NCBI GenBank assembly: GCA_965116475.1
Contig: OZ220691.1
Coordinates: forward strand, 1,760,001-1,824,000
DNA: 64,000 nucleotides
Direction of reading: 5' to 3'
Source: Gemmatimonadota bacterium
GTDB lineage: Bacteria; Gemmatimonadota; Gemmatimonadetes; Palauibacterales; Palauibacteraceae
Shown here: positions 1-64,000 of the stretch, one piece after another
How positions within the stretch are numbered: the first letter of the stretch is position 1
How the letters are laid out: each line of letters starts with the position of its first letter
Notes under the pieces: generated by a model
What the model saw: only the letters and a program-made list of their open reading frames with translations
What the model was told of the DNA's origin: nothing
The model's database searches: none
Position numbers and translations under genes: made by a program

Positions 1-2
1 TG

Positions 3-545
3 AAGCTCACCTACGGCCCCTTCATTTATCGCGCCGTAATCGAGGCCCTGGGCGAATACCCGATCCTCAACTCGTCCGTCGACGGATCGCGAATCGTGTA
101 TCACGGCAACATCAATCTCGGGATCGCGGTGGCCATCAACGACGGACGCGAGCTCATTGTCCCCGTGCTCAAGGACGCGGATCAGCTCAGCCTGCTGGGA
201 CTCGCCCAGCGTTCGAACGAACTCGCCGAGAAGGCGCGCGGCAGGGCGCTCGACTTCGACGACATTCAGGGCGGGACGTTCACGATCACGAACGTGGGGG
301 TCTTCGGGAACCTTTTCGGAACCCCGATCATCAACCAGCCCCAGGTCGCCATCCTCGGAACGGGTGTCATCGAGAAGCGTCCCGTCGTCGTACAGGACGG
401 GCTCGGCAACGACGTGATCGCGATCCGCCACCGGGCCTACTTCGGTCTTTCCTACGACCACCGCGTGGTTGACGGCGCGATGGCGGCGTTCTTCCTGAAC
501 CGGGTCCAGGAATACCTCGAGGGCTTCCCGGAGGACTCCGCTTGA
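3..545 (+). CDS. 2-oxoacid dehydrogenase E2 dihydrolipoamide acyltransferase, C-terminal part (5' truncated by window)
   Basis: Frame is open from the window start (KLTYGPFIYRAV...). Contains GGTFTITNVG, PIINQPQVAILG and the catalytic SYDHRVVDG motif. Confidence 0.95.
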   Translation, partial: KLTYGPFIYRAVIEALGEYPILNSSVDGSRIVYHGNINLGIAVAINDGRELIVPVLKDADQLSLLGLAQRSNELAEKARGRALDFDDIQGGTFTITNVGVFGNLFGTPIINQPQVAILGTGVIEKRPVVVQDGLGNDVIAIRHRAYFGLSYDHRVVDGAMAAFFLNRVQEYLEGFPEDSA

Positions 546-616
546 CAGTCATCCTGACGGCCCGGTAGGCTGGCCGCGTCACCCACCCCTACCCCACGAA
601 GAGTCGACGAAAGACC

Positions 617-1399
617 ATGGAAAGCTCGGTCGCGGTTCGAGATCGCGGTTTCGGCAAGACCCTCCGCAGGGATCGCTGGTGGGTGCCGCCCCTGAGCGTA
701 GCGCTGGGGCTCGGCCTCTTCGGAGGCTACGCCACCTGGGCGGTCCTGCAGGGCGGCAACTATTTCGCCGACCCCTACCTGTCTCCGCTGTACTCGCCGT
801 GCATCGCCGCGAGCTGCCCGGAACAGATCCGCCTGTTCGGAATCGACTGGTGGCCGTTCTCTCCGGCCATACTGATGATGGGCGTGATCCTCGGGTTCCG
901 CGGGACATGCTACTACTACCGGAAGGCGTACTACCGCGCCTATTTCCTCGACCCGCCCGCCTGTGCGGTGGGCGAGTTCCGCGGCGACAGGTATGCGGGC
1001 GAGACGCGGCTGCCATGGGTTCTCCAGAACCTTCACCGCTATTTCCTGTACGCCTCGATCATCATCTGGCTCTTCCTGACGTACGATACGATTCACGGGT
1101 TCTTCTTCGAGGACGGCTTCGGCGTCGGCGTCGGATCCATCGTCCTACTGATCAACCTCGTGCTGCTCTCCGGGTACTGGTTCGGCTGCCACTCGCTCCG
1201 GCACCTCATCGGCGGCGATGTCGATTGCTATTCCTGCGCGCTGGCGGGAAAGGCCCGCCACCGGGCGTGGAAGGGCGTGAGCTGGTTCAACAGGCGACAC
1301 ATGAGCTGGGCCTGGTTCAGCCTCGTCTTCGTGTGCATGACGGATCTGTACATCCGGCTGGTGGCGATGCGGGTGTTCGAGGATCCCCGACTCTTCTGA
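617..1399 (+). CDS. Succinate dehydrogenase membrane anchor, Sdh1/Rv0249c-like
   Basis: Multi-TM protein with FRGTCYYYRKAY, LHRYF and GCHSLRH motifs; directly upstream of sdhA/sdhB. Confidence 0.85.
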   Translation: MESSVAVRDRGFGKTLRRDRWWVPPLSVALGLGLFGGYATWAVLQGGNYFADPYLSPLYSPCIAASCPEQIRLFGIDWWPFSPAILMMGVILGFRGTCYYYRKAYYRAYFLDPPACAVGEFRGDRYAGETRLPWVLQNLHRYFLYASIIIWLFLTYDTIHGFFFEDGFGVGVGSIVLLINLVLLSGYWFGCHSLRHLIGGDVDCYSCALAGKARHRAWKGVSWFNRRHMSWAWFSLVFVCMTDLYIRLVAMRVFEDPRLF

Positions 1400-1425
1400 A
1401 CCCAACGGAGCAGAGCGGACCTTCC

Positions 1426-3222
1426 ATGGAGATTTCAGAACGCCACGAGCATGACGTCCTCGTGATCGGAGCCGGAGGCGCCGGGCTGCGTGCGGCGATC
1501 GCGGCCATCGAGGCGGGCGCATCCGTGGGACTCGTCGGCAAGTCGCTGCTCGGCAAGGCGCACACGGTCATGGCCGAGGGCGGGATGGCGGCCGCGCTCG
1601 GCAACAACCGTCCCGAAGACAATTGGCGGGTCCATTTCCGCGATACGATGCGGGGCGGCAAGGGGTTGTGCGACTGGCGGATGGCCAGGGCGCACGCCGC
1701 GGAGGCTCCGGATCGCGTGAGAGAGCTCGAGGCCTGGGGCGCCCTCTTCGACCGGGCGGACGACGGACGCATGAACCAGCGTCCGTTCGGGGGGCACACC
1801 TACGGAAGGCTGGCGCACGTCGGCGACCGGACGGGCCTGGAGATGATCCGGACGCTTCAGGATCATGCCGTGCATGAAGGCGCCGACGTCTTCATGGAGT
1901 GCACGGTGTTCCGGCTGATCCTCGTGGACGGCCGAGTGGCCGGAGCACTCGCGTATTGGCGCCCGACGGGGGAGTTCGTGCTCTTCCGCGCCCGGACGGT
2001 CATTCTCGCCACGGGGGGATTGGGCAAGGCCTGGAAGGTGACCTCCAATTCCTGGGAGTGCACGGGCGACGGGGTGGCGCTCGCCTACGAAGCGGGGGCC
2101 GAACTCATGGGGATGGAGTTCGTTCAGTTTCACCCCACTGGCATGGTGTGGCCGCCCAGCGTGCGCGGCACCCTCGTCACGGAAGGCGTCCGGGGCGAGG
2201 GAGGGGTGCTCACGAACGGGGACGGCGAGCGCTTCATGTTCCGGTACGTTCCCGAGATGTTCGAGGGGGATTACGCGGAGAGCGAGGAGGAAGCCGACCG
2301 GTGGGTGGAAGGCGACCGCACGGCAAACCGCCGGCCGCCGGAGCTGCTCACCCGGGACGTCGTGGCGAAGGCGATCGTCGCGGAGGTGGAGGCCGGGCGC
2401 GGAAGCCCCCACGGCGGCGTCTTCCTCAATATCTCGGAGAAGCGGAGCCCCGAGTACATAAAGGCCAAGCTCCCGAGCATGTATCACCAGTTCAAGGAAC
2501 TCGCGGGGGTCGACATCACGACCGACGCGATGGAGGTCGGGCCGACGACCCACTACGCCATGGGGGGGGTGAAGGTACACCCGGAGACGGCGGCGACCTG
2601 CGTTCCCGGACTGTACGCGGCGGGCGAAGTGGCCGCGGGCCTCCACGGCGGCAATCGACTCGGCGGCAACTCGCTCTCCGACCTTGTCGTGTTCGGTCAG
2701 CGCGCCGGCGCCGCCGCGGCCGAAGAAGCGAGAGGCGTATCCCTCGCCGAAATTCCGGCATCCGAACTGTCGTCGGCCGTCGCCGGCGCGACGGCGCCCT
2801 TCGCGCGCGAGGGTGGACGCAATCCCTTCGGCCTGCAGGAAGAGTTGCAGCAGATCATGCAGGACAAGGTCGGCATCGCCCGTACGGAGGAGGCGCTGCG
2901 CGGGGCCCTCGAGGACGTGCACCGGCTGCGTGCGGCGCTCGAAAGCTGCTCGGTCCACGGTGGGCGGGCTTTCAACCCCGGTTGGCACACCTGGCTCGAC
3001 CTCTACGCCATGCTCACGGTGTCCGAGGCGGTCATCCTCTCGGCGCTCGAGCGCCGGGAGAGCCGCGGTGCGCATACCAGGATCGACTATCCGGACTCCG
3101 ACGCCTCGCTCGGACGGGTCAACATTGTCATCCGATCCTCCGACGGACGGATGGTGACCGACACCGAACCGGTGTCGGAACCGCCGGCCGAACTGAGGCA
3201 GCTCATCGAGGAAGGGGTGTAG
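1426..3222 (+). CDS. sdhA: Succinate dehydrogenase/fumarate reductase flavoprotein subunit
   Basis: DVLVIGAGGAG, AHTVMAEGG (covalent FAD His), QFHPTG, HYAMGG and GGNRLGGNSL motifs. Start set at ATG 1426 (MEISERHEHD). Confidence 0.95.
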   Translation: MEISERHEHDVLVIGAGGAGLRAAIAAIEAGASVGLVGKSLLGKAHTVMAEGGMAAALGNNRPEDNWRVHFRDTMRGGKGLCDWRMARAHAAEAPDRVRELEAWGALFDRADDGRMNQRPFGGHTYGRLAHVGDRTGLEMIRTLQDHAVHEGADVFMECTVFRLILVDGRVAGALAYWRPTGEFVLFRARTVILATGGLGKAWKVTSNSWECTGDGVALAYEAGAELMGMEFVQFHPTGMVWPPSVRGTLVTEGVRGEGGVLTNGDGERFMFRYVPEMFEGDYAESEEEADRWVEGDRTANRRPPELLTRDVVAKAIVAEVEAGRGSPHGGVFLNISEKRSPEYIKAKLPSMYHQFKELAGVDITTDAMEVGPTTHYAMGGVKVHPETAATCVPGLYAAGEVAAGLHGGNRLGGNSLSDLVVFGQRAGAAAAEEARGVSLAEIPASELSSAVAGATAPFAREGGRNPFGLQEELQQIMQDKVGIARTEEALRGALEDVHRLRAALESCSVHGGRAFNPGWHTWLDLYAMLTVSEAVILSALERRESRGAHTRIDYPDSDASLGRVNIVIRSSDGRMVTDTEPVSEPPAELRQLIEEGV

Positions 3223-3226
3223 CGAG

Positions 3227-3976
3227 GTGGCGGAACGAACTTTCCAGGTCTACCGCGGATCCGACGACGACGGACGCCTCGAATCCTATACGATCGAGGT
3301 CGATCAGGGCATGGTCGTGCTGGACGCGATCCACCGCATCCAGGCGGAGCACGCACCGGACCTCGCGGTGCGCTGGAATTGCAAGGCAGGCAAATGTGGA
3401 TCCTGCAGTTGCGAGGTCAACGGGCGGCCTCGCCTGACGTGCATGACGCGACTCTCCGATTACGAGGACGGCGAATCGATCACGGTCACGCCGATGAAGG
3501 CCTTTCCCGTCATCAAGGATCTCGTCGCCGACGTCTCGCAGGCATACCGAAACAACGCCTCGATCCCGCGTTTCCGGCCGCGTCCCCGCGACGCGGAGGA
3601 CGGCTGGCGGATGAAGCAGTTCGAGATCGAGAGGGCGCAGGAAATGAGGAAGTGCATCGAGTGCTTCCTCTGCCAGGATGTATGTCACGTCCTCCGGTCA
3701 CACCGGAAGCACGCGGAGTTCATCGGCCCCACGTACCTCGTGAGAACGGCCGGATACAGTCTGAACCCGATCGACGTGGAGGACCGGAGCGCGTTTCTCA
3801 AGGAGGCGGGGGGCATCGGGTTCTGCAACATCACGAAGTGCTGCACGGAGGTCTGCCCCGAGAGCATCTCCATCACGGACAACGCCATCATCCCCCTGAA
3901 GGAACGGGTCGTCGACCGCTTCTACGACCCCTTGAAGGCGCTCGTGCGACTCGTGCGGAGACGCCCGTCGCCCTAG
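3227..3976 (+). CDS. sdhB: Succinate dehydrogenase iron-sulfur subunit
   Basis: Cys motifs CKAGKCGSC...C, CIECFLCQDVC and CNITKCCTEVC. Confidence 0.95.
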   Translation: MAERTFQVYRGSDDDGRLESYTIEVDQGMVVLDAIHRIQAEHAPDLAVRWNCKAGKCGSCSCEVNGRPRLTCMTRLSDYEDGESITVTPMKAFPVIKDLVADVSQAYRNNASIPRFRPRPRDAEDGWRMKQFEIERAQEMRKCIECFLCQDVCHVLRSHRKHAEFIGPTYLVRTAGYSLNPIDVEDRSAFLKEAGGIGFCNITKCCTEVCPESISITDNAIIPLKERVVDRFYDPLKALVRLVRRRPSP

Positions 3977-4002
3977 CAGCGACACTACACTGGCCGGTAC
4001 AA

Positions 4003-4464
4003 CTAGCCGGCGTCCTCGACGTTCAACACGTGCATCTCGGCAATCCGGCGGAGCCCGGAGCCTGACGTCAGGTACACCTCCGCGCCCGAGACGAGCGCCG
4101 TCGCAATCTGCAGGGCCCGTTCCGGCCGACCTCCGAGCTTGGCTCGTACCTCGGCGGCCTGAATGGCGATTTCGGGGCTGGCCGACACGATGCCCAGGCG
4201 AGGGTAGAGCCGCAGGTGACGCGCCACGTTGCGAGCCAATGCCGGCTTGCCCTGCCGGTACACCTCCACGAGAACCTGGTACAGCGTCAGGCTCGACGTC
4301 TGGGCCTTGATTCTGCCGCCCGCGATGCCCGAGAAGACGATGTCCGTTCGTCTCGTCGCGCCCGTGCCGGTCAGGTGAAGTGCGAAGACACGAGCGTCGA
4401 CGTGGACGAGACCGGCCCGGACCAGACGCTCTTCGAGGCCTGCATGGCTCGCGTCCTCCGCCAT
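4003..4464 (-). CDS. PIN-domain (VapC-like) protein with degenerate active site
   Basis: PIN-like pattern (VHVDARV ... AAEVRAKLG...ALQIATAL...YLT); start abuts the antitoxin stop (TGA-ATG). Confidence 0.7.
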   Translation of the reverse strand: MAEDASHAGLEERLVRAGLVHVDARVFALHLTGTGATRRTDIVFSGIAGGRIKAQTSSLTLYQVLVEVYRQGKPALARNVARHLRLYPRLGIVSASPEIAIQAAEVRAKLGGRPERALQIATALVSGAEVYLTSGSGLRRIAEMHVLNVEDAG

Positions 4465-4686
4465 TCAGGCGTCCTCGAGTTCGATCCAGAGATCCCCGCC
4501 GTCGATGACATCCCGTAGCGCGCCCCGGAGGCGGTCTTCCTGGTCCGGCGGCAGCTTCTCCATTCTGACGGTGTCGCCGTCCACCGACACTGCGAGCCGG
4601 TCGCCGGGCCTGAGGCCGAGCGCCTCACGTGCGGCTTTCGGCACCACGATCTGGTTCTTGCTGCTCATCTTTACGGAAACGACCAT
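4465..4686 (-). CDS. AbrB/MazE/SpoVT-family antitoxin
   Basis: KMSSKNQIVVPKAAREALGLRPGDRL is the AbrB signature; 73 aa. Confidence 0.88.
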   Translation of the reverse strand: MVVSVKMSSKNQIVVPKAAREALGLRPGDRLAVSVDGDTVRMEKLPPDQEDRLRGALRDVIDGGDLWIELEDA

Positions 4687-4779
4687 GCTGCCAACCGTAA
4701 CGCTTTACGATGCCGCTTGGCAACGAGACCGTACAAAGCAAGTAGGGGGGTAGGGCGCGGATCGGGTCGCACGACCCCG

Positions 4780-5766
4780 TCAGTTGAACAGCCAGACCAT
4801 CACGATGTAGGCGAGGTAGAGGAGCAGTAGCAACCCGCCCTCGGCCCTCTGCACCGTGCCGCGGTGCAGGGCGAGAGGGATGAGGATGACGGAAAAAGCC
4901 AGGGCTGGAAGCACATAGCCGACGACGATGGTCGGATGGAGTACGAGCGGTCGAACGAGCGCGGCGGTCCCGAGCACGAGGCCGAGATTGAACACGTTCG
5001 AGCCGATCACGTTTCCGATCGCGATGTCTCCCATGCGCCGGAAGGCGGCCACCAGGGTAGAGGCCAATTCCGGCAGTGAAGTGCCGACCGCGATCATCGT
5101 GGCGGCGATCACCGCCTCCGGAACGGCCAGCGACCGGGCGATCCCCTCTGCGCCCTCCAACAGCCAACTCGCCCCGTACGTAAGGCAAGGCAGGCCGAGG
5201 CCGATCCGCACGAGCGACCACCAGACTCCCGGTGCTTCGGTATCGGTCTCCGGCGGATCGGTTCCGGCCACCGGCGGGGGCGGGTCCGGATCGGGCGCGC
5301 GATCCGGCTTCCCGAACAGGCCTACCTGTTCCCACCTCAGGAGAAAGAACAGGTAGAGTGCCCAGCCGGAGACGAGCACGACCCCGTCGAGGCGTCCGAC
5401 GGCATCGTTCAGTGACAGCACCATCACGAGAGAGAGCACGATGATGACGAGCGGTGTCTCGCGCACGATGACCCGCCGGTGCACCTCGATCGGTCGAATC
5501 AGGGCGCCGATGCCCACGATCAAGCCCACGTTCGCGGCCGTGGAACCCATGATGTTGCCGACGGCCACGTCCGGCTGGCCCTCCAGCGACGCAAGTGCGC
5601 TCACGACCAGTTCCGGGGCCGAGGTGCCGAAAGCGACCACGGTCAGGCCGACGACGAGCGGGCTGACGCCGAATCGCTGCGCGAGGCCGGCGGCGCCGCG
5701 AACGAGCCAGTCCGCGCCGAGCGTCAGGGGCAGGAACGCGAAGGCGAAGAGGAGGGTGTTCCTCAT
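4780..5766 (-). CDS. Calcium/sodium antiporter (YrbG/CaCA family)
   Basis: Two alpha repeats, GTSAPEL...GNIMGS and GTSLPEL...GNVIGSN; multiple TM helices. Confidence 0.93.
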   Translation of the reverse strand: MRNTLLFAFAFLPLTLGADWLVRGAAGLAQRFGVSPLVVGLTVVAFGTSAPELVVSALASLEGQPDVAVGNIMGSTAANVGLIVGIGALIRPIEVHRRVIVRETPLVIIVLSLVMVLSLNDAVGRLDGVVLVSGWALYLFFLLRWEQVGLFGKPDRAPDPDPPPPVAGTDPPETDTEAPGVWWSLVRIGLGLPCLTYGASWLLEGAEGIARSLAVPEAVIAATMIAVGTSLPELASTLVAAFRRMGDIAIGNVIGSNVFNLGLVLGTAALVRPLVLHPTIVVGYVLPALAFSVILIPLALHRGTVQRAEGGLLLLLYLAYIVMVWLFN

Positions 5767-5849
5767 CCGCGGTTACGGCGTTCCGTCAAGCGGATCGCGC
5801 GGCGCGACCCCCGCTGCGGCCGGGAAGCCGGAGGGGGGGAGGCCTCGCT

Positions 5850-6302
5850 TCAGCTCGGCCCGGCCGCGCGCTGAGACTTCTGCGGCTGAATCGAGGGGGA
5901 CGTGCCCTTGCGGGTAGAAACGGTCGACTTTTCGTCCGCTGCCTTTGCCGTCATGTGGAGACGACCCTCGATCTGGCCGCCTTCGTCGAGTTTTACCCGG
6001 CGGCTCCGAATGTCGCCCTCGATCTTGCAGGTTTCCTGCAGTTCCACGCGACTGGCTCCCGAGACGGTCCCCACCACGGTGCCGGCGACCACGACATCCT
6101 GCGTCTCGATATCCCCGGTAATACGTCCATCCTTGCCAACCACAACGGATTTCGTCGCCTTGACCGAGCCTTCGATCTTGCCTTCGACCCGGACCGTGCC
6201 ATCGCACATTACGTCCCCGAGGATCGTCATTCCGGGCGCGACGACCGAGACCACGTCGCTGAGCTCACGGGTGTGCCCGCCATGTCGAGAATCTCTAGCC
6301 AT
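5850..6302 (-). CDS. Bactofilin (polymer-forming cytoskeletal protein)
   Basis: SVVAPGMTILGDV...VRVEGKIEGSV...IEGDI...LDEGGQIEG beta-helix pattern. Start ATG 6302 follows a GGAG SD. Confidence 0.9.
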   Translation of the reverse strand: MARDSRHGGHTRELSDVVSVVAPGMTILGDVMCDGTVRVEGKIEGSVKATKSVVVGKDGRITGDIETQDVVVAGTVVGTVSGASRVELQETCKIEGDIRSRRVKLDEGGQIEGRLHMTAKAADEKSTVSTRKGTSPSIQPQKSQRAAGPS

Positions 6303-6315
6303 TTCGCTCCATTCC

Positions 6316-7128
6316 TTACTCCGGTTGCCTCTCCGCCGGGGCTCCCGTGTTGTCCCGACCGCTTTGGTCCGCCACCAGCGAGAGTGGGTCCAATAGTGCG
6401 CCGTTCCGAGCCAGTTCCAGGTGCAGATGGGGGGCCGAGGATCTTCCCGTGTTTCCCGTGAGGGCGATGACCTCGAGCCGCTCGACCACATCGCCGGGCT
6501 CGGCAAACAGCCAGGCGTTGTGACCATACAATGACGTTAGCCCGTCGGCGTGCGCAATCCGCAGAAACTTTCCATAGATCGGGTCTTCGCCCGCCTCCTC
6601 GACCCTTCCCGCTTGAATCGCCCGCACGTACGACCCCGTCGGCACGGCGATGTCCAATCCCGGGTGTCCCTCGCGTGAATCGGCCGGCCGTGAACCGTAG
6701 TGACGGGTGATGAAGCCGCGCTGCGTGAGAGGCCAGGCGGGGGTCGTCGCCTCCGCCGAGGTGGCCGAACTGACCTCCACGCCTCCCCTGAGGACGACGT
6801 TCACCGGCGGGGATTCCTCAGGCCGCCCGGCCGTTACCGCAGCCTGAAGGAAACCGAACTCTTCCTCGAGTTCGTACAAGCGGCCCGCCAAGTGGTTCAT
6901 CCTCTCGCGCTCGCTTTCGAGCGTCGCGAGTTCCGCCTCCAGTTCGAGCACGCGATTGGACTCGGTCCGCCAGGCCGTCAGCAGGCCTCCCAGAAACCCC
7001 AGGCCGAACAGGCCGATGATCGTGCCCGCCACCGCGAGAAGCAGCCGTGCGCGGCCGAGCGGCAGCGATCGTACCTGTCGGCCATCCCGGCTGACCAACT
7101 GCAGCGTCCATCGCCGGAGGAACGTCAT
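6316..7128 (-). CDS. M23 family metallopeptidase with N-terminal TM and coiled coil
   Basis: HPGLD, YGH and GNTGRSSAPHLH motifs; overlaps the parB stop (ATGA). Confidence 0.92.
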   Translation of the reverse strand: MTFLRRWTLQLVSRDGRQVRSLPLGRARLLLAVAGTIIGLFGLGFLGGLLTAWRTESNRVLELEAELATLESERERMNHLAGRLYELEEEFGFLQAAVTAGRPEESPPVNVVLRGGVEVSSATSAEATTPAWPLTQRGFITRHYGSRPADSREGHPGLDIAVPTGSYVRAIQAGRVEEAGEDPIYGKFLRIAHADGLTSLYGHNAWLFAEPGDVVERLEVIALTGNTGRSSAPHLHLELARNGALLDPLSLVADQSGRDNTGAPAERQPE

Positions 7129-8021
7129 TCGCGAAGCTCCGCAGCGAGTTCGGCCCCTCCCATCAGGGCAACGAGCCGCAGAAAATCATCCGTATCATGG
7201 AAACGCACGACGACCTCGCCGGCGCCATCCGACCGCGTCCGGATCCGTACCTGGGTTCCAAATCCTCGCTCGAGCCCCAGTTCGGCTCGCCTCACCACGG
7301 GATCGCCCGTCCCTGCCGACGTCTTCCCCCGCGTCGTCTGCCGCCCCGGTTTTGCCGAGCGGTCCCGGCGGACACGACGTTCCGTCTCCCTGACGGACCA
7401 CTCCTGTTCCGCCGCTTCCAGCGCGACGCGGGTCTGCTCCTCGGGTGTGGACAGCGCCAGCAGCGCGCGACCGTGGCCCGCGGACAGCTCTCCCCTGGCG
7501 AGCAAACCCAGCACCGGCTCCGGCAGGGCGAGCAGTCGCAGAGCGTTCGCCACGGTTGACCTGTCCCGCCCCACGTGCCGTCCTACCTGCTCCTGCGTCA
7601 GACCGAAGTCCCGCATCAGTCTACGGTATCCCCGAGCTTCGTCAAGTGCTGACAGGTCATGACGTTGCAGGTTTTCAACCAGCGCGACGACAAGCATCTG
7701 CTCGTCGTCCAGGGTCCGCACGAGAGCCGGAACCGATGTCCAGCCCAGACTCTGAATCGCCCGGAACCGCCGCTCACCCACGACGATCTCGAACGCCTCT
7801 CCCACGGGCCTGACGACGACAGGTTGGAGCAAGCCGTTCTCGCGGATGGAATCCGCGAGTTCCTTGAGGCGGGTCGGATCGAAGTCGGCACGAGGCTGGA
7901 ACGGATTCGCCCGGACGGCGTCGACCGGGATTTCCGCTTCCGCCGCCCCACGTTCCGTTCCGAGGTTCTCGCCCAGCAGAGCCGCGAGCCCCTTCCCGAG
8001 ACGACGGTCGTTCCGCGGCAA
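7125..8021 (-). CDS. parB: Chromosome partitioning protein ParB
   Basis: LGKGLAALL, NPFQPR, VGERRFRA (GxxRxxA), ENLQR and HTH RSTVANALRLL. Confidence 0.96.
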   Translation of the reverse strand: MPRNDRRLGKGLAALLGENLGTERGAAEAEIPVDAVRANPFQPRADFDPTRLKELADSIRENGLLQPVVVRPVGEAFEIVVGERRFRAIQSLGWTSVPALVRTLDDEQMLVVALVENLQRHDLSALDEARGYRRLMRDFGLTQEQVGRHVGRDRSTVANALRLLALPEPVLGLLARGELSAGHGRALLALSTPEEQTRVALEAAEQEWSVRETERRVRRDRSAKPGRQTTRGKTSAGTGDPVVRRAELGLERGFGTQVRIRTRSDGAGEVVVRFHDTDDFLRLVALMGGAELAAELRE

Positions 8022-8022
8022 C

Positions 8023-8796
8023 CTACGAGCCCCCGTGCCGAGCGATCAGTTCGCGAGCCAGGCTGAGGTATCCGCGTGCCCCACTCGACAGGACGTCGTA
8101 AAGCGCGATCGGCTCTCCAAAACTCGGGGCCTCGGCAAGCCGAATGTTCCTCGGGATCATCGTATCGAAGACCTTGCCTCCGAAGTACTCACGCGCCTCG
8201 GCGGCCACCTGTTTCGCGAGGTTGAGGCGTGAATCGTACATCGTCAGCAGCACGCCCTCGATCTCGAGTCCCGGGTTGATGTTGCGTTGCACCAGCCGCA
8301 CGGTGTTCAAGAGCTGGCTAAGCCCTTCCAGCGCGTAGAACTCACACTGGATCGGGATGAGCACGGCGTCCGCGGCGGCCAGTGCGTTCAGCGTGAGGAG
8401 CCCGAGGGACGGCGGTGAGTCGATCAGGATATACTCGAATTCATCCCGCAACGCTTCGATCTTCCGGCCGAGGATTCGCTGGCGGTCCGATCGCTCGATC
8501 AATTCCACTTCGGCGCCGGTCAGATCCCGGCTCGCGGACACCACGGACAGACACGGGAAGTGAACCTCCGGCCGCACCGCTGCCTGAAGGGGTTGTCCGT
8601 TTACGAGGCAGTCGTACACGCTGGGGACGTCTCCGTCCTTGCGCAGTCCGAACCCGGACGTCGCGTTGCCCTGCGGGTCGCAATCGATGACGAGCGTATC
8701 GCGCTCCGCGATCGCCAGCGAGGCACCGAGGTTGATCGCCGTGGTGGTCTTGCCGACCCCGCCCTTCTGGTTTGCAATCGCGATCACCCGACCCAA
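8023..8796 (-). CDS. parA: Chromosome partitioning ATPase ParA (Soj)
   Basis: ANQKGGVGKTTT deviant Walker A, DPQGNAT, IDSPPSLG. Start set at TTG 8796. Confidence 0.96.
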   Translation of the reverse strand: MGRVIAIANQKGGVGKTTTAINLGASLAIAERDTLVIDCDPQGNATSGFGLRKDGDVPSVYDCLVNGQPLQAAVRPEVHFPCLSVVSASRDLTGAEVELIERSDRQRILGRKIEALRDEFEYILIDSPPSLGLLTLNALAAADAVLIPIQCEFYALEGLSQLLNTVRLVQRNINPGLEIEGVLLTMYDSRLNLAKQVAAEAREYFGGKVFDTMIPRNIRLAEAPSFGEPIALYDVLSSGARGYLSLARELIARHGGS

Positions 8797-9085
8797 GACA
8801 ATCCACCCCTCGCTGATCGCCGCACGCGGCGGCATGAACGGACGCGCACTTGTAAGCGTATGCTCAGCAACGAACTGGTACCGTGACGACCGAGCGCGGC
8901 ATGTGGGATCGTCGGCCGCCGAGCGGCATCTCCCGCGGAGACATCCGAAAATATACGGCGCTCTCGTGGCGCGGGCGACCTGGGCGGCGCGTCGGAATCC
9001 GCGATCCCCACCGAGGGCCTCACCGCTCTCGGCGTCGACGGGAGGGATCCCTGTCGCGGCTGCCGGGTCCGATCCGCGGACCCCG

Positions 9086-9101
9086 TGTTTCACGTGAAAC
9101 A
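9086..9101. promoter_or_regulatory. parS site 1
   Basis: Perfect palindrome TGTTTCACGTGAAACA, matching the chromosomal parS consensus, upstream of parA. Confidence 0.95.
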
Positions 9102-9154
9102 TGCGATCACGATCGTACCGAGCCAGAACCGGCGCAGGGGGTGAGCAGACGAGA

Positions 9155-9170
9155 CGTTTCACGTGAAACG
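9155..9170. promoter_or_regulatory. parS site 2
   Basis: Perfect palindrome CGTTTCACGTGAAACG. Confidence 0.93.
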
Positions 9171-9190
9171 ATCGCTCGACCTCTCGCCTC

Positions 9191-10006
9191 TTGCAGGTAC
9201 GTACGCCGGGGAAGAGCTTCGTCCACTACACCTGCTTCGGGAGGCCGACGATCTCCACCACGATCCCCACCACGATCCCCACCACCGACCGGCTCATCCT
9301 CGCGCTGGACGTTCCAACCGCTTCGGAAGCGCGGAAGATCGTCGATGCGCTGGCCGATACCGTTTCCTTCTACAAAATCGGACTGGAACTCTTCCTCTCC
9401 GGGGGATACTTCGAGCTGGCCGACTGGCTTCGCTCCAGGGACAAGAAGGTGTTTGCCGACCTGAAGCTCTTCGATGTCCCGCAGACCGTCCGCTCGGCGG
9501 TCCGGCAACTCCGAACCCGCGACGTGGATTTCGTCACGGTGCACGGTAACGACGCGATCCTCCGTGCCGCCTGCGACGCCGCTGCGGGGGATCTCGGTAT
9601 TCTGGCCGTGACCGTGCTCACGAGTCTCGACCGGGCGGACATGGAAGACCTCGGCTTTGAAGCCGACATTGGGGCCGTCGTCCTCTCCCGAGCCCGTCGG
9701 GCGGAGAAGATCGGCTGCGCCGGCGTCATCAGTTCGGGCCGCGAGGCCGCGCGCGTTCGCTCCGCGGTGTCGCGCGGGTTTCGTATCGTCGTGCCCGGCA
9801 TCCGGGCGGCGATGGAGGCCGGTACGGACGACCAGAAGCGGACCGTCGATGTGGAGTCCGCGTTCGAGGCCGGAGCCGACTACATCGTCATGGGACGACC
9901 CATACGAAACGCTCCCGATCCGGCTCGGGCGGCCGCCTCCATTCAGGACAGAATCGCCGCCTGGTTTCGACACCCCGCCCACGATCGGGAGCACACAGGC
10001 GAATAG
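9191..10006 (+). CDS. pyrF: Orotidine-5'-phosphate decarboxylase (start uncertain; possibly 9251)
   Basis: RLILALDV, YKIGLEL, DLKLFDVPQTV, VTVLTS, VVPGIR and DYIVMGRPI motifs. Confidence 0.93.
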   Translation: MQVRTPGKSFVHYTCFGRPTISTTIPTTIPTTDRLILALDVPTASEARKIVDALADTVSFYKIGLELFLSGGYFELADWLRSRDKKVFADLKLFDVPQTVRSAVRQLRTRDVDFVTVHGNDAILRAACDAAAGDLGILAVTVLTSLDRADMEDLGFEADIGAVVLSRARRAEKIGCAGVISSGREAARVRSAVSRGFRIVVPGIRAAMEAGTDDQKRTVDVESAFEAGADYIVMGRPIRNAPDPARAAASIQDRIAAWFRHPAHDREHTGE

Positions 10007-10217
10007 TCCGTAAATCATTATACGTCATAGTGTTATGGTCATTCGCCGCCGCTCGGGCGGACCGGTGTCTCCGCGCTCCCTTGACGCGGCGTTGAGACCC
10101 GGTGGCGATACTCCTTCGGGTTCGCTTTCGCCACCGCCCCTGAAGCACGGGGCACCTTTTCTTCGTATGGGGGTACGTCTACGAGCACCCAGTCTTGCCC
10201 ACCGGAGCCGTGATGCA

Positions 10218-11015
10218 ATGATAGAGCTTCCCGATGTTGAGCGGATGATCGAGCGCATTGCCGGTTACACAACCGGCAAAACGATCTCCATAATCCGGAT
10301 CGACGATCCGGATGTCGCGTCACTTGAGCGCGATATCGTAGAGAACCACCTTGAGAACCATGCCGTGGATTCCGTTGAACGCCACGGTCGCTACGTCGTT
10401 CTCCGCTTTCGTTCCGATTACAGCCTCATGTTCGACATGGGCGATGACGGTCTCTTGCGCCTCGAATCGCAGACCGCGCCTCCGACCGACCGCACGCGTA
10501 TACGGTTTCAGTTTGCGGCCGGCAGGGAGCTACGGTTTTCCTCGTCGGGCTCCGAGGGGACGGTCCAGGCCGTGGCGGGGAGCGAGTTCAACGAGAAGGG
10601 GTCGCTCCAGAGCCTCGGGGTGGACCCGCTCAGCGATGACCTGACGCTGGAGCGTTTCGAGGCGCTTGCGGAGGGGAATGCCCGCTCCAGCATCAAGGGC
10701 TTTCTCCTGAACCAGAAGGCGATTGCGGGGATCGGCAACGACTATGCGGACGAAATCTGCTTCCAGGCGGGCGTACGTCCCGACCTGCGGGTCGGTCAAC
10801 TGGAGCCGGAGCAGCTCGATCGGCTTCACCGCTACCTGAGGCGGGTTCTGAGGCGGGCCACGCTTCACTGGAGCGCCGCCCATTCCGATCCGGGGTGGCT
10901 GATCAACTCACGCTCTTCGGGCGGCGCCTGCCCGCGGTGCCGGCATGCGTTGACCTCGCTCCGTGTGACCGGCCGGAAGACCGTGCTCTGCCCGAGGTGT
11001 CAGCGCGCCGCTTGA
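10218..11015 (+). CDS. Fpg/Nei-family DNA glycosylase-like protein (atypical N-terminus)
   Basis: MIELPDVE start, H2TH motif LLNQKAIAGIGNDYADEI, C-terminal zinc finger CPRC...CPRCQ. Confidence 0.88.
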   Translation: MIELPDVERMIERIAGYTTGKTISIIRIDDPDVASLERDIVENHLENHAVDSVERHGRYVVLRFRSDYSLMFDMGDDGLLRLESQTAPPTDRTRIRFQFAAGRELRFSSSGSEGTVQAVAGSEFNEKGSLQSLGVDPLSDDLTLERFEALAEGNARSSIKGFLLNQKAIAGIGNDYADEICFQAGVRPDLRVGQLEPEQLDRLHRYLRRVLRRATLHWSAAHSDPGWLINSRSSGGACPRCRHALTSLRVTGRKTVLCPRCQRAA

Positions 11016-11896
11016 AGGTCCCGCGCAGCGTGGACGGCGTCCGGGCCGCGCGTCTCCGGACGGTACACCGGCGCGGCCTCGTGCTCTGCTTCCTCCTCGT
11101 GGCGGTGTCCGTCACGGCGGTACGCCCTCTCGTCGCGCAGGCAAGCGGCATTGCCGGAAACGGAATCCGGGACCGGAACGGTCATCCCTTCCGCACACCC
11201 GCGGGTTCCCCTCTCGAGCCCGTACATCGTCTCGCGCTGTTGAGCGCGGCGCGCGACTCCCTCCGCGACGGCATTGCCCTCGCCGACATCGGCGACCGCC
11301 TCGGGTTCTGGATCCGGCGCGATCCGGGCGGGCAGGTTGAATACGCCGGAGCGATTCACGGAGGGGCGTTTTCCCGCTTCGATCTCGGAGGGCCCGATCA
11401 GGCCCTCATCGAAGTGCATTACCGAGTGGGCGCTCTGCTTCGCGCGCGGTTCGGGGAGGTCGCGGCTCGCGCCGAACTCTATCATCTGAGTTCGCATCTC
11501 GGCGACGAGTTCCTCCTGGAGACCGGGACCCGTCCCATCAGCACGAGCCGCGAGGGGCTGGAAGTCATGCTCCAGGGATCTCCGGTATCGGGCCTCACCG
11601 TCTACGGAGGTCCCGGAGTGCTGCTGCGCGCCACGCCCGACTTCGAGCCCCTTTCGCTGCGCGCGGGCGCCGCCTGGGAGTCCGCGCCGGGTGCCCGGGC
11701 GCGTTTCAACGCATCCGTCGACTACTTCGGCTGGGCGGAACTGGGATGGGAACCCGCCATCGCGGCGGAACTCGGGGTCGGGCTGGCTCAGGGGACGCGA
11801 GTCGGATTGCTCCTCGGCTTCGGTCCGTCGCGCGCGGAGCAGTTCTTCCGGCAGTCCGAGCGCCTGGTCGGGTTTTCCGTCTCCCACGTGCGGTGA
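11012..11896 (+). CDS. Putative exported/outer-membrane protein, DUF1207-like
   Basis: Signal-peptide-like segment and a YHLSSHLGDEF motif I associate with DUF1207; start uncertain. Confidence 0.6.
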   Translation: MKVPRSVDGVRAARLRTVHRRGLVLCFLLVAVSVTAVRPLVAQASGIAGNGIRDRNGHPFRTPAGSPLEPVHRLALLSAARDSLRDGIALADIGDRLGFWIRRDPGGQVEYAGAIHGGAFSRFDLGGPDQALIEVHYRVGALLRARFGEVAARAELYHLSSHLGDEFLLETGTRPISTSREGLEVMLQGSPVSGLTVYGGPGVLLRATPDFEPLSLRAGAAWESAPGARARFNASVDYFGWAELGWEPAIAAELGVGLAQGTRVGLLLGFGPSRAEQFFRQSERLVGFSVSHVR

Positions 11897-11926
11897 CGGC
11901 ACGCCGCGTGGCGTGCCCGCGGACCG

Positions 11927-13648
11927 CTATTCCTTCTTCCGGGAGGGCGGTGGCTGTGCCTTCCTGCGTTCCCGTGAGAGGTACATCTGCTGCGGCAGCG
12001 ACATGATGTTGGAGGCCGTGTAGTACAGGTTCAAACCCGCCGCGAAGTTGGCAAAGAAGAAGGTGAAGACGACCGGCAGCGCGTAGGAGATCATCTTCAT
12101 CTGCGCGTTCGTCTGCATGCCGCGCTGCGTGATCCAGTTCAGCAGCAGCATCGATCCGCCCATCAGGGCGGGCACGATGAAGAGCGGATCCCTCAGCGAG
12201 AGATCCGGCAGCCACAGGAAGGGCACGCCGCGGAACTCGATCGTGTTCTGGAACACGAAGAACAGGGTGATCAGGATCGGGAGAGGCAGGAACATGGGCA
12301 GACAGCCGCCCAGGGGGTTGACCCCGTGTTCCCGAAAGAGCTTCACCTGTTCCTGCTGCAGGCGCTGCGCGTCGCCCTTGTACCGCTCCTGAAGCTTCTT
12401 GATCTCCGGCTGCAGTGCCATCTGCTTCATCTGCGCGCGCCCCGAGATGTGGAACAGCGGCGACAGGATGATCCGCGACGCCACGCCGAACAGGACCAGG
12501 ACCCAGCCGTATGCCAGCGAGAACGACTCGTGCATCCAGATCAGGATCGCGACGATCAGGTTCCCGAACGGCCGGATGAACCACCGGAGCCAGCGCCAGC
12601 CGACGGGGTTCACGTTGTGAAGTTCCTGTCCCATGGCCTGCAGCCGCGCGAAGTCCTGCGGCCCGATGTACGCCGCGTATTCGAAGCCGGCGCTTCCGGC
12701 GGGCACCGGCAGCGACGCCTGCATCTCCGCCGCGTCCTCCTCCGGCACGCCGCGCAGCATCACGCCCCCGATGCCCGGGCCCTCCGGCGGCACGACGACG
12801 GCGGCCAGCCAGTACTTCGATTTCGATGCGGCCCAACTGAAAGGCGCGCCGGTGGCCGGCCGCATCTCGCCGGTATCCACCCGGTCCAGTCGCTCGGCCG
12901 CGATCTGCCCGGAGCGGCTCCGCGTGACGAGCGACATCGCAGCCCTGTCCTCCCGGGGCACGGCCTCGTTTCGCTCGATCCCGCGTCCGAGCCCCACGAG
13001 GACGACGTGCCCCACGTCCCCCAGCCCGCGCAGCCCGCCGCTCACGTCGATCCGGTAGTCGTCCGGGCGGAAGCGATACGAGACGTCGAAGGTGACCTCG
13101 CCGATCGCGGCCTCGAAACGCAGTTCCGCCGGCCCATCCCGCACATCGAGCGTGGACGTGGACGCGGTGAATGCAATCGAGCCGAGCGAGACCGTGTCGC
13201 CACGCAGCGTCAGCGCGTACGCAAGGATCGAATCGTCGGGCCGCACCAGTTCGACGTTCGGGCCGCCATGTCCGCCTTCGGCGTAGTTCCGGTGCGCGAG
13301 CATCGTCGCGCCCACGAGTCGCGCCCCCCTCGTGTCGAACCGGTACTCGTACAGGTCCGATCGGACCGTGACGATCGAGCCCTCCGGGGCCGGAGAGGCG
13401 GCTGCGTCCGTCTCGTCCCCGACCGCGGGTGTCTCCTCCACTTCCGCCAGGACCTCCGCCACCTCCCGAGCCGCCCTCTCCTCGGCGGAAAGACGGCTCA
13501 ATTCGTCGGCCGCGTCGGTCGTTTCCGGCGTCTCGACGCTGTCGGACGACACGGGCTCCAGCGGCCTTTCGGTCGGCGGGAAGAGCACGTTCGAGAGGAT
13601 CATCACGCCGACCATCAGCCCGATGGCCAGCAGCAGACGGCGTTCCAT
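11927..13648 (-). CDS. yidC: Membrane protein insertase YidC
   Basis: N-terminal TM, periplasmic domain, LQPEIKKLQERYK, NPLGGCLP and GLNLYY motifs. Confidence 0.96.
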   Translation of the reverse strand: MERRLLLAIGLMVGVMILSNVLFPPTERPLEPVSSDSVETPETTDAADELSRLSAEERAAREVAEVLAEVEETPAVGDETDAAASPAPEGSIVTVRSDLYEYRFDTRGARLVGATMLAHRNYAEGGHGGPNVELVRPDDSILAYALTLRGDTVSLGSIAFTASTSTLDVRDGPAELRFEAAIGEVTFDVSYRFRPDDYRIDVSGGLRGLGDVGHVVLVGLGRGIERNEAVPREDRAAMSLVTRSRSGQIAAERLDRVDTGEMRPATGAPFSWAASKSKYWLAAVVVPPEGPGIGGVMLRGVPEEDAAEMQASLPVPAGSAGFEYAAYIGPQDFARLQAMGQELHNVNPVGWRWLRWFIRPFGNLIVAILIWMHESFSLAYGWVLVLFGVASRIILSPLFHISGRAQMKQMALQPEIKKLQERYKGDAQRLQQEQVKLFREHGVNPLGGCLPMFLPLPILITLFFVFQNTIEFRGVPFLWLPDLSLRDPLFIVPALMGGSMLLLNWITQRGMQTNAQMKMISYALPVVFTFFFANFAAGLNLYYTASNIMSLPQQMYLSRERRKAQPPPSRKKE

Positions 13649-13870
13649 TCAGCGCTCCCGGGAGGGAACCGGGTCGTAGCCGCACGACCCGAGGGGATGA
13701 CAGCGAAGAAGGCGCCGCACGCACAGCCAGGCCCCCCGGGCGGCGCCGAATCGCCGCACCGCGGTCAGGGCGTATTCCGAGCAACTCGGTTCGTACCTGC
13801 AGGCGGGCGGCAACCAGGGAGACACGACCAGCTGGTAGCCGCGAATCGCCCCGATGATCATTCTGCGCAT
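13649..13870 (-). CDS. yidD: Membrane protein insertion efficiency factor YidD
   Basis: CRYEPSCSEY...RLLRCHP...GYDPVP. Confidence 0.95.
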   Translation of the reverse strand: MRRMIIGAIRGYQLVVSPWLPPACRYEPSCSEYALTAVRRFGAARGAWLCVRRLLRCHPLGSCGYDPVPSRER

Positions 13871-14262
13871 ACGGTCTCCAGCGAGTCCATCAATGTCACT
13901 CGAAGCCTCTGGTACGAGGCGTCGTAGGCGGCCGGTTTCGCTCTCACGACCAGGTCGAGTTCGAGCCGGCGGGCTTCAAGGGCAGGTAAAACGTGGACGC
14001 GGGCGATCTCGGTCAGCCGGCGGCGCACGAGGTTTCGCGCGACCGCACTGCGCCCATGGCGAGGCGTCACGACTCCGACTCTGGAGCGGCCCGAGGGCGA
14101 CGCGGCGAAGAACACGTCCACGATGCGGCCCCGGCGGCAACGGCCCGCGCGGATGGTTCGGCGAATCTCGCGTGCCGTGCGCAGCCGAGCCGCGCGAGGC
14201 CGTCGAAAGCCCTCCGGCGGACGCCCGCTAGCGGCTTCGTCGCTTGCGACGGAACGCGTCAC
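13858..14262 (-). CDS. rnpA: Ribonuclease P protein component
   Basis: RVGVVTP...[12 protein letters not shown] (RNR-like motif); lies between rpmH and yidD. Confidence 0.88.
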
Positions 14263-14401
14263 TGACGGTGAGCCGACGTCGACCCTTCCTTCTGCGGCGC
14301 GACAGCGTGCGTCGGCCCGCCTTCGTCTTCATGCGCGCCCGGAATCCATGGTCGCGAACGCGCTTCCTGTTGGTTGGCTTGCTGTATGTGGGCTTTCCCA
14401 T
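14228..14401 (-). CDS. rpmH: 50S ribosomal protein L34 (missing from the ORF track)
   Basis: Hand-translated: [57 protein letters not shown]. Confidence 0.95.
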
Positions 14402-14457
14402 CTCACATCACCCGAGGCTTTCCGGTCATCTCACAGGCTTTTCGAGGCCAGCCCGGA

Positions 14458-14486
14458 AGTCTAGACCTGATGCGAGATAGTGTCAA
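14458..14486 (-). promoter_or_regulatory. Sigma-70 promoter for the rpmH operon
   Basis: TTGACA-17 nt-TAGACT on the minus strand. Confidence 0.75.
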
Positions 14487-14563
14487 TTCGGCCGCTCGTC
14501 ATCGAGCCCGGCGCCGCCTCCTGCCGCCGAGACGCGCGCGGTGTCGGGAAGCGCTTCCGTTCG

Positions 14564-14593
14564 TTGACACTCGCCGGCGGATTCGTCTAAGAT
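14564..14593 (+). promoter_or_regulatory. Sigma-70 promoter for dnaA
   Basis: TTGACA-18 nt-TAAGAT upstream of dnaA. Confidence 0.65.
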
Positions 14594-14639
14594 CAGGACC
14601 CCTATCCCACCGTCTTTTTCTCATGCCAGCGCGTCACGG

Positions 14640-16022
14640 ATGGAGCTGACTGCACACGAGGCCTGGATCAAGATTCGCGCATCGGCGAAGCTCGTGCTCC
14701 CGGAGCAGACCTATCGCACCTGGCTCGGATCGACCGAGGCTATCTCCCTTTCCGACGACACGCTCGTCGTCTCCGCCCCCACGAGGTTCGCGGTCGAATG
14801 GGTCGAGGATAAGTACGGGACGCTCCTGAGGGACATCTCCGAGCGGGAACTCGGCGCCAGGCTTCGGCTCCGCTTCGAGCACCAGGGAGCCGAAGAGCGT
14901 CTCGACTTCCCCGAAATCACCGAACCCTACCCCGGCGACCCGGGTCACGCGCTGACCTCGCAGACGCCGAATCGCGGAGGCCTTCCGGCGGCCGCGGCGC
15001 TGAACGAACGCTACACCTTCGCGCGCTTCGTCATCGGCGGCAGCAACGAACTCGCCGCCGCGGCATCGGACCGCGTGGCCGCTGCGCCCGCGACCACCTA
15101 CAACCCGCTCTTCATCTGGGGCGGCACCGGCCTCGGCAAGACGCACCTGATGCACGCCATCGGAAACACGATTCTCGACCGGCTGCCGGACTGCCAGGTC
15201 GCCTACGTCCCCTCGGAGCAGTTCACCAACGAGATGATCGATGCGATCCGGACCGGGCAGACCGCCCTCTTCCGCGAGCGCTATCGCCGTATCGACGTGC
15301 TGCTCATCGATGACGTCCATTTCATCGCCAACAAGGAAGGGACGCAGGAGGAGTTCTTCCACACGTTCAACGCGCTCTACGACGCCAAGAAACAGATCGT
15401 CATCACGAGCGACCGTCCCCCGCAGGACATCCCCGGGCTCCAGGAACGTCTCGTTTCCCGCTTCGAGTGGGGTCTCGTCACCGACATTCAGCCCCCCGAC
15501 CTCGAGACGCGTTCCGCGATCCTGCGCAAGAAGGCCGATGAGGACGGGATCGAGATCGACGACGACGTCATCGAGTACGTGGCCCGGAGTCGGCGTACCT
15601 CCGTCCGGCAACTCGAGGGGGCCCTCATCAAGCTCCTCGCCTTCAGCTCGCTCACCCGGCGCGAAATCTCGCTCGACATGGCGCGCGACGCGCTGGGGCC
15701 CGAGGGCAACGAAGCCGACGAGCCGGTGATCGAAGTGTCTCCGGAAGAAGTCCGTGCCCGCATCGCCGCCTCCTGGGGCGTCTCCGTAGAGGCACTCGTG
15801 TCGAAGAGGCGGAACCGGACCGTGACGGTGCCCCGGCAGGTCGCGATGTACCTCATCAAGACACATCTCGATCTGCCCTATTCGGACATCGGCCACCTCT
15901 TCGGCGGCAGGAATCACTCGACCGTCATCCACTCCGTCAACAAGGTAGAGGCGGACATGGCGTCGGATCCCGCTCTTCGCGGCCGCGTCGGCCAGCTGCA
16001 GCACGAGCTGTTTCGAACCTGA
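14640..16022 (+). CDS. dnaA: Chromosomal replication initiator DnaA
   Basis: YNPLFIWGGTGLGKTHL, LLIDDVHF, QEEFFHTFN, RLVSRFEWG; domain IV GGRNHSTVIHS. Confidence 0.98.
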   Translation: MELTAHEAWIKIRASAKLVLPEQTYRTWLGSTEAISLSDDTLVVSAPTRFAVEWVEDKYGTLLRDISERELGARLRLRFEHQGAEERLDFPEITEPYPGDPGHALTSQTPNRGGLPAAAALNERYTFARFVIGGSNELAAAASDRVAAAPATTYNPLFIWGGTGLGKTHLMHAIGNTILDRLPDCQVAYVPSEQFTNEMIDAIRTGQTALFRERYRRIDVLLIDDVHFIANKEGTQEEFFHTFNALYDAKKQIVITSDRPPQDIPGLQERLVSRFEWGLVTDIQPPDLETRSAILRKKADEDGIEIDDDVIEYVARSRRTSVRQLEGALIKLLAFSSLTRREISLDMARDALGPEGNEADEPVIEVSPEEVRARIAASWGVSVEALVSKRRNRTVTVPRQVAMYLIKTHLDLPYSDIGHLFGGRNHSTVIHSVNKVEADMASDPALRGRVGQLQHELFRT

Positions 16023-16304
16023 TGTCCCGCTCGTGCATTACCGTGTGCAAAAACGGACGAAGACCTGTGCCTCACGCACACCGGAGGGCACACCGTCTCC
16101 GTCGCGGCGTCGAGGTTTCGCCGAAGCTTCGACAACCGTGTCCGCGTGTCGACAGCGGCCGTAGCGTCCCAGGCCGCGGGAACCGTGGGGAACCGCTGAT
16201 TTTCGACACTTCGACAGGCTCTACTACTACTCCGTTGATACCTGTATCATACGCAACCGTAGAACCCACGGTGGAAAACCCGAACCGATACCGCCGGAGT
16301 TGAA
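16023..16304. other. Replication origin oriC (dnaA-dnaN intergenic region)
   Basis: Several DnaA-box-like 9-mers. Tandem boxes at 16200-16216 are followed by GGCT and DnaA-trio repeats CTACTACTACT (16221-16231). Confidence 0.8.
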
Positions 16305-17432
16305 ATGAGATTCTCGATTACCCGAGAGGCGCTCCAGAAGGGGCTGGCGGCCACCGCTGCCGCCGTCCCCACCCGAGCCGCGCTCCCGGTGCTCTCGAAT
16401 ATCCTGATCCACGCGGAGGACGATGCCGTGCGGCTGAGCGGCACGGACATGTCGATCTTCGTCTCGTTGTCCGTGCCGGCCGAGATCTCCGAAGCGGGAG
16501 TGGTCGCGCTGCCGGCGAGACAGCTCCTGGAGATCTCGCGCGTACTCGACGACGCGCCCGTGAAGTTCGCGGCTGCGGCGGGAGACCGCGACGCGGCGGC
16601 AACCGGAGTGGACATCGAGTGCGGCCGGAGCAAGTTCCGCCTTTACGGACAGGCCCCGGACGAGTTCCCGGATTTCCCGGAGGTCGACTTCGACGGGGGC
16701 TGGGAAATGTCTGCGGGCGACCTGCAGACCCTGATCGAGCGGACGAGTTTCGCCGTTTCCACGGAGGACAGCCGACCGATTCTGAACGGGATTCTGTGGC
16801 AGTTGCGCGCAGCCGGGACCGTCATGGTCGCAACGAACGGCCACCGGCTGGCGAAGGTGTCACGCGAGCTCGAGGTCGGCGGCTCGCCGGCGGAGGTGGA
16901 TCTCATCATTCCGCCCAAGGCGCTGAACCAGGTGCAGAAGCTGTATTCGGCCGACACCGTGCTTCAGATCGCGCGCTCGGAGAACCACCTGGCGTTCCGC
17001 TCCGAGGACCGGGAGGTCTTCACTTCGCTCATCGAGGGGCCGTATCCGAACTACGAGCAGGTGATCCCGAAGGACAACGACAAGGTGGCGACCGTGAACC
17101 GGGCGGCGCTCGAGACGGCGGTGCGGCGCGTCGCGGTGATGGCGGACGATTCGACGCGGCGAGTGCGCCTCTCCTTCAAGGCCGGCGACCTCGGGTTCAA
17201 GGTCCAGACGCCGGATCTCGGGGAGGCGGAGGACGCGCTGTCGCTGGACTACGAGGGTGAGGACATCCAGATCGGTTTCAATGCGACGTACCTCCTCGAG
17301 GTGTTGCGTCACATGCCGGAGGAGGATGTCCGAATGACGTTCAAGGCGCCGGAACGGGCCGCGACGTTCTCCCCGGCGAGCGGGGAACCCGACTACCTCT
17401 GCCTCGTGATGCCGCTGCGCATCCTCGACTGA
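16305..17432 (+). CDS. dnaN: DNA polymerase III beta sliding clamp
   Basis: LPVLSNIL, VATNGHRL, LIEGPYPNYEQVIP, IGFNATYL and LVMPLR motifs. Confidence 0.97.
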   Translation: MRFSITREALQKGLAATAAAVPTRAALPVLSNILIHAEDDAVRLSGTDMSIFVSLSVPAEISEAGVVALPARQLLEISRVLDDAPVKFAAAAGDRDAAATGVDIECGRSKFRLYGQAPDEFPDFPEVDFDGGWEMSAGDLQTLIERTSFAVSTEDSRPILNGILWQLRAAGTVMVATNGHRLAKVSRELEVGGSPAEVDLIIPPKALNQVQKLYSADTVLQIARSENHLAFRSEDREVFTSLIEGPYPNYEQVIPKDNDKVATVNRAALETAVRRVAVMADDSTRRVRLSFKAGDLGFKVQTPDLGEAEDALSLDYEGEDIQIGFNATYLLEVLRHMPEEDVRMTFKAPERAATFSPASGEPDYLCLVMPLRILD

Positions 17433-17449
17433 GGCGCGTCGCGACAAGG

Positions 17450-18211
17450 ATGATGACGTGCGCGACGTGCGGGCACGAGAGCGCCGCGTTCGGCCGCTGT
17501 CCCTTCTGTGGAGCGGCTGCGGCGACACCCGGGGAAGCGCGCGCGGGTGCAGAGGAGGGCGCCGGGGACGTAAACCTGCCCGCATGGGAGGATCCGGCCG
17601 TATCCTTCCCGCTGAACTTCATCGAGACGTGGCGCCGGAGCGTATTCGAGCCCGCTGCCTTCTTTGCCGGCGGGCCCTTCGACCGGGCGGCGGTGCGCCC
17701 GGTCCTCTACTACCTCCTGGTCAGCGTCCTCGCAGCCGCGCTCTCGCTGACCTGGGGTGCGTTGCTGCCGACGACGCAACCGGGACTGGTGGGGACCCTC
17801 GCCGAGATCATGAACGTCGCCCTGCCGGATGGTGCGGACTCCGCCGGCTCCATCGGCAGACTCGCCGATTTCTTCCTCGCGCCGTTCTGGGCGGTGCTGT
17901 ACCTCATCATCGCGAGTGCGGTCCTCCATGTGTTCGTGCTGGTACTGGTCCCCGGGCGCCGAAGCCTCACGGCGACCGTTCGCACCATCTGCTATGCGTG
18001 CGGCCCCGGCGTGTTCGCCGTCGTCCCCTTCATCGGCGGCCTGGTGGCGGGCATCTGGGGAGTCGTGCTGACCGTGATCGGTCTGCGGGAAGCACACCGG
18101 ACCACGACCGGCAGGGCCTTCGCCGCATGGCTGCTGGCCGCCGCCCTGCCGGTTGCCCTGCTGCTGCTGGGGGTGCTGCTCGTCATCGCCCGTGTGGCAA
18201 GCGGAGTTTGA
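17450..18211 (+). CDS. YIP1-like membrane protein with N-terminal zinc ribbon
   Basis: CATC...CPFC, LPAWED and about 5 TM segments. Confidence 0.65.
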   Translation: MMTCATCGHESAAFGRCPFCGAAAATPGEARAGAEEGAGDVNLPAWEDPAVSFPLNFIETWRRSVFEPAAFFAGGPFDRAAVRPVLYYLLVSVLAAALSLTWGALLPTTQPGLVGTLAEIMNVALPDGADSAGSIGRLADFFLAPFWAVLYLIIASAVLHVFVLVLVPGRRSLTATVRTICYACGPGVFAVVPFIGGLVAGIWGVVLTVIGLREAHRTTTGRAFAAWLLAAALPVALLLLGVLLVIARVASGV

Positions 18212-18936
18212 GCGGCGCAATTCCGCGGCCTGCCGCCACCGTCGTCGTCGCGACCCAGGGGGGCTCCGGGCTGGAGCTCCTCCTGCTTCACCGCCCCGCC
18301 GACGCCAGGTTCGGAGCGGGGGCATGGGCCTTTCCCGGCGGCGCGATCGACGCGGATGACGCCCGCGCGACGTGGGAGAACCGAATCCCGGCCGCCGGCG
18401 AAGCCGCGGCGTGCGTGGCCGCGCTGCGGGAACTGTTCGAGGAGACGGGAATCATGCCGGCGCCGGTGCGCGGCGGCGGACCGGACGAGTTGGCCGGGGC
18501 GCGCCGATCTTTGCTGGCGGACGGGATCCGTTTCTCGCGCGTGGCGGAACGTCTCGAACTCGACTTTTCTTCCACGCGCATCGTGTACTTCGCACGCTGG
18601 ATCACACCGCGCGGTGCGGCGCTCCGGTTCGACACCCGTTTCTTCCTCCTCTCGCTGGAGGAACGGCCGGGTCGCGTGAGCCTCACGCCGGAACACGAGG
18701 CAGCCCTCTGGACGACACCGGACGCGGCCCTGCGGCGCTTCTCAGCCGGCCGGCTACCGATGATGTTCCCGACGGCAAGGACGATCGAGCGCCTCGCCGG
18801 CTTCCGGTCGGTCGAGGACGCCATGATGGCGCTCAGCGACGTGCGAGTGGAACCGGCTCTGGTCAGGCTCGGCGGCGGCGAGGACGGGCCGACGCCGCTC
18901 GCTCCCGGAGACCCCGGATACGACGAGGCCCGGTGA
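18208..18936 (+). CDS. NUDIX hydrolase (NUDT19-like)
   Basis: PRPAATV, FPGGAID...AALRELFEETG, WITP...RFDTRFF. TTG start overlaps the upstream stop. Confidence 0.85.
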   Translation: MSGAIPRPAATVVVATQGGSGLELLLLHRPADARFGAGAWAFPGGAIDADDARATWENRIPAAGEAAACVAALRELFEETGIMPAPVRGGGPDELAGARRSLLADGIRFSRVAERLELDFSSTRIVYFARWITPRGAALRFDTRFFLLSLEERPGRVSLTPEHEAALWTTPDAALRRFSAGRLPMMFPTARTIERLAGFRSVEDAMMALSDVRVEPALVRLGGGEDGPTPLAPGDPGYDEAR

Positions 18937-19754
18937 CGTCGCGGGGACGCCGCCCACGTGTGCGATCGTCGCGCGTGGCCCTCCACGGACCGGAGATCGC
19001 GGCGGTTCGGGCCGACAACCCGGGCCCGCTCACGCTGACCGGGACGCAGACGTATGTGATCGGGACGGGGCCGCTGATCGTGCTGGACCCCGGGCCGCCG
19101 GACGAAGCGCACCTCGACCGCATCGATGACGTGATCGCGGGAAGACCCGTGGCGGCGGTCTGCCTGACGCACGCGCACGCGGACCACGCGGCGTCCGCGG
19201 CGGGTGCCTCCGCCCGCTGGGGAGAGCTCCGCGCCTCCTCCGCCACCCTCGACCTCGTGGGGGCGGCGGGCCGCGCGCTGGCGGACGACGAGGTCCTGGA
19301 GCCCGGAGAGGGCCTCCGCCTGCGGGTGATCCCGACGCCCGGTCATGCCGCGGACCACCTCTGTTACCTGCTCGAGCCCTCGCGCGCCCTCTTCACGGGG
19401 GATCTCGTACTCGGCGAAGGCAGCACCATGATCGCCCACCCGGATGGGTCCGTGGAGGCCTACCTCGCGAGTCTCGCGCGCCTCGCGGCCCTCCGTCCCG
19501 CGCGCCTGCTCCCGGGACACGGCCCACCCGTCGAGGATGCGCTCGCACGCCTCGAAGAATGCCGCGCGCACCGGCTGCGCCGCGTGGCGTCCGTTCGGCG
19601 GGCGCTGGAGGCCGGCGCCCGAACCCCGGAACGGATCCGGGCCGCGGTCTACGGGGATCTTCCCGCCTCACACCACGCGGCGGCGCACCTGACGATCCGC
19701 GCCTACCTCGCCTTTCTCGGGGAGACAACCTCGTCGATCAGCCGTCGGAGATAG
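18933..19754 (+). CDS. MBL-fold metallo-hydrolase (LACTB2-like)
   Basis: NPGPLTLTGT, THAHADH, TPGHAADH, FTGD and PGHG motifs. Confidence 0.88.
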   Translation: MTSRGRRPRVRSSRVALHGPEIAAVRADNPGPLTLTGTQTYVIGTGPLIVLDPGPPDEAHLDRIDDVIAGRPVAAVCLTHAHADHAASAAGASARWGELRASSATLDLVGAAGRALADDEVLEPGEGLRLRVIPTPGHAADHLCYLLEPSRALFTGDLVLGEGSTMIAHPDGSVEAYLASLARLAALRPARLLPGHGPPVEDALARLEECRAHRLRRVASVRRALEAGARTPERIRAAVYGDLPASHHAAAHLTIRAYLAFLGETTSSISRRR

Positions 19755-20806
19755 GCGGGAAACGCGAGATCGCCGAATTCCCCGGGGCCCACCCACCGGT
19801 GCGGCTGCTCCCCCGCAACGTGGCCGGACCGCCACCGGGCCCCGTGCACCGCGAGCCGCAGACGGAAATGGCTGAACGTATGCCGCAGCACGCGGATTTC
19901 CCCGCCCACGCGACAGTCGATACCGAACCGTTCCCGGAGCGCTGTCGTGAGCGCGGCCACGGCGGCCGCGGGCAGGGTCGGCGAGGATAGCGCGACGGAC
20001 GGGAAGTCCCACAGGCCGCCCAGGAGCCCGTCCGACGGCCGGCGCACCACAAGCACCCGTCCGCCCCGGCGGACCACGGCCGCCGCCTCGACCCGCTCGG
20101 GGGACCTGGCGCGCGTCTTCCTCCGGGGACGCTGCCCGACCGTGCCCCGCCGCAGCGCCAGGCATCGGTTCGACAGCGGGCACGCTTCGCAACTCGGGCG
20201 GCGCGGCGTACAGACGGCGCTTCCGAGGTCCATCAGCGCCTGGTTCACGTCCCCCGGCCGCCGCGAGGCCGCGCCGAGGAGCGTTCGTGCGGCCCGATCC
20301 AACTCGGAGGGCGAGCCCGTCTCGAGATCGCCCAGGCGCGACAGGACGCGGCGTGCGTTCCCATCGACCGCGGGTTCCGGCAGCCCGAACGCGATACTGG
20401 CGACGGCCCCCGCCGTATAGGGGCCCACCCCCGGGAGCGTCCGCAGCTCCGACACCGCCCGAGGGATCCGTCCGCCGTACTCCGACACCACGCGCCGCGC
20501 CGCCCGACGCAGGTTGCGGGCCCGCGCGTAGTACCCCAATCCCTCCCAGAGGCCGAGAACCTCGTCCTCCTCCGCTTCCGCGAGCGTCCGCACGTCGGGG
20601 AAGCGATCCATGAACCTCCGATGGTACGGGCCGGCGGTCTCCGCGCGCGTCTGCTGCGCCATCACCTCCGCCACCAGGATCGCGTAGGGGTCACGCTCTC
20701 CGCGCCACGCGATGTCGTCCCGCCGCCGCGCGTCGAACCAGTCCAGCAGCGGCGCCGCCGCCGCCGCCGCGGCCGCGTCAGCGCGAGGCTTCCGGGAAGA
20801 CGCCAT
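19703..20806 (-). CDS. mutY: A/G-specific adenine glycosylase MutY
   Basis: EVMAQQT, WEGLGYYARARNL, LPGVGPYTA, VDGN; 4Fe-4S motif CTPRRPSCEACPLSNRC. Confidence 0.95.
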   Translation of the reverse strand: MASSRKPRADAAAAAAAAPLLDWFDARRRDDIAWRGERDPYAILVAEVMAQQTRAETAGPYHRRFMDRFPDVRTLAEAEEDEVLGLWEGLGYYARARNLRRAARRVVSEYGGRIPRAVSELRTLPGVGPYTAGAVASIAFGLPEPAVDGNARRVLSRLGDLETGSPSELDRAARTLLGAASRRPGDVNQALMDLGSAVCTPRRPSCEACPLSNRCLALRRGTVGQRPRRKTRARSPERVEAAAVVRRGGRVLVVRRPSDGLLGGLWDFPSVALSSPTLPAAAVAALTTALRERFGIDCRVGGEIRVLRHTFSHFRLRLAVHGARWRSGHVAGEQPHRWVGPGEFGDLAFPAYLRRLIDEVVSPRKAR

Positions 20807-21581
20807 CGAAGATGAACACCGCGGGTCCGGTGAGGCGGATCCGCTCCGCCTCGAGGAATTCCACCGTCAGCGCGGCCCCGGACCGGGCGAGGAACTCGAC
20901 CCGGTCCCCCGCCTCCCCCGCGGCCCGGAGAGCGAACGCGACCGCCATGCAGCCGCTGCCGCAGGCGAGCGTCTCCCCCTCCACGCCCCGTTCGAAGGTG
21001 CGGATCGACGCGGTCCCTCCGTCGCGGGCGACAAGGTGCACATTCGCCCCTCCCGGACCGACATCCTCGCGCCACCGCAGCGGTCGGCAGAGATCTTCGA
21101 AGTCCTCCACCTCCACCGACGGGACGGGAACCACGAGGTGTGCCGTCCCCATCCGCACCAGCCAGGCGTCCCGTTCCCCCGCCGCCCCGCCGCCGAGGGG
21201 CACGCGCAGGTCACGTTCCACGCCGGCGTCGAGCGCGTATTCCAGCGCCACGCGGTCCTCCCGCACCCGCGCCAGGATCTCACCGTCGTCCGTCACGAGG
21301 ATGTGATCGGGGGGCACGAGCCCCCGGTCCACCGCGTAACGCGCCGCGCAACGCGAACCGTTCCCGCAGGTGGAGAACTCGGAGCCATCGCGGTTGAAGA
21401 ACCGGAGGCGTACGACTTCCTCGCTCAGGCTTCGGACCGTGATCAACCCGTCCACGCCCACGCCCGTCTGGCGGGGGCACAGCGCGGCGGCCAGGGCCCC
21501 CGCATCCCGGAGCCCCAGTTCTTCGCCCCGCACGATCACGAAGTCATTGCCGGCTCCGGTGTATTTGCTGAATAACGACAT
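20778..21581 (-). CDS. dapF: Diaminopimelate epimerase
   Basis: FSKYTGAGNDF, CGNGSRC and FERGVEGETLACGSG. Confidence 0.92.
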   Translation of the reverse strand: MSLFSKYTGAGNDFVIVRGEELGLRDAGALAAALCPRQTGVGVDGLITVRSLSEEVVRLRFFNRDGSEFSTCGNGSRCAARYAVDRGLVPPDHILVTDDGEILARVREDRVALEYALDAGVERDLRVPLGGGAAGERDAWLVRMGTAHLVVPVPSVEVEDFEDLCRPLRWREDVGPGGANVHLVARDGGTASIRTFERGVEGETLACGSGCMAVAFALRAAGEAGDRVEFLARSGAALTVEFLEAERIRLTGPAVFIFDGVFPEASR

Positions 21582-21601
21582 TTTCAGAGGGGAGGGGGGA
21601 C

Positions 21602-21642
21602 AAAAAGGAAGCCGGCCGCGAGCGTGAAGCCCGCGGCCGGCT
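21602..21642 (-). terminator. Intrinsic terminator upstream of dapF
   Basis: AGCCGGCCGCGGGC-ttcac-GCTCGCGGCCGGCT followed by TCCTTTTT on the minus strand. Confidence 0.85.
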
Positions 21643-21737
21643 CTTGTCTCAACCGAAACCTGACTCGACGCGACGCCGGCGAGGCACCGCAGCTTTCAGG
21701 TCGGCGCATGTCTCGAGCGCCACCGGTTCAGGACCGG

Positions 21738-21803
21738 TTACGCTGCCTCGAGGCGATCGCTTGCCCGTGCCGAGTCAGACCCGGTTCTACATCCTGCAGA
21801 CAC
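21738..21803 (-). CDS. Putative 21-aa small peptide MSAGCRTGSDSARASDRLEAA
   Basis: GTG start lies 7 nt after the GGAGG core of AAGGAGGTGATC (21806-21817); TAA stop. Confidence 0.5.
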   Translation of the reverse strand: MSAGCRTGSDSARASDRLEAA

Positions 21804-21956
21804 TAGATCACCTCCTTCCAAAGGGTTTACGGATAGGGCACGAAAGCACCTACTGCCCGCAATGATGCCGTCCGGTCGGTCGCGCGGCAAGTTTTTTCGG
21901 CTTGCCGGCTCCGCCACCTTCCGTGAGAATCAGGCCGGCCAGACGGCGAGGAGGAG

Positions 21957-22646
21957 ATGACGGACAGCCGGACGGAAAGCCAACAGGGGGCGTTGTCGCC
22001 GGAGGAGCGGCAGGCGACGGTGGACCGTCTCTGCGCGCATTTCGCGCGCGACGCCATGAATACGACCGAATTGGAACGCCGCCTGGACATCGCGTACACC
22101 GCGCGCACCCGGGCGGAACTCGTCGCGCTCGAGCGCGATCTGCCCGCGCTCCGGAGCGAAACCCGCCCGGCAGTCCCGGAACCCGCGACGACCGCCGCCG
22201 TGCCGGTGGATCCCGCGCGCCCCGTCCAGGAGCACGATCTCATCGTCTCCATCTGGGGGGCGACCGAGCGCAAGGGCAGTTGGGTTCCACCCCGCCAGCT
22301 CACCGCTGTCACCGTGATGGGGGGGACGGATCTCGATTTTCGGCAGGCGGCGTTCGCGGCGGAGACGGTGTCGATCCGGCTCCTTGCGCTCATGGGGGGC
22401 GTCGACATCGTCGTCCCCCCGGGGGTCCGCGTCGAGTGGGGCGGCATCGCGCTCATGGGGGGCGTCTCCATGCCCGAACCCGTCACGCCGCCGGCCCCGG
22501 ACGCTCCCGTCATCCGCCTCAGCGGCCTCGTCTGCATGGGAGGCGTCGACGTCGTCGAGCGACACCCGGGCGAGAGCGCGAGGGACGCGCGGAAGCGGAT
22601 CAGAAAGGATCGCAAAGCCCGGCGAAGACTCGCTTCGGGCGACTAG
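21957..22646 (+). CDS. DUF1707 (SHOCT-like) protein with LiaF-like C-terminal domain
   Basis: ERQATVDRL...ELERRLDIAYTARTRAEL..DLP, then VMGGTDLDFR/MGGVDIVVP repeats; strong SD. Confidence 0.8.
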   Translation: MTDSRTESQQGALSPEERQATVDRLCAHFARDAMNTTELERRLDIAYTARTRAELVALERDLPALRSETRPAVPEPATTAAVPVDPARPVQEHDLIVSIWGATERKGSWVPPRQLTAVTVMGGTDLDFRQAAFAAETVSIRLLALMGGVDIVVPPGVRVEWGGIALMGGVSMPEPVTPPAPDAPVIRLSGLVCMGGVDVVERHPGESARDARKRIRKDRKARRRLASGD

Positions 22647-22669
22647 CGTGGAGGCCGGCGCGGAATTGC

Positions 22670-22699
22670 TTGACGCCCGGCTCGCGGCTCGGATATAGT
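22670..22699 (+). promoter_or_regulatory. Sigma-70 promoter for the gcvHP operon
   Basis: TTGACG-18 nt-TATAGT. Confidence 0.65.
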
Positions 22700-22751
22700 C
22701 TCCACCGCCGCCACCCCAGAGACGCTCGATCCGAAGCAAGGCAAGGTACGC

Positions 22752-23153
22752 ATGTCGGACATTCCGGAAGACCTCAGATACACGCCCGAGCACGAATACG
22801 TGCGGGAAACCGACGTCGAAGGCGAGGTCTTGATCGGGATCACGGACTACGCCCAGGGGGAACTGGGCGATGTGGTCTACGTCGAACTCCCCGCGCCCGG
22901 CGAAGAGTTCGGCCAGATGGAGGCCTTCGGCACCGTCGAGGCCGTGAAGACCGTCTCCGAACTCTTCTGCCCCGCGGCGGGCGCGATCGTGGCGGTGAAC
23001 GAGGCGCTGGAGGCGGACCCCGGTGTCGTCAACAGCGATCCCTACGGTGGAGGATGGATGATCCGGCTCGAGCTGGAATCGCCCGAGGATTTCAACGAAC
23101 TCCTCACCGCCGAACAGTACGCCGCCCTCGTCGCCGACCCGGACGAGATCTGA
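22752..23153 (+). CDS. gcvH: Glycine cleavage system H protein
   Basis: [16 protein letters not shown], lipoyl motif [17 protein letters not shown]. Confidence 0.96.
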
Positions 23154-23169
23154 CGGCCCGCTCCTGAAC

Positions 23170-26076
23170 ATGCAACTGGAGATGGAGCCGTTCGACGAGT
23201 TCGCCGGGCGCCACATAGGACTGGCGCCCTCGGACATCGGTCCGATGCTGGAGGCGGTCGGCGCGAAGAGCCTCGGCGACCTCGTCGATGAGACGGTTCC
23301 CGAGCCGATCCGCCTGGGTCGCGACCTCGACCTGCCGGAAGCGATCACCGAGCGAAGGCTCCTCGATCGCGCGGCGGAGCTCGCGCGCCTCAACCGCCCC
23401 TTCCGTTCCTATCTCGGCCTGGGGTATCACGGGACGCTGACGCCCGGCGTCATCCTCCGGAACATCATGGAGAACCCTGGGTGGTATACACAGTATACGC
23501 CCTATCAGGCGGAGATCTCGCAGGGGCGCCTCGAGGCCCTGCTCAACTTCCAGACGATGGTCATCGACCTCACGGGGCTTCCGATCGCGAATGCCTCGCT
23601 CCTGGACGAGGGGACCGCCGCGGCGGAGGCGATGCTCATGCTCTGGGGCAGCAAGGGGAGCGACGAGCGGAACGTCTTCCTCGTGTCCGAGGCCTGCCAT
23701 CCCCAGACCGTCGCCGTCGTCCGTGGCCGCGCCCGGCCGCTCGGCATCCAGGTCCGGCTCTTCCAGCACGGCGACATCGCGGCCCACGATCCCGACGACG
23801 CCTTCGGCGCGCTCCTTCAATACCCGACCACGGAAGGCGCGGTCCTCGACTATCGGGGTCTCTGCGACGCCCTTCACGAGCACGGGGCCGGAGTCGTGGT
23901 CGCGGCGGATCTCCTCGCCCTCGCGCTGCTCGTCCCGCCGGGGGAGTTCGGCGCGGACATCGCCGTCGGCAACTCCCAGCGGTTCGGCGTGCCCATGGGT
24001 TACGGCGGACCGCACGCCGCCTACCTCGCGGCCACGGACGCGTTCAGGCGCAAGCTGCCGGGGCGGATCATTGGCGTCTCGGTCGACGCGGACGGGAACC
24101 CCGCGCTCCGGATGGCCCTGCAGACGCGCGAGCAGCACATTCGGCGAGAGAAGGCGACGTCGAACATCTGCACCGCCCAGGTGCTGCTGGCGATCATGGC
24201 CGGGATGTACGCGGTGTATCACGGCCCGGAGGGCATCCGCGCCATCGCGACCCGCGTGCGCAAGTTGGCGTGGACGCTCGCCCACGGACTCGACCGGCTC
24301 GGGCACACGATCGTTCACGAGCAGTTCTTCGACACCCTGCAGGTCATCCCCTCGGGCTTCACCTCCGCCGACATTCTCGCCAGGGCGCGCGAACGCGGCA
24401 TCAACCTGCGGGATTTCGAGGATGGGACCGTCGGGATCGCCCTCGACGAGACGGTGCGGGGCGAGGACATGGAGGATCTGTTCGCGGTCTTCGGGGAGGA
24501 GGGCGGGCCGCGACTCGGCGCCGCGGAGGTCGCCGCGGACATTCCGGAGCCCGTCTATCCCGCGGAACTCGCGCGCACCTCGGACTACCTCGAGCACCCG
24601 GTCTTCAACCGGTACCGTTCCGAGACCGAGATGCTGCGCTACATCCATCGGCTCGAAACCCGGGACCTGTCGCTGAACACGAGCATGATCCCGCTCGGAT
24701 CCTGCACGATGAAGCTCAACGCGACCTCCGAGATGATCCCCGTCACGTGGCCGGAGTTCGGGTCCCTGCACCCGTTCGCCCCCGTGGACCAGACCGAGGG
24801 TTATCGGCGCCTGTTCGACGACCTCGAACGGTGGCTCTGCGAGATGAGCGGACTCCCCGCCTGCTCGCTGCAGCCGAACTCGGGGGCCCAGGGCGAATAC
24901 ACCGGCCTGCTCGTGATCGCGGCCCGACACGAGGACCGGGGCGAAGGGACCCGGGACGTGTGCCTCATCCCGTCGTCGGCGCACGGGACGAACCCCGCGA
25001 GCGCGGTCATGGCCGGGATGAAGGTCGTCGTCGTCCGCTGCGACGAGAACGGGAACATCGACGTGGAAGATCTGCGCGCCAAGGCGGAGAAGCATGCCGA
25101 CCGGCTGGCGGCGACGATGATCACGTATCCGTCCACGCACGGCGTGTTCGAGTCGGCCATCCGGGAGGTTACGGACATCGTGCACGAGCACGGCGGCCTC
25201 GTGTACCTCGATGGCGCCAACCTCAACGCCCAGGTCGGCCTCTGCCGGCCGGGCGACTACGGCGCCGACGTCATCCACATCAACCTCCACAAGACGTTCG
25301 CCATCCCGCACGGCGGGGGCGGTCCGGGGATGGGTCCGATCTGCGTCACGGACGAATTGGCGCCCTACCTGCCGGGACACCCGCTCGTCGACGTGGGCGG
25401 CGACGCCGCGATCCCGCCGGTCTCCGCGGCGCCGTGGGGGAGCGCTTCGATTCTGCTCATCTCGTGGGCCTACATCGCCATGCTCGGCCGCGACGGCGTG
25501 CGCGCCGCGACCGAGGCGGCCGTTCTCAACGCGAACTACATGGCCAGCCTTCTCAGCGAGCACTTCGACGTCCTCTACCGGGGCGAGCACGGGCGGGTGG
25601 CGCACGAGTTCATCCTCGATCTGCGTCCGCTCAGGCGGGGGACGGGCGTGACGGACGAGGATGTCGCGAAGCGGCTCATGGACTACGGATTCCACGCGCC
25701 CACCATGTCCTTCCCGGTCGCGGGCACGATCATGATCGAGCCCACGGAGAGCGAGTCGAAGCGGGAACTGGACCGGCTCGTCCACGCCCTGGCCTCGATC
25801 CGCGAGGAGATTCGGCGGATCGCGGAGGGGACGCTGGATGCGAAGGACAATCCGCTGAAGAATGCGCCGCACACCGCGGAGATGGTCACGGACGATGGGT
25901 GGGACCACGCCTACACGCGGCGGGAAGCGGCCTGGCCGGCGCCGTCGACCCGGGAGTGGAAGTTCTGGCCGCCCGTGCGCCGCGTGAACAACGCGTACGG
26001 GGACCGAAACCTCATCTGCGCGTGTCCGCCGATCGAGAGCTACGAGAGCGAGACCGCCGACACCGCGGCGGTATAG
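23170..26076 (+). CDS. gcvP: Glycine dehydrogenase (decarboxylating), single-chain P protein
   Basis: [29 protein letters not shown] site [16 protein letters not shown]. Confidence 0.98.
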
Positions 26077-26114
26077 GCGCCCGCGACACGACACCAGGAC
26101 CAGGAGGGAAGCGG

Positions 26115-26807
26115 ATGGCGCGACTCGTCTTTCACGGCCAGAGCTGCTACGAGATCGAGACGGCGGACGGAACGCGGATCCTCATCGACCCGTTTCTGAC
26201 CGGGAACCCCGTGGCGGACGTCGGACCGGCGCACTTCACGGACCGCCTCGACTATCTCCTCCTCACGCACGGGCACGGCGACCACATCGCGGACGCCTGG
26301 GACATCCTGAAGGCGACGAATGCAAAGCTGATCGCCACGTATGAGATCGTATCGTACGCCGGGGAGGTGCAGGGCCACGCCAACGCCCACCCCATGCACA
26401 TCGGCGGCGCCCACGAGTTCCCCTTCGGGCGCGTCAAGCTCACCGTGGCCCTCCACGGCGGGAAGATCGACGCGCCGGGTGCGGAGGCGTATACGACGAC
26501 GGCGGCCGGCATCCTCCTCACCGTGGACGGCACGCGCGTCTACCATGCCGGAGATACGGGGCTCACGCGCGACATGGAGCTTCTGAAGGGGGACGTGGAT
26601 GTGGCGCTGGTGCCGATCGGCGACAACTTCACGATGGGTCCGGAGGACGCCGCGCGCGCGATCGAGATGATCGAACCCCGCATCGCGGTTCCGAACCACT
26701 ACGGCACATGGGAGTTGATCGACGTCGATCCGGCCCGCTTCACGGCCGCCGTGGGAGACACCGCCGAGGTCGTGATCCTCGAGCCCGGAGAGGCTCTGGA
26801 GTTGTGA
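26115..26807 (+). CDS. Metal-dependent hydrolase (UPF0173, MBL fold)
   Basis: LIDPFLTGNP, THGHGDH, YHAGDT and PIGDNFTMGP; SD GGAGGG. Confidence 0.9.
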   Translation: MARLVFHGQSCYEIETADGTRILIDPFLTGNPVADVGPAHFTDRLDYLLLTHGHGDHIADAWDILKATNAKLIATYEIVSYAGEVQGHANAHPMHIGGAHEFPFGRVKLTVALHGGKIDAPGAEAYTTTAAGILLTVDGTRVYHAGDTGLTRDMELLKGDVDVALVPIGDNFTMGPEDAARAIEMIEPRIAVPNHYGTWELIDVDPARFTAAVGDTAEVVILEPGEALEL

Positions 26808-27658
26808 CCGCGCGGCGTGCGCGTGCCCGGTCCGGGGGGTCTCCGTGCATCGTGCTCCCCTACGCCGTGGCGGACGGCGCCCGCAACATGGCCGTGGACG
26901 AGGCGATGCTCGAGCTCGCCGCCGGCGGTTCGACGCTGCTCCGCTTCTATGGCTGGGAGCCTTGGTGCCTGTCGCTCGGGCGGCACCAGACGGCGCCGGA
27001 CCGGTTGCTCGGGCGTTCTCCCGCTGAACTCCGCCCCGGCGTCGACGCCGTTCGGCGGCCGACCGGCGGCCGATCCGTCTTCCACGGACCGGAGATCACG
27101 TACGCCTTCGCCTGTCCCGCACGGGCGTGGGGTGGGCCCCGGGCCGTCCTGCGAACCGTGCACCGCGCCCTGGCCGAAGGGCTGCGCGCCGTGGGCGTCC
27201 CTCTCGATACGACTCAGGGCGACGATGCGGAGGCCCGCCTCGCGAAGGCCGCCCGCATCTCCGCCGCGAGTTGCTTTCGCGATCCCGCCCCGGGCGAACT
27301 CACCGTGCGCGGCCGCAAGCTCGTGGGCAGCGCCCAGTGCCGCCGCCGCGGGAGCGTGCTTCAGCACGGGTCCATCCTCCTGGAGGACCGGCAGCGCCTC
27401 GGCGACCTGGACGAGGGCGCCGCGGCGGAGGTCTCGGGAGAGCGGCCCGCCATCGGCCTGAACGAGCTGCTCGACCCTGTGCCCGACCCGCGCCTCATCG
27501 TCGAGCGCCTCGCGGACAGCGTGGCCCGCGCCTTCGGCGCGCCCGCCACCGCCGGGACAAACGCTCCCGCGCAGGTCGCGTCCTCCCGGGCTCTGGTCCG
27601 CCTTGCCGCCCCCTACGAGCGCATCCACCGCTCCGGCGCCCGGCTCTGGAACCGGTAA
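26804..27658 (+). CDS. Lipoate-protein ligase A family protein (LipM-like octanoyltransferase)
   Basis: NMAVDEAML, LRFYGW, RRPTGG, KLVGSAQ and LQHGSI; in the gcvH operon. Confidence 0.85.
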   Translation: MTARRARARSGGSPCIVLPYAVADGARNMAVDEAMLELAAGGSTLLRFYGWEPWCLSLGRHQTAPDRLLGRSPAELRPGVDAVRRPTGGRSVFHGPEITYAFACPARAWGGPRAVLRTVHRALAEGLRAVGVPLDTTQGDDAEARLAKAARISAASCFRDPAPGELTVRGRKLVGSAQCRRRGSVLQHGSILLEDRQRLGDLDEGAAAEVSGERPAIGLNELLDPVPDPRLIVERLADSVARAFGAPATAGTNAPAQVASSRALVRLAAPYERIHRSGARLWNR

Positions 27659-27675
27659 CGGCCCCTTACCGCCGC

Positions 27676-27704
27676 TTGACGGTCCCGCAGACCGCTTCTA
27701 GCTT
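27676..27704 (+). promoter_or_regulatory. Sigma-70 promoter for the exbB/tolQ-like gene
   Basis: TTGACG-17 nt-TAGCTT. Confidence 0.6.
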
Positions 27705-27789
27705 GGTTCCGCTCGTACTCGGGCGCATCCGCGCCGGACGTGGCGAGCCAGTCAATCGATGAACCTTACCGCTTACCGGGAGGACCACC

Positions 27790-28464
27790 TTGATCGCGTC
27801 CACACTCTGGTTGCAGGAGACACTGACGCTGGGTGAGGGTCAGACGCTCAATCTGGCGGAGATCTGGGAGGCCGGGGGTTGGATGATGTGGCCGCTGGGG
27901 GCTGCGCTCGCCATTGGGATCCTCATCATCCTCTGGAAGCTCGTCGACCTGCAGTTGAAGGGCGGCAAGAACAAGACCGTGCTCCGGGAAGCCGACGAAC
28001 AGATCGCCGCCGGCCACCTCGATGAGGCGCTCGAAGTCTGCACCGAGTCCGGCGCTCCGGCGGGGAACGTCCTCAGCGCGGGCCTCTCTCGCTACAACGA
28101 AGGGACCGACCGCGCGACGCAGGCGGTGGAGAATGCCGGCGCCATCGAAGTCGCGGGGCTCGAGAAGGGTCTCGTGTGGCTGGCGACGCTGTCGAACGTC
28201 GCTCCGCTCCTCGGCTTCCTCGGGACCGTGATCGGGATGATCATGGCCTTCCAGGCGATCGAGATCGCCGGCGAAGTGGAAGCCACGCTGGTCGCCGGCG
28301 GGATCAAGGTCGCGCTCATCACGACCGCCACCGGGCTCACGATCGCGATTCCGATCAACATCTTCCACAACTATTTCGTGACGAAGATCGACCGCCTCGT
28401 CATCGACATGGAAGAGAGTGCCCAGCGTCTCATCGACGCGCTGCACGAGCGCGCGTCCGGCTAG
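27790..28464 (+). CDS. MotA/TolQ/ExbB proton channel family protein
   Basis: GGWMMWPL, APLLGFLGTVIGMI and ALITTATGL. Confidence 0.92.
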   Translation: MIASTLWLQETLTLGEGQTLNLAEIWEAGGWMMWPLGAALAIGILIILWKLVDLQLKGGKNKTVLREADEQIAAGHLDEALEVCTESGAPAGNVLSAGLSRYNEGTDRATQAVENAGAIEVAGLEKGLVWLATLSNVAPLLGFLGTVIGMIMAFQAIEIAGEVEATLVAGGIKVALITTATGLTIAIPINIFHNYFVTKIDRLVIDMEESAQRLIDALHERASG

Positions 28465-28520
28465 AGGAAGGAAGAGCCGGTCGCCGGGCGCGTCCCGGCG
28501 CACGCGAGGGGTTCCGAACA

Positions 28521-28550
28521 AGCGGCCCGCCATCCCGGCGGGCCGTTTTT
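28521..28550 (+). terminator. Intrinsic terminator
   Basis: GCGGCCCGCC-atcc-CGGCGGGCCG followed by TTTTT. Confidence 0.8.
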
Positions 28551-28673
28551 GTCAGGGGGAGCCGGGGCGCTCCGCTTGCATCGAGGGCGCCGGAACATCG
28601 AAGTTCGGTGTCGGGTCGCGGGTCCGGACCCGGGGTGAATGGGGTGGGGACGACGTGGGAAGGAGGCCTTCCG

Positions 28674-31055
28674 GTGCATGTTCAGCGGCGAATCCGGCGC
28701 CTTGCGCGCATCCACTGGGTTCGCGGTCCCTGGCTGGGATCGCTACTGACGCTCGTCCTGGCGTCCGCGCTCGGTGCGCAGGCCGGGAACGCGTCACGCC
28801 CGTCCGGCGCCGGCGAGGTCCCGGCGGCGGCAGACTCCGACATGCTGGAGCGGGCGCGGCGCCTTCTGGATGCCGGCATGCCCGTCTCGGCATCGGCGCT
28901 GCTGGCTCCCGCGCTCGCCGCGGGCGAGGTGGAGGGCGACGAGGCCGTGCTGCTGACGGCGCGAGCCTTCGCGGACCAGCGGGCCTGGGCCTCCGTACTG
29001 CGCCTCCTCTCGGAGCGTGAGGGCTCGACCCCGGCCGCGCGGTCGCAGGCCACCCTCCTCGTGGCGCGCGCGTACGCGGGGCTCGACAGCCTGACCCGGT
29101 CCGCGGCGCACTACCGTGCCTGGCTGGGCGCGGTCGACGGAGTGCCTCCGCTCCGCGCGCGGGTGGAGTTCGCCCGCGTGTCCTACCGGCGCTACCAGTG
29201 GTTCGACGCGCGGGACCAGCTCGCCCTCGCGGAACGCGAACACCCGGACCTCGCGCCGTGGTTGCGGCTCTCGCGCCTCTATGCCCTGGCGGAGGCCGAG
29301 GACCGGGACGCCTTCGCCCTCGCCGATTCGATCGTACGCGAGGGCCGCGTCCCGGCGGATTCGGCGCTCCTCCCGGCAGCCCGCCTGGCCTTCGAACTCG
29401 AGGATCCCGCACGCGGGGCCGCGCTCGCGAGCCGCGCCGGCCGGGGGGTCCGGAACGTCCTCGCCGCCCGGCACCTCGGACCGCACTACCTGGCGATCGG
29501 GGACTCCGCCTCGGCCGCGTCGGCCTTCGCGGATGCGATCGCGAGAGGCCTCCAGACGGCGGAGACGGGACCGGCGCTCCTCGCGCTCACGCGATCCTGG
29601 CGGACGCTGCGCGATGTCGGGCGCTCCGACACCCGCGCCGGGCGTCACTCCCGCGGCGCCGGCTATCTGGCGGAGGCGCTGGAACTCGCGCCGCCGGCCG
29701 AACGACCCGGCATCGCCGAATCGCTCGCATCGGCGTACATGGCGCTGGGCGCTCCCGGTCGGGCGGCGGAGGCGCTGGCCCCGTGGACGGGGGACCCCGC
29801 TTCCGTCACCGCGCCCCGGGCCTCGCTGTGGATGCTCGCCGCCAGCATCTATCGTGCGCTCGGCCGCCACGGGGACGCCGAGCAGGCGCACGAGACGGCC
29901 GCCCGCGGCTCCGGGGATGTCGCCGCCCGCGCCGCCTACCTCCTCGCCGACCTCGAACACGACGCCGGCCGCCCCGACGTCGCCGCGGAGGGCTTCGAGC
30001 GCTCCTACCGCGCGTTCCCGGAAGCGAGCTACGGGACGCGGTCGCTGGAACGGCTCGCGCTCCTCGCGTACCACGAAGGCCGCTACGATGAGGCGCGCTC
30101 GCTCCTCGCCGAATACCGCGAGCGCTACCCGGAGGGCGAATGGGTCCAGGGCGCGATCTACTGGGGCGGCAAGGTCGCCGAGGCGCTGGACGACGCCCGG
30201 GCCGCGAGCGCCTTCTACGCCCGCGCCCTCCGCTACAACCCGCTCGACTACTACGCCATCCTCGCCGAGCCCCGCACCGGCACGGATCGCGTGGCCACGA
30301 TCGGGCTGCGGGAGGAAGAGCCGCTGCCCGACCTCGATCCCATCCACGCGACCGCGCTCCGGCGCATGAACACGCTGCGAGAGGTGGGGTGGCCGGAGCG
30401 GGCGCGCCGGGAATACCGACGCGCCCGCGAGCGCGGGCCGTCCACGTACGGGGCGATCCTTGCCTTCGCCCACGCCCTCAACGAGGCGGAATGGACGCGG
30501 GAGGGGATTCGCGAAGGGTGGCGCGCGCAGGCGATTCGCGGCCGCTGGACCCGGCCGCTCCTCGAAGCGATCTATCCGCTGCCCTTCCGCGAGGCCCTCG
30601 TCGCCGCAGCCAGGCGGAACGGACTCCCGCCCCACTTCGTCGCCGGTCTCTCGCGTCGCGAGTCGATGTTCGACCCCGAGATCCGTTCCGTCGCCAACGC
30701 CATCGGTCTCATGCAGCTTCTGCCGGAGACGGCCCGCAACGTCTCCTCCCGCGCCGGTCTCTCAGGCTATCGCCGGCACCAGCTCACGGTCCCGCAGGTC
30801 AACCTGATGCTCGGGACCCGCTACCTGTCGGAAGTTCTCGGCCGCTTCGACGGCTTCGATATCGCGGGGATGATCTCCTACAACGCCGGTCCCCATCGCT
30901 ACACGCGCTGGCGCGATTTTCCCGAGTTCTCGGATGACGAAAAACTGGTCGAGCGGATCCCCTACCGGGAGACGCGCGAGTACGTGCGGGCCGTCACCGA
31001 ACTGGCCGAAATCTACCGTTTCCTGTACCCGGATCTGGGGGTCTCGAACCCCTGA
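28674..31055 (+). CDS. Soluble lytic transglycosylase (SLT domain) with TPR-like helical repeats
   Basis: C-terminal [22 protein letters not shown] and ETREYV motifs; signal-like N-terminus; start approximate. Confidence 0.88.
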
Positions 31056-31077
31056 GACGGTCTTTCCCGATGGCGTG

Positions 31078-31106
31078 TTGACGGGTCCGAATTGCCCGCA
31101 TAGCAT
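31078..31106 (+). promoter_or_regulatory. Sigma-70 promoter for the cold-shock gene (long 5' UTR)
   Basis: TTGACG-17 nt-TAGCAT, about 100 nt upstream of the start. Confidence 0.65.
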
Positions 31107-31203
31107 AGCAACGTCTCGTGTCCAGCGGCGCAGAAAAACGACGCACAAACAACTGTGCGGAGCGCCCGCAAACGCCCATCACCCGAGGTCCGCAGGAGGC
31201 AGG

Positions 31204-31410
31204 ATGCCATCAGGTACGGTCAAGTGGTTCAACGACTCCAAGGGGTACGGTTTCATCGAGCAGCCCGATGGCGGCGATGACGTCTTCGTGCACTATTCGT
31301 CCATCGACATGGACGGGTACAAGACGCTCGTCGAAGGGATGGCCGTGGACTACGAGTTCACGCAGGGCGACAAGGGCCTGCAAGCGACCCGCGTCGTGCG
31401 CACTGCCTGA
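31204..31410 (+). CDS. Cold shock protein (CspA family)
   Basis: [15 protein letters not shown] and DVFVHYS motifs; SD AGGAGG. Confidence 0.96.
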
Positions 31411-31442
31411 CCGCTGACCGGAGGCCATGGTCGGAGCCTCAC

Positions 31443-31475
31443 GCGCCCCGCCCCACCCGGCGGGGCGCTTTTCTT
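31443..31475 (+). terminator. Intrinsic terminator after the csp gene
   Basis: GCGCCCCGCC...GGCGGGGCGC followed by TTTTCTT. Confidence 0.85.
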
Positions 31476-31556
31476 GGTCGCCGGGCTTTGCCGCGAGCGG
31501 CCCCCCGACCATACTGGATGCCATGTTGACCAACCCCGACAGCCCGTGACCCCCGT

Positions 31557-34388
31557 GTGGCGGCGTCCGGCGTGGTGAAGCCCCGACAGGCCGCTCGCCC
31601 GTCGCTCTTCCTGCTCGATGGCTACGCGCTCATCTACCGCGCGTTCTTCGCCATGATCAACCGGCCGCTCACCACCTCGAGTGGCGAGAACACTTCGGCC
31701 CCCTACGGAATCGCCCGCTTCCTCATGCGGCTGATCGGCGATCACGCACCCGACTATCTCGGCGTCGCGTTCGATGCCGGCGACAGCTTCCGCACGGACA
31801 TCTACCCGGAGTACAAGGCCACGCGAGAGAAGATGCCCGACGAACTCCGGGCCTCGCTCCCCAGGTGCCGGGAGGTCTTCGACGCCTTCCGGGTGCCCGT
31901 CATCGAGGCCGAAGGGTGGGAGGCGGACGACGTCATCGGGACCCTCGCGCAGCAAGCCGCGGGCCAGGGTCTGCGCACCGTCATCGTCTCTGGAGACAAG
32001 GATTTCCATCAGCTCGTGGACGATCACACCGCGTTGCTGAATCCGGGCCGCGGCGGACCTGCCGGAGTGGAACAGGTGTGGGTGACGCCGGACAACGCCG
32101 AGGAGCGGTTCGGCGTGCCCCCCGAGCGCGTGACCGATTTCCTCGCGCTGCTCGGCGACGCATCCGACAACGTCCCCGGCGTGCCCGGCGTCGGGAAGAA
32201 GACCGCGCCCGCCCTCATCCGGCAGTTCGGCGACCTGGAGTCGATCCTGGCGCGAGCGGAGGAGATCACGGCGGCCCGGGCCCGAAACGCGCTCCTCAAG
32301 CATGCGGATGACGCTCGGCGATCGAGGCAGTTGGTGACGATCCGCACCGACGCGCCCGTGAACCTCGATCTCGAGAGCCTGCGGTCACGGCCGCTCGACA
32401 CCGGGAAGGCCACCTCCGTCTTCCGCGACCTCGAGTTTCACAACCTGCTGAGAGAGCTGGAGGCTCCGGCAACCGAGGCGGAGCGCTTTGCCCCCGAGGT
32501 GGAGGTCGTGGCCGACACGGATCGGCTGGGCGCCGTGCTGGCCGAATGCTCCCGGGCGCCGCGCATCGGACTTTTCGTGGCCGGCAGCTCCGACGATCCC
32601 CTCGGCGCCGACCTCGTCGGCCTGGCGCTCGCCGCCTCCGAGGACCGCGCCTTCTACCTGCCCCTCGGGCACCGGGCCCCCGAAGTCCAGCACGATGCGG
32701 CGGGGAACCCGACGCTTGCCTTCGATGCGGGCGAGCCGGTCGGCCTGCCGGCGATGACGTCGTCCGACATGCGGGGCCTGCACGACCTGCTCGCGTCGGA
32801 TGCGCCGAAACTCGGGCACGATCTCAAGTTCGCCGCCCAACTGCTGCGCCGGCACGGCGTCGAGCTGGGGGGGCTCGACGGGGGCCTCGATGGGGGCCTC
32901 GACGGGGGCGGCGCGTTCGACACGCAGATCTCCTCTTACTGCCTGGATCCGGCTCGCCGCGACCGCGCCCTTTCCACGCTCGGTCCCGACCGCCTGAACG
33001 TCTCGCTCGAGACGGGCGACGCCATCACCGGCACCGGACGGAACCGTCTCCCGCTGGCCTCGGTCGAGCCCGAGCGCGTCGCCGAGTGGGCCGGGCCGCG
33101 CGCCGCCCTCCTGCACCGCCTCGCGAAGGTCGACGAGGCCGACCTCGTGCGCACGGGCATGGGCCGCCTCTTCCGCGACGTCGAGATGCCGCTCGTCACG
33201 GTCCTCGCGAGCATGGAGCGGGCCGGCATCGCGATCGACCTCGACTTCTTCGCCGACCTGCGCGCCCGACTGCGCCGGGATCTCGACGCCGTGCGCTCGG
33301 AGATCCACAAGATCGCGGGCACCGAGGTCAACCTCCGTTCCGTCCCGCAGATGCGGGCGCTTCTCTTCGACCAGCTCGCGCTGCCCGTCCTCAAGAAGAC
33401 GAAGACCGGTCCCTCGACGGACGAGTCCGTACTGGAGCAACTCGCGGCCATGGGCCACGAACTCCCGCGCCTCATCCTCGAACACCGGGAGCTCGACAAG
33501 CTGGACGGGACGTACGTGAGCGTGCTCCCGCGGCTCATCGACGGCCGAGGGCGCATCCACACCCGCTTCAACCAGACGATCGCCGCGACGGGCCGGCTCT
33601 CCTCCTCGGACCCGAACCTGCAGAACATCCCCATCCGGCGGGCGCTGGGGCGCGAGATCCGGAAGGGGTTCGTCGCCGCCCCGGGCCACCTGTTCGCGGG
33701 GGCGGACTACTCCCAGATCGAACTCCGCGTCATGGCCCATCTCTCGGAGGACGAGGCGTTCGTGGACGCGTTCCGGGCGGAGCGCGACATCCACCGGGAA
33801 ACCGCGGCCCGGATCTTCGGCGTCGAGCCCGATGACGTCACGCCGACCATGCGCGAGCAGGCGAAGACGATCAACTTCGCGACCATCTACGGCCAGGGCC
33901 CGTTCGCCCTCGCCCGGCAGCTCGGCATCTCGCGCACGCAGGCGAGCGAGTTCATCGCCGGGTACTTCGAGCGGTTCGCGGGCGTCGCCGCGTACCTCGA
34001 GGAGATGAAGGAGCTGGCGCGGGACCGGAACTACGTCGAGACGCTGTTCGGGCGCCGCCGGTACATCCCCGAGATCCGGTCCAGGAACCCCGGGATTCGC
34101 GGCTACGGCGAGCGCACCGCGACGAACTCCCCCATCCAGGGGTCCGCGGCGGATCTCATCAAGGTGTCGATGATCCGGCTGCACGAGCGTCTCGCGGGAA
34201 GCGGGGCCCGCATGCTGCTGCAGGTGCACGACGAGTTGCTCATCGAGGCCCCGGAGTCCGATGTTGAAGCCATCGGCCAGACCGTGCGCGAGGAGATGGA
34301 GGGGGCCATCGAGCTGACGGTCCCCCTGCGCGTCGATCTCGGGATCGGCCGCAGCTGGTACGACTGCAAATTCGGGAAGGAAGCGTGA
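31557..34388 (+). CDS. polA: DNA polymerase I
   Basis: 5'-3' exonuclease motifs LLDGYALIYRAFFA and EADDVIG; polymerase motifs ADYSQIELR, AKTINFATIYG and LQVHDEL. Confidence 0.98.
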   Translation: MAASGVVKPRQAARPSLFLLDGYALIYRAFFAMINRPLTTSSGENTSAPYGIARFLMRLIGDHAPDYLGVAFDAGDSFRTDIYPEYKATREKMPDELRASLPRCREVFDAFRVPVIEAEGWEADDVIGTLAQQAAGQGLRTVIVSGDKDFHQLVDDHTALLNPGRGGPAGVEQVWVTPDNAEERFGVPPERVTDFLALLGDASDNVPGVPGVGKKTAPALIRQFGDLESILARAEEITAARARNALLKHADDARRSRQLVTIRTDAPVNLDLESLRSRPLDTGKATSVFRDLEFHNLLRELEAPATEAERFAPEVEVVADTDRLGAVLAECSRAPRIGLFVAGSSDDPLGADLVGLALAASEDRAFYLPLGHRAPEVQHDAAGNPTLAFDAGEPVGLPAMTSSDMRGLHDLLASDAPKLGHDLKFAAQLLRRHGVELGGLDGGLDGGLDGGGAFDTQISSYCLDPARRDRALSTLGPDRLNVSLETGDAITGTGRNRLPLASVEPERVAEWAGPRAALLHRLAKVDEADLVRTGMGRLFRDVEMPLVTVLASMERAGIAIDLDFFADLRARLRRDLDAVRSEIHKIAGTEVNLRSVPQMRALLFDQLALPVLKKTKTGPSTDESVLEQLAAMGHELPRLILEHRELDKLDGTYVSVLPRLIDGRGRIHTRFNQTIAATGRLSSSDPNLQNIPIRRALGREIRKGFVAAPGHLFAGADYSQIELRVMAHLSEDEAFVDAFRAERDIHRETAARIFGVEPDDVTPTMREQAKTINFATIYGQGPFALARQLGISRTQASEFIAGYFERFAGVAAYLEEMKELARDRNYVETLFGRRRYIPEIRSRNPGIRGYGERTATNSPIQGSAADLIKVSMIRLHERLAGSGARMLLQVHDELLIEAPESDVEAIGQTVREEMEGAIELTVPLRVDLGIGRSWYDCKFGKEA

Positions 34389-35647
34389 ACGCAGCACGGA
34401 TCGCCCTCATCGCCGGCACCTCGGCCGCGCTCGCGTGCGCGCCGCCGTCCACGCCCGACCGTGCCCCGCCGGAGGGGGTCGCGGACGGCTCCCCCGAGGC
34501 GCTGGTCGAGTCGTCTCTGATGCCGTCCGTCACGATTCGCGGCGAGCCCTTCGTACGATCCTCGCTCGCCGACCGCATGGCCGAACTGGGCGTGCCCGGC
34601 GTGAGCGTCGCCGTCCTGGTCGACGGCGAGATTGCCTGGGCCCGGGGCTACGGGCTCGCCGACGTCGAATCGGGTCGGCCCGTGACCCCGAACACGCTCT
34701 TCCAGGCCGCCTCCATCTCCAAGCCCGTGGCCGCGCTCGCCGCGCTGCGGCTCGTCGAATCGGGGCGCGTGGACCTCGATGGCGACGTCAACGCCTATCT
34801 CACGAGTTGGCAGGTGCCCGGGAACGAGTTCACGGCGCAGGCGCCCGTCACCCTGCGGGGGCTCCTCACGCACCGGGCCGGCCTCACCGTGTGGGGCTTC
34901 CCCGGGTACGGCCCGGTCGAGGAGGCGCCGGATGGGCCGGGCGTCCTCGACGGTCACGGCAACACGGACCCCGTGCGCGTCTACAAGGCGCCGGGGGAGA
35001 GCTGGCGCTACTCCGGCGGCGGGTACACCGTGATGCAGCAACTCGTGGCGGACATCCGCGGGAAGCCGTTCGCCGCGGTCATGCGCGAAGAAGTGCTCGA
35101 CCCGATCGGCATGTCACGCTCGACGTACGAGCAGCCCATTCCACCCGCGCGCCAGGACGACATCGCGACGGGCTACCGGGCGGACGGAGACCGCGTTGCC
35201 GGCGGGTGGCACACCTATCCGGAACAGGCGGCCGCCGGGCTGTGGACGACGCCGAGCGAACTCGCGCTTTACGCGCGGGAGATGCAGCGTGCCTGGAAGG
35301 GCGAGTCGACCCGCGTGCTGGGAGAAGCGCTCGCCCGGGAGATGCTGACGCCCGACGCGGACGACTGGGGGCTGGGCCCGGCGATCTCCGAGGACGGCGA
35401 ACGCTTCCGGCACGGCGGCTCGAACCAGGGCTTCCGCTGCACCTTCTCGGCGTACATCGACGGCGACGACGGCGTCTTCGTGATGACGAACTCCGACTCG
35501 GGGGGCGAGCTCGCGGCGGAGATCGCGATCACGGTGGCGCACGCGTACGGCTGGTCCGGACCCCGCGCCGAAGAGAGAGCGCCGGGCGAGGAAGGCACGG
35601 GAGAAGAAACCGGAGAAGGCACGGGAGAAGGCACAGAAAGGGAGTAG
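34385..35647 (+). CDS. Serine hydrolase, beta-lactamase-like (probable lipoprotein)
   Basis: Lipobox LAC, SxxK (ASISK), YSG and HGG motifs. Confidence 0.88.
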   Translation: MNAARIALIAGTSAALACAPPSTPDRAPPEGVADGSPEALVESSLMPSVTIRGEPFVRSSLADRMAELGVPGVSVAVLVDGEIAWARGYGLADVESGRPVTPNTLFQAASISKPVAALAALRLVESGRVDLDGDVNAYLTSWQVPGNEFTAQAPVTLRGLLTHRAGLTVWGFPGYGPVEEAPDGPGVLDGHGNTDPVRVYKAPGESWRYSGGGYTVMQQLVADIRGKPFAAVMREEVLDPIGMSRSTYEQPIPPARQDDIATGYRADGDRVAGGWHTYPEQAAAGLWTTPSELALYAREMQRAWKGESTRVLGEALAREMLTPDADDWGLGPAISEDGERFRHGGSNQGFRCTFSAYIDGDDGVFVMTNSDSGGELAAEIAITVAHAYGWSGPRAEERAPGEEGTGEETGEGTGEGTERE

Positions 35648-35653
35648 ATCACG

Positions 35654-36787
35654 ATGGCGTGGAACCAGACCCGACGAGATTTCGTGAAGACGTCCGCCCG
35701 AGCGGGCGGCGCGCTCGGCGTGCTCGGCGCCTTCGGCTCGGCCGCGTGCGCGGGGAGCACGGGGAGCGAGGGGGGCCCGCTCCGCATCCTCATCCTCGGC
35801 GGGACGCGCTTCATCGGTCCGCACCAGGTGAAGTACGCGCTCGACCGGGGCCACGAAGTGTCGATCTTCACGCGCGGGCAGACCGAGCCGCCGTTCTACC
35901 ACGACTACTTCGAGCGCGTCGAGCACCTGATCGGCGACCGGACGAGCGATCTTTCGGCGCTCGAGGGCCGGGAGTGGGACGCGGTGATCGACAACTCCGC
36001 CTCCTACCCGAGTTGGGTCGCATCGACGGCCGAACTCCTGCGCGACCAGGTCGACCGCTACCTCTTCGTCTCCTCCATCTCCGCCTACGCGGACTTCGCC
36101 ACAGTCGGGATCGACGAGGACTATCACGTCGGGCAGCTGTCGCCGGACGAGGCCGAGGACGACGGAGGATACGGACCCAGGAAGGCGCGCTGCGAGCAGT
36201 ACGCGCGCGACGCCTTCGGCGAGAACGCGTTCAACGTGCGCCCGGGGCTGATCATCGGGCCGGGTGACAACACGGACCGCTGGACGTACTGGCCCGTTCG
36301 GGTCGACCGCGGCGGCGAGGTGCTCGCCCCCAACACCCCCGCCGATCCGGTGCAGAACGTCGACGCGCGCGACCTCTCCGAGTGGATCGTGCGCCTCGTC
36401 GAGAGCCCCGGGAACGGGGGCACGTACAACGCCACGGGAGAAATACAGCAGTTCGGGGACATGCTGGAGGAGATCCGTGGAGCGCTCGACTCCGACGCCA
36501 CCTTCACCTGGGTGTCGACCGAGTTCATGCAGGAGCACGAGGTGGCGCCCTGGGGCCACATGACGAACTGGACGCCGCCCGAGGGGCCGACGGTGGGGAT
36601 GAACCAGGTCTCGGTGGCGGCGGCCGTGCAGGCCGGGCTCACGTTCCGCCCGCTCGCCGACACCGCCCGCGACACGGTCGAGTGGTGGAACTCGCTCCCC
36701 GAGGACCGCCGAGCCGAGCCCCGGGCCGGCCTCCCCGCCGAGCTGGAAGCCGAGGTCCTCGCCGCCTGGCACGCCAGTTCCGGCTAG
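35654..36787 (+). CDS. NAD-dependent epimerase/dehydratase (atypical SDR) with Tat signal
   Basis: TRRDFVK signal, ILILGGTRFIG and YGPRK. Confidence 0.85.
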   Translation: MAWNQTRRDFVKTSARAGGALGVLGAFGSAACAGSTGSEGGPLRILILGGTRFIGPHQVKYALDRGHEVSIFTRGQTEPPFYHDYFERVEHLIGDRTSDLSALEGREWDAVIDNSASYPSWVASTAELLRDQVDRYLFVSSISAYADFATVGIDEDYHVGQLSPDEAEDDGGYGPRKARCEQYARDAFGENAFNVRPGLIIGPGDNTDRWTYWPVRVDRGGEVLAPNTPADPVQNVDARDLSEWIVRLVESPGNGGTYNATGEIQQFGDMLEEIRGALDSDATFTWVSTEFMQEHEVAPWGHMTNWTPPEGPTVGMNQVSVAAAVQAGLTFRPLADTARDTVEWWNSLPEDRRAEPRAGLPAELEAEVLAAWHASSG

Positions 36788-36797
36788 CGCCGAAACC

Positions 36798-37505
36798 TTG
36801 AATACCCGGCTCGGCCCGCTGACGCTCACGGCTGCGCTCGTCGTGATGGCCGCGTGCGGTGATTCAGGGACCGAGCCGGCGCCGAGGCCGGAGCCCGAGC
36901 CCGAGCCGCCGCCCCCGACCGCGACGGCCACGGCGACGTACCGCGTGGTCTTCGAGGCGACGTGGAGCGCCTCCACGCACCCGACGAACTTTCCGGGCGG
37001 CGCCCACTTCTCGCCGCTCATCGGCGCCGTGCACAACGCCGGGGTGACCTTCTGGGCTCGGGATGGCACCGCCACGCCGGGGATCGAGAGCATGGCCGAA
37101 ACGGGCGGCACCTCCAGGCTGACGACGGAGATCCAGGCCGAAATCCCGGGGGGCGCGCTGGCGGTCATCAACGGTTCCGGGATCCGCAGCCCCGCCAGCA
37201 CGACGATTCAGGCGGTCGCGCTGCGCGAGGACTTCCCGCTCGTCACCCTCGTCACGATGATCGCCCCGAGCCCGGACTGGTTCGTGGGCGTGGCGGGCCT
37301 GTCGCTGCGCGACGACGAGGGAAACTGGGTAGAGGAACTCGAGGTCGTCCTCTACCCCTACGACGCCGGGACGGACAGCGGCCCGAGCTACACCTCGGCC
37401 AACGACGACACCCAGCCGCAGGAACCGATCCGCAGCCTGAGGGGCGAGAGCCCCTTCTCCGACGAACCCATCGGCACCTTCACCTTCACGCGGACCGACG
37501 GGTAG
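36798..37505 (+). CDS. Spondin_N domain lipoprotein
   Basis: Lipobox AAC, Pro/Glu linker, HFSPLIGAVH, MIAPSPDWFVGV and YDAGTDSG. Confidence 0.88.
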   Translation: MNTRLGPLTLTAALVVMAACGDSGTEPAPRPEPEPEPPPPTATATATYRVVFEATWSASTHPTNFPGGAHFSPLIGAVHNAGVTFWARDGTATPGIESMAETGGTSRLTTEIQAEIPGGALAVINGSGIRSPASTTIQAVALREDFPLVTLVTMIAPSPDWFVGVAGLSLRDDEGNWVEELEVVLYPYDAGTDSGPSYTSANDDTQPQEPIRSLRGESPFSDEPIGTFTFTRTDG

Positions 37506-37525
37506 CAGCCCCCCCCCCCGGGGCC

Positions 37526-37921
37526 TCACCCGAAGGTGAGTACGCCGATCCGCCGGATGCGTTCGAAGTGCGCGTCGGCCGTGAGGACGGTCGATCCGGT
37601 ATGCGCGGCGCACGCTGCGATCCAGGCGTCGTTTGCGGGGATCGGCGTCCCGGCCTTGCGCAGTTCCGTCACGATGTCGGCGTAGCACGCCGCCACATCC
37701 TCATCCACCTTCAGCACTTCGACCGGCGGACTGGCAAGGAAGTCCGACAGCTTCGCTTCGTTGTACTCCCGGCGCGCGCCCAACCGGAAGCCATAGCGCA
37801 ATTCGCCAATCACGATCGCCGGCACGCCCACCCACGCGCCCGAGTCCAGGACCTCGGCCAACCGGCGGTGCCCGCGACGAAAACGACTGTAGGCCGACGT
37901 GTCCAGGCAGTAACGCGTCAC
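37526..37921 (-). CDS. vapC: VapC PIN-domain toxin
   Basis: CLDTSAY, IGEL, NDAWIAA and LTAD acidic residues are intact; GTG start overlaps the antitoxin stop. Confidence 0.9.
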   Translation of the reverse strand: MTRYCLDTSAYSRFRRGHRRLAEVLDSGAWVGVPAIVIGELRYGFRLGARREYNEAKLSDFLASPPVEVLKVDEDVAACYADIVTELRKAGTPIPANDAWIAACAAHTGSTVLTADAHFERIRRIGVLTFG

Positions 37922-38163
37922 CGCCACATCTCTTCGTCGATCTCCTCGAACACCTTCGTGGCTTCCGTGAACTCGCGGTATTCCTCCTCGGTCCAGTCGC
38001 CGCCGAACCGCGCAAGGCCGTTGGACCTCGTCGTCCCCACCCCGAGGCTCTGCCTGAGCAGGTCGATCACGGTCCGATTGAGCGATTGGCCGCGCCGGCG
38101 TTTCTCGGCATTCAGCGCGCGCCCGAGTTCCGGCGGAATCTTCCTCACCGTCAGTGTCTTCAG
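37918..38163 (-). CDS. FitA/VapB-like ribbon-helix-helix antitoxin
   Basis: KTLTVRKIPPEL...GQSLNRTVIDLL with an acidic C-terminus. Start placed at CTG 38163, after AGGAGG. Confidence 0.8.
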   Translation of the reverse strand: MKTLTVRKIPPELGRALNAEKRRRGQSLNRTVIDLLRQSLGVGTTRSNGLARFGGDWTEEEYREFTEATKVFEEIDEEMWR

Positions 38164-38337
38164 CGGATCCCTCCTGGCCGTCCGTCGCAGAGCCCCGCTC
38201 ACGGACCGCCGGTGCATGCAAAATGTTACATCAGTTGCTGCCAAAATAGTGCATCATTGCGGGAGGTTCAACGACTGCGGGCCATCATCCGGGATCGGGC
38301 CGCTGCGACGGTTACCTGCCCGGGGACCGGGCGCGGG

Positions 38338-38724
38338 TCAGACGACGTCGTCGAGGAGGAAGAGGTCGGTGAGGAGCGCCCGCAGGTGGGACGAGGCGTT
38401 GAGGTTGTCGATCAGTTGGGAGCTGATCGTCTCCTGGGCGAGGACGATCCGTACGGCCGCGCCGGCCCGCGCGGCGTCCGCGGACGTGACGTCGATCATC
38501 TCGCCGTAGGCGCCCGCCGGTTCCAGCCCCTCCGCCGCCACCAGGCCGCCGAGGTCATCGGCCAGCGCCCGGAGCGCGGCATCGGCGCGGCTCAGGTACT
38601 CCCGCAACTGGCCGCCGACCTTCGAGGCTTCCTCCCGCTCGGCGCCGAGCGCGGCGTAGGAGAGGAAGAACTCGTACGCCTTTTCGAGGACTTCGATGTG
38701 AGCCTTCAGCTCTTCGCGGCTCAA
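38338..38724 (-). CDS. Hypothetical helical protein, last gene of the molybdoenzyme operon
   Basis: TTG start overlaps the cytochrome b stop; protein-like composition (IEVLEKAYEFFLSYAA...ISSQLIDNLNASSHLRALLTDLFL). Confidence 0.7.
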   Translation of the reverse strand: MSREELKAHIEVLEKAYEFFLSYAALGAEREEASKVGGQLREYLSRADAALRALADDLGGLVAAEGLEPAGAYGEMIDVTSADAARAGAAVRIVLAQETISSQLIDNLNASSHLRALLTDLFLLDDVV

Positions 38725-39596
38725 GCGGGCACGACCCCGTCGGGGTCCGCGGACGACGCGCTCCCTCCGGCCAGTTCGGCCCCGGCCGGCTCCGTCCCCA
38801 GCTTCCAGAGGTCGGGATCGTAGTGCTCGAGGTATTCCTCGCGCGTGATCCAGCCCTTGATCATGGAGCGGGTCATCCAGCGCTTCTCGGGCCGGATGGC
38901 GAAGTAGACGTGGGCGATGACCATCGTGACGAGCACGACCCCGCACAGCCCGTGCAGGACGAACACGAGCCCCCACGTGGAGTCGGAGAGGAAGTACGGG
39001 TTGCTCGCCCAGAACCAGGTGTCGACCCCCACCATCATCAGGAGTCCCGTGACGATGACCCCGCCCGAGACGAGCGTGACGGCGTTGTGGTAGGCCCGCT
39101 GGTCGAGGGGGTACTTGCCCGACCGCTCCTCCTTGGCCGGCTGGCGGCGCAGGAACTTTCCGACCGCCCGGAACGCCTGCCCGATCTCCTTCGTCCCGGT
39201 CCACACGGACCACAGGTCCTGCTTCGTCGTCGCGTGGATGATGTGCCAGATGATGAGGAGGGTGAGGACGATCCCCGCGATCCAGTGGATCGTGACCCAG
39301 GCGAACTGGACGCCGATCACGGGGAAGAACGCCGTGACCAGCAGCGTGAGCATCGTCGCCGCCATGAGCCAGTGGAAGGTCCGGGACGCCTGTGAGTGGC
39401 GCTCCACCCGCTCGGGCACGTCGGGCGCCGCCTCCGGCGCGGTCTTCGGAGCCTTGGGCGCCATGATCCAGACGTACAGGTGGTGTCCGACCACGAACAG
39501 GAAGCCGGCGATGGCGGCGGCCCAGAGCAGATCCCAGGCGACGCCGACGAGTACCTCCTGGCCCCAGGGATTCGGCGCCGTTCTGAGGATCTCCAT
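38721..39596 (-). CDS. Cytochrome b membrane protein, formate dehydrogenase gamma (FdnI)-like
   Basis: TM His residues in RTFHW, TIHW, VLHG and IAHVYFA; RSMIKGWI and EHY C-terminus. Confidence 0.85.
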   Translation of the reverse strand: MEILRTAPNPWGQEVLVGVAWDLLWAAAIAGFLFVVGHHLYVWIMAPKAPKTAPEAAPDVPERVERHSQASRTFHWLMAATMLTLLVTAFFPVIGVQFAWVTIHWIAGIVLTLLIIWHIIHATTKQDLWSVWTGTKEIGQAFRAVGKFLRRQPAKEERSGKYPLDQRAYHNAVTLVSGGVIVTGLLMMVGVDTWFWASNPYFLSDSTWGLVFVLHGLCGVVLVTMVIAHVYFAIRPEKRWMTRSMIKGWITREEYLEHYDPDLWKLGTEPAGAELAGGSASSADPDGVVPA

Positions 39597-40595
39597 TTAG
39601 GCCATGTCTCCCCGCACCGCGCGCCGGACGAGATTCCGCGCGAGCGGCACCTTGTAGTCGTTGTGGCGCAGCGGCTTGAAGCCGCGCGTGGCGAGTTCGC
39701 CGGCCGCCATGCCGGTGTCGTCGTTCGCCGGCATCCCCCGCACGAGGTCCTCGACGGCGGTCAGCCGCACGGGCGTCGGGGCCACGCCGTTGATCGCGAT
39801 CCGGGCGCGCTCGATCGTGCCGTTCGACTCCACGACCGCGGCGGCCACGCTGGCCAGCGCCCAGTCCCACGACTTCCGGTCGCGGACCTTCTCCCAGTAG
39901 AAGCGCGCGCCCGCCCAGTCGCCGGGGATGCGCACGTGCGTCAGGAGATCTCCCGGCTCCAGCACGGTCATGCGCTCGATGTCGATCTCCGGGCCGACGA
40001 AGAAGTCTTCGGCCTCGTAGACGCGCTCGCCGCCGGCGTTCCGCACCATCATCTGCGCGCCGAGCGCGACCAGCGCCCCGGCCGTGTCGGCCCCGTTCAC
40101 CGCCACGCAGCGGCTCTGGCCCGTCACGGCGTGCTCGCGGTTCATGGAGCGGGGCGTCCCCGCGTAGCAGATGTTCCCGCCGGCGCGGTAGCACGGCCAC
40201 CCGCCGCGGTAATACCAGCAGCGGGTGTCCTGGATGAGGTTGCCGCCCAGCGTCCCCTGGTTCCGGATCTGGGGCGTCGCCACCTCGGCGGCCGCGTCCG
40301 CGAGGAGTCCGAAGCGGGCCCGCACGTCTTCACTCGCCACCACGTCGCGCAGCGAGGTCATGGCGCCGATCTCGAGCCCGTCCCCGCTCGCGCGGATGCC
40401 GGTCAGCTCGCTCACGGAGCCCAGCTCGACGACGACGTCGGGCCGCTTGATGCGGTCCTTGAACCAGTCCATCGAGTCGAGGCCGCCGGCCAGGACCCAG
40501 GTGTTGTCGTGGCGCTCGAGCACGTCCAGCGCCTCGTCCACGCTCGTCGGCTGGAAGAGCTCGAACGCGGGCATCATGTCGCGAATCACGGCCAT
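39597..40595 (-). CDS. Xanthine dehydrogenase family FAD subunit (PaoB/YagS-like, with 4Fe-4S insert)
   Basis: LAGGLD, IRNQGTLGGN; Cys insert RCWYYR..PCYRAGGNICYA...RC. Confidence 0.9.
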   Translation of the reverse strand: MAVIRDMMPAFELFQPTSVDEALDVLERHDNTWVLAGGLDSMDWFKDRIKRPDVVVELGSVSELTGIRASGDGLEIGAMTSLRDVVASEDVRARFGLLADAAAEVATPQIRNQGTLGGNLIQDTRCWYYRGGWPCYRAGGNICYAGTPRSMNREHAVTGQSRCVAVNGADTAGALVALGAQMMVRNAGGERVYEAEDFFVGPEIDIERMTVLEPGDLLTHVRIPGDWAGARFYWEKVRDRKSWDWALASVAAAVVESNGTIERARIAINGVAPTPVRLTAVEDLVRGMPANDDTGMAAGELATRGFKPLRHNDYKVPLARNLVRRAVRGDMA

Positions 40596-40608
40596 CGTTC
40601 TATCTCCC

Positions 40609-43005
40609 CTAGCTGTGGATCTCGGTGAGTGCGTGCGGCTGCGCCCGGCCCTCGAGTTCGGCCAGGATCACGTCCGTCGTGAGCGGGATCCGGCACAGGC
40701 AGCGCCCGCCGAGCGCGTCCGCGATCGCGGAGGTGACCGCTGCGGAACCGGCCCCGACCGGGGGCTCTCCGATCCCCTTGGCGCCGATCGGCGTCTGCGG
40801 GTCCGGCTCGCCCGCCGCCGCCCAGTCCATGCTGAGCGGCACGTCGAGGATGCCGGGCGGTCTCGCAGTGTAGAGCCGGTGGGCGAAGGGCACGCCCCAT
40901 TTCGGGTCGTACACCCACTTCTGGCTGCGCGCCTGGCCGAAACCCTGCACGCTGCCGCCGTGGATCTGGGCCGCGAGGCTGCGTGGGTGCACGACGACGC
41001 CGCAGTCGGCGGAGCCCGTGTAGTCGACGATCCTCACGTCGCCCGTCTCGGTGTCGAGTTCGACGACCGCGAAGCCGACGACCCACGACCACGTCGAGCC
41101 CTCGTGCGAGAAGTTGTCCCGGGCGATGCCCATCAGCCCCTGGCCCGCGAGCTGCGTGGCGGAGGCCCGGGTGTAGTCGTTGATGTCCTCCGGCAACTCC
41201 TGGCCGGAGTATTCGCCGCCCATGGCGATGGCGCGCTCCGAGGCCTGCGCGAAGCTCATCGAGCCTCCCGGCCCGGTCACGCGCGCGCCCTCGACCCGGT
41301 ACGCGCTCGCCGAGCCGCCCAGCGTGGCGGCCGCGACCTCCTGCAGCTTCCGCTTCATGTCGAGCGCGGCCGCGTAGTTGGCGCGCGTGTGCGCGTGGAT
41401 CGTCTGGCTCCCCGCCTGCACCGCGCTATGAGGATGATGCTGGGAGCTGTCGCCCCAGATCACCGCGCAGTCGTCCCACTCGAGGCCGAGTTCATCCGCC
41501 GCGGCGCGGGCCGTGTCCGCCATCGAGTGTGTGCCCAGGTTCCCGATCCCCTGGTGGATGTACAGCTTTCCGTCGGGGCGGATGAGGAGGAGCCCGTCGA
41601 ACCCCGACGAACCGCCGACGTACGGGCTCAGACCCACGCCGACCCCCGTCACCTTCGTCCCGTTCCGCTGTCCGCTCAGCGCCTGCTTCCCGGCCCAGTC
41701 GAACTGCGCCGCGCCCGCGTCGATCGCCTCGCGCACGAAGGCGCTCGTCGTCGTGCCCCGCTGCGGCCCGAACTCGGAGTCGTGCGTGGGGGCGTTGATC
41801 TTCCGGATCTCCACCCGGTCGATCCCCAGTTCGCGCGCCGCCTTGTCGACCAGCGGCTCGAGCATGGCGACGATCTGCGCGCCGCCCGGGGCCCGCTGCG
41901 CCGCGCGTGGCGGCGTGTTCGTGTAGACGGTGATGCCCCGGAAACGCATCGCGTCGGGCTGGTACATGAGGTCGGTGACCATGCCGGCCGTGTTGTAGTC
42001 GCCCGAGCGCGAATAGGGTCCGTGGTCCTGGACGATGTAGAGGTCGATCGCGGTGATCTTCCCGTCGTTCCGGAAGCCCATCTTCGCCCAGGTCTGGAAG
42101 CCGGGGCGGGCGCGCCCGATGTAGTTCTCCTCGTAGCGGTTGATCCGCATCATCACCGGCCGCTGGATCTTCTTCGCGAGGAGCGCCGTGACCTGGTAGA
42201 TCGTCGCGCCCCGAATCTTCGACCCGAAGCCGCCGCCGCAGTACTGGCCGACGAACACCATGTCCTCGGGATCGAGATCGAGCTGATTCGCCAGCGCCCG
42301 GTGCGTCTGCTGCGTGCTCTGCGTCGAGCCGTAGAGGTAGCAGCGACCGTCCTCCCAGTACGCCATGGAGCTGCGGGGCTCCATCGGATGGTGCGTCAGC
42401 GACTGGTGCACGACGGTGTCCTCGAGCACGTAATCCGCGGCGGCGAAGCCGGCCTCGAGGTCGCCGTGATCCCAGTTGGTGTCCGGCTCGCCCATGGGCA
42501 GCCGGCCCTCGGCCTCCGCCGCGTCGAACTCCGTCTGCGGCCATTTCAGGGAGACCCATTCCGGCCCGTCCTCGCCGAAGCGTCGGATGTTGCCCTCGAG
42601 ACGGGCATCCGGGCCGCCGGGCCGCAGGCTGTCGAGCGGGTCGATCGCGAACGGGAGCGGCTCGAGGTCGATGTCGATCGCCTCGATCGCGTCCGCCGCC
42701 GTCGTCTCGTCCACCGCCGCCAGCGCGAGGATGGGCTCGCCCACGTACTTCGGCTCATCCGTGAGTGCCGCCTCGCCCGGGGCCTCGGGCTGGTTGACCT
42801 CGCTCGCCCGCAGGATGCCGAGCACGCCGGGCATGGCGAGCGCGCGGCTCGCGTCCACGCTGCGCACGCGGGCGTGCGGCATGGGGCTCAGGAGGAGCTT
42901 GGCGAAGACCATGCCTTCGGCCCGGAAGTCCTCCGCGTACTTCGCCCGTCCCGTGACTTTCGCGCGCAGATCCGGCGGCGAAATGTCCTGTCCGATTAGC
43001 GCCAT
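40609..43005 (-). CDS. Xanthine dehydrogenase family molybdopterin-binding subunit
   Basis: KVTGRAKYAED, HPMEP, GGGFGSK, QIHGGSVQG and GAKGIGEPP motifs. Start ATG 43005. Confidence 0.93.
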   Translation of the reverse strand: MALIGQDISPPDLRAKVTGRAKYAEDFRAEGMVFAKLLLSPMPHARVRSVDASRALAMPGVLGILRASEVNQPEAPGEAALTDEPKYVGEPILALAAVDETTAADAIEAIDIDLEPLPFAIDPLDSLRPGGPDARLEGNIRRFGEDGPEWVSLKWPQTEFDAAEAEGRLPMGEPDTNWDHGDLEAGFAAADYVLEDTVVHQSLTHHPMEPRSSMAYWEDGRCYLYGSTQSTQQTHRALANQLDLDPEDMVFVGQYCGGGFGSKIRGATIYQVTALLAKKIQRPVMMRINRYEENYIGRARPGFQTWAKMGFRNDGKITAIDLYIVQDHGPYSRSGDYNTAGMVTDLMYQPDAMRFRGITVYTNTPPRAAQRAPGGAQIVAMLEPLVDKAARELGIDRVEIRKINAPTHDSEFGPQRGTTTSAFVREAIDAGAAQFDWAGKQALSGQRNGTKVTGVGVGLSPYVGGSSGFDGLLLIRPDGKLYIHQGIGNLGTHSMADTARAAADELGLEWDDCAVIWGDSSQHHPHSAVQAGSQTIHAHTRANYAAALDMKRKLQEVAAATLGGSASAYRVEGARVTGPGGSMSFAQASERAIAMGGEYSGQELPEDINDYTRASATQLAGQGLMGIARDNFSHEGSTWSWVVGFAVVELDTETGDVRIVDYTGSADCGVVVHPRSLAAQIHGGSVQGFGQARSQKWVYDPKWGVPFAHRLYTARPPGILDVPLSMDWAAAGEPDPQTPIGAKGIGEPPVGAGSAAVTSAIADALGGRCLCRIPLTTDVILAELEGRAQPHALTEIHS

Positions 43006-43018
43006 GATCGTCCTCCCC

Positions 43019-43651
43019 TCACACCATGCGCCGCGCGTACTCGGCGGCACGCATGGCGGAGTTCAGGATTTTGTCGTAGTCCCCGCAGCGGCAGAGGTTG
43101 CCGGAGAGGGCCTCGGCGGCCTCCTCGCGCGTGGGCTCCGGATTCTCGTTGGTGAGCGCGACCATGCTCATGATGAAGCCGGGCGCGCAGAAGGCGCACT
43201 GGAATCCGCCCTCGTCGATCACCGCCTCCTGCACCGGGTGCAGCGTGCCGTCCGCGCTCTCGAGCCCCTCGATCGACGTCACCGACCGGTCGCGCACCGC
43301 GTTCGTCAACAGCGAGCACGCGTAGTGCGAGACCCCGTCGATGAGCACCGTACAGGCGCCGCACTCCGCCCTGTCGCACCCGAGCTTCGTGCCGGTGAGT
43401 CCCAGCTTGTAGCGGAGCGTCATGGCCAGCGTCTCCTGCGGCATGACATCGACCGAGCGCGACACGCCGTTCACGTTCAGCGAGATCATGCGGGGCATCG
43501 ACGCCCGCACCGCCGCGCTCGCCGACAGGCTCCGGGCCCGGAAGAGGTGGCTGGAGGAGGAGACCACCGCGCCGGTCGCGATGACCCCCTTGATGAACGT
43601 CCTGCGGGAATGACCGGTTGGGGTCTCGGTCGTGATCTCGGCGTCACTCAT
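43019..43651 (-). CDS. 2Fe-2S subunit with Tat signal (PaoA/YagT-like)
   Basis: SRRTFIK twin-arginine signal; GCDRAECGAC, QCAFC and NLCRC. Confidence 0.92.
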   Translation of the reverse strand: MSDAEITTETPTGHSRRTFIKGVIATGAVVSSSSHLFRARSLSASAAVRASMPRMISLNVNGVSRSVDVMPQETLAMTLRYKLGLTGTKLGCDRAECGACTVLIDGVSHYACSLLTNAVRDRSVTSIEGLESADGTLHPVQEAVIDEGGFQCAFCAPGFIMSMVALTNENPEPTREEAAEALSGNLCRCGDYDKILNSAMRAAEYARRMV

Positions 43652-43792
43652 GGGCGAACCTCAAGCGGGAGACCTTCTTGCGCGTTTGCGTCGCGCTCCC
43701 CGCGTTCCCGCGGGAGACGCAACGATCCACGGTGAATCCTTACATCGACCGCCCCGGGAAACAAGACTGCGCGCCGCGTTCCCGGCGGGTTG

Positions 43793-45898
43793 CTACAGGA
43801 TCCTGAGGAACCGGGGGTCGATGGAGAGGAGGACGACCCAGTTCCCGCCGCTCCCTCCGCGCATCACGTCGAGCCGAAGGATGTCGTAGAAAAGTCCCAG
43901 GCCGAGGCCGGCCGAGGCACGCAGTCCGTCGCTTCCGGCCACGCCGAAGCGGCGGGCGGTGTTCTCCGCGGCCCCGCCGTTGTCGGCCCGGCCCACCGCT
44001 CCGATGGCGCGCAGCCGCACCCACGGAGAGGCGATGGCGCGCGACACCTCGGCGCGCCACAGCGCCATGCGGTCCCCGCCCCAGCCGCGAAACTCGTAGC
44101 CGGGCAGCGAACCGCGCCCCCCGAGCAGGAAGAGCCGCTGGGGCGGCAGCGTGCCGCCCGCGACCCCGAACTCGATCCCGCTCGCCCAGTTCCACGCGCC
44201 GCCCGGGCTCCCCCGGGCCCGCAGCGCGAGCGTGCCGCGCGTGTAGCCGAAGTCCCCGACGCCGCTCGCCGCCGCTTCGCCCCCCAGTTCCAGCCTCCAC
44301 CGCGCGCCGGGCCCGCTGCGGAGTTCCACCGTCAGTCCGGCATCGAGCCGCGCCAGGTCCCCTTCGTCGACCGGGCGCACGGGACGAAGCGGCCGATCTC
44401 CGAACAGCTCGGTCCCGACGACCAGTCCGGCGCTCCGGTGACGCTCGAACGAGGCGCCGGCGCGCCAGCGGACAGGACCCTCGCGGCGGGCGATCCCGAT
44501 CCGTCCGCCGGTCGTCAGGTAGGGGTCCTCGTAGTCCTCTCCGTCGGCGAGGAGGGCGAGCGTACGCAGCACCCCCGCCGCCGCGGTCGGCCCCGCGTCA
44601 CGGTGAGCCCCTAGCCAGCCGGCGACCTCCACGTCGACCACCCCCAGGCCCCGCCGCAACCCGAGGCTCGCCTGCGGCCGGGCCTCCCCGATCGCATGGC
44701 CGCCCACGAACGCGACCCGCGTGAGATCGTCCGGCCGGTAGGCGACACCCGCCCCGACGAACAGCCCCTCGGAACGCCGCGCACGGATTCCCCCCGACGC
44801 GTTCGGAAGCGCGAACTGCCAACCTCGGCCCCCGAGCACGGTTTGCCGCAGCACGAGTTCGCGTGCGTCCGCGACGGCGGCGCCCAGATCGCCGTCGGCG
44901 CTGCCTTCCTCGAGGGGTCCCCCGTACAGCGGGTCCTCCCACGCGTCGAAGCGGGCCAACTCCTCCTCGCGAAGGCTGTAGATGAGGTCTCCCGGCCCGA
45001 GCCCGAAGAGCGCCCCCTCATCGAAGTCGTAGTCGAGGACGCGGAGACGGGTTCGGACGAGCGTCTCAAGCGGGAAGTCGAGCCAGGGAAGCGAGCGCAG
45101 GATCTCGATTTCCTGCTCGTCGGGCAGCCAGTAGCGGCCCTCCTGCAGGGCCGAGCGCAGGTCGACGACGAGCCGCACGATCTGCGGATCGCGATAGGCG
45201 GCCGGGGTGAACGTGAGCCGCAGCCGCGCGATGGCCCCCGTCTCCCGTTCGACGAAGAGCGACCCCACGGCGCCCGCGTCCGTTTCTTCCCGCGGACGGA
45301 CCTCGAGTTCGAAGACCCGCGCGGTTCGGTCGCGGACCCGGATCTCGAGCGAGTCCGCGAGCCGGTATTCGTAAAACTCGCGCGCGCCCGCCCCGGCGGG
45401 GTGAAGCACGTCCCGGATCTCGTGGCCGTCTCCGATCCGGATCCGGTCCCCGAAGTTGTCGAGGACGAGAAAGAGGTGATCGAGGTGATAGTGGATGGTC
45501 GTGGGCAGCCGGAGTTCGTGCCGGCGCCCGACGATGATCTGCATCGAGCGGTCCGGGCGCTGCCAGCGCGCATCCACCGCGATCTGGTCGGCCCGAATGA
45601 CGTGCCGTTCCCCGAGGATGTCGCCGAGGTAGTACACGTGCCCCTGCACGTCGGCCCGAAACCGCTCGAGCGAACTGTCGGCCCAGGCGTGCTGCCGCGC
45701 TTCGATCGCGCGCTCGATGAGCAGAAGCGCCGCCTCGGAGTTCCAGCCATCGGAAGCCCCGGCCCGCGGAACCGCGGCCGGCGATGCGGGGATTTCCTGG
45801 GCTGCGGCCCCGGAGGCGAAGCAGAGCGCCGCCAAGGCGACCGCCGCCGCGGCGGCCACCCGCCGCCCGTCAGCCGAAGAGGTCCTCCTGCCCGTCAT
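43793..45898 (-). CDS. Hypothetical secreted/outer-membrane beta-barrel protein
   Basis: Signal peptide (AAA|QE); C-terminal amphipathic strands with LGGRGSLPGY, reminiscent of the Omp85 loop. Confidence 0.6.
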   Translation of the reverse strand: MTGRRTSSADGRRVAAAAAVALAALCFASGAAAQEIPASPAAVPRAGASDGWNSEAALLLIERAIEARQHAWADSSLERFRADVQGHVYYLGDILGERHVIRADQIAVDARWQRPDRSMQIIVGRRHELRLPTTIHYHLDHLFLVLDNFGDRIRIGDGHEIRDVLHPAGAGAREFYEYRLADSLEIRVRDRTARVFELEVRPREETDAGAVGSLFVERETGAIARLRLTFTPAAYRDPQIVRLVVDLRSALQEGRYWLPDEQEIEILRSLPWLDFPLETLVRTRLRVLDYDFDEGALFGLGPGDLIYSLREEELARFDAWEDPLYGGPLEEGSADGDLGAAVADARELVLRQTVLGGRGWQFALPNASGGIRARRSEGLFVGAGVAYRPDDLTRVAFVGGHAIGEARPQASLGLRRGLGVVDVEVAGWLGAHRDAGPTAAAGVLRTLALLADGEDYEDPYLTTGGRIGIARREGPVRWRAGASFERHRSAGLVVGTELFGDRPLRPVRPVDEGDLARLDAGLTVELRSGPGARWRLELGGEAAASGVGDFGYTRGTLALRARGSPGGAWNWASGIEFGVAGGTLPPQRLFLLGGRGSLPGYEFRGWGGDRMALWRAEVSRAIASPWVRLRAIGAVGRADNGGAAENTARRFGVAGSDGLRASAGLGLGLFYDILRLDVMRGGSGGNWVVLLSIDPRFLRIL

Positions 45899-46253
45899 CG
45901 TCCGACTCCATGACCCGCCGGAGTCTGCCGGCCCAGTACTCGACGTCGAAGCCCTCTTCGTTCTTCAGCATCCGCTTGAGCACCGGGGACAGGTCGCGCA
46001 GCGCGCCCACGAGGTCCTCGGCGATCGAGCCGGCCTCGGCGACCCGGGCCTCGTCCGGGAGCGACGCCATGTCCCGGAGGATGGAAGCCTCGGACCGGGA
46101 CGCCGTGACGGGCTCGGGCCGGCTGGCGACGAAGACCTCCGTCCGCCGGCCGGGTCCCCGATCCTCCTCGATCGGGAGCAGCCCGACGATCTGGTCGGAG
46201 CGCCAGTACTTCGCGTACCCGAGGTGGACCATCCGGTCGCGTTTGATCTCCAC
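45870..46253 (-). CDS. Hypothetical protein, weak RemA/DUF370-like pattern
   Basis: GTG after GGGAGG; VHLGYAKYWRSDQIVGLL...GRRTEVFV. Confidence 0.65.
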   Translation of the reverse strand: MEIKRDRMVHLGYAKYWRSDQIVGLLPIEEDRGPGRRTEVFVASRPEPVTASRSEASILRDMASLPDEARVAEAGSIAEDLVGALRDLSPVLKRMLKNEEGFDVEYWAGRLRRVMESDDDGQEDLFG

Positions 46254-46451
46254 GCCGCCTCCCGTTGAGCCTGTTCCCGCCCCGGAGGTCCTTGAGAAGG
46301 CCTGGGGCGGAGGAACCCGACAGCCAAGGTCTGCCAAGCTCGCGAACGTCCCGTCCGCGCCGCAACACCGCCGCTTGCCGGAACTGGCCGTATCCGCAGG
46401 CCTCCGTTGATTGCCCGTTGATGGCGGGGCGGAGCATGTTCCGCGACACCC

Positions 46452-47804
46452 ATGGCCAGAATACGCACGATCCGTGATCCCCTGTGGGGGAACGTCCGCG
46501 TGGACGGAGACGCGGCCGAGATTCTCGACGCGCCGCAGTTCCAGCGCCTGCGGCGGGTCAAGCAACTCGGCTTCGCGCACCTCGTGTATCCCGGCGGCGT
46601 GCACAACCGCTTCCTGCACGCCCTCGGCGTCTACCATCTCGTGTCGCGGGCCATCTCCCGGCTCGAGCGCGACGGCCACCTCGAGGCGCTGGATGCGGAG
46701 GACATGGCCGAACTGCCGGTCGTTCGTCTGGGCGCGCTCCTCCACGACGTCGGGCACTACGCCTTCTCGCACGCGGTGGAGGAACTGGGTCCGAGCGCGA
46801 TCCCGGGAGACCACGAGGAGATCGCGGCGCGCTTCATGGCGGCGGACCCCATCCGGCGCGTCCTCGAGCGGCACGGCCCGGATGCCCCGGCCCGCATCGG
46901 CGCCCTCATCCGGGGGAAGTCCGGCCACCCGCTGCAGGGGCTGATCTCGGGCTCGCTCGACCTCGACAAGATCGACTACCTCCGGCGCGACTCCCTCTTC
47001 TGCGGCGTGCCGTACGGGGCCGTGGATGTCGACCGTCTCCTTCCCGCGCTCACCGTCGCCCGCGAAGGGGCCGGCCGCCGGCTCGAACTCGCGGTGAGCG
47101 AGAAGGGACTCAGCGCGCTGGAGACGCTCCTCTTCTCGAAGTACCAGATGTTCCGCAACGTCTACTGGCACCACGCCGTGCGCGCGGCGACGCTGACCTT
47201 CGTGCGCCTCGTGCAGACGGCGCTCGACAGCGGCCTGCTCGCGCCCGAGGACCTGGCGGGGCCCAGCGACGAGGAACTGCTGGCGCTCATCGGCCGGCGC
47301 ATTGAACGGTCGTCGCCGGGTCCGGGGTACGACGGCGCGTCCGCCGTCGGCCGGGCCGCGAAGCTGCTGGGGGCGCTCGTCGACCGCCGTCTCCCGAAGC
47401 GGCTCGTGGAGTTGACGGGCGACCAGCTTCCGGACGCGTTGTCGTCGTGGCCCTCGCGGCGCCCGGACCTCGTCGCCGCGCTCGAGCGGCGCATGGCCCT
47501 GGAATGGGGGCTCTCCGAGGGCGCGGTGATGCTCGACTATCCGAGCTACCCGGGCATGCTCGAACTCAACCTGCTCCTCGTGCGAAACGACGGCGAAGTC
47601 CGCCGGCTGACCGCACTGGGGGAGCGGGGGCTCATCGACATCCCCCGGCTCGGGCGTTCGCTGCACCACTCGGCGCGGGTGCTGCGGATCTTCTCCTTCG
47701 AACCTTCCGCTCCGCGCGATCCGAGACCCGTGCTGGCCCTGATCGAAGCCGCGGAGGCGGAAGTGGAGGCGCGGCTCGCGTCGGGAGCGGGCCTCCTGAC
47801 CTGA
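46452..47804 (+). CDS. HD-domain phosphohydrolase (SAMHD1-like dNTPase family)
   Basis: FQRLRRVKQLG, HNRFLHALG, LLHDVGH and DLDKIDYLRRD. Confidence 0.9.
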   Translation: MARIRTIRDPLWGNVRVDGDAAEILDAPQFQRLRRVKQLGFAHLVYPGGVHNRFLHALGVYHLVSRAISRLERDGHLEALDAEDMAELPVVRLGALLHDVGHYAFSHAVEELGPSAIPGDHEEIAARFMAADPIRRVLERHGPDAPARIGALIRGKSGHPLQGLISGSLDLDKIDYLRRDSLFCGVPYGAVDVDRLLPALTVAREGAGRRLELAVSEKGLSALETLLFSKYQMFRNVYWHHAVRAATLTFVRLVQTALDSGLLAPEDLAGPSDEELLALIGRRIERSSPGPGYDGASAVGRAAKLLGALVDRRLPKRLVELTGDQLPDALSSWPSRRPDLVAALERRMALEWGLSEGAVMLDYPSYPGMLELNLLLVRNDGEVRRLTALGERGLIDIPRLGRSLHHSARVLRIFSFEPSAPRDPRPVLALIEAAEAEVEARLASGAGLLT

Positions 47805-47876
47805 TCTGCCCTCGTTCGCGCACAGCCGGGCGCACGCGGTAGGATCAACGGCAGACCACCCGCAAAGGTTTATCCG

Positions 47877-48875
47877 ATGCCTGGATCGGCGCTGCCGATC
47901 GAACCACAGCGAGACAGCGCGAGAGCGCGGAAGATCCACACGCCCGCGCCCGCGTCGAACGGCGCGGGTCGGGCTGCGGAATCGTGCGCGGATGCGCCCC
48001 TCGTGCGGCTGGATCACCTGGACACGCTCTGGTTCCAGGTCACCGGGACGATCTGCAACCTGCGCTGCGTCCACTGCTTCATCAGCTGCGCCCCGGACAA
48101 CGACAGCTTCGAGTTCCTCTCGCTCGCCGAGGTCGAGGACTGGCTGCGGCGCTCGGAGAAGTGGGGCGTCAAGGAGTACTACTTCACCGGCGGCGAGCCC
48201 TTCATGCACCCCGACCTCCCCGCCATGCTGGAGCGGACCCTGGAGCGGGGGCCGGCTTCCGTGCTGACGAACGGGACCCTGCTCCCCGCGCGGGCCCTGA
48301 AGCCCATCGCCCGGACCGCCCGCGCGGCGCGCTACTCGCTCGAGATGCGCGTGTCCCTCGATGGACCGTCGCCCGAGATGAACGACCCCATCCGGGGGGA
48401 GGGCACCTTCGACCGCGCCATGGACGGCGTCCGGAAGCTGCTCGAGGCGGGGTTCCTGCCGATCATCACCGCCACGCAGGTGTGGGAACCGGAACGGGAC
48501 GAAGAGGTGCGGCAGGCGTTCGTCGCCCGGCTTCGGGCGCTGGGGTACGAGCACCCGCGGCTCAAGATCCTCCCGTCGCTCCGCATCGGCCGCGAGGCGG
48601 ACCGCGTGCGCCCCTATTCGGATGAGGAGCGCGTGACGGAGGCGATGATGGAGGGATACGAGGAAAACCAGTTGCTCTGCGCGTCGAGCCGGGTGGTGAC
48701 GAACCGCGGCATCTACGCCTGTCCGATCCTCATCGAGACGCCGGCGGCGCGCATGGGTTCGACGCTGGAGGAGGCGTCCGCCCCGGTGCGGCTCGGCGAG
48801 TCCGCGTGCTACACGTGCTGGCTGCACGGCGCGATCTGCTCCAACTACGGGGGCATCGGGCAGGATGTCTCCTGA
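47877..48875 (+). CDS. Radical SAM protein
   Basis: CNLRCVHC, FTGGEPF and LTNG motifs, plus C-terminal Cys cluster; start uncertain. Confidence 0.9.
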   Translation: MPGSALPIEPQRDSARARKIHTPAPASNGAGRAAESCADAPLVRLDHLDTLWFQVTGTICNLRCVHCFISCAPDNDSFEFLSLAEVEDWLRRSEKWGVKEYYFTGGEPFMHPDLPAMLERTLERGPASVLTNGTLLPARALKPIARTARAARYSLEMRVSLDGPSPEMNDPIRGEGTFDRAMDGVRKLLEAGFLPIITATQVWEPERDEEVRQAFVARLRALGYEHPRLKILPSLRIGREADRVRPYSDEERVTEAMMEGYEENQLLCASSRVVTNRGIYACPILIETPAARMGSTLEEASAPVRLGESACYTCWLHGAICSNYGGIGQDVS

Positions 48876-49674
48876 AGCTGAACCGCGCCGGATCGCCGTC
48901 TTCGGGGGCGTCTACAGCAACCACCTGGCGCTGGCGGCCGCGATCGAGGACGCCACCGACCGGGGGGCGGACGCGCTGTACTGCCTGGGCGACCTCGGGG
49001 CGTTCGGCCCCCACCCGGACCGGGTCTTCCCGCTCCTCGTCGACCATGGCGTCCGCGTGGTGCGCGGGAACTACGACGATTCGATCGCGCGCGGCCTCGA
49101 CGACTGCCAGTGCGGCTACACCGATCCGCGCGACAACTACTTCGCGCGACTCTCGTACCGCTACACCTTCCGGAACACGCACGAGCGGTGGCGCCGCTGG
49201 ATGGGCCGCCTCCCCGGCGAGATCCGCCTCGAGGTGAACGGGACGCGGGTGCTCATGTGCCACGGCAGTCCGCGGCGCATGAACGAATTCCTCTGGGAAT
49301 CGGCGACCTCGACGCAGTTCCTGGCCTGGCTCGCCCGCGAGTACGAGGCGGACATCGTGCTCGCGACCCATACCGGCCTCCCGTGGCAGCGCTCGCTGCC
49401 CGGCGCCGGGCTGTTCGCAAACGTCGGGGTGCTGGGCCGGCCGGCAAACGACGGGCGGACGGAGGTGTGGTATGCGCTGCTCGATTTCGGCGCTGCGGCG
49501 GGGGCGCCGGCGGCTCTCGAGTTCGTGCCCGTGGGCTACGATCACGAGCGGCTCGCAGGCGAGATGCGCGACGAGGCACTGCCGGAGGAGTTCGTGGATA
49601 CGATCGTCACGGGCTGGTGGACCACCTGCCTCGAAGTCCTTCCCGCCCGCGAGCGCGCGCGCGGCCGCTTCTGA
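48865..49674 (+). CDS. Calcineurin-like metallophosphoesterase fold protein, atypical motifs
   Basis: CLGDL, RGNYD, CHGSP and THTG motifs; overlaps the radical SAM stop. Confidence 0.8.
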   Translation: MSPEAEPRRIAVFGGVYSNHLALAAAIEDATDRGADALYCLGDLGAFGPHPDRVFPLLVDHGVRVVRGNYDDSIARGLDDCQCGYTDPRDNYFARLSYRYTFRNTHERWRRWMGRLPGEIRLEVNGTRVLMCHGSPRRMNEFLWESATSTQFLAWLAREYEADIVLATHTGLPWQRSLPGAGLFANVGVLGRPANDGRTEVWYALLDFGAAAGAPAALEFVPVGYDHERLAGEMRDEALPEEFVDTIVTGWWTTCLEVLPARERARGRF

Positions 49675-49697
49675 TGCATACATTTGACGCATACATT

Positions 49698-49726
49698 TTG
49701 CGGGGTGGCCGATTCGCGTTTAGCTT
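49698..49726 (+). promoter_or_regulatory. Putative promoter for the sigma factor gene
   Basis: TTGCGG-17 nt-TAGCTT, preceded by the direct repeat GCATACATTT x2. Confidence 0.5.
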
Positions 49727-49825
49727 TGTTGAAGCGTCGGATGGTCCGTGCGCGACGGAGCCGGAATCGTTGGATCGGCCCGACAGCCTGACCGGGTCGA
49801 CGTCCCGCAGAGAGAGGAAGTTGCG

Positions 49826-50665
49826 ATGGGTCGCGAGGATTTATCGCCCAACATCCTTGAACGCTACCTCGAGGAACTGGGTCGTTATCCACTCCTGAGC
49901 CCCAGCGAAGAACGTGAGACCGCCCGCTCGGCCCGCAGCGGCGACAGCTCCGCCCTCGACCGTCTCATCCGCGCGAATCTGCGCTTCGTCATCTCCGTCG
50001 CCCGACGGTACCGCAACAAGGGGCTGAGCTTCCTCGACCTCATTCAGGAGGGGAACGTCGGCCTGGTCATTGCGGCCCGGAAGTTCGACCCGGACCACGG
50101 CGTGAAGTTCATCAGCTACGCCGTGTGGTGGATTCGCCAGGCAATTCTGTCCGCCATCGCGAAGCAGGGCAGGCCCGTGCGCGTGCCGCTCAACCGGGCG
50201 ACCGAACTGGCGCGCATGGTCCGCGCGCGGGGCGAACTGCGTCAGACCCTCGACCGTGAGCCCAACGACCGGGAGATCGCCGACGAGACGGGCTTGACGA
50301 TGCCCACCGTCGCCCTGCTGCGGAGGCTGAACGCGCGCGAAGTTCGGCTCGACGCGCGGGTCGGAGCGACCGACGACAGCGATCTCGCGGAGCGGTTCCT
50401 CGCGGACGAAACGGATGTCGAGGAGGTCGTCGAACAGCGCCTGCTGAAGCGGCACATCGCCGAGGGTCTGCGCCGTCTGCGGCCACGCGACGCCCGCGTG
50501 GTCCGGCTGTACTACGGACTCCAGGGCGAAGACCCGCACACGCTGGAGCAGATCGGCCGCCTGCTGGGCGTGACGCGCGAACGCGTCCGGCAGCTCCGGG
50601 ACCGGGCGCTGCGGGAGCTGCGGGAGGGGCCCGAGGGCCAGAGCCTCGCGACCTACGCCACGTAG
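49826..50665 (+). CDS. RNA polymerase sigma-70 factor, RpoD/RpoS-like, lacking region 1.1
   Basis: ANLRFVISVA, DLIQEGNVGL, FISYAVWWIRQAI and TRERVRQ motifs. Confidence 0.93.
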   Translation: MGREDLSPNILERYLEELGRYPLLSPSEERETARSARSGDSSALDRLIRANLRFVISVARRYRNKGLSFLDLIQEGNVGLVIAARKFDPDHGVKFISYAVWWIRQAILSAIAKQGRPVRVPLNRATELARMVRARGELRQTLDREPNDREIADETGLTMPTVALLRRLNAREVRLDARVGATDDSDLAERFLADETDVEEVVEQRLLKRHIAEGLRRLRPRDARVVRLYYGLQGEDPHTLEQIGRLLGVTRERVRQLRDRALRELREGPEGQSLATYAT

Positions 50666-50687
50666 TGTCGCAGCCCGAAAACCCCGG

Positions 50688-51686
50688 TTGGAGGCGGTGG
50701 CGCCGGGGGTGGCTGCGCTGACGCCGGTCGGACTGTTTCAGCATCCCGACTGCAGCCGGCACGACACGGGCTGGGGTCACCCGGAGCACCAGGGACGGCT
50801 CCGCGCCCTGATGACCGCGCTCGAGCGGGCGCTGCCCGAGCTTCACGAGGATGTCCTCCCCGTCCTGCCGCCCCCCGCCGAAGTCGCGGCGCTGGAGCGG
50901 GCCCACACGCCGGGACATGTGGAGCGGGTGCGGGCCGTCTGCGACCGGTCCGTCGAGAGCGGGCGGATCGTGCGCATCGATCCCGACACGCCGGTCTCGC
51001 CGGGAAGCTGGGACGCCGCGCTTGCCGCATCCGGGTGCGGCGTCGCGGCGGTGGACGCGGTCCTCGACGGCACGTGCCGCGCCGCGTTCTGCGCCGTGCG
51101 CCCGCCGGGCCACCACGCGAGCCCGGACCGCGCGATGGGCTTCTGCCTCTTCAACCACATCGCCGTGGCCGCCCGCCACGCCTTGGCGCGGCCGGAAGTC
51201 GAACGGGTTCTGATCGTGGACTGGGACGTGCACCACGGTAACGGGACCCAGGACATCTTCTACGACGATCCCTCCGTCTTCTTCCTCTCGATGCACCAGC
51301 ACCCTCTCTTCCCCGGCACGGGGGCCGCCGAGGAACGGGGACGGGGAGCGGGAGAGGGGACGACGCTGAACCTCCCCATGCCCGCGGGTCTTCCGCCCGA
51401 GCGTTACGTGGAGACGCTGCTCGACGGCGTCGACCGGGGGCTCGCCCGCTTCGAGCCCGACCTCACGCTCATCTCCGCCGGGTTCGACGCGGGGGCGGAG
51501 GATCCGCTGGGGGGATTCACTCTCACTCCGGCGCACTTCGACACGCTGGCGCACGAGGTTGTCGGGCGGACGCGGGCCACGGCCCGAAACCGCGTGGTCT
51601 CCTTCCTCGAGGGCGGTTACAATCCCGACGAACTGGGACGCAACGTCGTCTCGCACCTGACGGCCCTTCGCGACGCCACGGGCTGA
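50688..51686 (+). CDS. Histone deacetylase family amidohydrolase
   Basis: HPE, RPPGHHA, GFCLFN, DWDVHHGNGTQ, SAGFD and EGGY motifs. Confidence 0.94.
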   Translation: MEAVAPGVAALTPVGLFQHPDCSRHDTGWGHPEHQGRLRALMTALERALPELHEDVLPVLPPPAEVAALERAHTPGHVERVRAVCDRSVESGRIVRIDPDTPVSPGSWDAALAASGCGVAAVDAVLDGTCRAAFCAVRPPGHHASPDRAMGFCLFNHIAVAARHALARPEVERVLIVDWDVHHGNGTQDIFYDDPSVFFLSMHQHPLFPGTGAAEERGRGAGEGTTLNLPMPAGLPPERYVETLLDGVDRGLARFEPDLTLISAGFDAGAEDPLGGFTLTPAHFDTLAHEVVGRTRATARNRVVSFLEGGYNPDELGRNVVSHLTALRDATG

Positions 51687-51768
51687 TCGGCCCGGGCTGA
51701 CCGTCCCGGGTTGACCGTCCCGGCCCGGCCGCCCCGGGAGCGCGCCCCCGCACAACAGGAGTCCGGCC

Positions 51769-53004
51769 TTGCCCGACCTCGATGCCACCTTCCTGGAGAC
51801 CGCTTCCAGCGAGCTCGAACGACAACAGATCGACGCCTGGCTGCTGTACGACTTCCGGGCGCTCAATCCGTTGGCGGCGCACCTCGTAGGCCTGCCCGAA
51901 GGCCAGAAGCGCCGGTACTTCGTCCTCATCGAACCAGGGCGGACGCCGCACGCGCTCGTCCAGAAGATCGAGGTGTCCGGCTGGGACGGGTGGCCGCACC
52001 GGCTCACGAGCTACGTCGGCTGGGACGAGATGGAGTCGGCGCTGCGCGAGATGCTGCGCGGCAAGGGCACGGTCGCGATGGAGGTGAGCCCGCGCGACTC
52101 GATCCCGTACGTGGATCACGTCCCGGCCGGCGTCGTCGAACTCGTCGAGTCGCTCGGACCCCGCGTCGTCAGTTCGGTGGACCTGATCTCGGGAACGGCG
52201 GCGCAGTGGGGCGCGCACGGGCACGCGCTGCACCACGCGGCAGCCGAGATCCTGGCGCGGACCGCCCGGACGGCGTTCGAGTTGGCGGCGCGCGCGGCGG
52301 GCCTGAAGCCCGAGGCGGACCCCGGGACGGCCGCCGCCTTCGACACCTCCAGCGAGCCGACTCCGGCCACGGAGCACGATTTGGCCGAATGGATCCGGGC
52401 CCGGCTGCGCGCCGAGGGCCTGACGGAGACGGACACGATCGTCGCGGTGGGTCCCAACGCCGCCAAGCCGCACTACGAGCCCCAGGCCGAGGGATCATCG
52501 GCTCTCGCGGCGGACCAGGTGTTCATGGTGGATCTGTGGGGGCGCGTGGCGGGTGAACCCGACGCGGTCTTCGCCGACCAGACGTGGATGGGCTTCCTCG
52601 GCCCGGAGCCGCCCGCCGACGTGGTCGCCGGGTGGGAAGCGGTCGTCGCGGCCCGCGACGCGGCGGTCGAGGTCATCCGGCAGGACCCGGGCGCCACCGG
52701 TGCGGACGCGGACCGGGCGGCCCGGGAGGCGCTGATCGCGCGCGGCTACGAGGACGCCATCTTCCATCGCACCGGGCACGGGATCGACCGCGAAATCCAC
52801 GGCGTCGGTCCCACCCTGGACAGCATCGAGATGCGGGACGACCGGCGGCTCGTGGCGGGCGTCGGCTTCTCCGTCGAGCCCGGCGTCTACCTGGACGGAC
52901 GCTTCGGCCACCGGACGGAAATCGATGTCTACATGCGCGAGGACGGGCCCGAAGTGACTCCGTCCCGCATCCAGTACAATCTCTGGCGGACGACCGGAGC
53001 ATGA
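51769..53004 (+). CDS. M24 family (Xaa-Pro) aminopeptidase
   Basis: PHY, DLW...ADQTW, HRTGHGI, SVEPGVY and RTEID. Confidence 0.88.
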   Translation: MPDLDATFLETASSELERQQIDAWLLYDFRALNPLAAHLVGLPEGQKRRYFVLIEPGRTPHALVQKIEVSGWDGWPHRLTSYVGWDEMESALREMLRGKGTVAMEVSPRDSIPYVDHVPAGVVELVESLGPRVVSSVDLISGTAAQWGAHGHALHHAAAEILARTARTAFELAARAAGLKPEADPGTAAAFDTSSEPTPATEHDLAEWIRARLRAEGLTETDTIVAVGPNAAKPHYEPQAEGSSALAADQVFMVDLWGRVAGEPDAVFADQTWMGFLGPEPPADVVAGWEAVVAARDAAVEVIRQDPGATGADADRAAREALIARGYEDAIFHRTGHGIDREIHGVGPTLDSIEMRDDRRLVAGVGFSVEPGVYLDGRFGHRTEIDVYMREDGPEVTPSRIQYNLWRTTGA

Positions 53005-54038
53005 GAATCTCCTGGGAGCCGTTCCACGTCGAGACGGCGCACCCCTTCGGCATCAGCCGCGGCGTGAAGACCGGCGACGACCTGGTGTGGGTGCGGCTGG
53101 AACACGAGGGGATCGAGGGCTGGGGCGAAGCGGATCCGTCCGGGTACTACGGAGAGACCGCGGAGACGGTGGAAGCCGCGCTGAGACGGCTGGCCCCTCG
53201 CATCGAGGAGGTGGAAGACCCGTTCCGGCTTGAGAACATCGAGCGGGACCTCGCGAGCCTCCTCGGCCGCAACGGATCGGCCCGCTGCGCCATCTCGTCG
53301 GCGCTCCACGACTGGGTCGGAAAGCGGGCGGGGCTCCCGCTCTGGAAGCTGTGGGGGCTGGATCCGGCGGACGCGCCGCTGAGTTCGTTCACGATCGGCA
53401 TCGACGATCCGGAAGTCATGGCCCGGAAGACACGCGAGGCCGAAGCGTGGCCCATCCTCAAGATCAAGCTCGGAAGCGACGATGACGAAGCGCGGCTGAG
53501 CGCCGTCCGCGGCGCGGCGCCCGAAAAGATCCTGCGCGTGGACGCGAACGCGGCCTGGACGCCCGCCGAAGCGATCGAGGGGATCGCGATGTGCGCCGAG
53601 TACGGAGTGGAGTTCGTGGAGCAGCCGCTCCCGCCGACAGAGAACGACGAACTGGCCTTCGTCCGCTCGCGCGCGGTTCTTCCCATCGTCGTGGACGAGT
53701 CGAGCATCGTCGCGAGCGACATCCCGCGACTCGACGGCCTCGTCGATGGCATCAACATCAAGCTCGCCAAGTGCGGAGGTCCGAGAGAGGCGCTCCGCAT
53801 GATCCACACCGCGCGCGCCTGCGGCCTTTCGGTGATGCTGGGGTGCATGCTGGAGACGAGCCTCGGGATCGCGCCCGCGGCGCACCTGGCCTCGCTGGTG
53901 GACTACGCGGACCTGGACGGCGCCGCGCTGCTGCGGTCCGATCCGTTCACCGGCCCGCACCTGGAGGAGGGTCGCATCGTTCTGACCGACGGACCGGGGC
54001 TCGGCGTCGAGCGGGCACCCACGGGGGCGCCGACCTGA
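53001..54038 (+). CDS. Dipeptide epimerase (L-Ala-D/L-Glu epimerase, enolase superfamily)
   Basis: KIKLG, VDANAAW, EQP, DES, NIKLAKCGG, GCM and DLDG motifs. Confidence 0.9.
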   Translation: MRISWEPFHVETAHPFGISRGVKTGDDLVWVRLEHEGIEGWGEADPSGYYGETAETVEAALRRLAPRIEEVEDPFRLENIERDLASLLGRNGSARCAISSALHDWVGKRAGLPLWKLWGLDPADAPLSSFTIGIDDPEVMARKTREAEAWPILKIKLGSDDDEARLSAVRGAAPEKILRVDANAAWTPAEAIEGIAMCAEYGVEFVEQPLPPTENDELAFVRSRAVLPIVVDESSIVASDIPRLDGLVDGINIKLAKCGGPREALRMIHTARACGLSVMLGCMLETSLGIAPAAHLASLVDYADLDGAALLRSDPFTGPHLEEGRIVLTDGPGLGVERAPTGAPT

Positions 54039-54691
54039 ACCGCCGGAAGCCCGCGGTCAAGATCTGCTGCATCGAGAGTCCCGAGGAGGCCGCGCTCGCA
54101 GCCCGCTGCGGGGCGACGGCGATCGGGCTCGTGTCGGAGATGCCGAGTGGGCCGGGGGTCATCGACGAGGCCGCGATCGGCCGCATCGTAGCGGGGGCCC
54201 CGCGCGGCGTCGCCACCTTCCTGCTCACGTCGCGGACGGACCCCGAGGAGATCGCGGCCCAGCAACGCCGGACCGGGGCCGACACGCTCCAGCTCGTGGA
54301 CCGGGTGGCGTCCGACGCGCTCCGCAGCCTGTGCCGCCGTCTGCCGGGCGTCTCGCTCGTTCAGGTCGTTCACGTCGGGGGCGACCACTCCGTCGAGGAG
54401 GCGGTCGCGGTGGCGCCGCTCGTCGACGCGATCCTGCTCGACTCGGGGGACCCGGACCTCCCGGTGCGGCAACTCGGCGGCACGGGTCGCGTGCACGACT
54501 GGCGGCACAGCCGCGCCATCGTCGAGCGGGCCGGCTGCCCGGTCTACCTCGCGGGAGGCCTCCGGCCGACCAACGTGGCCGCCGCCTTGCACGCGGTCCG
54601 TCCCTTCGGCGTGGACGTCTGCTCCGGAGTGAGAACGGACGGGCACCTCGACGAAAAGCTGCTGCGACGCTTCATGCGCGCACTACACTAG
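54035..54691 (+). CDS. trpF: Phosphoribosylanthranilate isomerase
   Basis: VKICCI, LLDSG, GGTGRVHDW, LAGGL and GVDVCSGV motifs. Start probably CTG overlapping the upstream TGA. Confidence 0.85.
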   Translation: MNRRKPAVKICCIESPEEAALAARCGATAIGLVSEMPSGPGVIDEAAIGRIVAGAPRGVATFLLTSRTDPEEIAAQQRRTGADTLQLVDRVASDALRSLCRRLPGVSLVQVVHVGGDHSVEEAVAVAPLVDAILLDSGDPDLPVRQLGGTGRVHDWRHSRAIVERAGCPVYLAGGLRPTNVAAALHAVRPFGVDVCSGVRTDGHLDEKLLRRFMRALH

Positions 54692-54716
54692 TCCGTCTGC
54701 ACTAGTCCGTCTGCAC
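54686..54716. repeat. 14-bp tandem duplication at convergent stop codons
   Basis: CACTAGTCCGTCTG x2, followed by CAC. Confidence 0.9.
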
Positions 54717-56018
54717 CAGGGCTCCGCGCCGGCACGCGAGCGCGAGTTCCTCTGTCTCCGACGCCTCGCACGCCTCGCGCCGCCCGGCTTCGTCCGCGTA
54801 GAGCGAGTACAGCGCCTCTCCCATCGCTTGGTGACACCGCGGCTTGGCCGAATCCTCGAGCGCGCGGCAGAACGAGAACCCGGCGTCCGTCGTCGCGGTC
54901 ACATCCACGAAGTTCCGGACGACGCCCACGTAGCACCACACGCGGTACTCCTCCGGCGACTTCCGGCACTCGCGGCGCGCGTCGTCCTCGTCCTGCAGCG
55001 TGCGGCCGCTGATGTCGCGGCCGAGGCTCATGAAGCAGTCGTCTCGCCAACCCTCGGGCGCGTCGAGACAGGAGGAGGCCGCGTCCGCGATGTCCCAGTC
55101 GTTGTGCCAGAGCATGGCGGACGTCTGCATCAGGTAACAGGAGGTGAGGTACTTCACGTCCAGGATCGAGCAGGGATAGTGCGGGTCGTCGGCGCGCAGC
55201 GGCTCGAAGGGTTCGATGCCCGCGGCCATTGCCATCCCCCCGTGGTCATGCACGCCCGCGCCATGGCCCGGAGCCTCGGCCCCTTCGCCCGTCCCGTCCT
55301 CCGACCCGGTCCCGGCCGACACAAGTGCGGCGGCCGGATGGTGAGGCGCGACCGCGTTGACCACGTTCTCCATGAACGCCCCGCCGTAGCACGAGTTCCG
55401 GTTCCAGTCGGTCGTCAGCAGATCGCAGCCGTCGAGAGCCATCAGAAGGTGGTGGCCGTAGTACATCGTCAGACCGTGTCCGAGACCGTGCAGGCACTGG
55501 AAGAGCAGCCAGCGGTCGGCGGGGTCCGCTTCGTAGGGCGCGCAGATCGCGGCGACCTTCTCCGCGTCCGGTTCGCCGGTGGCGATGAAATAGGCCTGGA
55601 CGACGCCGTGGTAGCACCCGGACTGGAAGACCTCGGTGCACTCCTCGAAGGCATCCGTGAAGGAATCGCCGGGCGAGTAGGCGTTGATGCCGATCGCGTG
55701 CGTGAGGACGTGGGACTCCGCCCGAACCGCCCGGTCCGCGACGGCCAGCGACTCGAGCATGTCCAGCGCCGCCCCTGTTCCGGCCGCGGCGAGTTGGTCG
55801 AGGAGCCGCGCTTCATAGCAGTCCTGCTTCTCCTCCCACGCCAACTCGCGGCACGCCTCGAACGCGGCCATGGCTTCCGCCGAAATCCCGGGCGGCAGCG
55901 ACGGCCCCCCGCAGGTCGCCGACGCGATCCCGAGCGCCATGCCAAGCCCGAGGCCCCGAGCGTGACGGCGCCTGTGGACTCCCATGGACACGACGGTCCG
56001 CGATCCTGATTCCGTCAT
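54702..56018 (-). CDS. Cys/His-rich hypothetical lipoprotein
   Basis: Lipobox-like ATC; repeats GCYHGVV, CLHGLGHG and SCYGGAF; His-rich linker. Confidence 0.75.
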   Translation of the reverse strand: MTESGSRTVVSMGVHRRRHARGLGLGMALGIASATCGGPSLPPGISAEAMAAFEACRELAWEEKQDCYEARLLDQLAAAGTGAALDMLESLAVADRAVRAESHVLTHAIGINAYSPGDSFTDAFEECTEVFQSGCYHGVVQAYFIATGEPDAEKVAAICAPYEADPADRWLLFQCLHGLGHGLTMYYGHHLLMALDGCDLLTTDWNRNSCYGGAFMENVVNAVAPHHPAAALVSAGTGSEDGTGEGAEAPGHGAGVHDHGGMAMAAGIEPFEPLRADDPHYPCSILDVKYLTSCYLMQTSAMLWHNDWDIADAASSCLDAPEGWRDDCFMSLGRDISGRTLQDEDDARRECRKSPEEYRVWCYVGVVRNFVDVTATTDAGFSFCRALEDSAKPRCHQAMGEALYSLYADEAGRREACEASETEELALACRRGALVQTD

Positions 56019-56021
56019 TTA

Positions 56022-56073
56022 TTCTCCCTCTCTTCTCCCTCTCTTCTCCCTCTCTCCTCCCTCTCTCCTTCCT
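56022..56073. repeat. Polypyrimidine 11-bp tandem repeat
   Basis: TTCTCCCTCTC x3, then TCCTCCCTCTC and a partial copy. Confidence 0.9.
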
Positions 56074-56176
56074 GACCACAGCGGGCGGAGGCCGGGGCAC
56101 AACCGGGGCACAACCTGACGGCGCGTGATCCTCCCAACAACCGGAGCAGGGCTTTGCCGCGGCCGCTACGGCCCCC

Positions 56177-58474
56177 TCACAGGAGCGCCTCGGGATCGCG
56201 GTCGATCTCGAGCCGGAGACCCGAGCCGGGCTGGCCCCGCTGCTCTCCGAGGAAGCGGAGAACGCCGCCGAGCGTGGCGGCCCGATCCGCCTTGATCAGG
56301 AAGTGCCACCTCCACCGCTCCCGGAGTCGGTCGATCGGGCAGGGGGCCGGGCCGATGACCTCGATCCCCGCGAGCCGGCGACCTCGAATCACCCGCCGCG
56401 TCCACTCGGACAGTTCCTCCGCGACGTCGATGACCCGGGACTCCGTCTTCCCGGAGACGACGAGGTTCGCGAGCCGGCGGTGCGGCGGATAGCCAGGTTC
56501 CTCCCGGTCGCCGAGTTCGCGTTCGGCGAAGCCCACGTAGTCGTGCTCCGCCGCGGCGGCGAGTGCGTAGTGCCGCGGGCGCGAGGTCTGGACGAGCACC
56601 TCCCCCGGTTCCTCGCCCCGCCCGGCCCGTCCGGCGACCTGTTCCAGGAGTTGGAAGGTGCGTTCGCTGGCGCGGAAGTCCGGGAGATGGAGACCGACGT
56701 CCGCGTTGATCACGCCCACGAGCGTGACCTGGGGGAAATCGAGGCCCTTGGCGATCATCTGCGTGCCCAGCAGGATGTCGACCTCTCGTCTCCGGAACGC
56801 GTCCAGAATCTCGACGTGCGCCCACTTGGAGCCCGTCGTGTCGAGGTCCATGCGGGCGATGCCGGCTTCGGGAAAAAGCTCGCCCACGCGGCGTTCCACC
56901 TGTTCGGTGCCGATCCCGGCGTAGCGCGGCGCGGGACCGCCGCACTCGCCGCAGCCGGACGGTGGCGGGCTCGTGGCGCCGCAGTGATGACACACGAGTT
57001 GACTGCGCCGGCGATGATAGGTGAGGGTCACGGAGCAGGCGTCGCAGCTCCACACGTGTCCGCAGGCCGCGCACTCGGCGAAGGAGGCGTATCCGCGGCG
57101 GTTGAGAAAGAGGATCGTCTGCTCGCCCCGCTCCAGGCGCGCGGCGATCGCCTCCCGCAGCCGCCTGGAGAAGACCCGGGGTCCTCCGCCCGGCGGGGGG
57201 TCCTCCGCGTCCGATCCCGAGGCCTCGCCGGTATCGGCGCGCAGGTCGACGAGTTCCACGGCAGGGAGCCCGTGGCCCGTCACCCGTTTCTCGAGTTCGA
57301 GCAGGCGATAGCGCCCGGTCCGCGCATTCTCCCAGCTCTCGAGGGCGGGGGTCGCGGATCCGAGCACGCACAGCCCCCGCTCCAGCCGCGCGCGCATGAT
57401 CGCGACCGAGCGGGCGTGGTAGCGCGGCACGTCGGACTGCTTGTAGCTGCTCTCGTGTTCCTCGTCGACGATGATTGCGCCCAGGTTCCGGACCGGCGCG
57501 AACACCGCCGAGCGCGGGCCGATCGCGATCCGCTTCCTCCCCTCGCGCAGGCTGCGCCACGCGTCGAAACGTTCGCCGTCCGAGAGCCCCGAATGCAGCA
57601 CCGTGACCTCGTTGCCGAAACGGGACCTGAAACGCTGCACCGTCTGGGGCGTGAGCGCGATCTCCGGCACGAGGAAGATGCCGGAGCGGCCCATTGCGAG
57701 TTGACGCTCCAGCACCTCGAGGTAGACGGCGGTCTTGCCCGAGCCCGTCACGCCGCGCAGGAGCGCGACCTGCCCCGGCGCGTCCAGGCGTTCGAGGTCG
57801 CCCACGACGCGAGCCTGGTCCGGGGTCAGCGTGAACCGGGCCTCCGGTTCCACCGGGCCGGCGAACGGATCCCGCTCCACTTCGCGCTCCACGAACTCCG
57901 CCAGGCGCCGCTCCACGAGCCCGTCGAGCACGCCCCGGCTGAAACCGAGCTGCTTCGTGAGGTGCCCGACGCTCGCCTCGCCGCCGACCGACTCGAGCAT
58001 CTCGTACAACTCGCGCTGCCGCTTCGCGCGCCCGAAGGCGCGGTCGCGTTCGCTCAGCGTTCGCAGTTCGCGAACGAGGCGAAGCACGCGCTCCGTGCGC
58101 GGCCGCGCGGCGCTCCCCCGGCCGGCCCGGGACCCGAGCGCACCCGGGGGGAGGGCCGCTCTCAGCACCACTCCGAGCGGCGCCACGTAGTAGTCGGAGA
58201 TCCAGCGGCAGAGATCGAGGAGCGGCGCGTCCATCACCGGCGCTTCGTCGAGGACGCCCCTGAGCTCGCGCAATCGGGGTTTCCGTCCCCGGTCCGGCCT
58301 CAGCCCGAGGCGATCCACGACCCCGACCGCCGTCCCGCCGCCGAGCGGTACGCGCACTCGCACGCCCGGCTCCACGGCGCCGACGAGCGAGGCCGGTATC
58401 GAGTACGCGAGCGTGCCGAGGAACGTCCGCGCGACCGCCACCTCGCACACGCCGGCGGAGCCCGCCTTGCGCAC
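56177..58474 (-). CDS. priA: Primosomal protein N' (replication restart helicase); start uncertain (58474, 58504 or 58558)
   Basis: GVTGSGKT, VPEIALTPQ, DEEH, LNRRGY, four CxxC pairs and GTQMIAKGLDFP. Confidence 0.97.
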   Translation of the reverse strand: MRKAGSAGVCEVAVARTFLGTLAYSIPASLVGAVEPGVRVRVPLGGGTAVGVVDRLGLRPDRGRKPRLRELRGVLDEAPVMDAPLLDLCRWISDYYVAPLGVVLRAALPPGALGSRAGRGSAARPRTERVLRLVRELRTLSERDRAFGRAKRQRELYEMLESVGGEASVGHLTKQLGFSRGVLDGLVERRLAEFVEREVERDPFAGPVEPEARFTLTPDQARVVGDLERLDAPGQVALLRGVTGSGKTAVYLEVLERQLAMGRSGIFLVPEIALTPQTVQRFRSRFGNEVTVLHSGLSDGERFDAWRSLREGRKRIAIGPRSAVFAPVRNLGAIIVDEEHESSYKQSDVPRYHARSVAIMRARLERGLCVLGSATPALESWENARTGRYRLLELEKRVTGHGLPAVELVDLRADTGEASGSDAEDPPPGGGPRVFSRRLREAIAARLERGEQTILFLNRRGYASFAECAACGHVWSCDACSVTLTYHRRRSQLVCHHCGATSPPPSGCGECGGPAPRYAGIGTEQVERRVGELFPEAGIARMDLDTTGSKWAHVEILDAFRRREVDILLGTQMIAKGLDFPQVTLVGVINADVGLHLPDFRASERTFQLLEQVAGRAGRGEEPGEVLVQTSRPRHYALAAAAEHDYVGFAERELGDREEPGYPPHRRLANLVVSGKTESRVIDVAEELSEWTRRVIRGRRLAGIEVIGPAPCPIDRLRERWRWHFLIKADRAATLGGVLRFLGEQRGQPGSGLRLEIDRDPEALL

Positions 58475-58556
58475 AGCCTCTCCAGGGGGGGCTTCGCTTG
58501 ACACGTCGCAGCCGGATTGCTTGTTTTCCGCCACCGAATCCAATGGGGGGTCGCTC

Positions 58557-59105
58557 ATGGGCTGTCTGGCCCTGAACGCATCATACGAGCCGTTGACGAT
58601 CATTCCGGTCCGGCGCGCCGTTCGCCTGCTCATCGACCGGAAGGCCGACGCGCTGGAGGTGGATTCGGCGCGTCCCATCCGCTCCGAGCGCGTGCGGATG
58701 GATACGCCCGTCGTCATCCGCCTCGCCCGGTTCATCCAGATCCCCCGCCGCTTCCGTCGCCAGGTCACGAACACCTTCCTGTTCGCGCGCGACGCCTATC
58801 GCTGCCAGTACTGCGGCCGTCACCGGCGGGAGCTGGGGTATCGCGAGTCGCTGACCCGCGATCACGTGACTCCGATCTCGCGTGGCGGAGACAACGGGTG
58901 GACGAACGTGGTCACGGCCTGCAGCAAGTGCAACCTGAAGAAGGCGGACCGTCTGCTGGGCGAATGCGGGTTCTCGCTCCCGGTGGAGCCCCGCGAACCC
59001 AACCACGTCGAGCTGATCTGGGCCGTCCGCAGGGTCACGCCGGTGCAGGCCAGGTACATCGGCATGTTCTACGGCGAGGACGTACTGCGCGCGCTGACGC
59101 CCTGA
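58557..59105 (+). CDS. HNH endonuclease (HNH_5/McrA-like small family)
   Basis: LALNASYEPL, RDAYRCQYCG, TRDHVTPISRGG and NVVTACSKCN. Confidence 0.9.
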   Translation: MGCLALNASYEPLTIIPVRRAVRLLIDRKADALEVDSARPIRSERVRMDTPVVIRLARFIQIPRRFRRQVTNTFLFARDAYRCQYCGRHRRELGYRESLTRDHVTPISRGGDNGWTNVVTACSKCNLKKADRLLGECGFSLPVEPREPNHVELIWAVRRVTPVQARYIGMFYGEDVLRALTP

Positions 59106-59124
59106 TCCGTGGGCGGTTAGCGGA

Positions 59125-59709
59125 ATGGATCTGGGTTTCGGGATTCAGGAGTTCCTCCTCATTGGGATGCTCGTGCTCATCGTGTTCGGGCCCCGCCGCC
59201 TCCCGGAGATCACCCGCACCATCGGCAAGGGAATCCGCGAGTTCCGGAAGGGGATGAACGAGATCCAGCGCGAACTCGAGGCCGCCGGCCGGGAGACGCA
59301 ATGGAAGTCGCCGCCCGCGCCTGAGAAGCCGGCGGCTGCGAGCAGCGCGACGATCGCCGGAACCGCCACCGCCGCCGGGACCGCCGCGGCCGCCGGGGCG
59401 TCCACCGCTACCGCGGAGGAGACGGAGGAGACGGAGGAGACGGAGGACGACGGGGACGCCCCCGAGGCGGCTGCGGGGCCGGTCGTGGAGGAACAGGAAC
59501 CGCCCACGCCGCGCGATGAGGTGGACCCGGCTCAGGAGTTCATCGATCCCTGGTCGACGGATTCTTCGCGTCCGACGTTCGGTCCCAAGTCTTCCCCGGA
59601 GCCCGTCATCGCCCCGCCCACGACGGAGCCCACGACGGAGCCCACGACGGAGCCCGCGCCGCCGGATCCGCCTGACTCGCCTGAAGCGGAGGATCCGGAC
59701 AAGGGCTGA
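59125..59709 (+). CDS. Twin-arginine translocase TatA/TatB-family subunit with long disordered tail
   Basis: GIQEFLLI...VFGPRRLPEITRTIGKGIREFRK. Confidence 0.88.
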   Translation: MDLGFGIQEFLLIGMLVLIVFGPRRLPEITRTIGKGIREFRKGMNEIQRELEAAGRETQWKSPPAPEKPAAASSATIAGTATAAGTAAAAGASTATAEETEETEETEDDGDAPEAAAGPVVEEQEPPTPRDEVDPAQEFIDPWSTDSSRPTFGPKSSPEPVIAPPTTEPTTEPTTEPAPPDPPDSPEAEDPDKG

Positions 59710-61232
59710 GAGAGTTGCCGGTATCGGCGGTTGTCGCCCTCCAGCGCCCTCAGCCACTCGATCGCCGGAACGCCGCTGCTCCCGGCGAGATCCGGGTAGC
59801 CGCGATCCACGATCCGAGCGCGCGGCCCGTCCCCATCCGATCCGCGGAACTCGATGTCCAGCCGTCGGCCGCGCTCGCACGGGTCGCACAGGAGGCCGTC
59901 CTCTGCCGTGGCGCCGTCGACGGTCCACGATCCCTCCGCACCGCGGAGCGTGAAGCCGGCCAGGACGTCCGGTACCCGCAACCTGCCGCGCCACACGCCG
60001 TCCGTCCCGGCATCGAGCGCCAGGTCCAGCGTGCCGTGGAGCGCTCGCAGGACAGGCGCCGCCGGCATGCGGCCCTCGCCCTCTCCGTCTCCGCCGTCCC
60101 AGCGGAACTCGCCCTTCATGCCGTCGTCGCGCAGCGCGGACTCACGCAGCTTCCGGAAGGGGAGCACGCCCTCGAAGGAGACGGGCACGCCCGGCGTGAG
60201 GTCGTTGGACGCGGCGACGAACGACTCGTCCGCGAGCCGCAACTCGGCGGAGCCCTGTCTGGGCGCCGGGGCACGGGGTTCCGGACGGCCCAGCAGCTGC
60301 GCGACCATCCGCGCCCGCATGCCCTCCGGGTCGGTTGGACCGGTCTCGTCGCCTTGCTCGCCCGCCTCGCCCGCTGCGCCCGGGGGGCCGCCGCCCCGAC
60401 GGGGGAGATCGAAGGGGTTCCGGAATCCGAGCGGGAGCCGCTGGATCCCGGGGGCGCCGGCGCCGTCCATGCGGGCCTCGAACTCGCCGCCCCAGCTCGC
60501 GAGTTCGTAGCTGATGGAGGCCTCGAGATCGTCTTCGTCCGGACGCCAGGCGAGTCCGGTGATGCGGGGAGTGGAGACCGTCACGACACCCGCGGGCCAG
60601 GTCGGCCGCACGCCGGGAGGGCGGGAGGCCTGCACGGTGAACGGGTCGCCGGGGCGATCGTCGCGTTCCGGCCGCACGTTCGGACCCGTGCCCGGGGAGA
60701 GGCGCGCGGAGAGGGTGCGCGCACATCCCGGTTCGCCGTCGAGGGCGACGAGGAGCGTGTTCCAACCCGCCGCCAGCCGCACCTCGCGCGCGGTTCCGGG
60801 GTCCGCGACGGACTGCGCGTTGACCCACGCTTCGAGCTGCGCGCAGGACTCGACGCCCAGTTCCAGCCGCACGCTCGCGTCCGCGGCCGATTTCAGGTAC
60901 ACGTGGGCGAGGGTCGCCTGCCCGGCTTCCGAGAACTCCGAAAGATCCAGCGTCGCCTGTCCGTCGCGGCGAAAGAGCGACCACGTACCCGCGGCGGTTT
61001 CGAGGTTCCGGTCCGGGAACCGGTCCGGGCCCGCAACGGGGAGCGGGTGGTCGCCCGCCGCGCGCTCCGCGCTCGCGACCAGCCAGCGGTCGACCGAAAT
61101 CTCCTGGGCCCACGCGTGAGCCCGCGTGTGCGCCCACGCCGCCTGGGGGGCGAGCGCGCACGCTCCCGCAGCGGAGAGCAGGAGCGAGAACAGGGTTCGT
61201 CGAACGAGGCGCTCCATCGTTTGTCCCCTCAT
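59532..61232 (-). CDS. Hypothetical secreted protein
   Basis: Signal peptide (AWA|), LAAGWNTLLV strand motif; 3' end overlaps the tat gene in antisense. Confidence 0.6.
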   Translation of the reverse strand: MRGQTMERLVRRTLFSLLLSAAGACALAPQAAWAHTRAHAWAQEISVDRWLVASAERAAGDHPLPVAGPDRFPDRNLETAAGTWSLFRRDGQATLDLSEFSEAGQATLAHVYLKSAADASVRLELGVESCAQLEAWVNAQSVADPGTAREVRLAAGWNTLLVALDGEPGCARTLSARLSPGTGPNVRPERDDRPGDPFTVQASRPPGVRPTWPAGVVTVSTPRITGLAWRPDEDDLEASISYELASWGGEFEARMDGAGAPGIQRLPLGFRNPFDLPRRGGGPPGAAGEAGEQGDETGPTDPEGMRARMVAQLLGRPEPRAPAPRQGSAELRLADESFVAASNDLTPGVPVSFEGVLPFRKLRESALRDDGMKGEFRWDGGDGEGEGRMPAAPVLRALHGTLDLALDAGTDGVWRGRLRVPDVLAGFTLRGAEGSWTVDGATAEDGLLCDPCERGRRLDIEFRGSDGDGPRARIVDRGYPDLAGSSGVPAIEWLRALEGDNRRYRQLSQPLSGSSASGESGGSGGAGSVVGSVVGSVVGGAMTGSGEDLGPNVGREESVDQGSMNS

Positions 61233-61413
61233 GTGGCCGTGAGATCCCTCATGTGGCGGTCATCCGTGTGGCCGTCACCTGTGGGCGGACTCTCCAGTGT
61301 CGTCTCCCAAGACGGCTAAACATGGGGCTTTCGTCACACCTCGCGCACCCGGACGTCGCGCGTCGCCGGGATTTCGGTTGCCGCCCGTGAGTGCCCCGAA
61401 CAACTTTGTCATC

Positions 61414-61938
61414 ATGCACAAGGTGGTGGAACTGCGGGTGAACGGAGACCGGCGCCGGGTCGGAGTGCCGTCCCACTACACCCTCCTCGAGACCCTCCGC
61501 TACGGGCTCGGTCTCACCGGATCGAAGCAGGGGTGCGACAAGGGGGACTGCGGGGCGTGTACGGTGCTCCGCGACGGCGAGGCCGTGCTCTCCTGCATCA
61601 TGCCGGTGCACGAGGCCACGGGTCACGAGATCACGACGGTCGAAGGGCTCGCGGACGCGTCCGGCCCCCACCCGCTCCAGGACGCCTTCGATCTCACGGG
61701 AGGGGCGCAATGCGGCTTCTGCACACCGGGCATTCTCTGCTCGGCCCACGGACTGCTGGCGTGCGATCCGGACCCGGCTCGCGAGGACATCGCGCGGGCG
61801 CTCTCCGGCAATCTCTGCCGCTGCACCGGCTATACGAAGATCTTCGAGGCCGTGGACATCGCGGCCGAAGCGATCCGCACCGGCGACACCCCCGAGGCGA
61901 TCGTCACCCGGCGTCGCGATCCGGCGGGGGCCGCATGA
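61414..61938 (+). CDS. 2Fe-2S subunit of xanthine dehydrogenase/CoxS family (no partner subunits adjacent)
   Basis: GCDKGDCGAC, QCGFC and NLCRCTGY. Confidence 0.9.
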   Translation: MHKVVELRVNGDRRRVGVPSHYTLLETLRYGLGLTGSKQGCDKGDCGACTVLRDGEAVLSCIMPVHEATGHEITTVEGLADASGPHPLQDAFDLTGGAQCGFCTPGILCSAHGLLACDPDPAREDIARALSGNLCRCTGYTKIFEAVDIAAEAIRTGDTPEAIVTRRRDPAGAA

Positions 61939-62522
61939 TTTCGCCCTCCCCGCGACCTCGGCACGCGTCGCGCACCGGGCACGCCTCGCGCGCCGTCGTC
62001 AGCACGCTCGCGGGGTTCTTCGTCCTCCTGTCCCTGGCCGCCGAAGCCGCCGCCCAGACGCCGGAAGCGCGCCTCGCGGAACTCGGGATCGAACTCCCGA
62101 TGCCGGACGCGCCGACCGCCAACTTCGTGAAGGCCGTGACGACCGGGAATCTCGTGTTCCTCGCCGGGCACGGCCCGTGCGGCGGCCTCGACGAGAGCAA
62201 CACCGGGAAGGTCGGCCTCGACCACACCGTCGAGGAGGGCTACGAGATCGCGCGCTGGGTCGGCGTCTGCCTGCTCGCCTCGCTCGCCCGCGAAATCGGC
62301 GACCTCTCCCGCGTGAAGCGCATCGTGCGCGTGTTCGGGATGGTGAACACGCCGCCGGATTTCACGCAGCACTCGCAGGTCATCAACGGCTGCTCCGACC
62401 TCATGGAACAGGTGTTCGGCCCCGCGATCTCGAAACACGCCCGCGCGGCCGTGGGCATGGCGTCGCTCCCGCGCGACCAGTCGGTCGAGATCGAGATGCT
62501 GGTCGAACTCCACGACCCCTGA
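61935..62522 (+). CDS. RidA/YjgF family protein with N-terminal signal peptide
   Basis: PEARLAELGIELP, LVFLAGHGP, NGCSDL, HARAAVG and VEIE motifs. Confidence 0.85.
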   Translation: MISPSPRPRHASRTGHASRAVVSTLAGFFVLLSLAAEAAAQTPEARLAELGIELPMPDAPTANFVKAVTTGNLVFLAGHGPCGGLDESNTGKVGLDHTVEEGYEIARWVGVCLLASLAREIGDLSRVKRIVRVFGMVNTPPDFTQHSQVINGCSDLMEQVFGPAISKHARAAVGMASLPRDQSVEIEMLVELHDP

Positions 62523-62538
62523 TCGGTCGGCCGCCCGC

Positions 62539-64000
62539 ATGCGTCCGGTAGGCCGCGCCGCCCTCCTCCCCCTCGTCGCCGTCGCCCTGCTCGGCGGGTG
62601 CGGAAGTGCCGGAGGTCCGGCCTCGTCTTCCGACCTCGCCCGCGGGATCGACGCCGTGTTCGCCGACCTGGACCGGCCAGGCTCGCCGGGCGCCGCCGTG
62701 TCGGTCATCCGCGACGGCGAGATCATTCACTCCAGCGGCTACGGCTACGCCCAGATCGAGCATGCCGTCCCCGTCACGCCGCGCACGGTCTTCCACGTGG
62801 CCTCGGTGTCGAAGCAGTTCACGGCCATGGCGGTGACGATGCTCGCGGCCGAGGGGGCGCTCTCGCTGGACGATCCCGTGCAGGCGCACCTCGGTTTCGT
62901 CCCCGAGTTCGAACATCCCGTCACCGTCCGGCAGATGATCCACCACACGAGCGGGATCCGGGACCAGTGGCAGCTTCTCGGGATCTCCGGCTGGCGCCTC
63001 GACGACGTGATTACGACGGAACAGATCCTCGGCCTCATGTCGCGCCAGCGGGAACTCAACTTCGTGCCCGGCTCGGAGTACCTCTACTCCAACATGGGCT
63101 ACACCCTCCTCGCCCGGACGGCGGCGGCCGTCAGCGGCATGTCCTTCCCGGAGTTCACCGCCGCGAGAATCTTCCGGCCGCTCGGAATGGATCGAACCCA
63201 CTTCCACGATGACCACGAACACATCGTCCCCGACCGCGCCTATTCCTACCGGCCCATCTCGACGGAGGACGACGAGAGGGGGGAGGGCAGCGGGGTGGGG
63301 CCGGCGCCCGAGTACACGAAGGCCGTCCTCAGTTACGCGAACGCGGGGGCGACGAGCCTCTTCACGACGGCGGACGACCTCGCCCACTGGCTCGACAACT
63401 TCCGGCACGAAGCGGTCGGCGGCCCGCAGGTGATGGAGATGATGACGACGCGCGGGATCCTGACAAGCGGAGACACGATCCCCTACGCGCACGGTTTGAG
63501 CATCGGCGACCACCGGGGCCTGCGCACGATCGGGCACGGGGGCGCCGACGCGGGATTCCGAACGCAGGCGACCTGGTATCCCGAGGCGAACGTCGGGATC
63601 GTCGTCCTCACGAACGTCGCCAACGGTAACCCGGGAAGCCGGGCGCGGCAGGTGGCGGAGGTCGTCCTCGCCGAGATCTTCCCCGAGGCGGCTCCGGATG
63701 AGGAAGAGGATCCCCCGTCGGCGCCCGCCGATTCCGTGCCGCCCCCGACGCCCGACCGGGCGACGCTGGCCGGGTACGCGGGCAGCTACTACAGCCCGGA
63801 ACTCGACGCACTGTACCACCTCGAGGCGACGGACGAGGGACTCGTCGCGCGCCACATAAGGCACGGCGACATCGCCCTCGAGCCGCGCGCCCGCGACGAA
63901 TTCGCCACGGACCGCTGGTTCATGCCCGAGGTGCGCTTCGAGCGCGCGCCGAACGGCGCCATCTCGGCGCTGCGCGTGGGCGGCGGCCGGGTCCGAAACC
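62539..64000 (+). CDS. Serine hydrolase, beta-lactamase/D-aminopeptidase-like lipoprotein (3' truncated; not in the ORF track)
   Basis: Hand-translated MRPVGRAALLPLVAVALLGGC..., with ASVSKQFT, HHTSGIRD, YSNMGY and GHGG motifs; no stop before the window end. Confidence 0.88.
   Translation, partial: MRPVGRAALLPLVAVALLGGCGSAGGPASSSDLARGIDAVFADLDRPGSPGAAVSVIRDGEIIHSSGYGYAQIEHAVPVTPRTVFHVASVSKQFTAMAVTMLAAEGALSLDDPVQAHLGFVPEFEHPVTVRQMIHHTSGIRDQWQLLGISGWRLDDVITTEQILGLMSRQRELNFVPGSEYLYSNMGYTLLARTAAAVSGMSFPEFTAARIFRPLGMDRTHFHDDHEHIVPDRAYSYRPISTEDDERGEGSGVGPAPEYTKAVLSYANAGATSLFTTADDLAHWLDNFRHEAVGGPQVMEMMTTRGILTSGDTIPYAHGLSIGDHRGLRTIGHGGADAGFRTQATWYPEANVGIVVLTNVANGNPGSRARQVAEVVLAEIFPEAAPDEEEDPPSAPADSVPPPTPDRATLAGYAGSYYSPELDALYHLEATDEGLVARHIRHGDIALEPRARDEFATDRWFMPEVRFERAPNGAISALRVGGGRVRN

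Follow-up and report, generated by a model that had tools for sequence, protein, structure and literature searches.

A small RNA gene upstream of dapF in a Gemmatimonadota genome, probably a divergent relative of the alphaproteobacterial CC2171 family, with a conserved ribosome-binding site and a variable mini-peptide

The small RNA CC2171, reportedly described for the first time by Landt in 2008, has been a listed sRNA of unknown function since the first sRNA screens in Caulobacter. In the available part of PMC4117421 and its Dataset S1, the Caulobacter RNA is given as CCNA_R0051 at 2404309-2404501, detected by RNA-seq, by its triphosphate 5' end and on tiling arrays, and is flagged as conserved. 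The same source lists a "new" coding sequence within it, CCNA_03965 (2404323-2404409, start called CTG), as mapped by ribosome profiling, with footprints of 2048 RPKM in M2G and 0 in PYE at RNA levels of about 1700 and 1300 RPKM, respectively. According to its main text, two ncRNAs predicted earlier are actually translated. In Dataset S1, the gene next to CCNA_R0051 is convergent (PMC4117421). A Methylorubrum preprint, as far as available, reports expression of a CC2171-family RNA by Northern blot and states its function as unknown, and the accessible part of PMC5988900 gives predicted targets only. In the literature searched, the CC2171 locus names and a described function led to expression data and bioinformatic target predictions only.

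In the window, which denotes the whole 64-kb stretch of DNA analyzed here, an element of a Gemmatimonadota host shares with CC2171 (RF01867, Caulobacter CCNA_R0051) the block of extended Shine-Dalgarno (SD) sequence, spacer, GTG and TC, a short open reading frame (ORF) that appears to lead into a similar closing helix, a folded middle, an end terminator and the organization of a free-standing gene. It differs from the alphaproteobacterial RNA in its position directly upstream of dapF, in the closing helix, a long stem of 17 pairs compared to a 7-bp helix in the CC2171 model, and in the middle of the RNA, which is unrelated in sequence. At the gathering score, the whole 64-kb window gave no Rfam match, so that 6S RNA, tmRNA, riboswitches and known leaders were excluded at that threshold. 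The best subthreshold match was RF01867 "CC2171" with 25.2 bits and E = 0.0024 in a 601-nt search, below the gathering score of 75, and a permissive local Rfam search returned no other family with E below 0.05. A strong match to a known family such as 6S RNA, which the original prediction had named as grounds for its refutation, was thus not found. The window segment GGAAGGAGGUGAUCUAGUGUCU aligned with high posterior probability to the upper-case 5' block of the CC2171 model (extended SD, spacer, GTG and TCT), and the closing helix enclosing hairpins followed by a terminator appears to be arranged as in RF01867, but the internal helices of the model aligned poorly and were marked as noncanonical. 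The element is probably a divergent Gemmatimonadota relative of the alphaproteobacterial sRNA family CC2171.

Dual-function sRNAs, such as SgrS/SgrT, RNAIII/hld, SR1/SR1P and VcdRP, are likewise small terminator-ended transcripts with a mini-ORF; their peptides are conserved and active, whereas those of the CC2171-like family differ by group and carry no sign of protein-level selection. SD-sequestering platforms (ROSE RNA thermometers and translational riboswitches) resemble the family in pairing the ribosome-binding site (RBS) with an internal anti-SD-like strand; they control a downstream protein gene, whereas the controlled frame in the family is an ORF of 10 to 27 codons without a conserved product, and the family is not known to respond to a ligand or temperature signal. 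Like the window element, leader-peptide attenuators, as described in the available part of the work on trpL/rnTrpL of Sinorhizobium, place a terminator before a biosynthetic gene and combine it with a short ORF and alternative pairings; once released, such a leader can function as an sRNA. Unlike them, the window element has no regulatory codons, no predicted antiterminator and no conserved downstream linkage. The Ala-Ala end of the window peptide recalls the ssrA/tmRNA tag, but it is lost in the nearest relative and in most groups, and no tmRNA-like RNA was found in the Rfam search. A type I toxin mRNA, for which a hydrophobic membrane-active peptide is required, was rejected; the window peptide is polar and charged, in agreement with the original prediction.

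The features of the element are listed in Table 1. All parts of the layout proposed from the letters of the DNA (SD, GTG, ORF, long stem, hairpins and terminator) are present on the minus strand at 21890..21601. Pfam analysis of the ORFs overlapping the element (21644-21865 and 21624-21806 on the plus strand, 21827-22615 on the minus strand) detected 0 families.

Table 1 Features of the element and its downstream context, in positions of the 64-kb window
Feature	Position	Strand	Basis
Promoter-like TTGCCG (21890-21885), 17-nt spacer, CATCAT (21867-21862)	21862..21890	-	Read from sequence
C-rich leader segment CGTGCCCTATCC, able to pair with SD core	21831..21842	-	MFE fold from 21855: paired to GG/GGTG of SD
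RBS: AAGGAGGTGATC (21817-21806), spacer TA, GTG start (21803-21801)	21801..21817	-	Sequence; matches Rfam CC2171 conserved 5' block
21-codon ORF MSAGCRTGSDSARASDRLEAA and TAA (21740-21738)	21738..21803	-	Read from sequence
Long stem, 5' strand, within ORF	21766..21786	-	MFE folds; identical in L044
Internal anti-SD-like segment GATCGCCTC, ORF codons 16-18	21750..21758	-	Can pair 9 bp with RBS GAGGTGATC
Two hairpins directly 3' of stop codon: ACCGGT/ACCGGT (21738-21722), GGCGC/GCGCC (21721-21703)	21703..21738	-	MFE folds
Long stem, 3' strand	21651..21672	-	MFE folds
Intrinsic terminator: 15-bp stem (21643-21609), loop of 5, then CCTTTTTG ending at 21601	21601..21643	-	-33.6 kcal/mol
dapF (20778-21581) and mutY (19703-20806), directly downstream	19703..21581	-	Pfam DAP_epimerase; HhH-GPD and NUDIX_4

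The nearest locus among the matches listed, L044, is also labeled Gemmatimonadota and also lies upstream of dapF. The two elements are 74% identical (166/225 aligned bases) compared to 62% for the DapF proteins, with nearly all of the first 70 nt identical. The window GTG lies 7 nt 3' of GGAGG. Of the predicted weak promoter and 5' hairpin, the promoter-like layout recurs in L044 (TTGCCG-17-CAACAT), with the window site scoring under the threshold of the consensus scan, while the hairpin is weak and L044 does not preserve its sequence. The L044 counterpart of the C-rich leader segment is GGTGCCCCATCG. The long stem is built of 7 + 10 pairs including G-U pairs, which would not form on the opposite strand; in the 3' strand of L044 the upper 10 pairs are identical, and the lower 7 are altered by U to C changes opposite G and one mismatch. 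The stems of both internal hairpins are kept in L044 with different loops, and the terminator shows one compensatory pair between the two loci. The terminator, expected about 20 nt before dapF, is separated by a measured gap of 19 nt from the dapF ATG at 21581.

The folding energy of the element had a z-score of -4.98, with 0/200 dinucleotide shuffles folding as well, and the 18-nt core motif occurred once in the 64-kb window, also when 2 mismatches were tolerated, and in 0/100 shuffles. The match of the element to the complement of the 16S 3' end, which we take from the universally conserved 16S tail and not from the 16S of the host itself, is the longest GGAGG-containing match in the window with 12 nt, followed by 9 nt, as had been noticed at first sight. 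The view of a conserved, strand-specific and structured transcript unit is upheld, and the extended RBS with the GTG is the part of it that is conserved best.

A genome scan with the pattern AGGAGGTGATCNAGTGTC, a fixed 17-base pattern on the conserved 5' block, returned at least 120 loci, with mostly Alphaproteobacteria and four Gemmatimonadota among the matches listed. From the loci listed, L064 and L102 were set aside as ordinary long genes, and L013 is cut by a contig end. Five groups were distinguished among the matches listed: 66 loci of the Rhizobiales/Caulobacterales/Acetobacteraceae type (hereafter the Rhizobiales type), 33 Rhodobacterales loci including L013, 14 of the Bradyrhizobium type, and two groups of Gemmatimonadota, gemA (the window and L044) and gemB (L006, L017, and L098). 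L116 has the 5' flank typical of the family and an ORF of 43 codons. The metagenome-assembled genome labels Cytophagales, Parcubacteria and Hydrogenophaga on typical alphaproteobacterial sequences are probably binning errors. Invariance within the pattern exists partly by construction, because the loci were drawn with these fixed 17 bases, and the family counts are not independent events, because the members are related to one another; the flanks outside the pattern are also constant, with A at -1 in 115/119 and A at -2 in 104/119 of the matches listed. Pattern-independent variants do exist and were found by blastn of plasmids. In this search the window element gave no match, and a Ruegeria element matched with its terminator alone, in Azospirillum. 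Many alphaproteobacterial members escaped the heuristic finders of terminators and closing helices, which served only for cutting sequences before alignment. Heat-shock-type promoters considered for alphaproteobacterial members were dropped, the housekeeping and RpoH consensus sequences being described as overlapping in the available part of PMC3616915.

When 20 motif loci were compared to Rfam, 18/20 matched RF01867 at E ≤ 0.01 and 4/20 (L068, L034, L054, and L020) reached the gathering score; the loci sharing the 5' block thus form a far broader family than RF01867 captures. The two of the 20 loci tested that gave no Rfam match were L006 and L044. The window copy is one of the most divergent members of the family.

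The ORF starting at the conserved GTG closes at 10 to 27 codons in 117 of the 118 assessable members among the matches listed, the exception being L116. Frames +1 and +2 close within this range in 44/117 and 25/117 of the matches listed, respectively, and in the rest have lengths from 1 to over 99 codons. Among the matches listed, each of the three alphaproteobacterial groups contains members with every one of the three stop codons, while both Gemmatimonadota groups have TAA only. The peptides are unrelated between groups. For codons 3 to 18 of Rhodobacterales, the mean column entropy was 0.83, 0.76, and 0.68 at positions 1, 2, and 3, with no third-position excess, and the ratio of synonymous to nonsynonymous changes was 706:1180 in frame versus 825:1231 in frame +1. 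The peptide has no signature of protein-level selection. An NCBIfam search with five mini-peptides returned 0 families. The Trp-Ile of the Rhizobiales-type peptides coincides with the CTGGATC strand of the RNA, and the Leu-Glu of the Rhodobacterales-type peptides with the TTGGAG strand. When the conservation anticipated for relatives is considered as a whole, the SD, the GTG and the short ORF are kept, and the C-terminal Ala-Ala is not.

Pairing partners of the RBS were found in each of several groups. In the consensus fold of Rhodobacterales, two strands pair with the RBS region: a distal one resembling CACCTCC with the SD core, and a nearby one with the spacer and start codon. Of the 364 cells of these two RBS-occluding helices in 26 Rhodobacterales sequences, 97.5% form pairs, compared to 51 to 58% with slid partners; the changes are all one-sided and pair-preserving, and a shuffle control on these helices is uninformative because their 5' side is fixed by the search pattern. 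In the Rhizobiales type, CTGG occurs 40 to 75 nt downstream in 63/66 sequences, often with a GCCTCC-like hexamer next to it, and in 54/63 no more than one of its 7 pairs with the GATCNAG of the spacer and start is missing, four of these pairs being imposed by the search anchor. A MAFFT/RNAalifold analysis of 38 Rhizobiales-type sequences, with a noisy alignment, gave no usable consensus beyond the terminator. In gemB, the consensus fold of the three loci pairs the leader sequence TACCCCT with the SD, and the arms of the terminator are themselves SD-like and 16S-like in sequence.

Plasmid-borne variants bear on the origin of this complementarity. On two Skermanella plasmids, the spacer CCAG is changed to CTTG and the internal CTGG to CAAG, which amounts to two compensatory pairs and one wobble, and in a Methylobacterium plasmid copy GGTC replaces GATC. 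These variants imply that an intramolecular helix, and not the 16S rRNA, maintains the complementarity beyond GATC; at least from the sequences compared, the helix appears to explain it better than pairing with 16S.

In the consensus fold of the window and L044, GAGGTGATC pairs with GATCGCCTC, and TGTCTG pairs with CGGGCA. The duplex of the window SD and the internal GATCGCCTC has an energy of -16.5 kcal/mol, which alone is not significant (P = 0.088 versus 500 dinucleotide shuffles), and the MFE fold of the window prefers the long stem, with -124.2 kcal/mol versus -115.4 kcal/mol when the SD helix is enforced. The long-stem and SD:internal pairings cross and are therefore alternatives or form a pseudoknot. 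Family-wide, the best partner of the SD 18-mer in the body has a mean energy of -18.0 kcal/mol versus -14.6 kcal/mol in mononucleotide shuffles, and it beats all 30 mononucleotide shuffles in 39/116 members among the matches listed.

The reading we favor, held with about even confidence, is that the element encodes a CC2171-like RNA on which ribosome loading is gated and whose peptide is incidental, and that its sRNA gene is free-standing, with a promoter-like site and a strong terminator. Judged from the aligned loci, an RBS that matches the free 16S 3' tail over 12 to 14 nt, the GTG and the ORF of 10 to 27 codons are constant across two phyla, and in family members the ORF lies within a structured body ending in the terminator. 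In the resting RNA, the RBS would be occluded by its intramolecular partners, which in the window would be the C-rich leader segment and the internal 16S-tail-like GATCGCCTC within the ORF. A 30S subunit winning this competition would initiate at the GTG and translate the ORF, and the translating ribosome would unzip the long stem and pass over the internal anti-SD-like strand. From the gating of the RBS by intramolecular partners it would follow that the RNA switches between two forms, one closed and one bound by a ribosome, and that translation would keep the long stem open in the second. The ribosome would be released at the stop codon, ahead of the 3' hairpins and the terminator, and the stop codon would be kept for such release, with the peptide as a by-product. 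The open form may regulate in trans via exposed strands, control its own decay or stability, or titrate 30S subunits. The footprints in Caulobacter, seen in minimal medium but not in rich medium, fit a conditional opening; the 0 RPKM in PYE could reflect regulation or read filtering. In the literature searched, no printed account describes CC2171-family RNAs as loading ribosomes in a gated way and carrying a disposable ORF.

A broader form of this proposal is offered as a speculative possibility, on the unlikely side. It would see a two-phylum RNA family that both binds and imitates the 16S 3' tail, with a maximal complement to the tail at the 5' end and tail-like decoys in the body that keep this end shut, where the 30S subunit must outcompete the decoys in a toehold-like manner and the disposable ORF releases it again. 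Such an RNA would gauge or buffer the supply of ribosomes competent for initiation, and its opening would expose anti-SD-like strands for other mRNAs.

In two alternatives the RNA itself would be the active product. As a ribosome sponge or sensor, the RNA would titrate or report free 30S subunits by binding their 16S 3' tail, and the ORF would only let captured ribosomes leave. This would account for a 16S-tail match far exceeding the need of initiation and kept in two phyla, for the lack of peptide conservation and for the abundance of the Caulobacter RNA (about 900 to 1700 RPKM), and the 16S-like decoy segments would make the binding competition-dependent. However, an sRNA of mRNA-like abundance could occupy just a small share of the ribosomes, and the complementarity beyond GATC covaries with the internal partner rather than tracking the 16S rRNA; we consider the sponge or sensor unlikely. 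The probability is lower for an ordinary base-pairing sRNA, which would recognize C/U-rich targets with its purine-rich 5' block as the seed and have a merely fortuitous ORF. Codon-level selection is absent, the family is annotated as a non-coding sRNA and the Rfam consensus draws the 5' block as single-stranded, all of which agree with a seed, but the GTG at a fixed 7-nt spacing, the closure of its frame at 10 to 27 codons among the matches listed, unlike the other two frames, and the ribosome footprints in Caulobacter speak against it.

The remaining alternatives place the function in the neighboring genes or in the peptide, or deny it. The original prediction included a translation-coupled attenuator for dapF-mutY, a cis-acting leader in which mini-ORF translation would set the terminator read-through. 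The gap of only 19 nt between the terminator end and the dapF ATG contains no promoter-like site in the window or in L044, where the arrangement is repeated, and dapF has no obvious SD of its own. In the absence of a promoter-like site before dapF, dapF-mutY may therefore depend on read-through in the window/L044 lineage, a dependence that we judge improbable. As a general function the attenuator is contradicted by the neighbors: the longest downstream ORF at 78 loci had a Pfam name in 37/78, nearly all of them different (including NAPRTase, TctC, SDR, RNase R, RF-1-domain protein, HI0933-like, and acyl-CoA dehydrogenase), and DAP_epimerase was found downstream at 1/78, L044 only. The window terminator stayed intact in all constrained folds (free, 30S-bound, and with a ribosome at the stop codon), none of which predicted an antiterminator. 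Because the neighbors vary, the Caulobacter neighbor is convergent and the terminator is stable without an antiterminator, the element is probably not a dedicated dapF leader. The peptide MSAGCRTGSDSARASDRLEAA also lacks Lys and a run of this or any other regulatory codon, so that the earlier remark that it is not a classic lysine leader was borne out, and the attenuator of dapF-mutY is decidedly unlikely. Very improbable is a dual-function RNA that acts through its 21-aa peptide, which would be turned over via a C-terminal Ala-Ala. The LEAA end of the window peptide, proposed earlier as an ssrA-like degron, suggests such turnover, and in the Rhizobiales/Caulobacterales group 41/64 unique peptides end in Ala and 9/64 in Ala-Ala, compared to 13% Ala overall (matches listed), a bias that could stem from the peptide as well as from the RNA. 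The degron is nevertheless not sustained by the relatives. The L044 peptide ends in SDE, and among the matches listed Ala ends were found in 0/27 unique peptides of Rhodobacterales, 0/10 of the Bradyrhizobium type and 0/3 of gemB. The group-to-group differences of the peptides, the missing synonymous excess and the empty NCBIfam search oppose an active peptide as well, and the seemingly conserved alphaproteobacterial Trp-Ile is accounted for by the CTGGATC segment at the RNA level. High-GC DNA yields good folds and many open frames, and a chance arrangement in an intergenic spacer might be suspected on these grounds; it is scarcely credible in view of the fold z-score, the motif that occurs just once in the window and in none of the shuffles, the higher identity of the L044 element than of DapF, and the recurrence of the motif at 120 loci or more.

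The kind of element, a CC2171-like sRNA, is already known, and the divergent body and the second phylum are new. The family is wider than its Rfam model, and its invariant core is the predicted ribosome-loading site rather than the peptide, a site that would be kept under an intramolecular lock. Testable hypotheses are thereby gained for an abundant conserved RNA. They bear on the use of one exceptionally strong SD by bacteria with few SD sites, e.g., Caulobacter. Standard annotation pipelines based on Rfam would miss the window element. In the Caulobacter-type loci L068 and L069, an in-frame CTG precedes the GTG by 18 nt; the annotated 29-codon CCNA_03965 would correspond to six codons over the SD followed by the 22-codon GTG ORF.

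Among the loci of the genome scan that carry the extended Shine-Dalgarno (SD) and GTG core motif (L-numbers), those of the Rhodobacterales share a conserved inverted repeat, CACAAAATCTGTG, approximately 30 to 50 nt upstream of the motif (e.g., L029, L040, and L075) where, in the presumed promoter, it separates TTGACA from the -10 region. The repeat looks like a regulator-binding operator. Outside the 5' block of extended SD, spacer, and GTG start, the 10-nt string ACCGAGGTCC is common to the Gemmatimonadales gemB group and Rhizobiales members, lying in the 5' arm of the terminator in L006 and L017 and in the bodies of Rhizobiales-type elements (e.g., L030, L094, and L111). Its presence in both groups hints at homology of the bodies, or else at convergent SD mimicry.

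Within the window, AGGTGATCCAGCCGCA (48004-48019, minus strand) is a 16-nt exact match to the complement of the 16S 3' end, antisense within a radical-SAM open reading frame (47877-48875, plus strand). It exceeds the element's own match in length but lacks the GGAGG core. The genes dnaA and dnaN lie approximately 4 kb from the element, and the window is therefore probably close to the chromosomal replication origin.

Several genes related to ribosome rescue or quality control were found among the otherwise unrelated neighbors of family loci (see the table); their recurrence may be coincidence. In two Bradyrhizobium-type loci, the element is preceded, at a distance of approximately 170 nt, by a tRNA gene encoded on the other strand.

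Selected genes neighboring the family loci and in the window
Gene or product	Record	Position	Strand	Remark
RF-1-domain (ArfB-like) protein	L016	1623-2159	+	Neighbor of family locus
RNase R	L033 and L036	1775-3016	+	Neighbor in two loci
HflX	L123	1-205	+	Directly upstream of Skermanella mucosa plasmid copy
tRNA gene	L012	1258-1328	minus	Bradyrhizobium-type locus
tRNA gene	L057	1254-1324	minus	Bradyrhizobium-type locus
dnaA	Window	14640-16022	+	
dnaN	Window	16305-17432	+	

Elements characteristic of relatives of Sulfitobacter or Caulobacter occur in three metagenome-assembled genomes labeled Cytophagales, Hydrogenophaga, and Parcubacteria (L013, L104, and L109); the contigs concerned were probably misplaced in their bins. 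The family may be multicopy in some genomes, since the Skermanella plasmid records L121 and L123 each contain a second matching place.
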